From Mobula hypostoma (Eukaryota), in contig NC_086097.1 of NCBI RefSeq assembly GCF_963921235.1, positions 13,640,001 through 13,704,000 on the forward strand: a DNA stretch of 64,000 nt, given 5' to 3'. This document shows, in pieces, positions 1 through 64,000 of the stretch (position 1 is its first letter; each line of letters begins with the position of its first letter). A model generated the notes under the pieces. The model was not told where the DNA came from. It made no database searches and saw only the letters and a list, made by a program, of their open reading frames with translations. The position numbers and the translations under genes are program-made.

Positions 1-346
1 AAAAATGCACAATACTCTTAAGGAACATGATACAATAGATGCAAAGATAATGTTTCCCAACGGTTGATAGAAGCAAGGTAAAGGGTCAGACATTCAGGAG
101 AGAGGTGAAAGGCAATTTCTTCATTCCGAAAGTGATGCATCTTAGGAAATCTCAACTCTAAAGGAGGGAGAGTTACTGCATGTCATTAGGACAAAGGTCG
201 ATAGATTTTTAGATATTAAGTGAATTAAGGCATATGGAGTTACTGCGGGAAAGTGATGCTGAGGTAAAGGATCTGCCATGATTTTATTGATTTACACAGC
301 AAACAGGAGGGTTCAAAACATTCCGTCCTGTCTCCTAGATCCTTAC
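1..346 (+). mobile_element. Degenerate CR1 LINE 3' end
   Basis: Resembles the better-preserved CR1 3' end at 50280-50663 (GATAGATTTTTAGATATTAAG...GATCTGCCATGATTTTATTGA). Confidence 0.6.
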
Positions 347-707
347 TTTTGAGTATAGCATTCACATTAATGTACATTTATTGAGTAATCGCAATTCAGT
401 GTTTTTAAAAAACCCCAGTCAAAATTCTCTTCAAAGCATTTCCAAATATGCTAGGCAGCAGAATGCAAAAAGGTCAGCCAACATGTAAGAAACGTACTTC
501 AGAAGTTTGTTGGTTATAAAGTTGTGAAAGAACTGTGCGATGGACCACGTGTCATTTCTTATGTTTTTCAAAGGGTAATATATGAAACTGTACATCAGTG
601 CCTTTAATTTGTGGTAAATTAACCATTATCCACAACAGAATCAATTAAATTGATCTTTCATGAGCTCCAAATTGGAATATGCTGATAATTGAATTCTGAT
701 TGACATA

Positions 708-1169
708 CGCTCAGTGACCATTTTATTAAGTATTTGCTGTCCCTAACAAAGGGGCTTCCGAGTGTATGTCGATGGTCCTCTGCTGCTGTAACCAGTCTGG
801 CCGTTCTCCTCTGACCTCTCTCATTAACAAGGCATTGTCACCCACAGATCTGCCACTAATTGGATTATTTTAAAAATTTTTTTGCACCATTCTCTGTAAA
901 CTCTATACAGTTGTGTGTGAACATCCCAGGAGATCAGCTGTTTCTGAGATACTCAAACCACCCCATCTGACACCAATAATCAATCCACAGTCAAAATCTC
1001 TTGGTTCATATTTCTTCCCAATTCTGATGATTGGTCTGAACAACAACTGAAACCCTTGATCATATCTGTATGTTTTTATGCATTGAGTTACTGCTTCCTG
1101 ATTGGCTGATTAGATATTTGCATTAACGAGCAGATGTACAAGTGTACCTAACAAAGTGGCTTCTGAGTG
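708..1169 (-). mobile_element. Non-autonomous Tc1/mariner element (internally deleted; N-terminal transposase remnant)
   Basis: TA at 706-707 and 1170-1171. Decayed TIRs CGCTCAGTGACCATTTTATTAAGTA and GTACCTAACAAAGTGGCTTCTGAGTG. Interior homologous to the 10304-10495 HTH remnant. A third, internal TIR copy lies at about 741-766. Confidence 0.85.
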
Positions 1170-1274
1170 TACTATTCTTTAATATATTAACTGAATTTAA
1201 AAGCCTACATAATAAAGAGTTTGAACTGCTTTTATAATCTGATGGGATTATGAAGAAACTTATTCTTTATTACA

Positions 1275-2440
1275 CCAGGCAGCATCTCTAGGAAGAGGTA
1301 CAATCGACGTTTTGGGCCAAGACCCTTCATCAGGACTAACTCAAATAAGAGTTATTAAGTGATTTGAAAGTAGGAGGGGGAGGGAGAGATCCGAAATGAT
1401 AGGCGAAGACAGGAGGGGGAGCGATGAAGCTAAGAGCTGGAAAGTTGATTGGCAAAAGGGATATGACAGAATCATTCTTACTCTAATGGCTAGAAGATCC
1501 ATTTTGCTGAATTGGAAAGAGATTAACCCTCCTACTGTATTAATTTGGAAAAAAATCAGAAGTGCGGTTTATGACCCTTCCATTAGATTTGAAAAAACTT
1601 GGAGGCCATTCATTCAGCATTTTTATTTGATGTAATTTGACCATTTCCAAACTTGTTTTATTTCTCTGTACTGTTGGTTGAGAGGAATGGAGTCGTCGAC
1701 ACTAAAGTTTTCTTCTTTCCCATTTTCAAGTTGTTAGTATTGCCCAAGTCTTTTAGTTTAGTTGACTAATTCTGTTTAGTTTAGTTTTTTTTTAGGATGG
1801 GTTTTTTTTTCTATTTTTTTTCTTTTTCATGATTTTTCTTCTTTTTTTTGCTTTGTATTATTCATTGTTATTCTACACGATTGGGAGTTTCGTCAATTTA
1901 TACTATCTGGTTTTACAATTACTCATTTTAAGTGTAACAATGTATCTCCTACTACTTGTATTTTTGCTTTGTTATGTTTTCATTCTATGAAATTAATAAA
2001 AAGATTGAAAAATAAAGAAAGAGAGGATCATGGGACGGGAGGCTTAGAGAGAAAGAAAAGGGGGAGGGGGTAAGCCCAGAGGATGGGTAAGGAGTATAGT
2101 CAGAGGGACAGGGGGAGAAAAAGAAGAGAGAGAAAAAATATACATATATAATAATAAATAAATAACGGATGGGGTATGAAGGGGAGGTGGGGCATTAACG
2201 GAAGTTAGGGAAGTCAATATTCACGCCATCAGGTTGGAGGCTACCCAGACGGAACATAAGGTGTTGTTCCTCCAACCTGAGTGTGGCTTCATCTTGACAG
2301 TAGAGGAGGTGTAGGTGTTCAGCGAAATGGTCTCCCAGCCTGCGTCGGGTCTTGCCAATATATAGAAGTCAGCACCAAGAGCACCGGACGCAGTATATCA
2401 CCCCAGCCGACTCACAGGTGGAGTGTCGCCTCACCTGGAA
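1275..2440 (-). mobile_element. Penelope-like element (Neptune-type) 3' fragment, interrupted by L1
   Basis: Same sequence as 38480-39170 (GIY-YIG C-terminus plus 3' region). About 90 bp deleted at 2309/2311. Confidence 0.9.
1470..2020 (+). mobile_element. 5'-truncated L1-clade LINE (ORF2 C-terminus, T-rich 3' UTR, A-rich tail)
   Basis: Peptide ARRSILLNWKEINPPT...KIR...FEKTWRPF ending at 1635 is typical of fish L1 ORF2 ends. AATAAA at 1995-2000 and A-rich tail. Possible TSD GACAG (1465-1469)/GAGAG (2021-2025). Confidence 0.8.
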
Positions 2441-3084
2441 GAACACCTACGTTCTGTCTGCCAGAGAAAGCAGGATCTCCCAGTGGCCACACATTTTCAT
2501 TCCACGTCCCATTCCCATTCTGATATGTCTATCCACGGCCTCCTCTACTGTCAAGATGAAGCCACATTCAGGTTGGAGGAACAACACCTTATATTCCGTC
2601 TGGGTAGACTCCAACCTGATGGCATGAACATTGACTTTTCTAACTTCTGTTAATGCCCCTCCTCCCCTTCGTACCCCATCCGTTATTTATTTATTATTAT
2701 ATATATTTTTTGCTCTCTCTCTTTTTCTCCCTCTGTTTCTCTCACTATACTCCTTGCCCATCCTCTGGGTTTTCCCCACCTCTCCCTTTTCTTTCTTCCT
2801 AAGCCTCCCATCCCATAATCCTCTCATATCCCTTTTGCCAATCAATTCTCCAGCTCTTAGCTTCATCCCTCCCCCTCCTGTCTTCTCCTATCATTTCCGA
2901 TCTCCCCTCCCCCTCCCACTTTCAAATCTCTTACTAGCTCTTCTTTCAGTTAGTCCTGACGAAGGGTCTCGGCCCGAAGCGTCGACTGTACCTCTTCTTA
3001 GAGATGCTGTCTGGCCTGCTGCGTTCACCAGCAATTTTTATGTATGTTGCTTGAAATTCCAGCATCTGCAGATTTCCTTGTGTT
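2441..3084 (+). mobile_element. Penelope-like element (Neptune-type) 3' fragment, inverted relative to its neighbour
   Basis: ORF 2423-2653 EHLRSVCQRKQDLPVATHF...LEEQHLIFRLGRLQPDGMNIDF is the GIY-YIG C-terminus. Hammerhead remnant at 2952-2987 has GAAA mutated to GAAG. Confidence 0.9.
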
Positions 3085-3129
3085 TTATGATTCTTTATTG
3101 GTGGGATTAGAGACCAGAGTGGACTTTAT

Positions 3130-3790
3130 AACCGCAGGATATCTCAAATTTTGTGCTAATAAAGTAGAGTTCCTGTTGTAGTAGAAAACAGGCACAGCTA
3201 AATTTGTGCGCAGTAAGATCCAAGTTCAAGTTTAATTGTCATTAAACTGTACACATGTATACGGCTAAGTGAAACAGTATTCCTCTGGGGCTATGGTGCA
3301 AAGCACAGTGCATGCAAACATACGCAGCTCACAGCACATGACACATACAGCTACATAAGCGTATACTGTCAGAAAAAAAATAACATCTGTCCAAATCCTT
3401 GAGTGTCATAGCCTGTAGATGCATGGTGCATGGGATATTGTTTCAGAGCCATTCTTCTGCAAGGGCAAGCACACAGCAGTTCCTTATATTGCACTAATGC
3501 TGCTGCATATAAACACAATCGCACAAATTTTTAATGCAATAAATGATTCAGTAATCTGTTTGAGTGCTGGTGGTGGAGGTAAGAATAATAATTGTAATAG
3601 AGAAATAATTGTTCTTCTCTCTTTAGTATCTTTGATATCAATCTGAGATGACAGATGTGATCTCAATTTAATATCTCATCTGAAATATGACATCTTCAAC
3701 AATGCATCGTTCCCTCAGCAATGGAGATCAACCTGGAATTCATCCAAAGAATGTTTCAAACCCACACTGCCCTGATGCATAAGCAAAGGT
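3130..3790 (-). mobile_element. Ancient Deu-domain SINE (SacSINE1/AmnSINE-like), split by a younger insertion at about 3223-3480
   Basis: TTTAATATCTCATCTGAAA...TCCCTCAGCA resembles the Deu domain. AAATTTGTGCGCAGTAAGATCC mirrors the + strand piece at 55415-55445. Confidence 0.45.
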
Positions 3791-4039
3791 ATTTCAATGA
3801 ACAAGGCTTAACACTAGTACAATCTACATTGACAGGAATCTTTCGTCATCGTGGACAATACAGTGCATGGATGTTGTCACGATTTTGAATAATGGCTTAA
3901 TACATGTTAACTAATGCAGATTAAATGAAGCATCAATTAAAATGTTTGTTAGTTTAAAGGAGCCGTTAATATTTCCCCAAGTCATTTGTACTCATTATCG
4001 TTTCAGGTATTATCAGTTCAGGAATTTTACATGCCTACA

Positions 4040-4440
4040 AAGTTCAAAGCTCAAGGGTCAAACTAAATTTATTATCAAAATATGCACAGAAGACTATGCA
4101 CTATATCTTGAGAATCATCTTCTTACAGACACCCACAAACCATAGAAACTCAACAAAGTCCACGAAAAACCCACTCACAACAAAGACTGACAAATGTCCA
4201 ATGTGTGAGAAAAAAGAATAAATCATGTAAACAATAAAAATGTAAACAAATAATACATAGAACGTGAACTGCACGGTCGCTGAAATTGAGTCCACAGGCT
4301 GTGGAATCAGTTCAGCACTGAGGTGGGTGAAGCTGGTCCTGGAGCCCGATGACTGCAAAGAAACAACTGCTCCCGTACCTGATGGTGTGGAGCTCAGACT
4401 CCTGGACGTCTCAAGAAGAGAGGGAGACAGGTCTGATGCG
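4040..4440 (-). mobile_element. Non-autonomous retroposon with (ACTTTGA)n Rex1/Babar-type tail
   Basis: Tail AAGTTCAAAG...TAAATTTATTATCAAA. The same tail family recurs at about 6760-7110(+), 15620-15750(+), 22760-22945(+), 29160-29340(-), 31576-31880(-), 37568(-), 46025-46252(+) and 62330-62540(+). Confidence 0.6.
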
Positions 4441-5147
4441 GGCAAGGAGGAATGGGCTCAGGTGGTGGATCTTGGCTGACATGAATCTTGGTTTAGAAGA
4501 AGATGTATCCAAAGGAGAATCACTGGTATTGATGACAGTTGTAATATTGGAAACTGTAAATCTAAATTATCCATTTGCAAGCAAGGCTGGTCACGGGGAA
4601 TGAAAACTTGACAAAACTGTCTCAGTTTACTCAAGTGCTTGACCCAGCTACGTTTTCAGATCGTACGGTGCTTGGCCAAAGAAAATGGCAAACACCATAA
4701 AAGGGGCTGCCATTTTAACTTTAATTTTAGGAACCCACGTGTAGTCATTTGCCAGATGAGGTAGAGATTATCTGTGCATTCAGAATTGTCCTAATGGCTG
4801 ACAGGCGGCAACAAGATTTCAGGATGAGAGGTAGTATTGGAAACCATGCCTTGCTTTGGAGTTGTCTGTTATCTATTGCCATTTTGGGCCATATTACTGG
4901 TTAGAACCAACTCAGCAGATGACCAGGACTTCTAAAATTTCTGCTCAGCAAAGCACCAATCCTATGGCAAATGTGCTCCACATCAAGGATAATGCAATCC
5001 TCTACACTTTTTTCAGCATTTAGCAGATTTTTTTTGCTTTAATTTATCTGAATTGATTTAAAAATATATAATCCCTTTGATTGTTTCCCAACATATTTAA
5101 GCATTTCCCCTCGTAGTTTCAATAATTTTATTCTTTTCAGTAGTATT

Positions 5148-5540
5148 TCAGAATCAGAATCAGGTTTAATATGACCTGCATTTTTTTGTCTTTACTGCAG
5201 CTATACAATACATAATGACAGTAAAAAACATGAATTACGGAAAGTATATATATCAATTAAGTAGTACAAAACTAGAAATAAAAAAGTAATGAAGTAGTGT
5301 TCATGATTTCAATGTACATTCAGAAATCGGATGGCAGAGGGTAAGAAACTGTTCCTGACTAGTTAAGTGTGTGCCTTCAGGCTCCTGTACCTCCTTCCTG
5401 ATGGTAGCAATGAGAATAGGGCATGACCTGGGTGATGAGGGTCCTTATTGATGAACGTCACCCTTTTAAGCATCGCTCTTTGAAGGTGTCCAAGATACTA
5501 CGAGGGTATTGCCCATGATGGAGCTGACTAAGTTTAAAGC
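5148..5540 (-). mobile_element. Rex1/Babar LINE 3' fragment
   Basis: (AGAATC)n tail. Antisense encodes an IKDPHHPGHALFSLLPSGRRYRSL-like C-terminus. Confidence 0.8.
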
Positions 5541-5874
5541 TCTTTACAGCTTATTTCAGATGTGATCTCACCAGAGCATGGTATAATTGAAGCATAACCT
5601 TCTTACTTTTGCATTCAAAGATCATCAACCACCCCCCCACCCACCCGCCCCGTCCGGGCAATGTCATCTTCTTGCGGTTACCATAAGGTGAAAGTTACAG
5701 AAGCCTGAAGTACACCACTAGTTTCAAGAACAGCTACTTCCCTTCAGTCATTCATTTCTTGAATCAAACTGCAAAATGCTGATCGCCAGAATTTAGCAGA
5801 ACCATGACCACTTTGAACATATTGCACTAAAAAAAATCTTGTCAGAATTGTGTTCTTTTTGGTAAATGTATGTA

Positions 5875-6095
5875 TTTATTTATTTATTTTGAGATTCAGT
5901 GCAGAACAGACAATTCAAGCCCAAAGAGCCACACTGCCCAGCAACCCACCTACTTAACCCTACCAAACCACAGGACAATTTACAATGACCGATTAACCTA
6001 CTGACCACTATGTCTTTGATCGTGGGAGGAGACTAGTGCATCCAAAGAAAACCCGCAGGGTCACAGGCAGAACGTACAAACTCCTTACAGGTGGT
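5875..6095 (-). mobile_element. V-domain SINE fragment (HE1-like)
   Basis: GTGGGAGAGACTAGTGCATCCAAAGAAAACCC...CGTACAAACTCCTTACAG is the antisense V domain. Confidence 0.65.
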
Positions 6096-7489
6096 GCTTC
6101 AATATATATGTTTGACCTGCAAACTTGTCTTTTGCGAGTCATATACATATTAATACAAAGACTTCTCAGACAACACCTTCAAAGCCCATAACCTTTCCCA
6201 GCTAGATTTACAAAGACAGTAAAAGCAAGGGGAGATGACCTTTCGAGGCACACACCATCCTCACTTCTTTCACCATCACTGGGCCAAAATTCCTGGAACT
6301 CCCTTCCCAGCAGCATTATGGATAGACCTACATTCAGGGATTGCAGCCGTAGAAGACATCAGCTCACCAGCATCCTCTCAAGGGCAACTAGGGATGGGCA
6401 CCCACCTGGCTTCACCTATCACCTTCTAGCTTGTCCTCCTTCCCCTCTCCAAACATGTGTTTATGGGCAATTAAACATAAAGGCTCAGTCTTTGAAGCTC
6501 ACATCCTTTCTTTGTATATATATATAAAAGAAACAGATAGCAACTCTGTGACCTCTAAATATTTAGATTGTTTTTATCTATATGGACATTTTCACATTTT
6601 CTCTCATTATATTCCATTTCATGGACATATGAGCTCTCACTAAACCTATTAATATCCCTCTACAGTCTCCTTGTGTCTTTCTCATAAAATGCCTTCCAAC
6701 CTGCCTTTAGATCATCATTGTTTCCTGGAAGTTTGTAACAGAGTTTTATGGATAGATTGCAAATCAGGCTTTGGGTTCTGGAGGCCAGGGTTGGTCTAGT
6801 TTTGCTCGCAGCTCCACAATGTTTGCTCTGCAGTCCATTGCACTACGCCTGAGGCCGTGGGCCTGCACTGGCTGTTCCGGGCTTTGTGTCTATGCATTCA
6901 CCTCATTCTGAATGCTGTTACTTGCTTTTATTGTTTGCCCAATTTGTGTTCTTTTCTCTCTCTCTGCACATTGGGTGTTTGTTGCTCTTTTTTAAAATGG
7001 GTTCTTTTGAGTTTTTTGTGGCTGCCTATAATCAGATGAATTTCAAGGTTGTATAATATATACATACTTTGATAATAACTGTACTTTGAACTTCTGAACT
7101 TTGAACTTTTTAATGCCCTTGAAAAAAATTGATAGCCCATAAGGCTGGGCTTAAGCTGGGTCTAAGTAAGTCTCAAGGTAATTCTGGAGGTAGGGAATGT
7201 TCAAGGTATTTGTAAAGGGCTACCATCAGCCAAATTCCAGCTTCCCAGTGGAAGTCTGCACTGGAGACCACGAGGCAACAGTGGCTTTCGAGACCAGACA
7301 GCCAGAAATCTCAAGCAGCTTCAGTGGTGGTTGGTCATTCTGGGGGCAATAGGACAAGGGTCCTGCTAGACAGGGACTGAAGGAGAAGAAAGTAAAAGGA
7401 AAAAAAACATGGAAATGATAAAACACTTCCCCAGGAAAGTAAGGTGTGCAGCCTATAATTTATCAAATATTTTTTCATAACATTTTGGG

Positions 7490-7716
7490 AGTGGCACTGT
7501 AGTGTAGTGGTTAGCACATCACTTTACAATGGCAGCGACCTGCTGCTGTCTGTAAGGAGTCTGTATGTTTTCCCCATGATCACATGAGTTCTCTCGGGGT
7601 GCTCTGGCTCCCTCCCACATTCCAATGATGTACGGGTTGATTGGTCACATGGCGGTAACTGGGTGGCACAGGCTCGTTAGGCCGGAAGGGCCTGTTACTG
7701 AGCTGTATCTCTAAAA
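7490..7716 (+). mobile_element. tRNA-derived V-domain SINE (HE1-like)
   Basis: A-box-like TAGTGTAGTGGTTAGC, V domain GGGTGCTCTGGCTCCCTCCCACA, tail GAAGGGCCTGTTACTGAGCTGTATCTCTAAA. Further copies at about 12062-12300(+), 26140-26385(-), 36155-36435(-), 45610-45790(+) and 52940-53395(-). Confidence 0.75.
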
Positions 7717-8149
7717 AAATCACTTCTGAACATGCAAATGGCAGGTAATAAATATTTATAGTATGTAAGTGATCATTCAGCCTGGTTGAGAGGACAAGGG
7801 ATCAAGTCAGTCCTAAGTCCAGCCTGGTGGAGGAGAGTAGGTCTGAGCACATCGGTAGGGTTGGCATCATTTTCTCTACAATGTCATAGCCATTGATTCA
7901 GGAGTGTTAAACAGCCTAATACTTTTTCTGGGAAATGGAAGGGCACTATGATTTTGTCTCTCTGCTTTATCCAACATGATGTATTGTATACCAATGTTTC
8001 TTCTATTGTTTGGAAGAAATTAGGGCAGGTTAAAATCGACACAACATTGTGGGCCAAATGGCCTGATTTGTGTTTTACTGTTCTAAATTCTATGTTTAAA
8101 AGCAGTATCTGCATTTTAGTGACAGAAGCACCAACAGGATTTCAAATTC

Positions 8150-8293
8150 TTACCATTTCCAACTCTTGTTCTAATAAAGGGTCTTGGCCTGAAAAGTCGA
8201 CTGTTTATTCAAAGATGCGGCCTGACCTGTTGAGATCCTCCCCCACATTGTGTGTGTTGCTCTGGATTTCCAGCATCTGCAGGATCTCTCATG
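8150..8293 (+). mobile_element. Short Penelope-derived 3' fragment with decayed hammerhead
   Basis: AAGGGTCTTGGCCTGAAAAGTCGACTG...GATGCGGCCTGACCTG...TTCCAGCATCTGCAG. Confidence 0.75.
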
Positions 8294-9320
8294 CTCAGTA
8301 TTTCCAACTCTTTGCCATGTCTGCACCAATTAAGAGTTTGGGTTTCTCCAGTATTTTGAATCGTTCTCCACCACCGGACAATTCAATGGGTTGTGAATAT
8401 TGGAGCCATAATCCCAGTAACACTGTGTTACTTTTGAATTCTGACTTTCTCTGTGAAATTATAAGATGCCTATTATGTTGCTGCTGTTCTCCTCTCCACT
8501 GCAACACACTTACAGCTCAAAAACAGGTCTTGCAGCCGCATAGGCCTTTGTCAGGCTTTATTTCCCTCTGTTTCATTCTCCCTGTGTGTTTATCCTCCTC
8601 TCCCTGAAGCTCCCCACATTATCATGAATTTTACAACATTATCCCACACTGAGGAAAAAGGTCCCTCCTGAACTCCTGTTGAATTTATTAGTAGCTACCT
8701 TACATTTATGTTTTTACTGCTTCTCTCACAATTCATTCAAAGCATTTCATGCATTTGAATTTTGGATTAATTTTAAAGTTACGAGGTTTTAATTATTTTA
8801 AATATATAAATTATTTGTTTCCACTTCACAGATAAAAGATGTTAAATACCCATGGCTGAATGGACCCATCAAATCATTTACCTGATCTACATATTAGTTA
8901 ACTGTGTTACGGTGGATGAATCGGGGTAAAGTAACAGACATTTCAATTTATACTTTTTAGTTTCACTGCCAACTGTAGTACCTACAGAATTCAGTAGAAG
9001 AGGCAACTAAGCATAAAACATTTGGGAACCAAAGCCTGATGCCCTTAGAGCAACATTATAGCTTCCTTCTTTATACATACAGTACATGCATGTATTTCTA
9101 GTCTTATTACACGCACACACACATACACACACACAATATATATACATATATACAGTGACCACTCTATTAGATGCCTCCTGTACTGAACATAGTAGCTAGA
9201 GTGTATGCTCACGATTTTTTGCTGTTGTAGCTGATCCACTTCAAGGTTCGATGTGTTGTGCTCTTCTGCACACCACTGTTGTAAAATGGGGTTACTTGAG
9301 TTCCTGTCAGCTTGAACCAG

Positions 9321-9930
9321 CTGAACACTCTCCGCCAGAGAAAGCAGGATCTCCCAGCGGCCACACATTTTAATTCCACATTCCATTCCCATTCTGATAT
9401 GTCTATCCACGGCCTCCTCTACTGTAAAGATGAAGCCACACTCAGGTTGGAGGAACACCTTATATTCCGTCTGGGTAGCCTCCAACCTGATGACATGAAC
9501 ATTGACTTATCAAACTTCCGCTAATGCCCCACCTCACCCTCGTACCCCATCCATTATTTATTTATATACACAAATTCTTTTTCTCTCTCTCCTTTTTCTC
9601 CCTCTGTCCCTCTCACTATACCCCTTGCCCATCCTCTGGGCTTTTTTTCCCCCTCCCCCTTTTCTTTCTCCCTAGGCCTCCTGTCCCATGATCCTGTCAT
9701 ACCCCTTTTGCCAATCACCTGTCCAGCTCTTGGCTCCATCCCTCTCCCTCCTGTCTTCTCCTATCATTTCAGATCTCCTCCTCCTCCTCCCACTTTCAAA
9801 TCTCTTACTAGCTCTTCCTTCAGTTAGTCCTGACGAAGGGTCTCGGCCCGAAACGTCGATTGTACTTCTTCCTCGAGATGCTGCCTGGCCTGCTGCGTTC
9901 ACCAGCAACTTTGATGTGTGTTGCTTGAAC
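9321..9930 (+). mobile_element. Penelope-like element (Neptune-type) 3' fragment
   Basis: ORF 9312-9524 is the GIY-YIG C-terminus. Carries an intact hammerhead core. Confidence 0.9.
9826..9861 (+). ncRNA. Minimal type I hammerhead ribozyme motif (PLE-associated)
   Basis: AGTC-CTGACGA-A-GGG(TCTCGG)CCC-GAAA-CGTC-GATT: helix I AGUC/GAUU, intact core, palindromic ACGU helix III. Predicted cleavage after C9857. Confidence 0.8.
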
Positions 9931-9950
9931 GCTCTCCTCTGATCTCTTTA

Positions 9951-10286
9951 TCCATCGTTGAGGATCCTCACCACCCAGGACACCCCCCCCCCACCTCCAC
10001 ACTGTTACCATCGGAAAGAAGGTACAGAAGCCTGAAGGCAATTCAGGAACAACTTCTTCCCCTTTACCATCCGATTTCTAAATGGACATTGAACTATGAA
10101 CACTAGCTCACTTTTTTAAAAATTTCTGTTTTGTACACTACTTGTTTTAACTACTTAATAGACATATCTTTACTTAATGTAACTCAGTCGTTTAACTCCA
10201 TACTTATTTATGTATTTCACTGTACTGCTGCTGTAAAGTTAACAAATTTCACAATATAGGTAGGTGATATTAAATCTGACTCTGAT
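9951..10286 (+). mobile_element. Rex1/Babar LINE 3' fragment
   Basis: SIVEDPHHPGH...LLPSERRYRSLK. Tail TAAATCTGACTCTGAT. Confidence 0.8.
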
Positions 10287-10580
10287 TTATTAACAAGGCA
10301 TTTTCACCCACAGAACTCCTGCTCACCAGATTTTTTTTTTTCCATACCATTCTCTTTAAACTCCTGAGATGAAAATCCTAGGCGATCAGCAGTTTCTGAG
10401 ATACTCAAACCACCTTGTCTGAAACGAACAATCACTCCATGGTCAAAGTCACTTAGATCACATTTATTCCCCATTCTGATGTTTGGTCTGAACAATAATT
10501 GAACCTCTTGACCATGTCTGCATGCTTTTATACATTGAGCTGCTGCTGCATGATTGGCTAAATAGATATTTGCATTAACA

Positions 10581-11007
10581 ATCAGACTCAGAAACTGATT
10601 TAATATTACTGGCGTGTGTTGTGAAATTTGTTAACTTAGGGGCAACTGTACAATGTAATACATGATAATACAGAAAAAAATAAGTCAATTGCAGTAAGTA
10701 TATATATAAAATAATTAAATTTAAAATAGTGCAAAAACAAAAAGAATATTAAAATATTGAGATAAATTTTATGGGTTCAATATCCTTTTAGGAATCGGAG
10801 GGCAGATTGAAAGAAGTTGTTCCTGAATCGCTACAGGCTTCTGTACCTCCTTCCTGACGGTAACAATGAGAAGAGGGCATGTCCTGGGTGATGGGGGCCC
10901 TTAATAATGGATGCCACCTTTCTGAGGCACCGCTCCTTGAAGATGTCTTGAATACTACGGAGGCTAGTGTCTAAGATGGAGCTGACTAATTTTACAACTT
11001 TCTGTAG
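10581..11007 (-). mobile_element. Rex1/Babar LINE 3' fragment
   Basis: ORF 10831-11115 RCLRKVASIIKGPHHPGHALFSLLPSGRRYRSL. Confidence 0.85.
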
Positions 11008-12529
11008 CAAGCAGGTGTACCTAATAAAATGGCCACCGTGTGTATATGCATACGTACCGTATATGCGCACGTACCGTATATGCGCACACTCACATACACA
11101 TACGGTATATAACAATTCACATATGTGGGCAGTCTGGAAATGAAGTTCATCTCAAACTCAAGTGGCTCATTGAAAGCAACTTTGACAAATGAGAACCAGG
11201 AATGAAAGATCCTCCAGTCAATGTTTGGAGCTGCAGAAAAGTCTTTCACTGAACTTGAACCAGACACAGTGTAAATTGCAGCTTATTACACCTGCTTCAC
11301 TGTGAGGCCCAGTTTTGGGGAGTGATTTTCTGTGCACCAATAATGCTGAAGAAATGATAAACCCAAAATTATACCAGGCTGATTTTTGATCCCTCTGGCA
11401 GGTGTCTAACACAAACCATAGGTCCCCCAGGTATGTACAAGGAGAACTGAAATACAAAACTAGGTAGGAATAAGCAGGCAGGACACGGACAAATATGCAA
11501 CAACACCGAGGATTCTTCAGTGGAAACCTGATTGCTAATTATAGATTAATTCTTATGAATACCCATGTTTACAAAAGCCCTCCTGTGGAGCCAGAAAATG
11601 CAGGAGAAGTCCCTAGGACCTGGCATCTATCATGCCTGTTGCCCCAAGGTCCCACTCCAAACCTCCTCCTGAGACTTTCCCTCTGGGTGCTGCCGTGGAG
11701 GTGTGCCTCCCAATATTTGGTCTGTGAAGGTGAAACAGGTGGCATCAGCTCACGCATAAAATTCTAATGAATTACTGTACGCGGACCAATTTAGGTCCAG
11801 CCTCAGGTCTCTCTCTGGGGCTTGTAAATTTATCCCCAAAGGATTGTAGAAGAAACGGTGAAGGACACATGTGGCTCATAAAGGAGGGAAAGCACAATTT
11901 GTTTCAATTGATTCTATCAGTCAACAAACTGGATGGCACCAGGATTTTTCAATAAGGTGTTGAGAAATAGCTGTCGAATCCTTAGCTGTGTCAGTAGGGA
12001 AACAGATTGACAACAGGAGGTAGCTGTGCTAAAGTTTCCTAAGTCATCCGACATTGTCTTGACAGCGTAGTGTTTATTGTAATGCTTTACACACTGGTTC
12101 GATTCCTTACGCTGTCCGTAAGGAGTTTGTACATTCTTCTCATGATGGTGTGAGTTTTCGCTGGGCACTCCAGTGTTGTCCCACATTCTAAAGACGTATG
12201 GGTTACTAGGGTAATTGGTCAGGTGGTTGTAACTGGGTGGTGCAGGGCTCTTTGGGGAAAACAGCTCATAACTATGCTGTGTCTCAAAAAAAAAATTAAA
12301 TAAAGACCAGCTCTTTTGGCTGAGATTTGGGAGTGAATAATATTATTTAGTTCAGAATAGTAAATGTACAAGTTTGTAGCATTAGCACACTGCATTCTGC
12401 CACTGAAATTCAGTTTTAATGAATAGGCTGAGTTTCAGAGAAAATGACAAAGCACTGATGCTGGGACATACAAAGAGTGAACTCCTACTCTTTAGAAATT
12501 TATTAAAGATTCAAGATTCAAGATTCAAC

Positions 12530-12947
12530 CCCCAAGAGGATCACAACCTTGTTGTGTTTTAGATGCTTGCGTGCCTCAATAACCTAGAGAGCTGTGTTAA
12601 CTGGAGTCAGGGCTTTATGCTTTGACTCTTGGTAGGGTCACCCATGCCAAACAGGTCAAACAGTAGAGGACAGACTAAGAGTGGTCTACCAGTCTTCCAG
12701 ATTTGGAGGTTCAGTTCGGGGCTTACAACCCTGACTGGTAAAACAAAACTGTTACCCAAACAGCAACGAAGAAACAGCCTACTTCTGAGTGTGGCAGTAT
12801 TCTGGAGTCTCCAGCTGGGACTTGCATGACTGACAGTAGTGAAAACCAAGAGGAAGCTACTGACATGATGAATGAAGCCCTGAACACCACCAGAGATGGA
12901 GGATCTTCATTGCTGCCCTAAACACCAGTGGGATAATGGGCAGTAAC
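12530..12947 (+). mobile_element. Bipartite RTE-derived non-autonomous element (RTE 5' end fused to RTE 3' end)
   Basis: 5' GGATCACAACCTTGTTGTG...GGTAGGGTCACCCATGCCAAACAGGTC resembles RTE/BovB-type 5' ends. 3' GATGGAGGATCTTCATTGCTGCCCTA...CAGTAA is RTE-like. Sits within (TTCAAGA)n. Confidence 0.65.
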
Positions 12948-14199
12948 ATTCAAGATTCAAGATTACTTAATGTCGTTTCCAGTACACAAGTGTAAGGATA
13001 ACAGTCTGATCCTTTATGATGATACAAACCTTTTTCAAGCACCTTTCTGTATATATGCCCATTCTGTATATATGGTGCCATTGATGCATAGGCAGTTTTG
13101 ACTCATGGTAAAGCATTGCCCACCACAGTGCAGTTTCCATACCATGCAGAGAAGAAGAAATCCTCCGATCCTTATATCCTGCTCAGACAACTATCCAATT
13201 GCAACCCTTCTGTGCTATATCCCATAGCTTTTGAAATCTTTATCTTCCAAATACTAATTCATTTTCTTTTTAAAAATTGGCACTCCTGAGGCCTCACTGT
13301 AAAGGCATCAACAGTTAGAATCATGTGTTTCATCATCTACTTGAGGAATATTCTCCAAGGGTCAACACAAATAAAATGGTCCTTCTTTAATTGTGATCAA
13401 CAGTACAGAACATTTGATTTGGACATCTATGCTGAGGCATCAGAACACTTCCTGAGTATTATTGGACAAATATATGCATGGATCCTCCATTTTGGATAAT
13501 TATTTGAGCCCTGATACCACCTCATTGCATATATTCCCGAGCAAGACACACAATCTAAGATAGGTTTCTTCGACCCAATCAAGTTGAAGTTCAGGTTTAT
13601 TGTCATTCAACCGTACACATGTATAAAGCCAAATGAAACACTGTTCCTCCAGACTAAGGTGCACATCACAGTACATATAAATCGCACACATCATATAAAG
13701 TCATATTACCACAAATTAATAAACAAATATTACAATGCATTTACACCATAAGTTAAAAAGGAAACAGTATGATGCAACTGGCATTTCATATGAGATGAGA
13801 AGTAGATGATGGCAGGGAGTTCAGTAGTCTTATAGCCAGAGGTAGAAGCTGTATCCCATCCTAACAGTCCTTATCTTAATGTTTAGGTACCTCCTGCCTG
13901 ATGGAAGGGGAGATATATTAGTAGATACTGTAGATTTCTGCCAGTTACATTAATCAAATGGAGTTCTCAACTGTGATTGATTCCTTCAACAGCATCACAG
14001 ATTAAACCTCACCTATGTTAAAATAGCACGATAAACCCTGAGGAAGATAATCTATTGGATTATATTGGCATGTGTTCCAATGTGGCAGGGAGTGATAGTT
14101 GGTAATCTGAGATCGCCAGCCTTTGGGTGTGCAAAGATGAATAAATATTCATTTTTGATCATCTCTGCAGTTTGTTGGGTATTTTCAAGCAAAAGGGGA

Positions 14200-14425
14200 T
14201 GGTTTGAAGATTTCTTCCTCATTCATTCTTTCTTTCTTCCTTTATTCCTTCCATTCTTACTTATTTTTATCTTTCTCTGTCTCAGTCCTTTCTCTGTCAT
14301 TCTCTCTTTCTTGTTCTTCCTCTCTTTGTCTCTGCTTCTCTTTTTTTGTCCCTTTTGCTCATGTTCTTGCAATCCATTCTCCATCACCCTCTTCTTCCTT
14401 CCCTCTGTTTTTCCTTTGTTTCTTT
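14200..14425. repeat. Polypyrimidine low-complexity tract
   Basis: Almost entirely C/T on the + strand. Confidence 0.85.
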
Positions 14426-14610
14426 AATTCAAAGCAGAACATTAATTACCACTATGTAGAGATGGCAGTAAGATGTACTTAATACCATTCTGATGTACCA
14501 CATGACATCAATCATGTTTTATGCCAGATTAGAGAAAAACGTCCCATTTCAAACAACCCTACCATAGTATCAGTAAAATGGAAATATTGTCCATACTCCA
14601 TTACTACTGT

Positions 14611-14981
14611 TATCATCAACATTATGTGCCAAGTTGTATGACGTGGGCAATCATGGTCTATATGACTATAATTGTTCTTGTAAATTTTTCTTTAAAAGTG
14701 ATATACCATTGTCTTCTGTAGAATTTTATTTAGTCCCCCTCTCCTAAGCCTTGTTTAGCCTTACAGTAGCTAGCTTGTAGATCATCCTGGGGCAAGGTGT
14801 AGCACCTACTTAAACCAACTCCGCCCCCATCATGTGAAGCCATGGGAGCAGATGGTGGATGGTCGTCTGAGCAGCTGGTGCATATCACATGTCCTGGTTA
14901 TGCAGCCACTGGCGCCAAGCAGCCAATCTCTGAAGAGTTGATGGCTGGGGTAAAGACGCTGTCCAGAAGAAGGCAATGGCA
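14611..14981 (-). mobile_element. RTE-tail SINE with inverted 5' half
   Basis: 3' half on - (14611-14718), 5' half on + (about 14770-14981). Family also at 19062-19333(+), 34180-34500(-), 41380-41480(-) and 60825-61205(-). Shares AGAAGGCAATGGCAAACCACT and an (ATG)n tail. Confidence 0.7.
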
Positions 14982-15928
14982 TGTCTTGAAGTTCTAAAAC
15001 TTCCCTTTCCTCACTGAAATTAAAAGACCTAATTTCCCCAAAGTGTTGACTGACTGTAAAGTGCCTGAATCTGCCTAAAGGTTGGATGAGAACCTATGTA
15101 GATGCAATATCAACTCGTGCAAAGTTGAATGGTCACTTTTTGCAGCAGCTTTGCTGAGTGCAGCAAAGCAAAAGAATCCTCAAACAGCTGAACAAATTTC
15201 TCAGTGGCAACTTCATTTTTTGTTCACATATAACTGCTCTAATTGATGGACCAAAGGAAGAGGCAAATTAAACCACATCATGTCTGGATACACCCCTATA
15301 AATCTGATGCGGATCATCTCTAAGTATACTATACTCATTGAAAGTGTGGTCAAAATAACACACAAGTTCTCCTAACTGCATTCAAGTATCCAGCCTAGAC
15401 AGGACACCACACACATGTCCTTTTTTTTACCGGGGGTGAAGGTTAGGGATTTGCAGCGGTTAACTTCTGAGAGGCCTCTCACAGGACCATTGAGGGTTTC
15501 CTCAACTCTTGACAAAATCTTGAACTGGATCACCTTTTTTGAAGTACATTTGTCCTCTTTGGCACCGTGCTTCTCCATCCTCTCCACTCCAGGTCCATCT
15601 CCAGTCTGATACAGTCAACTTGGTACGGCATTCATTGATTCAATTATTATTGTTATTCTATTATGGATTTATTGAGTATTCCCACAAGAAACTGAATCTC
15701 AAGGTTGTATATGGTGACGTATATGGTAATAATTTTACTTTGAACTTTGAATGTTCTTCCTGTGTACACATAGGTTTCTTCTGGGTGCTCCAGTTTCCTC
15801 CTACAGTCCACAAACCGGTTAGTAAATTAATTGTCCTGTGACTAGATTATGTTTAAATAGGTGGCTTTCTGGCATTGCAGCTCATTGGGGAGGAGGGCCT
15901 GTTCTATGGTCTGATCTCTTAATAAATA

Positions 15929-16233
15929 AAAGGCATCCATTAGTCTTGCGAGACCATGGATCTGCACGTGGAAAGTCTTCACTCTCTCAGGCCTGGGCAA
16001 GGTTGTATGGAAGAACAGCAGTTGCCCATGCTGCAAGTCTCCCCTCTCCATGACACCAATGTTGTCCAAGGGAAGGGCAGTAGGACCCATACAGCTTGGC
16101 ACCAGTGTCGTTGCAGACCAACGTGTGATTAAGTGTCTTGCTCAAGGACACAACACGTTCTCTCGGCTGGGACTCGAACTCACGACCTTCAGGTAGCTAG
16201 TCCAATGCCTTAACCACTTGGCCATGTGCCCAC
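15929..16233 (-). mobile_element. tRNA-derived SINE, full length
   Basis: A box TGGCCAAGTGG, B box GTTCGAGTC. 13-bp TSD CTCTTAATAAATA (15916-15928/16234-16246). Confidence 0.9.
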
Positions 16234-17029
16234 CTCTTAATAAATACAAAAATAGATACTCATTTTCTTTACCCTGTAGTAAATGCCCTTTCTCGTGAAG
16301 AACAGGAGTTTCCAAGTGTGGTGGAAGGGAGGAAGCAGAGAGATGATCAAAATATATCTAACTAATTTACTTCAGAAATCCGTACTGTGACGTACAGTTT
16401 TGTCAACATGCTCCAGTTTAAATCAGGCAGCCTACATATCGCAATCTGTCCTCTTGAAACCATCCAATCTATTCCAAATCAACTTAGTTCCTTAAAATAG
16501 AGCCATTGGTCACAAAGATGAAGCCAAGTCCATTTTGTGGGATGCATACAAGGAAAGTTTGTCCTGCACACCCCGCCCCCTCCCCTCCTCACCCCAAGCT
16601 GATGATCAATGGCTGAAAATCAGAAAGGAAATTTGGAAGTCAATGCATAGTGGGTGAAGACTGAAGATTGGAGACTGGAGGACTGGCCCCTGGAGTTGTG
16701 TGAAGGGGAGGAGGGTGAAATAGCGAAATAGAGAAATAGAGAAATGGAGCCTGTTTTGCTGTTGTTTTGTTGTTTATTGTGTTATATTTTATTAGTTTTC
16801 TAGCTCTCCTCAGCATTGTGGACATGCTATGTTGGCACCAGACTGTGTGGGGTGATACTTGCCCGCAGCGTATCCTTAGATGTGTTAGTAAACACAAATA
16901 CAGTCACCTCTCACTGTATGTTTTGATGTGCATGTGATAAATAAATCTGAAGCTGAAGTTCCTTCTGAAACATACGATGTGCAGGCTGGTAACAAAGAGT
17001 TCCATGGTGGTTAGTACATTTTAATGGGA

Positions 17030-17832
17030 CTTAGTGGGACTTCCCTGTGGCCAAGCATTTCATTTTCCATTCTCACTCCCAGTCCAACGTGTCAGACCAT
17101 AGCCTCCTCTTCTGCCAAGAAAAGGCCCCCCTCTGAATGGAGGAGCAACACCGTATATTCCAACCTGAAGGGATAAATATCAATTTCCCCTTCCTATAAA
17201 CAAATTTCACCCTGCCCCACTTTCTTCTATTCCCCACTCTGACCTTTTACTTCTCACCTGCCTATTACTTCACCCTGGGTCCCCCTCCTTTCCTTTCTCC
17301 TATGGTCCTCTGTCCTCTCCTATCAGATTCTTTCTTCTCCAGCCCTTGACCTCTCCCACCCACCTAGCTTCACCTCTCACCTTCCAGCTATCCTTCTTCC
17401 CCTCCCCTCATCTTTTTATTCTGTCATCTTCCCCCTTCCTTCTCAGTCCTGAAGAAGGGTCTTGGTCTGAAATGTCAACTATCTTTCATTTGCATAGGTA
17501 CTGCCAGACCTGCCGTGTTCCTCCAGTATTTTGTGTATATCGCTTTGGATTGGCAACATCTGCAGACGTTCCAAACCTCAAATTCCTTCTTCTCCAGCCC
17601 TAGACCTTTCCCAAACCCTGGCTTCATCTATTACCTTCCAGCTGGCATCTTCCCTTTCACCCTCCCTTCTTATTCTGGCATCTTCCCCCCTTTCTTCTCA
17701 GTCCTGAACAAGAGTCTCGACCCGAAACATCAACTGTCTATTCATTTCCATAGGTGCTACCTGACCTGCTGAGCTCCTCTGGCATTTTGGCTGTGTTACT
17801 CTGGATTTTCAGCACCTGCTGAATTTCTCATA
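17030..17832 (+). mobile_element. Older Penelope-like fragment with tandemly duplicated 3' region
   Basis: Decayed GIY-YIG end, then two direct copies (about 17330-17570 and 17580-17832), each with a hammerhead remnant (17445-17480, 17700-17735). Confidence 0.8.
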
Positions 17833-19061
17833 TTTATAATTATTATATTTTAGTTTTGCATAAGTAGTAACTCAGTAGAAGAGTGTCAAAGCATGCAGCA
17901 GCAGAATAACTGAGCACATCACTTGCTTTACACTGGATGGTGGTCATTGCTGCCTGATGCCTTATCAGGGGTTTAATTTCAACGCAAATCCTTCAGGGAA
18001 CTACTTCATCTTCTGAGCCCATGCCAAGAGAATTCTCATCTTCCCGCTTGTCTGCAGGCACTTTGGAGGTTCTAATGCGGCTGGCTTGATACTATTAATC
18101 CTGCTTCAAGTTGATACATGCAAATGCTGGCGGGAAAAAAACATAGAGAGAGTGGAAAATGAAAAAAAACTGAAAGCGTCCAAGTGACGACCACAAGCCA
18201 TACTGTCGTGAGAGTGACCCTAATTTTAACCCAAACTAACCCTTCGTCATCAGTTCAAAAAAATTTATAACACACCTTTGTGTCCTCACATCGCCTCATA
18301 AAAGAACATTTACCCAATATAGGCAGTACATTATGGCAAGGCTCTGTTATTAACAGCATCATCCACACTAAGAGACCCAGCAGCCTTCCCAATTAACTTA
18401 TTTGATTGAGCTCTGTAAAAGCAATCACATTTATTTACTTTAGCTGTATTTCCTTTCGTTTAAACCAGAATGAACTCCAATAGTTATCGTTCGACCTGAC
18501 ACAGGCAGATCAGGCTGTATCAGAGAAAAAAATAAAGTGACTGCAAAGGGAGATAAGAAAATTACTGCTGTTCAGGACATTGTAACTTAAGTGCTGGATG
18601 CAGTATTGAGTTGATCCTCTTTAAAGAATTATATCATGCAACCTAGTGGTCTCTGTATGTGTAATAGTGGGAAATGGGGCCAATGTAGATGAGTTCTTGA
18701 TGGCAGGTACATGGAAGCCCAAACCGTCTGCTTCTTTGAGCTGACAAAGGAGCAATGTTTAGGATAGATGCTGGAGAAAAACCTACAAACCACTCGCCAG
18801 GACTGAAACAGGTCTCAGTCTGATACAGTGATTGTTCATTTCCTTCCATAGATGCTGCTTGATCTTCTGAGTTCCTTCAGCATTTGTGTGTGTTGATCCA
18901 GAATTCTAGCATCTGCAGTCTCTCTTGTGTTTCCTGGTTTAGGATCGAATTTTCCAGGAAGGTTGATTGATTGATCTATTTATTTATATATAACTTATTT
19001 AGAGATACAGCACGGAGCAGGCTCTTCTGGCCCAATGAGCCGTGTTACCCAGCAATCCACC

Positions 19062-19333
19062 GATCAGAGTTAGGTGAAGCCATGCGAACAGGTGGTGGAT
19101 GGTCATATGAGCAACTGGTGCATACCGCAGTCCGGGTTATGCAACCACTGACACCAGGCAGACAATCGCTGAAGAGTATTGATAATGGCTGGGGTCACCT
19201 GTCTTGTAAAGACGGTTCCCAGAAGAAGACAGTGGCAAACCACTTCCATAGAAAAATTTGCCAGTAACAATCGTAGTTACAAGACCATGATGGTCCACAT
19301 CATACGACACAGCACATAATGATAATGATGATG
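19062..19333 (+). mobile_element. RTE-tail SINE
   Basis: Homologous to 34180-34500 and 60825-61205. Ends in (ATG)n. Confidence 0.75.
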
Positions 19334-20336
19334 CCCAATCTGAGGGGGTAAAAGTGAAAATGTCCAGAGCTGGTTAAGTCTTTGATTATGCTGGCTGCTT
19401 TATTGAGTAGCAAGTATATACAGAGTCTGGTTGCTGTGGTGAGCTGTGTTGTGTGTCCACAGCTCTCTGTCGGTTCTTGCTCTCTAGGGCAGTGCAAATG
19501 TCATATATAAGATTGCACATAATACACTATCTGCTTTCCAAAAAAATAACATTCTTTGTATCTGATAATAACCTTTGAAATGGTTTAGGAGCTCAAGGTT
19601 TTCATTCATCTCTGTGACTCTATGAATAAGACAAATGCATGAAAGACATACCATTGCAATTATGTTGACATATGAGAGAATTCAGTTGCTGGAAATCTAC
19701 AGTAAAACACAAAATGGTGGATTAAGGTCGGATGAAGGGTCTTGCTCAAAATGTTGACTTTTCATTTCCCTCTACATGTTTTCTGCCTGACCTACTGAGT
19801 TTCTCTAGTGTTCTGTGAGTAAGCATGTTGAAATTTGTTTCTGCGATTTCATTGGTGGCCACAGAACTGAACCTCAATAATGAACATCTACAAATAAGCA
19901 ATACTATATAGCGAATTTAGTGCATTCAATGAAGAACCAGTTCCTCAACAGGGAATATCTCAAGTGATTAAAACAAAGTAGCTTTTTGTGGTTATTGTGC
20001 GAGAGCTGATTTTTATAGCTAAAATTGCACAGATGTAGAATAGTAAATTCACTACTTGGTGAATGTTAAAAGTTAGTCGGTGAAGCCCTGAACACCTGAC
20101 CATTATTCCTGTTGCAAGATATGGATGGGTGCAATCTCATAGAGCCAAAAAAGAACGAAGGCCTTAAGTACTTAACTGTAACTAAGAAATCAAAGTCACA
20201 AGAAAGAATAAACTACCTACTGGTGGAAATCACATCAGACCATTGCAGGGTTCAAGGTGAAAAAAGTTGATGGTTCCTTCCCCCCACAGGTTCTACTGAA
20301 CCGACTGTTTCCACCAGCAGATAGACTCTTGCTCCA

Positions 20337-20703
20337 TGTTACAGATTCTTGTCAAATGTAGAGGAGGCTTGACCCAAAACTAGAGCAGCAGAGACAACTT
20401 AGCAGTAAATGGTAACTTCTAATAATAGACTACAAGATAACAAGCCACAAGGGGCCACAAAACAACAGAGAATATTAATTGAATACAACAGGCAAGAAGG
20501 CAAACTTTAGGCTGGGAGAGTGAAAGCTAGGAGCAATTGGTTGAGACCAGCTGAGTCCATGAATGAGTAAGAGCTGTGGATGAGAACTGGGGTTAAATAG
20601 ACTACAGGTGATGAGTCGGGAATGAGCAACAGGTGAATCCAGCTAACTGGGTGGCTACTGGGAGGTGCTTGCATGTGCAGGCTGGGATGTGTCAGCAGGA
20701 ACA
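20337..20703 (-). mobile_element. Probable old solo LTR (Gypsy-like)
   Basis: Interrupts a Penelope-derived fragment. Approximate TG...CA ends. TTAAATAGAC and ACAGGTG motifs recall fish Gypsy LTRs. No clear TSD. Confidence 0.35.
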
Positions 20704-22013
20704 AGCTTCTATAGTTTCATGTGTCTCCATAGTCAGAAGGATATGTTATTGTAGTCAGTTTTTTTCCTGATAATAATTACAATTATTACTGAAACACTGA
20801 AAAATAGCGTTCCCGGTCAACCCAGCATTTATTGACATCCCAATAGCCCAATTATCGAATGATTTGCTGGCCCATTTGGAAGGGCAATTAAAAGCCAGCC
20901 ACATGGCTTTTGGTTGGAATCAGACATAAACTAAACTGGATTATCTATCTGAATTGTTTCTCCCTCCCACAGATGCTGCCCAACTGCATGGCATTTTGAG
21001 CATTTTCTGGGTAAGAACAGCAGACTGGCTTTCTGGCAGTCACCCATTAGTGATTTGATGAGTTTTTAACCACCATCAGGGAATTCCATGACACCATGAC
21101 TTTAATTTTGTTTCTGTTCAAAATTGCTTCGTTACCTGTTTAATTTAATTCCTTTAAAAATACTCAACTATTGAATGCAATTATGTCATCAAATAGAAAT
21201 TACTAATAGCCAATTGTAGAGAAGGCTTTGGTTGACCTTTTCAGAGTAGTTTTTGAGCAGCTAACAAGTCACTAGGATAAAAGACATAGTGCTTGGTTGA
21301 CTGATCATAATTTTATGAAGACTTAAGTTCCTATGCTCAACCCTATCTAGATCTCAGTTAATTAATGATGCAAGAAATGTCACCATTTAGCCAAGTGACA
21401 ATAGCCCTGTGAAAACAAACACAAAATGGTAACTCCAACTCAGGAGGTTGTAAAGGTGGAGACACTTTCAAGGATTCTTCATCTTAAATTCACAATATTT
21501 ATTGCTCCTTTATTGTTATTAATTATTTTTTCTCAGCTCAAGCTGGTAAAACCAGAGGTACAGGCAGAGCCAAGCATGCTCACTCGTCAATTGCTAGGAA
21601 CTTTCAGACTATTCTAGTGACGTTTAGTATTGTGGCTTTCTGAAGATTTACATAGATATTACTTTGTAGCCCTAATTGTTTAATGTTATTGTGTAGTGCC
21701 TTAAGGGTGATACCAGTTGTAGATATTATTATCAGGATAATGTATACCTTGATCATGTTCCAAAGTCTTTAAATTTCCTCTTTTAATTTAGCATTTTTTT
21801 CTGGTGTTTTTCACTAATTGATTTGAGTGTGTTTGGAATGGCTATATCTATTAAGTAACCTGCCCTTGCTGGTTTATCCTGTATTATTATATCTGTGTGG
21901 TTATTATGGATTGCCCTTTCTGTAATAACTTATCTGTCATAATATAATTTATGACATTCTGACTCTAAAACTGTATTGGGAGATGATTATTATTATTATT
22001 TACTTTTACAGAA

Positions 22014-22319
22014 GTATGGTGCATGGCCAAGTGGTTAAGACATCGTTCTAGTGATCTGAAGGTCGCTAGTTCAAGCCTCAGCTGAGGCAGCATGTTGTGT
22101 CCTTGAGCAAGGCACTTAACCACACATTGCTCTGCGACGGCACCGGTTCCAAGCTGTATGGGTCCTAATGCCCTTCCCTTGGACAACATCGGTGGCGTGG
22201 AGAGGGGAGACTTGCAGCATGGGCAACTGCTGGTCTTCCATACAACATTGCCCAGGCCTGCGCCCTGGAAACTTTCCAAGGCACAAATCCATGGTCTCAC
22301 AAGGCTAACGGATGCCTAT
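22014..22319 (+). mobile_element. tRNA-derived SINE, full length
   Basis: Same family as 15929 and 30111. TSD TTTTACAGAA/TTTTACAAAA. Confidence 0.9.
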
Positions 22320-22692
22320 TTTTACAAAATACTCTAGTAATTCTATGTATTGCACTCTACTGCTGCTTCGAAAAAAAACAATTTTTTTTTTACATATATG
22401 ACTGATGATAAACCTGATTCCGATATGGGTCTCAGTAGTAGACGGCGAGTGGGAAGGGGGCAGGGAGCGGGAAGCACAGAGAGATGTTCTGTAATGATCA
22501 ATAAACCAACAGTTTGGAATCAAATGAACTTGCCTGGTGTCTTAGGGCTGGGTGTGCCAAGCCCCCAACCTTTGGCACTCCTTCTCTGCCACCTGTCCCA
22601 CATACTAGCACAGTGCTCCATCCTCACCATTCTCAACATCTTTTGCTCCCAACAGATTTACAAACTTCCCCTCCGCTCCATGTTGACAAATG

Positions 22693-22756
22693 TAGTACTG
22701 TGCAAAAGCCTTAAGCATCCTAGCTATTTGGCTTTTGTGATTTTTGCACAGTACTG
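22693..22756. mobile_element. Miniature Tc1-type inverted-repeat element (about 64 bp)
   Basis: AGTACTGTGCAAAA ... TTTTGCACAGTACTG followed by TA. Confidence 0.65.
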
Positions 22757-23039
22757 TATTTGCATCGTTTATTGTCTTTTGTATATCGGTTGTTTGACCA
22801 TCTTGTTGGTGCAGTCTTTCATTGATTCTGTTGTGGTTCTTTATATCCACTGTCAATGTCCACAAGAAAATGAATCTCAGGGTTGTATATAGTGACATAT
22901 ATATATACTTTGATATTAAATTTACTTTGAACTTTTGAATTTTGATATATATAGGGCAGTCTCAGGCAGATTCATGTAAATGACTTGGCAATCTACTGTT
23001 CTTGTCAAGAAAATGCATGAAATTGGACAGGTATTTGGA

Positions 23040-23310
23040 ATTGAGGTGGAAATGTTCAGTAATGGGTGAAACTGCAGCAGTTAGATAGAGGTTTGGAATG
23101 AGTGATAAGGATGCGGTGGCTGGTGGATACGTGGAACTGGGTGGAGATATGTCGACAAGGTGATAACTTGATGTGGATATTGAGAATGAATGGAATGGAG
23201 GTGTGAAGGAATGGTTGTGTTTTGGAGATGAGAGGTGGATATTGAATGGAGAAGAGGTGGAACAGATGGGTAGTAGGAATGAAATTGTTGTTGGGATGAG
23301 GAATGTATTT
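23040..23310. repeat. G/A/T-rich low-complexity tract
   Basis: Degenerate GGTGGA/GGAATG iterations; C-poor. Confidence 0.7.
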
Positions 23311-24614
23311 CCTCTGATATCTTTTACAGGTAGCCAAAGTGTGTTTTGAGAAATCCCGTGCATCCTGTTGAAATTGGTACCCACTTTATTTGTTCAAAGT
23401 GATTAGTCTCAATCTGGTATTTGAAATGGAACAAAATAATTAGAATTAAATTCTGCAAAGCAGTGTGAAGGTTGCTTTTGCATTTGGGAAATTAAAAGAT
23501 ACTTAAAACTTCCAAACATCCTGCCCTTCTTGACAACAAGTAGACGAAGCTGGAAGCAAATATTGTAAGAGAACATTGTGTATCAGACAGTTGGGACATA
23601 CATTTATACCTGAGATTCCCAGCACAGCAGGTTTCTGATTGCATTAGGGCCATTGGAAAGTGGAAAGGGAATGAGCATCGCAGGGGGCGATGACCTCAGG
23701 CAAGACCTCAGCATGCCACAGATGCAGCCATTCAAGAAATGTTGATTATTCCCTGCTTCATAAAAATTACAAGATTTTATTATTATAGAATTTTAATATT
23801 GAAGAGACTAAGAGAAAATGGAATAAGCAGCATAAAAAGGCAACATTTCTATAATTTACAGAACAAATAAAGTAGCCAGAAGTGCAGCATTATTCCTTCT
23901 ACTGATGCAATTGGTATTTTCATTGCCCTCAACGTTAAAAATGATCACATGCACAGATGACATACCATAGATCTGTCACAGCAAAAGTCTGCAATTATCA
24001 TTAATTGTTTCCATCCATGTGCTAATGTCCATCAGATGTTAATGTGTGTGGAGTTTTAAAGGAATGCAATTTTTAACCCTTAGCTGACACTCTTCATAGG
24101 TGGTCATTGCCAAGTGAATATTGGATGTTCTATCGGTAATATTATCGAGCAGTCCCTTTAATCTGCTGCCCCTTCCTCTTACCGTGACCCTCCACCAAGT
24201 TCATAGCTCCTTCCACAGGCGTACTTATAGTATTAGTTTAGTCAGAGAATGATAATAAGAGGCAAGCTATTTCATGATGATGGTGCAGAGGCACCAATCA
24301 GAATGACTCGAAGGACTGGGACATGAACACTACCTTTGTGTTGCTGATAATCCATGAGAAATTCTATTAACTCTGTCTCTGAAGAGTGATGCTCTGCAGG
24401 TCACAATTTTTTACCTCTCAGGTTTCCCTATTCTTTACGCATCTCCTGGGTGTTCCCAACACTTCTACAAAAGAAAATCCAACTGAGCCTAATGCTGAAT
24501 TTCTGACTCTGAGATGGTGATCTAAGTTCCGGGAAGTCTTACATATATTCAAGATCTATCCAGGCCCATAATATCGAAGCAGTTACAAAGCTGGTACAAC
24601 CTGGCTGTACTTCA

Positions 24615-25131
24615 TTAGGATTTTGAGGAGATTTAGTATGTCACCAAAGACACTCGCTAAATTTTACAGATATACTGTACTATGGATAGCATTCGAACCG
24701 GCCGCATCACCGTCTGATAAAGAAAGGCCACTGCACAGCATCGGAAAAAGCTGCAGTAAGTTGTAAATGCAGCCAGCTCCATCATGGGCACTAGCTTCCC
24801 CATCACCTAGAACATGCCCTCTTCTCATTGCTGCCATCAGGGAGGAGATACAGGAGCCTAAAGGCACACACTCAAAGATTCAGGAACAGCTTCTCCCCAT
24901 CCGCCATCAGATATCTGAATGGACATTGAACCCATGAACACTACCTAACTACTTCTTTATTTCTGTTTTTGCACAAATTATTTCATTTAACTTTTATATT
25001 ATATATACTTCACTGTTTCAATTTATTGTGTTTTTATTATTATGTATTACATTGTACTGCTGCTGCAAAATGACAAATTTCACGGAATGTACTGGTGATA
25101 TTAAACCTGACCGGGATTCTGATTCTGATTC
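24615..25131 (+). mobile_element. Rex1/Babar LINE 3' fragment
   Basis: AAATTTTACAGATATACTG...CTGCCATCAGGGAGGAGATACAGGAGCC...(TCTGAT)n tail. Confidence 0.8.
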
Positions 25132-26721
25132 AAGATTGTTTAATGTTATTTCCAGTACACAAGCGTAAAGGAGAATAAACTAATTGTTAATTGATGAAGA
25201 TCCAAAGAACATTTATTATCAAAGAATGTATAAATTATACAACCATGAGATTTGTTTGATTACAGACGGCGGCAAAGCAAGAAACCCGAAAGAACCCAAT
25301 TATAAAAATAAAATGACCAGCCCCCGAGTGCACAGAAAAAGAGGAAAAAAAACACATATCATGCAAGCAATAGAAGCGAGCAACAACAATAGCATTCCAA
25401 ACCAAACTGAGTCCTTAGATCCAAATCCCTGGAGCAGCCTGGAGTAGGCCCAAAACCTCGGTATTCAGTTCATCATATTAGCGGGGCAAATCGCCACAAA
25501 GTTCACAGACATGAACACAGCAGCCGGGGCTGTCTCACAGCTTTAGCGGCACGAAGAGAGGGGTCCCCTATCTATCTGGGCCTGCGTTTTAATTATGTTG
25601 GCACCTACAATAAAACATAAGGATGAGTGTCAGCTATTGGTTGTCGTTTGCTTGGTGTCAGCTGGGAAAGGGTGAGTACAATGTGATGGCCAATGCTGGG
25701 TATCAAAGGGAAGTTATTTCATGATGACAGTGCAAAGATCAATTTACTGAAGGAATAACCCACAGATCCATGTTCAAATTCCAAGGTGACAGCTGTGGAA
25801 TTTAATTTCTATTTATTGTGGAATTTTAGAATAATTACTATGGAACTTTTGTTTTTACGAGTGTAAAAAGTAATCAGGCTCACTAGCAGCCTTGAAGGGA
25901 GGAGATCTGCTATTCTTGCCTGATTTGTATGTGCTCGCAGGCCAAAGTCAGTTATTGTAGTGTTCCCTTCCATGCCTTGTGGCACGTTGAGAGGCAACCT
26001 TGCTGTTTCTTTAGCATTTGTTTTTTCGCAAGGCTCGACGCTCAACCCAGCACGGATGGAAAGTGTGCGAGGAGCTGGAACCATTCACCTTGAAGTCCGG
26101 TCTTGACCCATCGGCCAGCCAACTCCAGTGTGATTGATTCTTTATTTGGAGACACAGCACAGTAACAGGCATTTCTGGCCCAATAATCCTATGCTGCCCA
26201 ATTACACCAACTAACCAACTAACCTATGCGTCTTTGGAATGTGGGAGGAAACTGGAGCAACCAGAGGAAACCCACAGGGTAATTGAGAGAGCATACAAAC
26301 TCCTTGCAGACAGCTGCAAGAATTGAACCCTGGTCACTGGCACAGTGAAGGAAAGAACTAGGAAATACACTACAATGCCGTCCCCATTGGTCATGCCCCG
26401 TTTTAGTTAATCGCTAGAGAGAGATAGCGATGAAGCTAATCCCATTTGACTACACTTGGATCATGGTCTTCACAACCTCTCCCATTCATGCACCTGTCCA
26501 AATATCTTTTCTAGATATTTCTCAAAGGACAATGAATCATTTGATCTGAAGTTTGCCAAGTATCACTGGATATCTGAATGATTTCTTGGTTTCCATAATG
26601 TCAAAACAGAAATTCACAGAAAATCTTCACTATGTACTATGATGACTATAGCTGAGCAGTCAAATGAAGTTTGTCGGACGACATAGAGCCAAAGTGATCG
26701 TGATATACTAGAGACACAATC

Positions 26722-28730
26722 TATAGAACCATAGAACACTACAGTACAGAAAACAGGACATTCAGCCCTTCTAATCTGTGCTGAAATATTACTCCACTAG
26801 TCCCATTGACCTGCATCCAGTCCATAATCCTCCAGACCTCTCCCATTCATGTACCTATCCAATTTATTCTTAAAACTTAAGAGTGAGCCTGCATTTACCA
26901 CGTCAGATGGCAGCTCGTTCCACACTCCCACCACTCTCTGAGTGAAGAAGTTCCCCCTAATGTTCCCCTAAACCTTTCCCCTTTCACCCTAAAGCCATGT
27001 CCTCTTGTATTTATCTCTCCTAATCTAAGTGGAAAGAGCCTATTCACATTTACTCTTCTATACCCCTCATAATTTTGTAAACCTCTATCAAATCTCCCCT
27101 CATTCTTCTACGCTCCAAGGGATAAAGTCCTAACATGTTCAATCTTTCCCTGTAACTCAACTGCTGAAGACCCAGCAACATCCTAGTAAATCTTCTCTGC
27201 ACTCTTTCAATCTTACTGATATCCTTCCTATAGCTAGGTGACCAGAACTGTACATGTAACGTTCCGTTATATTGGCTCGTGTATGTCTAGGGGAAATCCA
27301 GCCCAGCACCCACCTCAACACTCCCCACAGGGTCGGTGGCCGCCCGAATCAATCACAACATCAATCATCAGCCAGCACACCCAGTAAATTTTAACAAATA
27401 CACTTTATAGATATTACTAATTCTATGACATTAATATACATTTGATACAGAGAGGAAAGTAATGAAAAAAAAGGCGCCAACACTTATCAAAGTCCAAGTT
27501 CTTCGCGCGCTACGTTGGAGCTCAATTCGACTTCAGACGACCACCCGAATTCCGTCGACTCACGGCTCGGGACCACCCTGAGTGATCGACCGGAGCCTCT
27601 CCACACGTCCGCGGTCTTCCTCGTCTCTCCTCCGACTCCCCGCCAAAACTCAGTCCACAGTCATATCATACAGCATGGTATCCGAAAGCAAAACGATACA
27701 TAACCACCCATTGGCTAATAGAACCCTGTTATCTCATTTTAAAGTAAAACAAACTGTTAGCGCAAACTCTCTTCAGCGTTAAAGCACAACAAAGCCGCAT
27801 TCCCCAGATTAACATAACAAAGTCGCCATTTTAAATGTAACAAAAGAAAGACCCCGTACATACACAATACTCCAAATTTGGCCTCGCTAATGTCTTATAC
27901 AACCTCCCCATAACATCCCAATTCCTATACTTAATACTTTGATTTATGAATGTCAGGATGCCAAAAGTCTTCTTTATAACCCTGTCTACCTGTGACGCCA
28001 CTTTCAGAGAATTATGTATCTGAACTCCCAGATCCCTTTGTTCCTCTGCACTCCTCAGTGCCCTACCATTTACTGTGTATGTCCTACCTTGATTTGCACA
28101 ATGCAACACCTCACACTTGTCAACATTAAATTCCATCTGCCATTTTCCGGCCCATTTTTCCAGTTGGTCCAGATCTCTCTGCAAGCTTTGAAAGCCTTCC
28201 TCGCTGTCCACAACGCCTCCAATCGTAGTGACATCAGCAAACTTGCTGATCCAATTTACCACATCTGGATCATTGATATAGATAACAAACAACAATGGTC
28301 CCAGCACAGATCCTTGAGGCACACCACTAGTCACAAGACTCCAGTCTGATAAGCAATCATCCACTACCACTTTCTGTCTTCTCCCACACAGCCAATTTCA
28401 AATCCAGTTTACAACCTCTCCATGGTTACCTAGTGCCTGAACCTTCTGAACTAACCTCCCATGTGGGACCTTGTCAAAGGCCTTACTGAAGTCCATGTAG
28501 ACAACATCCACAGCCTTTCCTTCATCTACTTTCTTGGTAACCTCCTCAAAAAACTCTACCAGATTCGTTAAACATGATCTACCATGCACAAAGCCATGCT
28601 GACTATCCTTAATCAGCCCTTGGCTGTCCAAATACTTGTATATCCAATCTCTCAGAACAATTTCCAATAATTTACCTACTACTGATTTCAGGTTCACCAG
28701 CCTGTAATTACCTGGTTTACTTTTGGAGCC
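26722..28730 (-). mobile_element. 5'-truncated CR1 LINE (RT to 3' end), interrupted by a solo LTR
   Basis: ORFs 28398-28796 (PGNYRLVNL...SQHGF...SCLTNL...DFSKAFDKVPH) and 27831-28370 (SGVPQGSVLGPLLF...KFAD...WQMEFN) are CR1 RT. (TTCTATG)-type tail at 26722-26737. Confidence 0.95.
27255..27860. mobile_element. Solo LTR (606 bp)
   Basis: TGTAACG...CGTACA termini with 4-bp TSD TACA (27251-27254/27861-27864). Removal restores CR1 AACTGTACACAATACTCC. CpG-rich interior. Confidence 0.9.
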
Positions 28731-29774
28731 TATATATGTAGAGAATTCTCTATATGTAGAGAATGTAACTCTCTGTATGTAGAGAATTAGTTTCAAACAA
28801 TGTTTCTAACCCTCAAATCGGAAATGATCTTGCCTAACCTGGAGTTACCCAAGACGGATGATGGGAGCAACTCCATTTGTGACGACTTTGCTGAATTTTG
28901 CAGAAGGAATTTCTCAAGAGTGTGTGCACAGCTCCATATCATCGGATCGCAAATGGATAGGCAGAATAGTTGGCTTAGGCTGTGAATGGTGGACCGAAAG
29001 AGAGGATACGAGGAGAAACTGAGACAAAGTTGTAGTTTGCTTGTTTCACAGTCAGAGTGCACTGGTCTTAGTCCACAAAGCGCACACCTGCTGAGTTACT
29101 GATGGGGAAAATGATTCAGAATCCCCTTCGATTTTGTGGACATACAACTCTTCGTTTAAAGATCAAAGTTCAATGTAAACATATATCGGTAATACACCAC
29201 TAAGCTGGGTGCCAACCACCGTAAAACAAGACGAAGAAGAATATGTTGTCAAAGTACACATATGTCACCATGTTAAACCCTGAGATTCATTTTCTTCTGG
29301 GTACACGTATTGAAAATCTATAGAAAAATAACCATGACATTCATGGACCTCTGGTTTTCTTCTCCTGAAGTCAATAACTAGCACCTTGGTCTTGCTGACA
29401 TTGAGTTAGGGGTTGTTGTTATGGCACCACTCAGAAAGATTTTCAATCTCCCTCCAAAATGCTGATTCATCATCACCTTTGATTTGGCCAAAAACAGAAA
29501 ACAAATGAACCTGAAGGAAAGACATCACCCTAAAGATCATGAGCACCATATTGAAGCAGTTGGACTTGTACTGCACTTGACCGAAGGGACACATGGGAAA
29601 TCTTGTTATTGGGCAGCATGATTGATTATGCTGTGCCTATCTTGTCTGTGATTTACCTGGATGCTAGACATGTGTTCAAATATCATCAAAATCACCTGTG
29701 ACCTTTGGCAGATGCTGGGATCTGCAGCAGCAACCAGTTACCTGGAGAAACTCTGTTGTTGAGTAGCTTCTTTT

Positions 29775-30712
29775 AGTCATAGGGTCTTAGAAAACTACAG
29801 CACAGAAATAGGCCCCTTGGCCCTTCCAGTTCTTGCCAAACCAGTTAAACTGCCTAGTCCCATTGATCTGCACTAGGACCATAGTCCTCCATACCCATCC
29901 CATCCATATACCTATCCAAACTTCCACTGGTTTTCTACACTCTTACCACCCTCTGAGTGAAGAAATTTCCTCTCATTTTCCCATTAAATATTTCACCTTT
30001 CATCTTTAACCCACAACTCTAGTAGTGGTCTCACCCAGCCTCAGTGGAAAAAGCTTGATTTATCCTATCTATACCCCAAATATTTTATATACCTCTAATC
30101 CCTAGAATGTGTTGGTGCATGGCCAAGTGGTTATGATGTTCATCTAGTGATCTGAAGGTCGCTAGTTCGAGCCTTGGCTGAGGCAGCGTCTTGTGTCCTT
30201 GAGCAAGGCACTTAACCACATATTGCTCGGCAACGACATCAGTGCCAAGCTGTATGGATCCTAATGCCCTTCCCTTGGGCAACATCGGTGGCGTGGAGAG
30301 GGGAGACTTGCAGTATGGGCAACTGCTGGTCTTCCATACAACATTGCCCAGGCCTGTGCCCTGGAAACCTTCCAAGGCGCAAATCCATGGTCTCATGAGA
30401 CTAACGGATGCCTATAAAAAAAAAATCCCTAGAATGTAGAAGATTGAGGAAAGATGGATAAAGTTCTAACCTATTAAATCTTTCCTTATAACTCAGGTCC
30501 TCCAGTCCTGGCAACATCCTTGTAAATGTTCACTGTACTCTTCCAATCATATTTACATCTTTTCTGCAGGTAGGTGGCCAAAACTACACACTATCCTCCA
30601 AATTAGGCCTCACTAATATCTTATACAACTTCGGCAAAACACCCCAACTCCTGTACTCAGTAATTTGACCTATGAAGGCCAATGTGCCAAAAGCTTTCTT
30701 AACGACCCTATC
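29775..30712 (-). mobile_element. CR1 LINE 3' fragment, interrupted by a SINE
   Basis: Homologous to 26722-27254 and 27861-27990. Confidence 0.85.
30111..30423 (+). mobile_element. tRNA-derived SINE, full length
   Basis: A box TGGCCAAGTGG, B box GTTCGAGCC, A tail. 14-bp TSD AATCCCTAGAATGT (30097-30110/30424-30437). Confidence 0.92.
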
Positions 30713-32687
30713 TTGGGAGGAAAGGAATTGCCAAAGCTTCCAGTCTAGTCCTAATGCAGGGTTTTGACTTGAAATATTGGAAATTCTTCTCCCTCAAACA
30801 GATGCTGCTTGGCCCATGAGTTCCTCCAGCTGATTGTTTGTTGTATGACATTGTGCACCTTGTCCATGCCCTCAGCCAAATGAGTATGTGTTGCAAATAG
30901 AGGTTTCCTCACCTACTACTGTCACCTGGTTTGGCCAAAACCAAAAAGATCTTTATCAATTTATATATACTAATACTGTAAGCTGAAAAATAGGTGGCTA
31001 TCTTCCTCATTAGCATGGTGGTGTCATTAGCAAGGAAAATGTGTTGTAACATTTCTACATATTCCATCCATGATACAAGTGTGAGATTAGCTTTGTACAT
31101 TGAAACATCAAAACATAGAGTGAAATGCATCATTTGTATCAACAACCAGCCCAGTCTGAGGATATGCTGGGGGCAGCCCACAAGTGTTGCCATGGAGAAA
31201 ACTTACTAACCCCGAAATCTTTGGAAAGTGGGAGGAAGCCAGATCACCTTGAGGAAACCCACGCAGTCACTGGGAGAATGGGCATCTGCATTGGTTCCCT
31301 AATAATTGAATTCCTATTAAATTATTCCTTTTGTAAAAGTGTACTATTAAAAGAAAGTAGGGTACTAATTGTGTTCATCTTGACTTGACAGGACCACACT
31401 AATTCAAGAGATTAATTCAATGGAATTCAACACGGTTTCAGTAAAACTATATTGCTATAAATCTCTATGCAAAACTTTGAAGAGTAAAGCTACAATTACT
31501 TTTGAAAATATCCTTGTGTCCCGATACTGTAATGGCGTCATTCAATGGATAATGATATCAGGTAGAAATGACTAAAAGTTCAAAGTTCAAAGTAAATTTT
31601 ATTATCAAAGTACACATGTTACCACATATAACCCTGAGATTTATTTTCTTGTGGGAACACTAACAAATCTATGGCATAGTAATTGTAACAGAATCAATGG
31701 AAGACGGCCCAACGAGGATGTTCAACCAGAGTGCAGAAGACAACAAATTGTGCAAATGCAAAGGTAAGTGAATAGCAATGAAGTTCAGTACGTTGGTTGT
31801 GGGAATAGTTCAGGGATGGAGCAAGTGAAATTGAGTGAAGTTATCCCCTTTGGTTTCAGAGCCTGATGGTTCAGGCAAGTGAATCATCATTGTGACCATG
31901 TCAGGATAAGGAGCAGCCTACGTTATGTTCCCCATCATGAACTAAACAATAGAATTAAAGAATTGTTTATTCATATGGTCCTATGACCTAAAATAATGAC
32001 AACAGGAAGACAGGACTGAATATGGAGCCTCAGGAAACATGCTCACCACAGAGCTTCAGTTAAGATATTCCTTTTTTTTTCTTATCCTTTTGGAATTAAT
32101 GTTCAATAACTTGAATTACTTGGGGATTTATTGCAACATATGCTTCTTCTGAATAGGCATGTTGTGAAACTTACCTCCAATCTTCCTAGATCATATTCCC
32201 CAAGGCAATCAATACTACCAGAATATCAAACTTTAGCCTTTATGACTTAAGTTGTTGCTTTCCATGTTGGCTTGAGGCATAGAGATTAAATTTAAATCTA
32301 TATTCCCACACATATTTTATCAAATTGTTGATATTATCAGGTGTTGATAGTTTGGCTCATGGCTTATCTAGCAATGAAGCCAAAAACTGAAAAAAAAAAG
32401 AGAAATGCTGGAAATACACAGTAGGTCAGGTAGCATCCATGGAGAGAGAAAAAGAGTTTCTGTTAAAAGTCCATAACCTTCAGTGGGACCAATGAACCAA
32501 AAAGCAGATTTTCTAAATTGTCCTGATGTGTAAAATTTAAGTAGCTAATGAGAAAGAATTAAATTGCTCAACAGAGGCAGATGCAGAAAGTGAATGAGAA
32601 GTCAAATAAAAATAATAACACTCAATAGAATCATAGATTCAATGCTGAGGATTATTAGTATAATAATGGAAACAGAAATATTGAAAA

Positions 32688-33415
32688 CAAGACCTTAAGA
32701 CCATAAAATATAGGAGCATAATTAGGCCCTTTGACCCTTTGAATCTCCTCCACCACTTCATCATTCCTCTCAACCTCAATCTCCTGCCTTCTCCCTGTAT
32801 CCCTTCATGCCCTGACCGATCAAGAATCTATCAACCCCTGCTTTAAATATACATACAGACTTGGCCTCCACAGCTCCCTGTGGCAAAGAATTCCATAGGT
32901 TCACCAGTCTCTGGATAAAAAAAAAACCTCTTCACTTCCGTTCTAAATGGACGCCCCCTCTATTATGAGGCTGTGTCCTCTGTTCTTAGACCCTCCCATC
33001 ATAGGAAACATCCTCTCTATATCCACTCTAACAAGGACATTCACCATTTGATCGGTTTCCACTAGGTCACCACTTATTCTTCTAAATTCCAGTGAATACG
33101 GGCCCAGAGCCATCAAATGCTCTTCATATGACAAGCCATTTAATCCTAGAATCATTTTCATGTGCCTCCTTTGAACCCTCTCCAATTTCTGCACATCCTT
33201 TCTAAGATAAGGGACCCAAACCTATTCACAGTACTCAAAGTGAGGCCTCATCAGTGCTTTATTAAGTCTTAACATTACATCCTCGCTTCTATTCCAGCCC
33301 TCTTGAAATGAATGTTAACATTGAATTTTCCTTCCTCACCACAGACTCAACCTGCAAATTAACCCTTAGGGAATCTTGCATGAGGACTCCCAAGTGCCTT
33401 TGCACCACAGTTTTT
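32688..33415 (-). mobile_element. CR1 LINE 3' fragment
   Basis: ORF 32943-33194 LERVQRR...GLSYEE...YSLEFRRISGDL. Confidence 0.9.
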
Positions 33416-34179
33416 CTAAGGGAGAGGAGAGAAATAATGTATTAAATTATTTTTAAATAGCGCAAGGAAAGGACAGCATGATTAGGGTGAATATGTAGAA
33501 GGTTCACAGAACCAGAACAGGTGGACTCCATGGAATATCCTCCAATATTACAATAAAATGTGGGGGGCAGGAGGGATAGAATAAATAAGGAATGTGCAAG
33601 AAAACAGCCTGGAAATGGAGAAGCACATATGTTGGCACAAGGATCGAGGACACCACGGAATTTTCCCCAACAACCCTGCAATTTGGGTGGCCATGGCTTT
33701 CTTTGAAATAATCATTACTACAGTTCTAAAGCTTCAGTTGTTATGGGTGGCCATTTTGAAAGCAGAAAACCACAAAATTCTTCGGCTCTCTGGAGTTTGC
33801 TGTTTTCCAGCCCATAGTCATCTCTCAGCAGGGAGCCTTGTTAATTCATCGAAGTCCTCGTAGATCTGAGCAGCTGCAACAATGTGAAAACATTACATAT
33901 TCACTCATTCCTGCAGAACTCATGAATAATGTCTGCTTTAAAATAATGATTTTATTTTTACTTTAGCAGTGTAGCAACTACAGTGGGAGCTTTCAGTCCT
34001 CCGTAATAAGGCCTGATATAACAATTCCTAACATAGTCCAACTCTGGCTGTAAACATTGTTTTCCCATAATAATGGGGAGGATGTGGCTGGACCTGTAGT
34101 TGGAAGGGTTGTGGGTGAGAGTTGTTGGTGGGGCCATGATGGAATCCCTAGCAGCATATAATCAGTGGGTTGTATGAAT

Positions 34180-34500
34180 CATCATTATCCACATTATGTC
34201 GTATCATGTGGGCGATCATGGTCTTTCCATCACCATGATTGTTCTTGGCAAATTTTTCTACAGCCGTTATCAATACTCTTCAGAGATTGTCTACCTGGTG
34301 TCAGTGGTCGCATAAGCAGGACCTGAGATATACATCAGCTGCTCGTAAGACCACCACCACCACTTACTCCCGTGGCTTCACGTGCTGCTGATTGGAGGAT
34401 AAGCAGGTGCTACACCTTGTCCAAGGGTGACCTGCAGGCTAGCGGAGGAAAGGAGCATCTCACACCTCCTTCAGTTGTGACGTATCTCCACCCCACCACC
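34180..34500 (-). mobile_element. RTE-tail SINE, near full length
   Basis: Homologous to 60825-61205. Confidence 0.75.
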
Positions 34501-34854
34501 CACATTGTATGAAATGACATTAATTAGAAAACTATAATACAGGATCTACTGTACCAACTATCCTTGCATAAGGTCCCGTCAAACTCCAAAGGTAAAAACT
34601 GCAGGCCATTCTGGGAAGAAATATGTAAGTGTTCAATCGGTTCTGTTTTAAAACCAGCTGTTTATACTTTGAACTTAGAGGCATATTTTGCCACTTCTTA
34701 TGTAAGGAAGATGAACACATCTTCTCCCTGTCCACACCTCAATGACCATTACCATCATAGAATCTCTGATGGCCACACACTTGCACCTGTCTCTGACTAG
34801 ATTTCAGTCTAACCTCTACCATGATTATTTGCAAATCTGGTGCTCTAGAGTTGA

Positions 34855-35714
34855 GTCCTCAGACCCCTACTCTGTACCCTGTGTACTCATGACTGAATGG
34901 GCAGATTCTAATTCCATCTGCAAGTTTTCAGGTGATACCACCGCAGTGTGCCATATCCCAAATAACAATGAGTCTAAAGGAGTTAGAGAGCTTAGTGATA
35001 TAGTGTCATGAGAACCACCTTTCCTTCATGAACAAAAGAGCTTGTCAGGGTTGAAAGCTTCAAGTTCCTAGATGTGAACATCACCTGTCCTGGTACTACT
35101 ACATTGATGCCATCATCAAGAAAGTGCATCAATACCTCTATGTCCTCAGTAGCTAAAGAAATTTTGTTTGTCCCTGTGGACCATCACCAATTTTTAACAA
35201 GAGAAAGCATTCCGTCTGTTCTTTATGTGACCACAAGAAACTGCAGAGAGCTGTGGACACAGTTCCTCATATCACAGGAACCAGCCTCCCTTCCATTGGC
35301 TATATCTATACTTCTCGCTGCCTCAGTAGTGCAGGTAGCATAATCAAGCATCCCACCCACCCTAGACATTCTCTCCTTCCCCCACTCCCATCGGGCAGAA
35401 AATACAAAAGCTTGGAATCATGTACTATCAGGCTCAAGGACAGCTTTCATCCAAATGTTATCAGGCTCTTAAACGGGACTCTTGTACAATAAGATGGACT
35501 CTTGGCCTCACAATCGAACTGGTTATGATCTGAAACTTCATCATTTATCTGTACTGTACCTTTGTAGTAGCTAGTACATTTTATTCTGCCTTGTTATTGT
35601 TTCACCCTATTCTAATGCAATGCACTGTGTAATGATTTTATCTGTGCGAACAGTATGCAAGGCAACGTTTTCACTGTATCTTCGTACATGTGACAAAAAA
35701 AATCAATACCAATA
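34855..35714 (+). mobile_element. Rex1/Babar LINE fragment with internal deletions
   Basis: KFSGDTT (KFADDTT remnant) and SIIKHPTHPRHSLLPPLPSGRKYKSL...SFHPNVIRLLN. Confidence 0.85.
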
Positions 35715-36869
35715 TAAAACCAGACTGGGACATAGTCCAGGGCAAGAGTAGTAAAATCTCAGGAAATCTTCCTGTGTCCTTTACCAGGTTTGTCTTGAGT
35801 GCCCAGATCCAGTTTGGTCTCTAGGGCCAAGACAAAGGCTGATCCCAGTACCCAGGGGCGGAATGGTTCCTGTTGCCCAGACCCTGCCTGGTTCCAAGTG
35901 ACCAGGTATAAATTATTCCCTGTTATCCAGATCTGATTGGTTCCTGGCCCCCAGGTTCAAGAGTTAGGACCCAGGCCTAGTATTGGGCAGGACCTAGGGT
36001 GGTATCAGACGGACCCCAAGCAATGACAGACAGCAAGCAAGTCAATTTCATAGCTTAAACCTTCGCTGCAAGTTCCTTTGTATTTGGTCTGTCATCAGGT
36101 CAGACTGTGTGACACCATTACTAGTTATTCCTTTTTAAAATTAAAATTTATTTTATTTTATTTAGAGATACAGTGCAGAACAGACCCTCCCAGTCCACCA
36201 AGTTACACCTCCCTGCAACCTACCAAATTAACTCAAGCCTAATTACAGGACAATTTACAATGATAAATCAACCTACTAATCAGTACATCTTTGGACTGTG
36301 AGAGGAAACTTGAGCACCAGGAGGAAGCCCACATACACATGGGAAGAAAGTACAAATTTGCTTACGGAATTGAACTCCAGCCTCCACTGTCCCAATCTGT
36401 AATGGCATTGCACTAATCGTTATGTTACTGTGGCCCCACTCAAGACTTCCATCCGTGTCCTTCCCTCCCATTGCCAACTGATGGTTTTACAGGAAAATTG
36501 TCACCCCTACCAACACAATTCAAGATCGACAACTTTCCTACTAAGACTGATATTCCACTACAATGCAAGTCATTGAATACATCGAGGTTGATAAGCCCCC
36601 AGGGACAAATCAGTTTGCTAGGTTGCTATGGGAAGCAATGGAGGAGATAGCTGGAGGCTTGATGTAGAATTTGGCATCCTCATAAGCCACAGAACTCAAG
36701 GATATCCTTTTATCTGGAAATCACAACAGGGATAAATTTGATAGTGACAGGCCGGTGAGCTTTATACAAGTGGTAGAGAATTTATTAGAGAAAAGCCCAA
36801 GCATTCATGTACATTTTGAAGTGGAGAGACTGAGTATGACTTTGTGTGGTGGACCTCCCGACCCAGTAA

Positions 36870-37415
36870 TAAGAATCAGAATCAGGTTTAATATAACCAG
36901 CAGATGTTGTGAAATTTATTGTTTAGCGGCAGCAGTACATTGCAATACATAATAATACTGTGAATTACAATCAAAATATATAAATTAAATGAAATAGGTA
37001 GTGCAAAAAGAGAGCAAAAGAAACAAATATATATATAGTGAGGTAGTGTGTATGGGTTCATTATCCATTCAGTGGCAGAGTGGAAAAAGCTGCATTGACT
37101 GTGCGTCTTCAGGCTCTTGGACCCCCTCCTTGATGGGAGCAATGAGAAGAGGGGCTGTTCTAGGTGATGGGAATCCTTAATGATGGATGCTGCTTTCTGA
37201 GGCATCGTCTTTTGAATATATCCTGGATGCTGGGGAGGCTGGTGCCCACGATGGAGCTGACTGAGTTTGCAACTTCCTGCAGCTATTTCCGATCCTTTCT
37301 CCACCATACCAGCTGGTGATACAGCCAGTTAAAGTGCTCCCCATAGTACATCTGTAGAAATTTGTGAGTCTTCGGTGACATACCAAGTTGCCTCAAACTC
37401 CGAATGAAATATAGC
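36870..37415 (-). mobile_element. Rex1/Babar LINE 3' fragment inserted in a CR1 RT remnant (about 36580-36800 and 37416-37530, +)
   Basis: LTNFYRCTMGSTLTGCITSWYG and KAASIIKDSHH. (AGAATC)n tail. Confidence 0.85.
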
Positions 37416-37716
37416 CTAATTTGAGGAAGTAATCAAAAAAAAATTGAAGGCAGGATGGTAGACCTTATCTATGTGGACTTTAGTAAGGCACTTATGAAAG
37501 TCCGTCATGGTAGGCTGGTCTAGAAGATCAATCAAATCAAAATTATAATTTCTTCACTGCCAGTATGTTCAAAGTTCAAAATTCAAAGTAAATTTTATTA
37601 TCCAAGTACATGTATGTCACCATACACAAGCCTGAGTTTCATTTTCTTGCTGGCATACTCAATAAATCCAATATAGAATAATAACCATAATAGAATCAAT
37701 GATGGACCCCAGTAAC

Positions 37717-38345
37717 TTTTTTTTAGATTATGAGGACACGCAGTCCTCTTTTATTGTCATTTAGTAATGCATGCATGAAGAAATGATACAATATTTTCTC
37801 CGGTGTGATATCACAAAACACAGGACGGACCAAGACTGAAAAAACTGACAAAACCACATAATTATAACATATAGTTACAACAGTGCAACAATACCATAAC
37901 TTGATGAAGAAGTCCATGAGCACAGTAAAGTTCAAAGTCTCTCAAATATCCCACATCTCACGCAGACGGGAGAAGGAAGAAAAACTCTCCATGCCATGCC
38001 GACCACAATCCGACTCTGAGTCATCCGAAAACTTCGAGCTCTGACCAGCTCTCTGACACCGAGTACTGAGCACCATCTCTGTCCGAACAATTCGACCTCC
38101 TTCCCGGTCGCCAAAAGCAGGCAAGGCCGGGGATTTTGAGGCCTACCATCCGAAAGATTCCCGACCACGTAGTAACGACAGCAGCGAACGGGCGTTTCAG
38201 AAATTTCCCCAGATGTACTTCTGTGCTTTCACGTCCATTCTCCATCAAATCGGAATTGTCCACGGCCTCTATTTAACAGATACGATATCATTTTCCACCG
38301 GAGGGCTGCACACGCGCAGGCATGTCGCCATCTTCTCCTCCCACC
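37717..38345 (-). mobile_element. CpG-rich non-autonomous retroposon (about 630 bp)
   Basis: Begins AAGATGGCG and ends AATAAAAGAGGACTGCGTGTCCTCATAATCT plus an A tail. The same tail occurs at about 58652-58702(+). No recognisable protein. Confidence 0.7.
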
Positions 38346-38450
38346 TTACTTGAGTATTAAGTTGAATACTGAGTATTAAGAAATAATGGTAATAAATAAA
38401 TAAGTGATAAATATCAAGAACATGAGAAGAAGAGTCCTTGAAAGAGAGCC

Positions 38451-39406
38451 ACACACATCAAAGTTGCTGGTGAACACAGCAGGCCAAGCAGCATCTATAG
38501 GAAGAGGCGCAGTCGACGTTTCAGGCCGAGACCCTTCGTCAGGACTAACTGAAGGAAGAGTGAGTAAGGGATTTGAAAGCTGGAGGGGGAGGGGGAGATG
38601 CAAAATGATAGGAGAAGACAGGAGGGGGAGGGATAGAGCCGAGAGCTGGACAGGTGATAGGCAAAAGGGGATACGAGAGGATCATGGAACAGGAGGTCCG
38701 GGAAGAAAGACGGTGGGGGGTGACCCAGAGGATGGGCAAGAGGTATATTCAGAGGGACAGAGGGAGAAAAAGGAGAGTGAGAGAAAGAATGTGTGCATAA
38801 AAATGAGTAACAGATGGGGTACGAGGGGGAGGTGGGGCCTAGCGGAAGTTAGAGAAGTCAATGTTCATGCCATCAGGTTGGAGGCTACCCAGACGGAATA
38901 TAAGGTGTTGTTCCTCCAACCTGAGTGTGGCTTCATCTTTACAGTAGAGGAGGCCGTGGATAGACATGTCAGAATGGGAATGGGATGTGGAATTAAAATG
39001 TGTGGCCACTGGGAGATCCTGCTTTCTCTGGCGGACAGAGCGTAGATGTTCAGCAAAGCGGTCTCCCAGTCTGCGTCGGGTCTCACCAATATATAAAAGG
39101 CCACATCGGGAGCACCGGACGCAGTATATCACCCCAGTTGACTCACAGGTGAAGTGATGCCTCACCTGGAAGGACTGTTTGGGGCCCTGAATGGTGGTAA
39201 GGGAGGAAGTGTAAGGGCATGTGTAGCACTTGTTCCGCTTACACGGATAAGTGCCAGGAGTGAGATCAGTGGGGAGGGATGGGGGGGACGAATGGACAAG
39301 GGAGTTGTGTAGGGAGCGATCCCTGCGGAATGCAGAGGGGGGGGGAGGGAAAGATTTGCTTAGTGGTGGGATCCCGTTGGAGGTGGCGGAAGTTACGGAG
39401 AAAGTT
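38451..39406 (-). mobile_element. Penelope-like element (Neptune-type), 5'-truncated, with open GIY-YIG domain
   Basis: ORF 38839-39459: AFRRDRSL...CKRNKCYTC linker, VIYCVRCSRCGLLYIGETRRRLGDRFAEH...GMN. 11-bp TSD GAAAGAGAGCC (38440-38450/39446-39456). Confidence 0.95.
38511..38546 (-). ncRNA. Minimal type I hammerhead ribozyme motif (PLE-associated)
   Basis: Reverse complement AGTC-CTGACGA-A-GGG(TCTCGG)CCT-GAAA-CGTC-GACT. Core and helix I intact. Confidence 0.8.
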
Positions 39407-40175
39407 ACGAGAGTAAGCCTGTAAAACAAGCTTCTTCCTGAGGGAGAAAGAGAGCCCATAGGTTGTGGGAACAGTTCAGTAATGGGGCAAGTTGAGCGAA
39501 GTTATCCCGTTTGGTTCAAGAACCTGATGGTTGAGGTGTAATAACTGTTCCTGAACTTGAATGTATTTCTGTGCCAAGCATAAAACACAGGACAATACCA
39601 TAACGGGCAACATAATAGCAGCCAACAACTTACATGACAGTAGTGGTGCATGTTATCCAAAATGAGCTGCCAATTGAATGAAAAATTGGCTTGGTGGTAG
39701 AACGCAGAGTTATGGTGGAAGGTTGTTTCTTTGACTGGAAGTCCATGTTCAGCAATGTACCACAGGGATCAGTGCTGGCACCTTGTTATTTGTTCTATAA
39801 ATTAATGACTTGGGTGTAAATATAGGAGGTATGTTCAGTGACATTAACATTGGTGGTATTGTGGATAGTATGATAGCTGTCTAAAATTATAGAGCTATAA
39901 GACATTGTTGAGGATCCCTATCACCCATCCTACAATAGAATAGAATAGAACTTCATTGTCAATGCTCAAGACAATGAAATTGCGCTGCTGTCCAGTTCAT
40001 GCAAAACAGGTTTTTACATTATAGCTTAATTTAAAAAAACTCCCAAATTTACATGAAGCAAGAACTATAGGAGTCCATAACACTCAAAGGCCATTGGCTA
40101 GCTGGGGTGTAGTATTACTTGGCTACATGCCTGCCCTCAGGAAGAAGCTTGTTTTACAGGCTTACTCTCGTGGCT

Positions 40176-40512
40176 AAGATGTTTGACGTCCTTGAGTGGC
40201 CAGTCAAAGTCCTGATTTTAGCCCGATCAAACATGTCTGGGTAGACCTCAAGATTGCTCTCCAGTGCTGCGAAAGGTGGTTCAACCAAGTGCCGATCAAG
40301 TGGAGATGAATACACTTGAACTGCTGACATTACAGGTTTTGAATGTTTAGTTTTTCATGCTTTACATTTTCCCTGTTTTTTAGGCTCTACAGTGAGAAAA
40401 GGAGCATGTGACTCACAAATAAATATTTTTAATTAAATTGATCAAAATCCTTGGTTGTAATACTCATTTATATGAACAAAGAGTTGGGGACTGAATATTT
40501 TTAAAGACACTG
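40176..40512 (+). mobile_element. Tc1 3' fragment with TIR
   Basis: GTCCTTGAGTGGCCAGTCAAAGTCCTGATTTTAGCCCGATC encodes VLEWPSQSPDL-like (frameshifted). Ends ...GACACTG, then (TG)/(TA) repeats. Confidence 0.85.
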
Positions 40513-40572
40513 TGTGTGTATGTATGTATGTATGTATATATATATGTAGTTGCATATGAGAATGCTGTTAGA

Positions 40573-40718
40573 CAACAAAGATATTGCTTCCGGAATATTT
40601 TTAGTTGTATCTTATGGATTTTTGGCTGCTGATCATGAAAATCATGATAATATTTCCCTATTACACACCATTTTAAAAAAAAATTGCCTATATATGTTAT
40701 TTCAATTAATAATTCAAG
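40573..40718 (+). mobile_element. Chapaev3-like transposon terminal fragment
   Basis: 40642-40718 is the reverse complement of 42530-42603. Confidence 0.65.
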
Positions 40719-41129
40719 AAATTGAACGGACAGTGTCTGGGAAGGGATGGTTCTTTATTGATGTAACAAGCATGCCATAGGCATCGAGTGTTGTACAGAT
40801 TGTCTCCAGGTCCGGGAGTTGAAAAAAAATCCCATCTGACCTACTCCCGTCAGGGAGTAGTCATTAGGGTACTGCAAGTCTGTGTCATGCTTGAGTGCTC
40901 GGTGGGTGGCGCTGATGCTTTTTTGCTGGTATGGGTCATTGCTTTCCTACTGCTTATGCATGGAAGGGGGGAGTTTGTGGGCGGGATTTGGGGTTCTAAC
41001 ATTTAACTGTCATTCATTCTTTGGGGCACTCCTCTGTTTTCATGGATGTTTGCAAAGAAAAAGAATTTCTGGATGTATATTGTATACATTTCTGAGACAT
41101 TAAATGTACCTTTGAAACCTGTTGAAACA

Positions 41130-41760
41130 TTGGAGCGCCCCAAGCTAACTATGTGGTGCCAGTTGTATGCAGTTCTGGTCACCAAACAGTAGGAAACGTG
41201 GTTGTGCCAGAGGGAAGGCAGAGAAGATTGATCAGGATGTTGCTTTGATTGGAGGACCTTAGTTATGAGGGGAGATTAAATAATCTCAGTTTGTTTTCTC
41301 TGGAGCTAAGGAGGCTGAGGAGTGACCTGATAGAGGTATGTAAAATTGCAAGAGAAATAGATAATCAAAATTGTTCATTCTTTATGCACCATGTGTATGA
41401 CATGAGTGATCATGCCCTCTCCATGACCATACTTTTTCTTGGCAAAGTGGTTTGCCATTGCCTTCTTCTGGGCAGTGTCTCACAGCAGAGGTACCAAAAA
41501 TGGCAAACCATAGGCTTAAGTTATAAAAGAAATTTGAGGGGCAAGTATTGTCTGATATTCAGAACATGCTGCCAAAGGAAGTGGTGGAATCAGGTACAAT
41601 CAGCATATTTAAGAAACAATTAGACAGACACTTAAACAGGAAGGCAAGGTTTGGAAGGAGATTGTTCTAATGCAGGCAAAAGGGATTAAAGTAGGTGGAC
41701 AGAAAGGCCATTATGGACATGGTTGGCCGAAGGACCCTTTTCAGTGTTGTGCAACTCTAT
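41130..41760 (+). mobile_element. Degenerate CR1 3' fragment with nested SINE piece
   Basis: LSYEGRLNNLSLFSLELRRLRSDLIEVCKI. Confidence 0.85.
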
Positions 41761-41903
41761 AATCACAAACTGAGTTCCTGTGTGGCTGGAGAAGAACATG
41801 AAAGTGAAGATGTTCAGGTGAATTTGCTTTTTCCTTCTCACGTTCTTGAGTCTGTAGGGTTGGGAGCAGAAACATAACGCAATATTAATCAACTGTTAGA
41901 AAA

Positions 41904-42604
41904 CAATGGCCAACAAATTTTTTGAAAATGTTGCTTCCTCAGAAATTTATTTTTTGATTATGATAGACCACTTGAAGCTGAACGCAAATATAATTTCAGA
42001 CTACTTGTATCACATAGGAATTTGGAAAACAAGAAATTAACTTCCATGAATATAATGCATTTAATTGCATAATGGTGCTGATGCGTTGCAATAGTTCAAC
42101 TGAGTAAAAATGTTGATGTTTTTCATTTGTACTCAATATCTGCGGCTTCTGGCTCAGTGTCCAACAACAATCAGCTAGCGTTGATGCATTCCAGTTGTCT
42201 TGATACCATTTCTCCATGATCGCAATGTCCTGGTGAAACCTTTCACCATGCTCGTTACAGACAGCACCAAGATTTGAGGGGAAGAAGTTTAAATATGAAT
42301 GCAGAAAATGAACCTTCAGTGACATGTTGCACTTCATGTTGTCAACCAGCTGCATACAGTTTGGTGCTCTGTAGTTGCCAAGAAAATTTTCAACAACATT
42401 CTTTAATGCCTTCCATGCGATTTTCTCTGATCCCACTAGAAATTCTTCAAATTGCCTATCATTGATGACCAGTTTTATTTGTGGACCAAAAGAAAATGCC
42501 TTCCTTAACCTTGTCATCATTTATTCTGACTTGAATTATTAATTGAAATAACATATATAGGCAATTTTTAAAAAACGGTGTGTAATAGGGAAATTTTATC
42601 ATGA
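41904..42604 (-). mobile_element. Chapaev3-like (CMC) DNA transposon remnant
   Basis: ORF 41996-42520 GPQIK...FLGN...CNMSLKVHFLHS...EHGERFHQDI..ME..YQ...LADCCWTL. Terminus CAATGGCCAACAAA at 41904. Confidence 0.8.
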
Positions 42605-44752
42605 AAAACTATACATTCAAAAACTGAAATGTCAGCAGGTCAAGCCTATTCATCCCCTTTTGATCGGCACTTGGTTGAACCACCTTTCGCAGCACTGGAC
42701 AGCAATCTTGAGGTCTAGCCAGAGATGTTTGATCAGGCTAAAATCAGGACTTTGACTGGCTACTCAAGGACATCAAATTTCTTCATTTGAAGCTAATCCA
42801 TGGTTGCTCTGGCAGTATGCTCTGGGCTGTATCCTGTTGAAAGACAAACTTCCTCCCCAGTTTAAGCTTTCATACAAACATAGAAAACATACAGCACAGT
42901 ACAGATCCTTAACATGTTCTTACCTTAGAACTAGCTAGGTTTTACCCATAGCCCTCTATTTTTCCAAGCTCCATGTACCTATCCATGAGTCTCTTAAAAG
43001 ACCCTATCGTTTCCGCCTCCACCATCGCCGCCGTTCCACACATTCACTACTCTCTGCGTAAAAAAACTTACCCGTGACTGCTCCTATGTACCTACTTCCG
43101 AGCATCTTAAAACCGTGTCCTCTTGTGTTAGCCATTTCAGCCCTGGGAAAAAGCCTCTGACTATCCACACGATCAATACCTCTCATTATCTTTTACATCT
43201 CTATCAGGTTACCTCTCATCCTCCATCACTCCAAGGAGAAAAGGCCGAGTTCACTCAACCTGTTTTCATAAGGCATTCTCCCCAATCCAGGCAACATCCT
43301 TGTAAGTCTCCTCTGCACTCTTTCTATGGTTTCCACGCCCTTCCTATAGTGAGGTGACCAGAGTTGAGCACAGTACAAGTGAGGTCTGACCAGGGTCCTA
43401 TATAGCTGCAAGATTACCTCTTGGCTCGAAACTCAATCCCACGATTGATCAAAACCAATGCACCGTATGCTTTCTTAACCATAGAGTCAACCTGCATAGC
43501 AGCTTTGAGTGTCCTATGGACTTGGACCCCGAGATCCCTCTAATCCTCTACACTGCCAAGAGTCTTACCATTAATACTATACTCTGCCATCATATTTGAC
43601 CTACCAAAATGAACCACCTCACACTGATCTGGGTTGAACTCCATCTGTCACTTCTCAGCCCAGTTTTGCATCCTATCAATTTCCCATTGTAACCTCTGAC
43701 AGCCCTCCACACTATCCACAACACCCCCAATCTTTGTGTCATCAGCAAATTTACTAACCCATCCTTCCACTTCCTCATCTAGGTCATGTCTAGCAGACTA
43801 GTGACTTTTTATCCAGGATCTTTCTGTATTTAGCAGTATTCACCTTCCCATCAATTCTGACCAGATTTCCAGTTCCTGCTGCTGAAAAGTATCCCCATAG
43901 CATGATGAGGGATGATGTTACCTGCCTGATACACAGCATTAGATTTACGCCACATGTACCGTTTAGTGTTGAGGCCAAAATATTCCACTTTAGTCTCATC
44001 TGACCAGAAGACCTTCTTCCACTTCTTTAGAGTATCTTCTAAGTGACATTTTGCAAAGTCTTTAGGGACAAAGATATGTTTTTTTTTTAGCCAGGGTTTC
44101 TTTCTTGCAACTCTTCCAGAAATACTCTTTTTGTCCAAGGCCTTGGAGAATATGGAGCCACGAACTTCATCTCTAGTTGTTGCCATTGACTTCTGCAGCT
44201 CACTCATAGTGGCTGTTGGCATCACAGTAGCCCCTCTTACAAATGCTATTCTTGTTTAGTGACTAAGTTTAGAGTGGCAGCCTGATGTAAGCGTTATGGC
44301 TGTGGTTTCATATTTTTTCCACTTTTCCATGGTGGACTACTCTGATCTCCGAGGTATGATTAATGCCTTTGAAAAGATCATGTACACTTCCCCAGATCTG
44401 TGCTTCTCTGCTATAATTTCCCTGACTTATCTTGAATGATCTTTTGTCTTCATTTTGGTTTGGTCTGTTGAAAATCCACCATTCTGTTGGATCTTACAGT
44501 GAGAGGTGTTATTTATTCTTATGAATCCATTGAAAACAGGTGATCCTCCAATTTTGTGCATCAACAAATTGGGTGAGTTAGTAAATTGTGGACAAGTTTT
44601 GGATTTTTTTTTGATTGGACATGATGCACATTGTATTGTAAATTAGCACAAAAATCCTACTTCAATATACTTAAATCTAGAAAAGAAGACAGTAAAATGT
44701 GAAAATAAATGTGAAAATAGTTGTTGGGGCTGAATCCTTTTCCAAGGCACTG
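42600..44752 (-). mobile_element. Tc1 transposon (degenerate DD34E transposase), interrupted by CR1, 3' end deleted
   Basis: ORFs GRVARKKPWL...WKKVFWSDETK and MLWGYFSAAGTGNLVRIDGKVN. FVFQQD and EWPSQSPD remnants at 42700-42870. TIR CAGTGCCTTGGAAAAGGATTCAGCCCC begins at 44752. Confidence 0.92.
42871..43789 (-). mobile_element. CR1 LINE 3' fragment nested in Tc1
   Basis: LYRTLVRPHL...ERVQRRLTRMLPGL...LGLFSLE and MRGIDRVDSQRLFP. Confidence 0.92.
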
Positions 44753-44753
44753 T

Positions 44754-44754
<1 letters not shown>

Positions 44755-44803
<49 letters not shown>
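44755..44803. repeat. (GT)n microsatellite
   Basis: About 24 GT units directly after the Tc1 TIR. Confidence 0.95.
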
Positions 44804-44805
<2 letters not shown>

Positions 44806-44971
44806 CATATGTTTGCTGGAATCTGAATGGTCAGTTTGGTTGAGTCAGTCTCTGTTAGGTCTTGAGTGCCTCTGTAGTCCATCTGATTCTTTGCAATGGT
44901 TGCTTCTAAATGAATGGCTTTCTGATCTTCTTTCAAGTGCACTTATGTGTAAACCACTCAATATGGCATGG

Positions 44972-45225
44972 GTTAGGTACAGAGGAGATGACAGGGGTAA
45001 GTTTTTTTACGTACAGAGTGGTGAGTGCGTGGAATGGGCTGCCAGCTACAGTGGTGGAGGTGGATACGATAGGGTCTTTTAAGAGATTCCTGGATAGGTA
45101 CATAGAGCTTATAAAAATAGAGGGCTATGGGTAACCCTAGGTAATCTCTATGGTAAGGACGTGTTTGGCACAGTTTTGTGGGCCGAAGGGCCTGTATTGT
45201 GCTGTAGATTTTCTATGTTTCTATG
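44972..45225 (+). mobile_element. CR1 extreme 3' fragment
   Basis: RVVSAWNGLP...FKRFLD. Tail TTCTATGTTTCTATG. Confidence 0.9.
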
Positions 45226-46419
45226 GGATCCAGTGATATCTATTTATAAAGTTTGTTTAATTGCTCAGGAAAGGTTTGATCTTGTATTTATGAAGAGAAA
45301 AATGCTTCATGTGGAGGATCGTAAATCTTTGGAATTCCCTACCCAGAGAGCAGTAGGAGGAGTCAGTCACTGAGTACACTCAAGGTGGAGGCAGATGGAT
45401 TTTGCAGCTCTGAAAGGATCACTTCCAGGTGGAATGGACAGGAAAATAGATTTGACTTACAGTCTTAGAAAGGCAGGCGGTACAGAACCGAACTGCTTGG
45501 CACACCAATTCATGCTGGCCATCAAATAGCCATCTACTTACCAGCACTCAACCTGCAGCATTATATAGCAATAGGGTGGCTCAGTAGTGTAGAGGGCAGC
45601 ACAACTGAGTAGCGGGCAACATAGTAGAGTAGCAGTTCGCACAATCATTTTACGGCAACAGCGATCACCAATCAGGGTTTGAATCCCAGCGCTGTTTGTG
45701 AGGAGTTTGTATGTTCTCACCATGAATGTGTGAGTTTTCTCTGGGTGCTTCAGCTTCTTCTCACATTCCAAAGATATATAGTGTAGTTAGTGTTAGTGAG
45801 GTGCAGACATGCTGTGTTGGAAACCAGAAACATGGCAGCACTTGCAGGCTGCTCCCTGCACAATTGTTGGCTCAAAATGACACATTTCACTGCATGTCTT
45901 AATGTACTTACTAATCGTAAACCTCAAAAGACAAAATCCAGGTCTAGTTTATTGTCATATCTCAAGTACATGTTTGCACAGAAAATCTTACAAACGGTAA
46001 TTGTAGCAGCATCACAAGCACATATTTATCGTCTATTTATTCATTATCATTATTTTTCTCTATCTGCACAGTTTACTGTCTTCTGCACTCTGTACTCTTG
46101 AACACTGTAGTTGGGTGGTCTTTCATTTATTCTGTTTTAGTTATTATTCTATAAATTTATTTAGTATGCCCACAAGGAAATCAATCTCAGGGTGGCATAT
46201 GGTGACATATACAGTATGTATATTGATAATTAAGTTTACTTTGAACTTTGAACGTAGCAGCATTCACAAGCAAAACATAAATTATACATAATTATACAAG
46301 AAAGAACACAGTTAAAGACGAAAAAAGAAAACAAAACTTTGGCATGGGCATTATCTTTCTGAGTGCTTGAGATCTAGAGAGCCTACTCCTAGTTTCAATT
46401 TGTCTTATGTTTTAAAAAA

Positions 46420-46741
46420 CAGTGGAGGTTGGTTGTAGGGGATTCGTAGCACGTTCCTTAGTTAGAACCTTCAGCATTTTGGGCATCGAGGGAGAGGGGA
46501 AGAGGAGAGCCATCCGCAGTACCACCGATGCGGCAGAGAGGGCCTCAAGATGGCTGTGGCTCAAAAGAGGGGAGCCATGGAGTCATAAGTAGCTAGCCAT
46601 CTGGACACAAGCTGGGGTCTGATCAGCCCCGGCTGGGTCACCTGGAGGAGGTTGTATGATGTTGAAAGACCCGAAACACCCGATGATTCCAGGAGCATCA
46701 CTGAAGATGTGTCCAGAAGCATCAATAGATGTATGTACACA
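46420..46741 (+). mobile_element. Hero-clade (R2 group, restriction-like endonuclease) non-LTR retrotransposon 3' fragment
   Basis: Uninterrupted frame 46422-46592, absent from the ORF track: VEVGCRGFVARSL...RAIRSTTDAAERASRWLWLKRGEPWSHK*. VEVGxRGF and AERASRWLWLKR are Hero-type C-terminal motifs. Structured 3' UTR follows. Confidence 0.82.
46601..46716 (+). ncRNA. Candidate strand-rearranged hammerhead-like RNA in Hero 3' UTR
   Basis: GUA triplet 46654-46656, GAAA 46673-46676, CUGAAGA 46701-46707 and six complementary segment pairs (see findings). Confidence 0.5.
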
Positions 46742-48289
46742 GCCATTTTATTTCTGGATCAATAAAAATGTCCAGACCCCAAAATAGGAGCCCAGCATTC
46801 CAGGGGCACAAACACTACTGTAAGGTAAAGCAGCAATTCATTTCTTCAAATCTAGTAGGAATAAGAACGAGATGCACATTTACTGCAGAATAGTGAGGTT
46901 AACATTAGGGAGATTCAGAATGTCACCAATGTTCAAATAAAACTATACAAAATGGACTGTACAAAGTATCCTGATTGGTTGTGGATGTGAAAATAAACTT
47001 GGCTTGATTTGATGTGACTTGCATCCATGGATTATCAGAAACAGAATCAGAATCAGAATAAATTTTAATATTGTAAGGAGATGTTCAAGCCTGTTAGAGA
47101 GTATTGGGCTCCAAAGTTTTTAGAGCACTGAATTGGTTAATTGTTTTTTAATAAAAGTTATTAATTATCTATAGTTTGTAATGTGGTCCCCTGGTGCTTT
47201 CTGTTTAAACTTGTTAAGTTTATTTTGATAGGCTTGGAGGTTCTTTGTTATTTAAGTCAACACCAATAGGTTGTGCAAAAAGAGAGCAAAAATAGAAAAA
47301 AAAAGTGACGTATCTTCTGCAGTTGCATTAAAAAAAAGGATGTGAGAAGTAAAATGTATGATGGTGGGGGAGGAAGATCAGTCTGGGTGTTGTAATGCAA
47401 AAGTGGTCCCTTCAAAATGCTGAGGAAGTGGGAGATAAGTTGTTGTGTTATAGAATAAGATTGTTTTGTAAAGGCAATCTAATGGTGTCATTGTTACCAT
47501 GACTGATATAAATTTTTCATTTAAAAGTTGGCAAATTACTTGACGGTAAGTTCCCCAGTTGCGGCAGTATAATTTGTTCTCAGTCCTCTGGATCCACAGT
47601 CTAGACAACTAGAGAGCAATCCAGCAATTAACCACGACAACACCCTACCCCTGAGGCTACTACAATCTGTACCAGGGCAGGAAGATGAGGCGTCAGCTTC
47701 TTCTCAGCATTGTTAATACACTTTAGGTTTCAGATTTCATGTGAGCCAATCCAGTCAAAATCTCATCACTCTGAACATGTGAGGTCTGATCCAAAGTAAT
47801 TCACATTGTTGGAGTTCATCTTATTGAGGGCCAAGGCTTTCTAATAGCTGTAATGGAGTATCAGTTAGATTCAGGAAAAGAGCTTGAAATATCAAACTTC
47901 CTTTTGACATTTTAAAGCATTAGAGCAATTTAAAACCACAAATGGTGTTACTTGTGGCAGGTAGGATACTTTGCTGCCTTACAGTAACTGGACCATTATA
48001 CCATGTAGTACACAGTGAATCTCTTTCCATGATGCATTTGTGCTTAATCTGACCTCCCCACTCAAACCACAAAGTAACTCCTTGGCTAAGGAGAACATTC
48101 TCTCGCTGGTGCCCATGGTCATTTTGTAAACCTCAGCCTGCTCTTCTCCAAGGAGAACAAACCCATCTTCACCTGAACATAGCTGAAATGCTACATCCCA
48201 GGAATTCTTAGTCAATATCCTCTGAACCCTCTCCAGCACAATCACCTCTCTCCAAGGATATAGTGAACAGAACTACACTCAGTATTCCA

Positions 48290-48500
48290 TCTATACCACC
48301 CCGTCTGGCGCCAACAGTCATTCCACAATTCAAGTTACTTGGATCAAATTTCTTCACCATTATGATGTTTAGTCTGAACAGAAACCTCTTGACCATGTTT
48401 GCGTGCTTTTATGCATTGAATTGCTGCCATCTGATTGGTTGATTAAATATTTGCATTAACGAGCAGGTATAGAGTGTACCTAATAAAATGACTGGTGGGT
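48290..48500 (-). mobile_element. Tc1 non-autonomous element fragment (family of 708-1169)
   Basis: GMTVGARRGG remnant. TIR GTGTACCTAATAAAATGAC. Confidence 0.8.
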
Positions 48501-48549
48501 CTTGGACCTAGTTTTACTAGTCCAACTTCACTAACCCCACACCCCTTGA

Positions 48550-49690
48550 TTCCCTTAAAAATATAAATATCTATCAACTTTGAACTTCAATGTACTCAGT
48601 GGGTGAGCTTCCAGCATGGATAGAGAGATGCAAAAAAAAACTGCCTTTTCACTTCTTTACTGAATCTTCCAACACTTGTATTGGGAATTATCACTCCTGG
48701 TTATAGACACTCTGTTCGAGGAAACCTCCATACACCTACCATGTCTGGTTCTCTGGCAATATTTTGTTTCTGTGAGATCACCACTCATTCTTCAAAACTT
48801 GAGAGAGGATATAAGCTCTTTATGCTAAACCTTTCCTTGAGTGACAAACTCACAATCATGGAATCCAAATACAAGTTAACCACATTCTCTCTGTTGCAAT
48901 TATTTCCTTTTTTAGGTATGGCGTTGAGACTTGGGTACAATATTGCAGATGGGATCTCACCAGGGCCCTCTATAATTGGTACAAGTTTTCTCAATTCTTG
49001 TACTTAAATCCATCTGCAATAAAGGCCAATACAACATTTGTCTTCCTCTTTTCTTGCTGTGTGTGATTCAGTGATGTGTGTACAAGGCCAACAGGGTCCC
49101 TCGGAGCAACAACTTCCAGTCTCTGAACTTTTTAAAAAGTACTCAATCTTTCTATTTCTTTTGTCAAAGTGGAAGACTTCATGACTTTCCACATTATGCT
49201 CCATCTGCCATGTTCTCATCCATTATCGGAAACCTGGCCATCTTCCCCGAAAGACCCTCTGAAACCTCCTCACAGACTAGACCAACAGCTATCATTGTAA
49301 ACATGGAGGCAGTACTCTTCCTGATTGCTGATAGAGACTGAAAATATTTGATGACATACGACCAGTCACTCTGGCCCCAATAATCATTGTCTCCCAACTC
49401 AAAAATGATCTGTGCACTCCTCCATTGACTGAACCCAATCTGTACCTACATATTACCATAAGTGTTACGTGCTTTAATTTAGTCTAATAATCTCACGTGT
49501 TACTTCATTAAAACCTTCTGAAATCCTAAATATGCCACATCAGCTGTTTCCCCTTATCTATTCTACATCACCTAAATGCTCAAAGAGATTTCTAAGACAT
49601 GATTTCTCATCCACAATTATGTTATCATTTTCTAAGAGTCCTTTACCCACTTCTTTGATGATACATTCCAGCATTTTTCCAACTGATACT
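48550..49690 (-). mobile_element. Old CR1 fragments
   Basis: WQMEHNVESHEVFHF (ORF 49004-49219) and flanking decayed RT sequence. Confidence 0.65.
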
Positions 49691-50663
49691 GAATCTATGG
49701 AATTTGTTGCCATAGGAGGCTGTGGAGGTAAAGTCATTGGGTTTATAAGCAGAGGTTGATAGAGTCAGGGCATGAAGGGATATGGGGAAAAGCCAGGAGA
49801 TTGGAGCTGAGAGGTGATTGGATAAGCCATAATGAAATGACGGAGCATGTACAATGTTGGTAAATGCGAGGTCATCCAATTTGTAAGGAAAAATGAAAGA
49901 GTAGATTATTAAATGGTAAAAAATTACAGCATGCTGCTGTGCAGAGGGATTTGGGAGTACTTGTGCATGAATCACAAAAGGTTGGTTTGCAGGAGCAGCA
50001 GGCTTTCAAGAAGGCAAATGGAATGTTGGCCTTCATTGCTAGAGGGAATGAATTTAACAGAGGAAGGTACCCTGCTGCAACTGTACAGGGTACTGGTGAG
50101 GCCACACCTGGAGTACTGTGTGCAGTTCTGGTCTCCTTACTTGAGGAAGGATATACCAGCTTTGGAAGTGGTGCAGAGGAGGTTCACCAGGTTGATCCCA
50201 GAGATGAGGGGTTTAGACTATGAGGAGTGATTGAGTCGCCTGGGACTGTACTCACTGGAATTCAGAAGAATGAGAGGAGATCTATAGAAACATGTAAATT
50301 TATGAAAGGGATAGATAAGAAAGAGGCAGGAAAGTTGTTTCCACTGGTAGGTGAGACTTGAACTAGAGGACACAGCCTCAAGATTCAGGGGAGTAAATTT
50401 AGGACGAAGATGAGGAGGAACTGCTTTTCCCAGGGAGTGGTGAATCTATGGAATTCTCTGCCCAAAGCAGTGGAGGCCACCTCAGTAAATATATTTCAGA
50501 CAAGATTGGATAAATGTTTGCATAGTAGGGGAATTAAGGCTCATGGGGAAAAAGTCAGGTAGTTGGAGATGAGTCCATGGCCAGATCAGCCATGATCTCA
50601 TTGAATGGTGGAGCAGGCTTGACGGGCCAGATGGCCTACTCCTGCTCCTATTTCTTATGTTCT
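49690..50663 (+). mobile_element. CR1 3' fragments (a younger copy at about 49847-50663 abutting another 3' end)
   Basis: [11 protein letters not shown]...[13 protein letters not shown] and [25 protein letters not shown]. Tail CCTATTTCTTATGTTCTT. Confidence 0.93.
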
Positions 50664-50689
50664 TTTCTAAGTACTTGATCTTTTCTTCT

Positions 50690-50784
50690 CACAGAAATGC
50701 ACACACACTCTCTGAAAACACTCTTGCACATTCACATACACATTCTCAATACACTTTTGCACACTCACAAACACTCTCAAAACA

Positions 50785-50820
<36 letters not shown>

Positions 50821-50833
50821 ATATATATATATA

Positions 50834-50871
<38 letters not shown>
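50690..50871. repeat. CA-rich tract plus compound microsatellite (CTGT)n(CT)n(AT)n(AC)n
   Basis: Seen directly. Confidence 0.95.
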
Positions 50872-50872
<1 letters not shown>

Positions 50873-51444
50873 TATTGTAAGTTGTCCAGTTGTCCAGTGG
50901 TCCAGTGATTAGTTGGGATAATATCAGGGTTGTTGGGGGTTGCTGGGTGGTATGGCTCAAAGGACTAGTAGGGCCTATTGTGGGCTATATCTAATTAATA
51001 TAAATATTAATTAAGTTAAGAAAATGATCTGGGCTCCCTATCTGGAACAGGCATTGTGGTCAAATAAGGGTGTGGGGATATCTGTCCAGTATTGGCTTCC
51101 CTGAAACAGATAACACATGCATTAATTAGTTTACACATGATCCATCACTATGTCATTAAAAGAACCATTTCACACCTTCTTCAAAATGATAAGACTTTAA
51201 ATAAGCCCCTCTGAAAATGGAGTCAAGGAACCACACAGAATATTCCAACTACCACTCATATACTTTTGATCATGTTAAATGCATGCCCTCGAGTAAGACA
51301 TAATTTCCACCCTGGGAGATCTGTGTTTGTATGATTCTGGATATCTATGATTCTCATAATTGTATAAACTTCTGAGAGAGAAAGAAATCTATAACTTGAG
51401 AGAGAAAAATGTCCAACATAGTGGATTGTGAGATACAAAGGTAC

Positions 51445-51985
51445 TGCAACTACTAAAAATCTGAAACATAGGAAAATGCTGGAAATATTCAACAGATCGG
51501 TTAGAATTTGAGTAGAAATGAAAACAAAGTTAATGTTGATGACCTCATTTCAGGCATGATTGGTTCTAACACAAACAGGAAAGCAGGTTACCTAAAGTTG
51601 TTGAACGCAATATTGAATTTCAAGTATATCTGGATGGAACGTGAGGTCCTTGAACTTACTTTGGGCTCTAGTGAAACAGAATTAGAGGCTTGGTTTCTCC
51701 ACTCTAGAAGAGACTACATCATAAGCACCAAATGGGATGAAGTAGAGGTTAATAGTTGATTCAACTTGTATCTCTAGATGTTGGAAAGGGGAGGTGTTGC
51801 ATTCCTCATGATTGAACGGCAGAGACTTGAGAAGATTAATGTTTTGGTGGAGGTGGAAGTGGACAAGTGGACCAGAGGAAACATCCTTTTCAAAATGTTT
51901 TAAGGGGAGGGGAAGATGTGCCTGGTGATGGTGCCCTGTTAAATGTGGCAGAGTACACGAAGTATGATCTTTTGAATGTGGATTT
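51445..51985 (-). mobile_element. Highly decayed Penelope-like (Neptune-type) fragment
   Basis: Collinear weak similarity to 38460-39400. Confidence 0.55.
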
Positions 51986-53145
51986 TTTCCCTGCCACCTC
52001 CTATAGCCCATTTCTCAGTTCAAACAGTTTCCCCCTCTGCCTTTCCATCTAATGAACATATTTGTAATAGATTCTCTCTATTAGCATGAATTATTCATGT
52101 GTCAAGCCAATTGCATAACTTAGAAATATTCAGCTAATTAACATATTGTGCAATACCAACCTTCTTCTATAGCTTAATACTATTCACGTAATTAGAATAT
52201 TGTTACATAACCTTACTGCTCTTACAGAAAACAACACTCAACCTATTCTGGAAGCAACCAGGAATGTAGTTCGAAATTGTCAGAAACATATTCTGCAGCA
52301 TGTCAACTTATATAATGAATCTTCTTGTTGCAGCTCTGGAAGTTAACTCTTACCCAGAAACATAGGTCATTTCAGATAACAATCCAAACTCTAATGCCTA
52401 TAATGAGACCATTTTAAAATTGACAAATGTCAAAATCTTACCCAGTGTCTTTAGGATTTAGCTATTGAAAAATGATTACTGACATGAACAACAGGACATC
52501 TTTAGTTCCTTAACTTATTTATTTCAAAAACAAAGCAATTATTTGTTACATCAGTCATTATGTGCATGGAAAGAAAGAAGGGTGGAATGGAAAAGAAGAA
52601 AGTCAAAGGGGGCGAAAATGGAAGAGGAGCATTTCATTAACATGTGAAATATATTTCAAATCTTCAGAACTAGAATAGCAAAAACTAGAAAATGCAGGGA
52701 AAACTCTGCAGGCCGTAGTAAAAACTCTACAGTGTCTGTAGTAAAAGAAGCAGTCAATATTTTGGAGACACAAGAGATTGTGCAGGTACTGGAATCCTGA
52801 TGGACGGGCACAGACCTAAAGTATTGGTTGTTTCACTTTCTAAAGATGCTGCCCGACATGCTGGCTCGTTCCAACATTCTTTTTTTTTAACTTATTTCAG
52901 ATTTCCAGCATCTACAATTCTTTTTGGTATATTTAATCAAAATGACTGCACCACCCAGAAACCTACCTATATAAATACTTGCCTGACCAAAGGACAATTT
53001 ACAATGACCAATTAACCTTCTAAGTGGTATCTCCTTAGACTGCAGGAGGAATTGGGTATGGTCACGGGGAGATTGTACAAACCCCTTTAGGATGGCGCAG
53101 GAATTGAACTCTGAAATCCAAACACCTCAAGCTGTAAATATTAGT

Positions 53146-53370
53146 TAATTATCAATGGCTCCGTCTGTCTAAGTACAACGGATGCCCCCGGTTTAGTTCC
53201 GGGGAGCAGAACTGGGCAATGAATATGGAGATCCTGGGCTGCCCAGATATCAAGATCCCCCTCTCAGCCTCGCGGCTGTGGTCCAAAGGAATGTGAAGCA
53301 GTGCATTTGGCATCAGCTTGGCTGCAGGAGCTGCCAAGAGGTGACAAGATACGTCATCCAACCGCCTTAA
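53146..53370 (-). mobile_element. Unclassified short interspersed element nested in a V-SINE
   Basis: GC-richer block interrupting the V-SINE head (GCTGTAA...GTGCTAACCACTACGCC). Confidence 0.55.
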
Positions 53371-54108
53371 TAGGATTGTGCTAACCACTACGCCGTCATG
53401 GTGACCTGATCAGTGTGCCTTGCAGCCGACCAGAGTCATTGTTGTCCAAGATTTAATGTGTAAATGGAAAAATCACAATGCAAAAACATCCAGATAATCT
53501 ATGCTTTTAATGTGGGTGATGCACAAATATCAGTTCTATTCTCAGGGGATCTCCCCGTCTTCTGAATCTGTTTTATATTCAAGCCAGAGACAGGTATTCC
53601 CAGGAGATGCTCTTTTGCTCAATGTAAGATCGCAAGATGATGAAGGTCATTAACCTTGTCTTATTTCATAATTTTTAACCCACACCCATTAGAGAATCAA
53701 ACTGCTTTCTCAATGATTGCAGAGTTTCTTGCCGCCAGTACTGTCTACTCTGAACATAAAACACTACATCCAGGAACTACTATGTTGGGAAGAGCATTGT
53801 TTATGCTTATCGACAGGTTAACACCAAGAGATGCGGCTTCATTTTAAAACTGTGCCGTCAGGTGCTGAAAGTGTTTGGTTGCTTCATTTTGAAAGCTCCT
53901 TTTGATAGAGCAGGAACTGGGCTGAGAGAGTAATAGAAGGTTGATTGCCATTTCAGACAGGAGCAAAAGTTAAGCGGCAGAGTTTAATGTTGAGTCATTT
54001 ATAAACACAGAGATTCTGCAGATGCTGGAAAGCCAAGGGAACACTCACAAAATGGTGGAGGAATTCAGCAGGTCAGGCAGCATCTATGGAAAGGAATATA
54101 CAGTTGAC

Positions 54109-54816
54109 TTTGATGTTGCGGTGTTCGCGGAATTTGGCAATTAACTTGCAGATGTTTCATCACCAGTTGAGGTGACATCGTCAGTGCACAGTTATTGGTG
54201 TTTCTCTCTAGGAGTGTTCGCATTTATATAACCCCATGTTCACTTGCCTCGGTCCAGATTGGCTAGCCCTTCAGATTACCTTTGAACTCTATTGGCTTCC
54301 GTTTCTTTGGTTTTTAGGGGTTAGTAGATGGCAGTTATTTCGATGTTTGCTTACGGAGTTATTCGAAGAGAACCACGCTTCTCAAAATTCTCGTGCCTGC
54401 TTTGTGTTTGCCCGCTCCAGAACCTCCACGGTGTCCCAGTTAAAGTGATGTTCTTCTAGGTTTTCATGTACTGAGATCAGCAACAGTAGATCATGCCTCC
54501 ATACTGTTAGTTTGTGTTCCCTTAAATGAGCTGAGAGTTTACGTCTTGTCTGGCCGACATGGTTCTTGTTGCAGTCTTGACAGGTGATCCTGTACACCTT
54601 ATTACTTTTGTCAGTTGTCTTTACTGGAACCTTGTCTTTCCATAAAGTCGCCTTTGGTTTGTGAGTGATCGTGATGTTGTGAGTTTGAGCTGTCGGGATG
54701 TAATTTCTGAGATGTTCTAGATGTAGGACAAGGTCACCGGTTTCAATGCGCATTGAGTAAGGTCTGCCCAACTCTCTCTTCTTAGTAAGCATCTCCTGAT
54801 AATCTCCACATCCCAA
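54109..54816 (-). mobile_element. Penelope-like element (Penelope/Poseidon-type) 3' fragment
   Basis: VTLSYI*NISEITSR, then HKP...KSNKVYRITCQDCNKNHVGQTRRKLSAHLREH...HHFNWD...AREF, a GIY-YIG domain. Flanked by ACAGTTGAC/ACAGTCGAC. Confidence 0.9.
54147..54188 (-). ncRNA. Minimal hammerhead ribozyme motif, second family
   Basis: Reverse complement TGCA-CTGACGA-T-GTCACC(TCAACT)GGTGAT-GAAA-CATC-TGCA. Confidence 0.78.
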
Positions 54817-55549
54817 ACAGTCGACATTTTGGGCAGAGACCCTTCTTCAGCACCGAAGTCATTTACGTTGTCCCCGAGTGGCAGATGTTAGCACTTCACT
54901 TGCATCATCATCCAGGCCATACTCTCTTCTTACTGCTCCATAGGGGTAGGGTTTGTTACTATGGCCTCAGTAACAGGAATTCCACCAGTAGCCCTACAAA
55001 CAAGAAGTTCGTCATATGAAGCATGTAACCAATAATGGTTAAGCATTGAATAACACACACAAAATGCTGGAGCAACTCAGCAGATCAGGCATCAATGGAA
55101 TGAATGAACAGTTGACATCTTGGGCCGAAATCCTTAACCAAGATTGGAAAGGAAGACGGAAGAAACCAGAGTAAGAGGGCGAGGGAGGGGAAGGTGAGCA
55201 AGCTAGAAGGTGAAAGGTGAAGTCAGGTGGTTGGAGTAGGGAGGATGAAGGAAGAAGCTGAAAAATGATAAGTGGAAAAGCTAAAGGACCGGAGAAGAAG
55301 GAATCGACAAAATATTGTGATTAAGTATTGGGCCAGTATCCTGAATTCACACCAGTATCTGTTCCTCATCTATCTAAAAGCAGATGATCAAATCATTGGC
55401 ATATATACTTTTTGCGGGAGCTTTCTGCGCACAAATTGGCTGCTTTTTTATGCATTACAACAGCAACAGAACTTCAGAATTTCTTGTTCCATTCTAACAT
55501 GACAGCAACTGTGCAAGGAGAAGCAGATGTCACAATTCTGGTCAAAGCC

Positions 55550-56083
55550 CTTTGTCGGAGTTGAGCACATCTACAAGGAGCGCTGCCTCAGGATAGCAAA
55601 TTCTATCATCGAGGTCTGCCAGCATCCAGGTCATGCTCTCTTCTCACCGCTGCCTTTGGAAGGAGATAGTGTAAACTTAGGTGCCACAGCACTAGGTTCA
55701 GGAATACTTAGTACCCTTCAGCCATCATGCTCCAGAACCGGTGTGGATAATTTCACTCAGCTCATCTCTGTACAGATTCCACAACCTAAAGGCTCACGTT
55801 CAAGGACTCTACAACTCACATTCTCAGTATTATTTACTTACTATTATTATTATTTGTTTTTTTCATATCGGCACAGTTTGTCATCTTTTACTATTTATTA
55901 TTATTTTTTTTCTCTAGATTGGCAGAGTTTATCTTTAGAACATTGGTTGTTTGTCAGTCAGTCCTTGTTTGTGTGTAGTTCTTCAATTCTTTGTTCTTCT
56001 GTGAATGCCCGCAAAAGCATGAATCTCGGGTAGTTTGTGGAGACATGTACATACTTTGATAGTAAATTTACTCCGAACTTTGA
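55550..56083 (+). mobile_element. Rex1/Babar LINE 3' fragment
   Basis: IYKERCLRIANSII...HPGHALFSPLP. (ACTTTGA) tail. Confidence 0.8.
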
Positions 56084-58499
56084 AAAATCTGGAGTATTGC
56101 TCATGAGTGCGGATTTTTACGTTCAGATCTGGAGTGGGTGTCGAACCTATTATTTTGACTCAAGTACTTGCCTCTGGGCCCAGCTGACACTGAGCAGAAG
56201 GAATTGCCTGACACATGGTGTGTGACTCCATTTGGGTTGCTGAAGTTTAATTTTATCAGCACAGCCTTTTCACCTCAGGAACATGGGTTAAATCCAGGTC
56301 CGACAAGGACAATAGAGGTCTTTGGTTTCTAATGGCTGGGGTGCCTCCAAAGTATAATGGGTTTCAATCTCAGCTGAAAGTGAGGCAGTCTACAATACCA
56401 AAGTGGTCATAAATCCAGAGCTAATTGGTACTGGGAAAGCGTGATATTGCCACTGGGTGTAAAGTGAGTAAGATTTCCATTCCCCAGGATCACAGTCCAT
56501 CACCTCCATGAGTACGCAAACACAAAAAAAAAATCTGTTTTTGGTGTGCATGACCTGTAACCCAGTGGAATCGTTGTGCCTGCTTATTTTGTATCCCATA
56601 ATTAATGTGGATGATGTAACGTGATCTCCAAGGATACAAACCCTCACTAGAACCTTGACTGAAAAACTAAGCCTACCTTTTAATCGGCCCACACAAATAG
56701 TTAGTACAAATAGAATTATGCAGATGCAAGGTAAAATAGAAAAAAATAATTGAATCTGTAGAAATGGATAAGATGCAAAAAAGCAAGCGTTCCAAATGTC
56801 ATGCAATATTTTATTGCTCCTTATTGGCAATTCAGTGCTAGTTAGAGGTTGATTTGCATTCTTTTACAGCTCGGACCGCAAATTTTTCCAATCCTGTTTT
56901 AAAAATGCCCAATCTAAGAACAGAAATCAGATTGATCATTAGTTTGGCTTTTCACTGGCTGGACGACTGACCACATCATCACCCTTAATTTGGCATCTTA
57001 ACTCACAAATGGACTTTACGTTTAAAAAAAAAACTGTGGTCGCTAGTTTAAGCACACAGCTCTGTCAAGTTCGATGTAAAATTCTGCCGGAACAGAGACT
57101 GTATCACAATAAACCAAGGCTTAAAGGCTGCAGTCTTTGACTTTGACCTCTCATGTAAAGACTGTGGTTGTGCAACAACATTCCATTTTCACTCGCCATT
57201 CCCTCTCACCTTTGTGAGATCCGGTAAGTTTGCTATCCCAATATGCACAATCTACTTCTGGGACACAGCATGTGTTGCATTGTGCGATGGAATAAGCAGC
57301 GATTGTTTAACTCTTGTCATGAATAATTTCCATGCAGGAATTATCATCTTCTATTCCGGTAGATTTCAGGCCAAGGCATCAGAGGCCCTCTATCCCTTTC
57401 CTTTCCTTCCACTGGCTTTGGGATGCTGTTTCCCTCATACATTATTGATAGTCAAGGAGCCTGCCAACTTCAGTTTGAGACAGACAAAAGGGGACTGGAT
57501 GGCATCTCATGCTGCTCAAGGCCTTCTTTCATTAAAAACATTTCAGCTTGTTCTCCAAGGGCACCCTTCTGTCACTCTCTGCCATGCAGGAGAAAATAGC
57601 TTTGAAACTCAGTGAATAGTACAAATGAATTACTCTTCAGGTATTGGCACAGCCTGATTATAAAACCCAATTCAGCAGTGTCCTTCGCACCTTTCCACTT
57701 GTAGCTACATAATCAGCAAGCGTCATTTCATCTCCCTCGTCTTTTTTCTTTCCTGGGCTCCATCTCGTTCTTTCTCTCTTTTTTTTTATTACACTCGCCT
57801 TTCCTTCTGGAAGATATAACCATTTACAGTTGCTCTGTAATTAAATATTTATAAATCTGAGCAATGGTTAGCTGCTGAATAATAAATAATGAGACCATGG
57901 TGGCTTTGGATAATCTCCCCCAGCTTTTTATCTACAGTCCTTTAACACAGTGATAGGAGTTGTCACTGAAAGTCAGTCACAGTCTCTATTTTAAAAGTAG
58001 AGGGTTTTATTTTTTTATATAGTTGTCGCTAGTGGTACTTGGCAGAAATATAACATATCAGACTCGTGTCTTCCGGTATTTGTATGGGACTGACCAGTCT
58101 TTAAGATAATCGATTGTACTGCGCCTGCTGTCTCTTGGGTGCTGTGATAGATTCAGCAATGCATTTCAGATCAGTGGTAGTGCTGACACACGACCCTGGG
58201 TTACCAGGACTTGTGGAACGTCCTCTGACCTACAGAATAAATAATTGATATATTTATGCCACTCTGATGCTATTATTTTACTGCCTGGCATGAATGTGAT
58301 ATCCAATTTTAGTGACACAAAGAGTAATTTGACTTCTAATACAACTCAGACTGCAAACTAGTCAAGCCACACGAGTGGGCAATGTCACGCAGATGATGAC
58401 TGTGTGAAACTTGAAGTGCTCCTCTTGGTTACTTCTTTGTACTGACTGGCCTCAGGAATGGTTGCTTCTTTTCTTCCCGGAGATATAGTGTTTGTGCTG

Positions 58500-58627
58500 T
58501 AACACACTCAAAATGCTGGTGAACGCAGCAGGCCAGGCAGCATCCATAGGAAGAAGCACAGTCGACATTTCAGGCCGAGACCCTTCATCAGGACTAACTG
58601 AAAGAAGAGATAGCAAGAGATTTGAAA
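58500..58627 (-). mobile_element. Neptune-type PLE terminal fragment with hammerhead (58560-58595)
   Basis: Reverse complement AGTC-CTGATGA-AGGG(TCTCGG)CCT-GAAA-TGTC-GACT. Confidence 0.85.
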
Positions 58628-58899
58628 TCTCCATTTGGCTGATTTAATTTGGCATGCATTACTAAACGACAATAAAAGAGGACTACGTGTCTTCATCATC
58701 ATAATATCACTCCCAACCCCCTGCTCCTGCCTTCTCCTTATAACTTTTGACATCCTGACTAATCAAGATACGATCAACCTCTGCTTTAAATATACTCAAT
58801 AACTTGTTCTCCAGATCTGTTGTGGAAATGAATTCCACAGATTTGCTATCCTCGGGCTAAATTAGTTTCTCCTTATCTCTGTTCTAAATGGACATCCCT

Positions 58900-60085
58900 C
58901 CAAAGGACCTCGGGAAGCAGAGGTGACTCTGACCCTTCCTGTATGCAGCCTCAAGTCTGTCATCCAGGTGCACCACCAGGTACTTGTAGGTGCTCACCAC
59001 ATCCACGTCCTCACCACCAATAGTAACAGGGAGTAATGCAGGCTTGGTCTTCCTAAAGTCCATCACCATCTCCTTTGTCTTACTGATGTTGAGCTGCAGA
59101 TGATTCATCTTGCACCACTTGACAAAGTCCTCCACCAGGGCCCTATATTCATCCTCCTGTACTCCTTTTATACACCCAACTATTGCTGAGTCATCAGAGA
59201 ATTTCTGCAGTTGACATAACTCAGCATTGTATCTAAAGTCTGAAGTATACAGGATAAACAGGAAGGGAGCCAATTCAGTCCCCTGGGGGTCCCAGTGCTG
59301 TTTATTGTCATGTCTGAAACATAGCTCTGAAGCTGCACAAACTGTGGTCAGCCGGTCAGGTAGTCCATTATCTAGGATACAATGAAAGTGTCAACTTGCA
59401 TTAAACAGAACTTTTACCCAGCAAAGAGAACTCTATGGTATTGAAGGCACCTGAGCAAACTTGGCCTTTTCTCCTTGGAGCGACAGAGAATGAGAGGTGA
59501 ACTGATAGAGGTGTATAAGACGATAAGAGGCATTGATTGTGTGGATAGCCAGTGGCTTTTTCCCAGGTCTGAAATGGCTAACATGAGGGGGCAACGTTTT
59601 AAGGAGCTTGGAAATAGGTACAGAGGGGATATCAGGGGTAAGTTTTGGGTGCGTGGAATGCACTGCCACTGACAGTGGTGGAAGTGGACACAATAGGGTC
59701 TTTTAAGAGACTCTTAGGTAGGTACATGGAGCTTAAAAAACTAGAGGGCTATGCAGTAGGGAAGTTCTAGGCAGTTTCTAGAGCAGGTTACATGGTGGGC
59801 ACAACATTGTGGGCAGAAAGGCCTGTAATGTGCTGTAGATGTCGATGTTCTATGTTCCATGAAATCAAAAACCATGATCCTCATAGTGCTGTGCTACTCA
59901 TCCAAATGGGAATAGGTTATGCTTAGCAAGTAGATGATAGCATCGTCAACTCCAATGTGCTCCTGGTAGGCAAACTGCAGGGGATTGAGGGCTGATCTGG
60001 CCAGGGACAGGAGGTGAACCAGGACCAGCCTCTCTAGAGTCTTCATGATGGTTTGGTCAGGGCCACTGGACGGTAGTCATTACAT
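58900..60085 (-). mobile_element. Rex1/Babar LINE RT fragment, interrupted by CR1
   Basis: PFLFILYTSDFRYN...QKFSDDSAIVGCI...NHLQLNISKTKEMVMDFRK. DYRPVALT...PLQFAY...FDF upstream, with SAFNTI resuming at 59450. Confidence 0.92.
59451..59860 (+). mobile_element. CR1 3' fragment nested in Rex1
   Basis: RMRGELIEVYKTIRGID. Tail GTTCTATGTTCCAT. Confidence 0.92.
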
Positions 60086-60824
60086 CATTGTTGCTGTTGT
60101 TATTGTATCAGCAGCAGCATAACATGTCGAAGCTTTGGAATTTATCAATAAGGAGATATTTGGTTAGATGACTAAAGGCTTGATTAACTGTGGGGGGCGT
60201 GGGCGAAGAGATGGAGCATGGCACAGAGCCTTTCTGAGAGAAGAGTAGGATAATTCTGTGGAGCACTAAAACCATGCCCAAGCTGTTTTCAATCAACTTT
60301 TTGAAGGCACCATTGCAAAATTAACTGCAGTTTCTGTAAAGTTTTCTACCAGGGGATCACACTTTCCTTATTTAAAATGCGCAGAACAATGACTTGTGGT
60401 TTTGTGTGTTTGAACCATTTCTAGTCTCCATCAGTCCTAAGCAGTCACGAGTAGCTAATGCCTGTCTCAAAGCAACATCCTAGCATTGATTTTAAGACAA
60501 ACATCGCTTTACTAATTAAATTAAACTTTAATTATTAAAACGTTAGCAATTTTCAACTATACTCATTGCTTCCAACCCCATTATTGACTTTAATTTGTTT
60601 GATTTTATTCAACTGTCTGACCACAAAGTAACCTTTGCTTCTATGTCAGGCTAATGAACCTGATAAGTTCTGCTTTGCCAATATGCCAGTACTGACTGTA
60701 CCATTATGTCACTCTTTTTGCTATTACCCCAACCTTACTTCCAATGTTTTCATGGATACACTAAATGTCTCATCAGTTATAAAATATTAACATTGAACCC
60801 CTGATGATGATACTTAACCATAAT

Positions 60825-61205
60825 AATCATCTTTATGTGTCCTGTCGTATGATGTGAGCGATCATGGCCTTTGACCATGATTGCTCTTGGCAAATTTTTC
60901 TACAGAAATAATTGCCATTGCCCTCTTATAGGCAGTGTTTTTTTTTCCAAAATGGGTGACCCCCACACCCCCCTCAGCCATTGTCAATACTCTTCAGAGA
61001 TTATCTGCCTGGCATCAGTGGTCACATAACCAGGACTTGAACTATGCACCGGCTGTTCCCATGGCTTCACGTGACCCTGATCGGTCGGGGCGGGGCGGGG
61101 GGAATAAGCAAGTGCTACAGCTTGTCCAAGGTTCACCTGCAGGCTAGCCAAGGAAAGGAACACCTTGCACTTCCTTTGGTAGAAACTCACCTCCACCCTG
61201 CCACC
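60825..61205 (-). mobile_element. RTE-tail SINE, near full length
   Basis: Homologous to 34180-34500. Confidence 0.75.
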
Positions 61206-61699
61206 ATTTAACTATAATATAGCACGTCAGAATTCAAAATAGAGGAAATGCATACAGGATCCAGAAAAACTGGACCTCCAGGTTTGTCACTGCACGTAGT
61301 GAGACATGAACTGAGAAAGATTTTGGCAGGGGTAGGGAATATAGAACATAAAACATGGAACAGTACCTCACAGAATAGGCCCTTTGGCCCACAATGTTGT
61401 GCCGACTTTTTAATCTACTCTAAAATCAATCTAACGATTCCCTCTCACGTAGCCTTCCACTATTCTATCATCCAGCTGCCTACTTACAGTCTCGTAAATG
61501 TCCTTAATGTATGCAAATCAAAGGTAAGGTCAAGTTTATTGTAATATACACAAGCACATGTATGCACAGGTGTAATGGAAAACTTTCAGGCAGAGCGCAT
61601 CACATAATTCCACAGGAGTGGTCGTAAAGACAGGTTGATTAAAGAATAGGGCACCACAGATCATGAGAAGTTATAATCATATCTGTTCAGATGAGTGTT

Positions 61700-62060
61700 C
61701 CACAGATCCAGCGCTGGTTTGGGAGCGAGGGGCTTCGGTCTTGTGAAATCGCGGCGGCGGTCCACACGCGGGTGAAGGCCACGGACATTCGCGCCACTAT
61801 GGCTGGCGGAGACTGGTGAGCGCAGGGGGAGAAACCGGATTAGACCTGGTTAGAGCGAGCTGACCCTGCAGGATGTGCCGCAGATTATCAGTGAGAAAAC
61901 CAGGCGGCGGCAGCGAGCCCTTAACTCCCGGTGAGCGGCGATTGTGGTGCCGTGGGCGAGGAAGCTGAGGAGCGGCAAGCATCTGATGACCACAGATCCC
62001 AGCTTCTTCAGGCTCTGCTGTTTTCTGGGGGCCTTGCCCCTGTTGTAGTGGTCCGGCGGT
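61700..62060. promoter_or_regulatory. Small CpG island; candidate promoter/first exon
   Basis: Roughly 25 CpG in 61711-61980 against a CpG-depleted background, with no copy elsewhere in the window. GCCACT-ATG-G (61799) is followed by donor TG|GTGAGC (61816). Confidence 0.55.
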
Positions 62061-62537
62061 GACACCATTTTCCAGTCTCCGTCATGCTGCTGAGGCAGTA
62101 TCAACGCCAACCGTCCCTCTACCTCCACGGACACTGTCTGACCCTCTGGCCTTCTCCAGCGGTCTACTTTTAGCTCCAGATCTCAGCACTTACAGTTGTT
62201 TGTGTCCCAACTATTCTCTGTTCTATGTATCTGTCACTGCCACCACACCCAGCAATGCATTCCATGCACCCATCATATTTTGTGTAAAATAAAAGAATGA
62301 TTGGAGAAAAACATCAAGTGGGCTGAGGGGATGTTTTATATCCTGTGTTTCTTCACTCTTTTTCTGTCGTTTGCATGATTTGTTCTTTTCTTGTGTATGT
62401 TGTGGGCTTGTTATTTTTCCATGAACAGCTTCCATATGGTTTTCTTTGTTTCATGGCTGCCTGTGGGAAGACATATCTCAGGGTTGTATTCTGCATATGT
62501 GCTTTGATAATAAATGTACATAGAACTTTGAACTTTG

Positions 62538-63288
62538 AATGGCAAATGAAGTTTGATTCGGACGTCAGATCCTGGTCGAACATTGACAATGAGTGGAAGA
62601 GTCCTGGGGAGTACTGCAGAACAGAGGGACCTTGGAGATCAAGTGTGTGATTCACTGACAGTAGTCATAGGTAGACAGGGTGATGAAGAACACTGATCTT
62701 CATCCATCACCGCATTTGAATATAAAAGCTGGGAGGTCAGCATGTGGTTCTACAGGATGTTGATGCATCTGCACTTGGAGTATTGTGTTTGGAGTACCTG
62801 GAAACTGTGTTTAGTTTCAGTTACACTGTTAAAGGGAAGATGTTATTAAACTAAAAAGAGTAAAGAAAAGACTTACAGGACTTTAGGCACTAAGTCATAG
62901 TAGGATTTATTTCTTAGACCTAGTGGTGAATTTATAGAGATGCATAGAATCATGAGGGTGAATGTACAGTCTTTTTCTCAGGGGTGGAGAATCGAGAAAT
63001 CAAAGTCATAGGTTTAAGCTGAGATGCGAATGACTTAATAAGAACTTGAGGTGGAAATTTTTGACACAAAAGTTGGTGGAATGAGCTGTCGGGCAAAATG
63101 GTCGAGGCAGGTACAATAAGAACTTATAAAAGATAGTTGGGCAGGTACATAGATTGGAAGGAATCTTTCAGAAAGCTTTGGGCCAAATGTTTGTAGAAGG
63201 GTGCTAGCTTGGATGGGGCATCTTAGTTGGCGAGGACTAGTTGTGCCGACGATCCTGTTTCTGTGCTGCATAACTCTATGACTCTATG
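62538..63288 (+). mobile_element. Degenerate CR1 3' fragment
   Basis: WQMKFDSD, CAGAGGGACCTTGGAG, tail CTCTATGACTCTATGA. Confidence 0.85.
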
Positions 63289-63299
63289 AAAGAGTTGCG

Positions 63300-63620
63300 G
63301 GGTGATGGAAGAGCAAGGAGGAAGGCTAAAGTCTTGAGGAGAAAGGATCAGTTGGGAGGGAAGTTTGGAACCAAATGAAGACGGAAGGAAAATGGATACA
63401 GTGGAAGAACAACAGCCAAGGAAGGGAGAGAGGAGAGATAGGTGGTGAGAAATGGAAAGGGAAAATAGGAGGGAAGGTAAATGAGCAGACAAAGATGAAA
63501 GAAGAGGTAGGGAAGGGGTGAGGAGAAGACAGAAGCTAAAAACAACAATGCAGGCTAAAAGAAGGAGGATGTTGAAAAGAGGGTTTGCCAGGGACAGAAA
63601 TGAAAAATGTAAAGGAGGGA
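63300..63620. repeat. Polypurine low-complexity tract
   Basis: G/A-rich on the + strand. Confidence 0.85.
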
Positions 63621-64000
63621 TTTAGTGGTGGATGATCACTGAAAATTCCTCAAATGATGAGGAGATTCTGAGAGAGGTTTGCCCTCCAGTAAGGCTCCCA
63701 CCAGGCCACTGGAAGCTGTTAACGAGGTAGGTCATGGACACTGCACGTATAACTCCTCACCATTGATTTATTATCTCTTTCTGGAGCACACAAACCCTCT
63801 CATTGATCTGGAAAAACAAATGCTTTATTGGGGTCCTTGTTATTTTTCCAAATTTGCATTTACTTTTCAGGTAGATCATGGGATTGCTTTTTAGGAGTTG
63901 GAATTGGAATTAATTTGATATTGTCACATGTACAGAGGTACTGTGAAAAACTTAGCTTTGCATGCCATCCACAATTGCAGAAGTGTATTGAAGCAGTACA

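What the first reader, a model, noticed from the sequence alone, without database searches (positions are those of the whole stretch)
46601..46716. Hammerhead core with strands in a non-canonical (pseudoknotted) order in the 3' UTR of a Hero retrotransposon
Seen: just after the Hero stop codon, every hammerhead element is present with its partner helix. Stem III is GGUUGU 46650-55 with ACACCC 46676-81 (5/6). The cleavage triplet is GUA 46654-56. Stem I is UGAUG 46657-61 with CAUCA 46696-700. CUGAAGA 46701-07 directly follows stem I', and GAAA 46673-76 leads into stem III. Stem II is GACCC 46668-72 with GUGUC 46709-13 (4/5, one extra U after A9). Additional helices: CUGGACACA 46601-09/UGUGUCCAG 46708-16 (9 bp), GGGUC 46635-39/GACCC, CCUGGA 46641-46/UCCAGG 46688-93, and a hairpin at 46611-33 capped by the self-complementary CUGAUCAG. 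Established: hammerhead types I-III are circular permutations of the order NUH-strand, CUGANGA-strand, GAAA-strand, and R2-group elements are known for 5' HDV-like ribozymes. Here the order is NUH, GAAA, CUGANGA, which is none of types I-III. Inference: this is a pseudoknotted or dimer-assembled hammerhead, possibly switchable because the upstream strands sequester both halves of stem II, that processes Hero RNA ends. I do not know of a description of this arrangement, but I cannot search the literature.
Basis: partly seen in the sequence, partly recalled or inferred. Interest (0 to 1): 0.82.

Follow-up and report, generated by a model that had tools for sequence, protein, structure and literature searches.

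The report
Permuted hammerhead ribozyme in Hero retrotransposons
The tail of this fish-type "Hero" jumping gene carries a deeply conserved RNA fold with every hallmark of a self-cutting hammerhead ribozyme, wired in a rearranged, knotted order not seen before in this exact form, which suggests that these elements cut and perhaps rejoin their own RNA.

Summary
The motifs are at the stated coordinates and are not chance. Window 46420-46743 is a dead, 5'-truncated copy of a young RT + restriction-like-endonuclease non-LTR element (Hero-like; about 3000 copies in the genome). Its 3' domain (46600-46717) recurs in 4 sister families of this genome and in 68 of 80 related metagenome loci. Across 82 aligned copies the hammerhead core is kept: CUGANGA in 76 of 82 (N7 takes all four bases), GAA in 69 of 82, A15.1-U16.1 in 74 of 82, and position 17 is never G. 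All helices covary (38 of 41 pairs). That order was published in 2023 as the "type-SGC" hammerhead. His stem II is wrong. The true partner of GACCC is GGGUC 46635-39, so the CUGANGA block is split from stem II by two helices, P1 and P2. That split was not found in the papers I searched. The fold also shows a K-turn signature and a palindromic P2 loop that points to dimers. Nearly every full-length copy follows a partial tail, as in Penelope-like elements. Self-cleavage after A46656 is inferred, not shown.

The parts
46420..46592 (+). Start of the 5'-truncated element copy and the last 57 codons of its ORF (C-terminal restriction-like endonuclease region). The stop codon TAG is at 46590-92.
   Evidence: Longer homologues carry RVT_1 and zf-RVT.
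46600..46609 (+). P1, 5' strand. It pairs with 46708-46717 and closes the whole domain.
   Evidence: 10 of 10 pairs show compensatory changes and 95.6% of cells are paired. RNAalifold predicts it independently, and it is in the single-sequence MFE fold.
46610..46634 (+). P2 hairpin (46610-18 with 46626-34), loop CUGAUCA 46619-25. UGAUCA 46620-25 is a 6-nt palindrome and a putative kissing-loop dimerisation site.
   Evidence: 8 of 8 pairs are compensatory. The extra pair 46610/46634 covaries (AU 39, GC 12, CG 10). 69 of 82 copies have an apical 6-nt palindrome, in 5 different forms.
46635..46639 (+). True stem II, 10.x strand (GGGUC; G10.1 = 46635). It pairs with 46668-72.
   Evidence: 5 of 5 pairs form in 66 of 81 copies, with 21 different 11.x pentamers. 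4 of 5 pairs are compensatory on an alignment not fitted to this helix.
46641..46646 (+). P3, 5' strand. It pairs with 46688-93.
   Evidence: 5 of 6 pairs are compensatory and 94.0% of cells are paired.
46647..46649 (+). K-turn signature, non-bulged strand (N-G-A directly 5' of stem III).
   Evidence: GA is present in 70 of 82 copies and the junction is 3 nt long in 78 of 82. The K-turn rule itself is recalled from memory, not tested.
46650..46655 (+). Stem III, 16.x strand (GGUUGU; U16.1 = 46655).
   Evidence: 5 of 6 pairs are compensatory. The pair A15.1-U16.1 never covaries (UA in 73).
46656..46656 (+). Position 17 (A). The predicted scissile bond lies between 46656 and 46657.
   Evidence: Position 17 is A in 41, C in 22, U in 19 and G in 0 of 82 copies. 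Cleavage itself was not tested.
46657..46663 (+). Stem I, 1.x strand (UGAUGUU). It pairs with 46694-46700 as a pseudoknot.
   Evidence: 66 of 76 copies have at least 4 consecutive pairs from the core, with 25 different pentamers. A copy's own partner gives 4.71 of 5 pairs, against 2.41 for partners from other copies. 6 of 6 pairs are compensatory.
46664..46667 (+). 4-nt linker GAAA that joins the distal end of stem I to the distal end of stem II.
   Evidence: Type-SGC hammerheads have a comparable short linker (PMC10085705, section 13).
46668..46672 (+). Stem II, 11.x strand (GACCC; C11.1 = 46672).
   Evidence: C11.1 is present in 69 of 82 copies.
46673..46675 (+). G12 A13 A14 of the hammerhead core.
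   Evidence: GAA in 69 of 82 copies. 12 of the other 13 read AAA, and all 12 have C before it (CAAA from CGAAA, as CpG decay would give).
46676..46681 (+). Stem III, 15.x strand (ACACCC; A15.1 = 46676).
46682..46687 (+). K-turn signature, bulged strand (3 nt, then G-A, then 1 nt).
   Evidence: GA at junction positions 4-5 in 76 of 82 copies. The junction is 6 nt long in 80 of 82.
46688..46693 (+). P3, 3' strand.
46694..46700 (+). Stem I, 2.x strand (AGCAUCA). The G at 46695 is private to this copy; the other copies of its family read A.
   Evidence: In one search table 3, every contig read A at 46695.
46701..46707 (+). C3-A9 of the hammerhead core (CUGAAGA).
   Evidence: CUGANGA is exact in 76 of 82 copies. 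N7 is U in 46, A in 15, C in 11 and G in 4.
46708..46717 (+). P1, 3' strand. It follows A9 with no linker.
46718..46744 (+). Family-specific 3' terminal segment. The element ends ...GUACACAG(C) with no poly(A).
   Evidence: Flank comparison of 30 copies and the exact tail-to-head junctions.

Best explanation
Window 46600-46717 is a fossil copy of an RNA domain shared by Hero-type (RT + restriction-like endonuclease) non-LTR retrotransposons. The domain is a hammerhead ribozyme in a non-circularly permuted, doubly pseudoknotted topology.

The stem III hairpin (46650-55 with 46676-81) carries three things in its 20-nt loop: the cleavage site (A46656 | U46657), the 1.x strand of stem I, and the 11.x strand of stem II followed by G12-A14. 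Stem I is completed by the strand just 5' of CUGAAGA (46694-707). Stem II is completed by GGGUC (46635-39), which lies upstream.

A9 and G10.1 are therefore not neighbours in the chain. Helices P1 and P2 branch off between them, and the linkers are zero length, so the four helices should form a perfect four-way junction. Stem III continues through a K-turn-like kink into P3, which ties together the far ends of stems I and II. The palindromic P2 loop probably makes kissing dimers.

Shown: the fold, the core conservation, the covariation, and the genomic partial tandems.

Inferred: (a) the RNA cuts itself after position 17. (b) In transcripts that run through a 'partial tail + full-length element' unit, cuts at the two successive ribozymes release a unit-length RNA with 5'-OH and 2',3'-cyclic phosphate ends. 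Those ends are the two halves of one ribozyme. This would give 5' processing analogous to the HDV-like ribozyme of R2, and might allow re-ligation to a circle. (c) The same domain is likely also what the reverse transcriptase recognises.
For: Occurrence. In this genome a DNA search gave 1483 candidates, of which 40 were scored, all at 97-100% identity. A 30-mer spanning the site matches 3078 places. Four sister families share the domain at 77-89% identity. Of 80 metagenome loci that encode relatives (43-99% amino-acid identity), 53 match a covariance model built only from the nested helices, always just 3' of the ORF. 9 more are found by a strict descriptor and 6 more by a relaxed one.

Core, in 82 aligned copies. 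CUGANGA in 76 of 82, with N7 = U 46, A 15, C 11, G 4. G12A13A14 in 69 of 82. U16.1/A15.1 in 74 of 82. C11.1 in 69 of 82. Position 17 = A 41, C 22, U 19, G 0.

Helices. 93.3% of cells are paired (shuffled 68.5%, slid by 1-3 columns at most 45.5%). 38 of 41 pairs are compensatory. That includes stems I (6 of 6) and II (4 of 5), which the alignment was not fitted to. On a plain MAFFT alignment of 48 copies, 25 of 42 pairs are compensatory. RNAalifold independently recovers P1, P2, P3 and III.

Other features. K-turn signature and palindromic loop.

Precedent. Hammerheads in the order S-G-C cleave in vitro (PMC10085705, sections 13, 15, 18).

Genomic context. There are 145 exact tail-to-head junctions against 139 heads. 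12 of 12 head loci have an upstream partial tail, and 9 of those 12 hold a complete upstream ribozyme domain. 11 of 39 metagenome loci run from the tail into a new Hero N-terminus. No Rfam ribozyme (E <= 1) was found on a full-length copy.
Against: No cleavage was observed. Only assembled contigs were on offer, and these cannot show RNA ends. Contigs from RNA libraries bridge the site (X18 46420-46724, X9 46527-46692). They may be DNA or uncut RNA.

There is no excess of genomic copies that begin at 46657: 3078 matches span the site and 2993 lie downstream of it. In 9 of 12 upstream partial units the sequence runs straight through the site.

A break of the chain between A9 and G10.1 has no tested precedent. 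Eckert et al. assumed that the blocks cannot be interrupted.

No Rfam hammerhead model matches at E <= 10. That is expected for a permuted form.

The window's own family has a U-C mismatch in stem III, and this copy is a dead fragment.

A cut 87 nt from the 3' end would separate the ORF from the tail unless the pieces stay paired or are re-joined.

Of the 80 metagenome loci, 12 show no complete motif. 9 of them have at most 122 nt after the protein match (too short), and 3 (L098 with 138 nt, L123, L136) show none.

Whether P3 and the K-turn can close the structure in three dimensions was not modelled.
Confidence: 0.7

Rival explanations
1. The domain is a conserved structural 3' UTR element that the element's reverse transcriptase recognises for target-primed reverse transcription, as for the pseudoknotted R2 3' UTR. 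It descends from or mimics a hammerhead but no longer cleaves.
For: It sits at the 3' end, where R2-type proteins bind their RNA (abstract of PMC12222951, from the listing). The genome shows no sign of cleaved templates. The A9/G10.1 chain break is untested. RNA-library contigs span the site.
Against: Every base that hammerhead catalysis needs is kept, while the helices change sequence completely. Position 17 varies among A, C and U but is never G in 82 copies, and N7 is free. That pattern is specific to the cleavage chemistry, not to a binding scaffold. The two roles also do not exclude each other.
Confidence: 0.22
2. One reading: a contiguous type-SGC hammerhead whose stem II is GACCC 46668-72 with GUGUC 46709-13, switched off by the upstream strands.
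For: In the window copy 4 of 5 pairs form, with one spare U after A9. A descriptor of this kind finds the site.
Against: 73% of cells are paired, 0 of 5 pairs are compensatory, and one pair is unpaired in 46 of 48 sequences. 5 of 5 pairs form in 0 of 76 copies, while the upstream partner gives 5 of 5 in 66 of 81. GUGUC belongs to P1, where 10 of 10 pairs covary.
Confidence: 0.03
3. A chance constellation, or conservation caused by overlapping coding sequence. In sister families the ORF runs on to window 46620-22 or to 46657-59.
For: Such a constellation arises about once in 150-300 shuffled windows. Part of the domain is coding in three sister families.
Against: Compensatory base-pair changes occur in six helices, most of them beyond any stop codon. 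The motif recurs in 68 of 80 distant loci.
Confidence: 0.01

Closest known systems
Type-SGC hammerhead ribozymes (HRIMA-1 motif and variants), Eckert, Friedrich, Weinberg and Weinberg 2023, NAR (PMC10085705)
   Same: The order is cleavage-site block, GAAA block, CUGAnGA. A short linker runs from stem I straight into stem II. An extra helix ties together the other ends of stems I and II (here P3). That helix adjoins the far end of stem III. The core is pseudoknotted, with all hammerhead core bases kept.
   Different: In Hero the CUGAnGA block is split. The 10.x strand of stem II, together with one strand of the tying helix, lies 5' of the site block, and P1 and P2 branch off between A9 and G10.1. 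Formally this is a circular permutation of type SGC opened inside block C, which the authors assumed could not be interrupted. Hero also has a K-turn signature and a palindromic loop. Its host is an animal retrotransposon, not metatranscriptome RNAs found beside hairpin ribozymes. Cleavage is untested here.
Classical hammerheads of types I-III (Rfam hammerhead families)
   Same: The same core bases, the A15.1-U16.1 and G10.1-C11.1 pairs, H17, and three helices around the core.
   Different: The strand order is not a circular permutation of theirs, there is no simple three-way junction, and no Rfam model matches.
Hammerheads in the pseudo-LTRs of Penelope-like elements and in retrozymes (passages of PMC8557442 read; abstracts of PMC7229834 and PMC7761336 seen in the listing)
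   Same: A retroelement whose full-length copies are preceded by a 5'-truncated copy (partial tandem), with a hammerhead in the repeated part. Dimer-dependent hammerheads and unit-length or circular RNA intermediates have been proposed there.
   Different: Hero has a restriction-like endonuclease and an R2-group reverse transcriptase, not a GIY-YIG Penelope-type protein. The hammerhead there is a minimal type I, while here it is a large permuted form. PMC8557442 states that such tandem structures are not observed in TPRT of non-LTR elements.
HDV-like self-cleaving ribozyme at the 5' end of R2, and the pseudoknotted R2 3' UTR bound by the R2 protein (abstracts of PMC3774820 and PMC12222951)
   Same: The same superfamily of elements. 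In both, a ribozyme would free the element RNA from a co-transcript, and a structured 3' UTR would be the template-recognition signal.
   Different: A different ribozyme class and position. In Hero one 3' domain may serve both roles, acting at the 5' side only through the upstream partial copy.

Membership tests
Hammerhead ribozyme | Core C3-U4-G5-A6-N7-G8-A9 | tested here: met
   CUGANGA is exact in 76 of 82 copies and N7 takes all four bases. In the window it is 46701-07.
Hammerhead ribozyme | G12-A13-A14 followed by the A15.1-U16.1 pair | tested here: met
   GAA in 69 of 82 and U/A in 74 of 82. The pair never shows a change on both sides.
Hammerhead ribozyme | Position 17 is any base but G | tested here: met
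   A 41, C 22, U 19, G 0 of 82.
Hammerhead ribozyme | Three helices I, II and III meet at the core, supported by covariation, with G10.1-C11.1 | tested here: met
   Compensatory pairs: I 6 of 6, II 4 of 5, III 5 of 6. The 10.1-11.1 pair is GC in 61 and GU in 10.
Hammerhead ribozyme | A9 is continuous with the 10.x strand of stem II | tested here: not met
   A9 runs into P1, and the 10.x strand lies 72 nt upstream.
Hammerhead ribozyme | Site-specific self-cleavage 3' of position 17 | not testable with these tools
   Only contigs of sequencing runs were available.
Hammerhead ribozyme | Match to a curated Rfam hammerhead model | tested here: not met
   No hammerhead hit at E <= 10. Covariance models cannot represent this strand order.
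Type-SGC permuted hammerhead (Eckert et al. 2023) | 5'-to-3' order of block S, block G, CUGAnGA, with a short linker from stem I to stem II | tested here: met
   46650-63, then the 4-nt linker, then 46668-81, then 46694-707.
Type-SGC permuted hammerhead (Eckert et al. 2023) | Block C uninterrupted (stem I strand, CUGAnGA and stem II strand contiguous) | tested here: not met
   The contiguous candidate helix gives 5 of 5 pairs in 0 of 76 copies, while the upstream strand gives 5 of 5 in 66 of 81.
K-turn | A 3-nt bulge followed by tandem G-A / A-G pairs next to a regular helix | tested here: inconclusive
   The sequence signature is present: GA 5' of stem III in 70 of 82, and stem III + 3 nt + GA in 76 of 82, with fixed junction lengths. 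The rule is recalled from memory and the kink cannot be tested here.
Hero clade of restriction-like-endonuclease non-LTR retrotransposons | A single ORF with RT, a zinc-binding motif and a C-terminal restriction-like endonuclease, and placement in the HERO clade by RT phylogeny | tested here: inconclusive
RVT_1 and zf-RVT are found on an intact 1166-aa copy. A C-terminal RPD...E.T motif was seen by eye. Relatives include a Takifugu reverse transcriptase, Q76IN2.
Penelope-like elements | Penelope-type RT with GIY-YIG endonuclease | tested here: not met
   The domain content is RVT_1 + zf-RVT + a restriction-like C-terminus. Only the partial-tandem habit is shared.

The most novel reading that the evidence does not exclude
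The hammerhead core tolerates a four-way junction at the A9/G10.1 step. That would be a further topological class beyond the six block orders considered in 2023. Hero elements, which are bona fide restriction-like-endonuclease LINEs, would use this ribozyme as Penelope-like elements and retrozymes are thought to use theirs. Two successive cuts in a greater-than-unit-length transcript would release a unit-length RNA whose ends are the two halves of one ribozyme. That RNA would be re-ligated to a circle (or held as a kissing dimer) and copied by rolling or template-continuing reverse transcription. This would explain why essentially every full-length copy is preceded by a partial tail with an exact junction.
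Probability: 0.3. Interest if true: 0.92.

Novelty: new variant of a known kind. Interest (0 to 1): 0.84.

Why it matters
Hammerheads are known in Penelope-like elements, retrozymes, satellites and viroid-like RNAs. In the R2 group of LINEs only HDV-like ribozymes are known. A hammerhead conserved across the Hero clade would add a second ribozyme class to LINE biology.

It would be a natural example of a non-circular permutation in an animal genome, present in thousands of copies. It would also show that the CUGANGA block can be separated from stem II by a helical junction, which widens the search space for hidden ribozymes.

Together with the partial-tandem copies, it makes a specific idea testable: that some LINEs pass through unit-length, possibly circular or dimeric, RNA intermediates.

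Tried and rejected
- **Rfam.** Scans of 46300-47000 at E <= 10 and of a full-length copy at E <= 1 gave no ribozyme family.
- **Pfam.** The 58-aa and 188-aa ORF ends gave nothing.
- **Earlier findings of this scan.** Nothing by sequence or by words.
- **Sequencing runs.** 22 runs hold parts of the stretch, but all are kept as contigs. Laying 4 of them showed no pile-up of ends and no joints, and gives no verdict on cleavage or expression.
- **5'-truncation hotspot at 46657.** Tested and not found (3078 against 2993).
- **Upstream partial units starting at the cleavage site.** Tested and not found (1 of 12 starts within 5 nt).
Rejected.
- **Contig behind L101.** It ends exactly at position 17, but other cut contigs end elsewhere, so it is no evidence.
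- **My first reading of a fixed-length SINE-like unit.** This was wrong. The query copy used was itself truncated.
- **Literature.** Six searches were answered. Five of them were aimed at a prior description, and none turned up a paper that joins hammerheads with Hero elements. The one held supplement of PMC10085705 contains no fish, eukaryote or retrotransposon context and none of four Hero-type GAAA-block strings. Subscription journals and bioRxiv supplements were not searchable.

Full report
**What is at the site.**
The stretch is not a whole element. Homology to other copies starts at 46420 and ends at ...GTACACAG(C), about 46743, with no poly(A). It is therefore a 5'-truncated copy holding the last 57 codons of an ORF (stop TAG 46590-92) and a 151-nt 3' UTR.

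Longer copies end in a domain with an RPD...E.T motif. An intact 1166-aa copy has RVT_1 and zf-RVT. Relatives are widespread in fishes and amphioxus, and include a Takifugu reverse transcriptase. HERO is one of five clades of restriction-like-endonuclease LINEs (PMC4640811, passages read). I built no RT tree, so I call the element Hero-like.

The family is young and abundant. 40 of 40 scored DNA matches are 97-100% identical. A 30-mer across the site occurs 3078 times in the 3.48-Gb genome.

**Chance.**
It hit 300 shuffled windows once. A version with stem II upstream hit them twice. That is rare, but not decisive for a scan of many windows.

**Relatives settle it.**
A divergent Hero C-terminus used as a query found 12,339 candidates in this genome. 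The 30 loci fetched fall into four families. Their tails align with the window's at 77-89% identity.

In three of these families the ORF runs into the domain. The stop codon falls at the equivalent of 46620-22 or of 46657-59.

A scan of metagenome contigs with five C-terminal domains gave 376 relatives, of which 80 loci were kept. I built a covariance model from the nested helices only. It matched 53 of these 80 loci, always just 3' of the ORF. A strict descriptor found the motif in 9 further loci, and a relaxed one in 6 more.

Of the remaining 12 loci, 9 have at most 122 nt after the protein match. Three of those nine break off inside the motif. The other three loci (L098, L123, L136) show none.

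**The core.**
82 copies were aligned to the nested model: the window, 30 own-genome loci and 51 metagenome loci.
- CUGANGA is exact in 76. N7 is U in 46, A in 15, C in 11 and G in 4.
- G12A13A14 is GAA in 69. In the 12 copies that read AAA, a C precedes it (CAAA from CGAAA), as CpG decay would give.
- U16.1/A15.1 is present in 74, and C11.1 in 69.
- Position 17 is A in 41, C in 22, U in 19, and never G.

**The helices.**
On that alignment 93.3% of cells pair. Shuffled partners give 68.5%, and partners slid by 1-3 columns give at most 45.5%. 38 of 41 pairs show compensatory changes.

| Helix | Compensatory pairs |
|---|---|
| P1 | 10 of 10 |
| P2 | 8 of 8 |
| II | 4 of 5 |
| P3 | 5 of 6 |
| III | 5 of 6 |
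| I | 6 of 6 |

Stems I and II were not in the model, so the alignment was not fitted to them.

I also anchored each sequence on its own core. Stem I then has at least 4 consecutive pairs in 66 of 76 copies, with 25 different pentamers. A copy's own partner gives 4.71 of 5 pairs, against 2.41 for partners from other copies. Stem II is 5 of 5 in 66 of 81 copies.

A plain MAFFT alignment of 48 copies gives the same picture, with 25 of 42 pairs compensatory. RNAalifold recovers P1, P2, P3 and III. It also adds a covarying pair, 46610/46634.

His stem II (46668-72 with 46709-13) has 0 of 5 compensatory pairs, and one pair is unpaired in 46 of 48 sequences. It is never 5 of 5 in 76 copies.

GUGUC belongs to P1. 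The partner of GACCC is GGGUC 46635-39. So the chain runs as follows:

P1 - P2 - II(10.x) - P3 - [N-GA] - III(16.x) - N17 - I(1.x) - GAAA - II(11.x) - GAA - III(15.x) - [NNN-GA-N] - P3' - I(2.x) - CUGANGA - P1'

A9 passes directly into P1. P1 passes directly into P2, and P2 directly into G10.1. This predicts a perfect four-way junction in which the tandem G-A helix can still stack on stem II.

The junction between stem III and P3 has the sequence signature of a K-turn. GA is present in 70 of 82 copies on one strand and in 76 of 82 on the other, and the junction lengths are fixed. The K-turn rule is recalled from memory.

The P2 loop holds a 6-nt palindrome in 69 of 82 copies: UGAUCA 58, UGGCCA 8, and UGUACA, UCAUGA and GACGUC once each. 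Each change from one palindrome to another needs paired substitutions. This is what a kissing-loop homodimer predicts.

**Comparison with what is known.**
Eckert et al. 2023 (PMC10085705) divide the hammerhead into three blocks: S (the cleavage site), G (GAAA) and C (CUGAnGA). They report natural, cleaving 'type-SGC' ribozymes from metatranscriptomes, with a short linker between stems I and II and a helix that ties their other ends. They assume that blocks cannot be interrupted (sections 13, 15 and 18 read).

The Hero form has the same circular order as type SGC, but it is opened inside block C, with P1 and P2 inserted there. I found no description of this, or of any hammerhead in Hero elements, in five full-text searches or in the one held supplement.

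**Genomic habit.**
The tail-to-head junction ...GTACACAGC|TTACACCCTGAG occurs 145 times, and the head alone 139 times. All 12 head loci fetched have an upstream partial unit. 11 are visible by BLAST, and the twelfth (L157) appears among the junction matches.

These upstream units start at unit coordinates 2732 to 3550 of 3614. Nine of them contain a complete upstream ribozyme domain.

Of 39 metagenome loci with at least 500 nt after the domain, 11 run into a Hero N-terminal coding region 90-404 nt further on.

This is the 'pseudo-LTR' partial tandem that is typical of Penelope-like elements, whose hammerheads lie in the repeated part. It is said not to occur in non-LTR TPRT (PMC8557442, passages read).

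**How it most likely works.**
Shown: the conserved fold, the core and the tandem habit.

Inferred: the RNA cleaves after position 17. In a transcript that crosses a partial tail and the following full-length unit, the two cuts release a unit-length RNA with a defined 5' end. This is the task that the HDV-like ribozyme performs for R2. No Rfam ribozyme was found on a full-length Hero copy. The ends of that RNA are the two halves of one hammerhead, so re-ligation to a circle is conceivable.

The exact, uniform junctions fit a continuous circular or multimeric template better than end-to-end template jumps. The upstream units that run through the cleavage site fit it too. Both models remain open.

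**Against.**
- No cleavage product was seen. Only contigs were on offer, and some RNA-library contigs span the site.
- There is no 5'-truncation hotspot at 46657.
- The chain break at A9/G10.1 is untested.
- The window's own family carries a U-C mismatch in stem III.

**Verdict.**
The object is a new variant of a known kind: a permuted hammerhead with a split CUGANGA block, conserved in an animal LINE clade. I put self-cleavage at about 0.7.

Noticed in passing
G000 loci L143-L162; junction ...GTACACAGC|TTACACCCTGAG: Nearly every 5'-complete copy of this family is preceded on the same strand by a 5'-truncated tail of another unit, with an exact junction (145 junction matches against 139 head matches; 12 of 12 loci). 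This is a Penelope-like 'pseudo-LTR' habit in an RLE LINE.
   Followed up: partly
L074, L104, L105, L106, L108, L109, L111, L118, L119, L125, L131: In 11 of 39 metagenome loci with enough sequence, the ribozyme domain is followed 90-404 nt later by a Hero N-terminal coding region on the same strand. The tail-to-head arrangement is therefore not peculiar to this genome.
   Followed up: partly
L156; G000:C1:165374145 and 165375098: One copy joins head positions 1-619 directly to the last ~325 nt of the unit. Two tails lie 953 nt apart elsewhere. This may be an internally deleted, non-autonomous derivative of about 0.95 kb.
   Followed up: no
window 46620-22 and 46657-59 (equivalents in L033-L054): In sister families the ORF extends into the RNA domain. 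Its stop codon is the UGA inside the palindromic P2 loop, or the UGA formed by positions 1.1-1.3 directly after the predicted cleavage site.
   Followed up: partly
proteins P0003-P0011: The C-terminal 139 residues are 87-91% identical to predicted proteins of distantly related teleosts (eel, flatfish, pipefish, herring, catfish, hake). This suggests horizontal spread or unusually strong constraint.
   Followed up: no
L101:1220-1279: The metagenome contig ends exactly at position 17 of its ribozyme (…GGGAGUC). This is a single case, and other cut contigs end at other places.
   Followed up: partly
L032:5777-5860 and 6500-6595: About 70 nt of near-identical sequence (reading ...NKH.FDII.KVRTTAKGEKFKK in one frame) flanks both sides of one truncated insertion. 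It is either a very long target duplication or an insertion into a tandem repeat.
   Followed up: no
L001-L030, first bases after ...CACAG: The 3' flanks often begin with C, CT, CTT or CTTA, which are the first bases of the element's head. That would be expected if reverse transcription sometimes starts a few bases into a head that follows the tail in the template. The sample is biased by how it was picked.
   Followed up: no
window 42000-45200: Upstream lie fragments of other repeats: a Tc1/mariner-like transposase frame (43851-44255, minus strand), a (CA)n run near 44730-44790, and an RT-like frame (43226-43432, minus strand). They were named by eye from translations and not tested.
   Followed up: no
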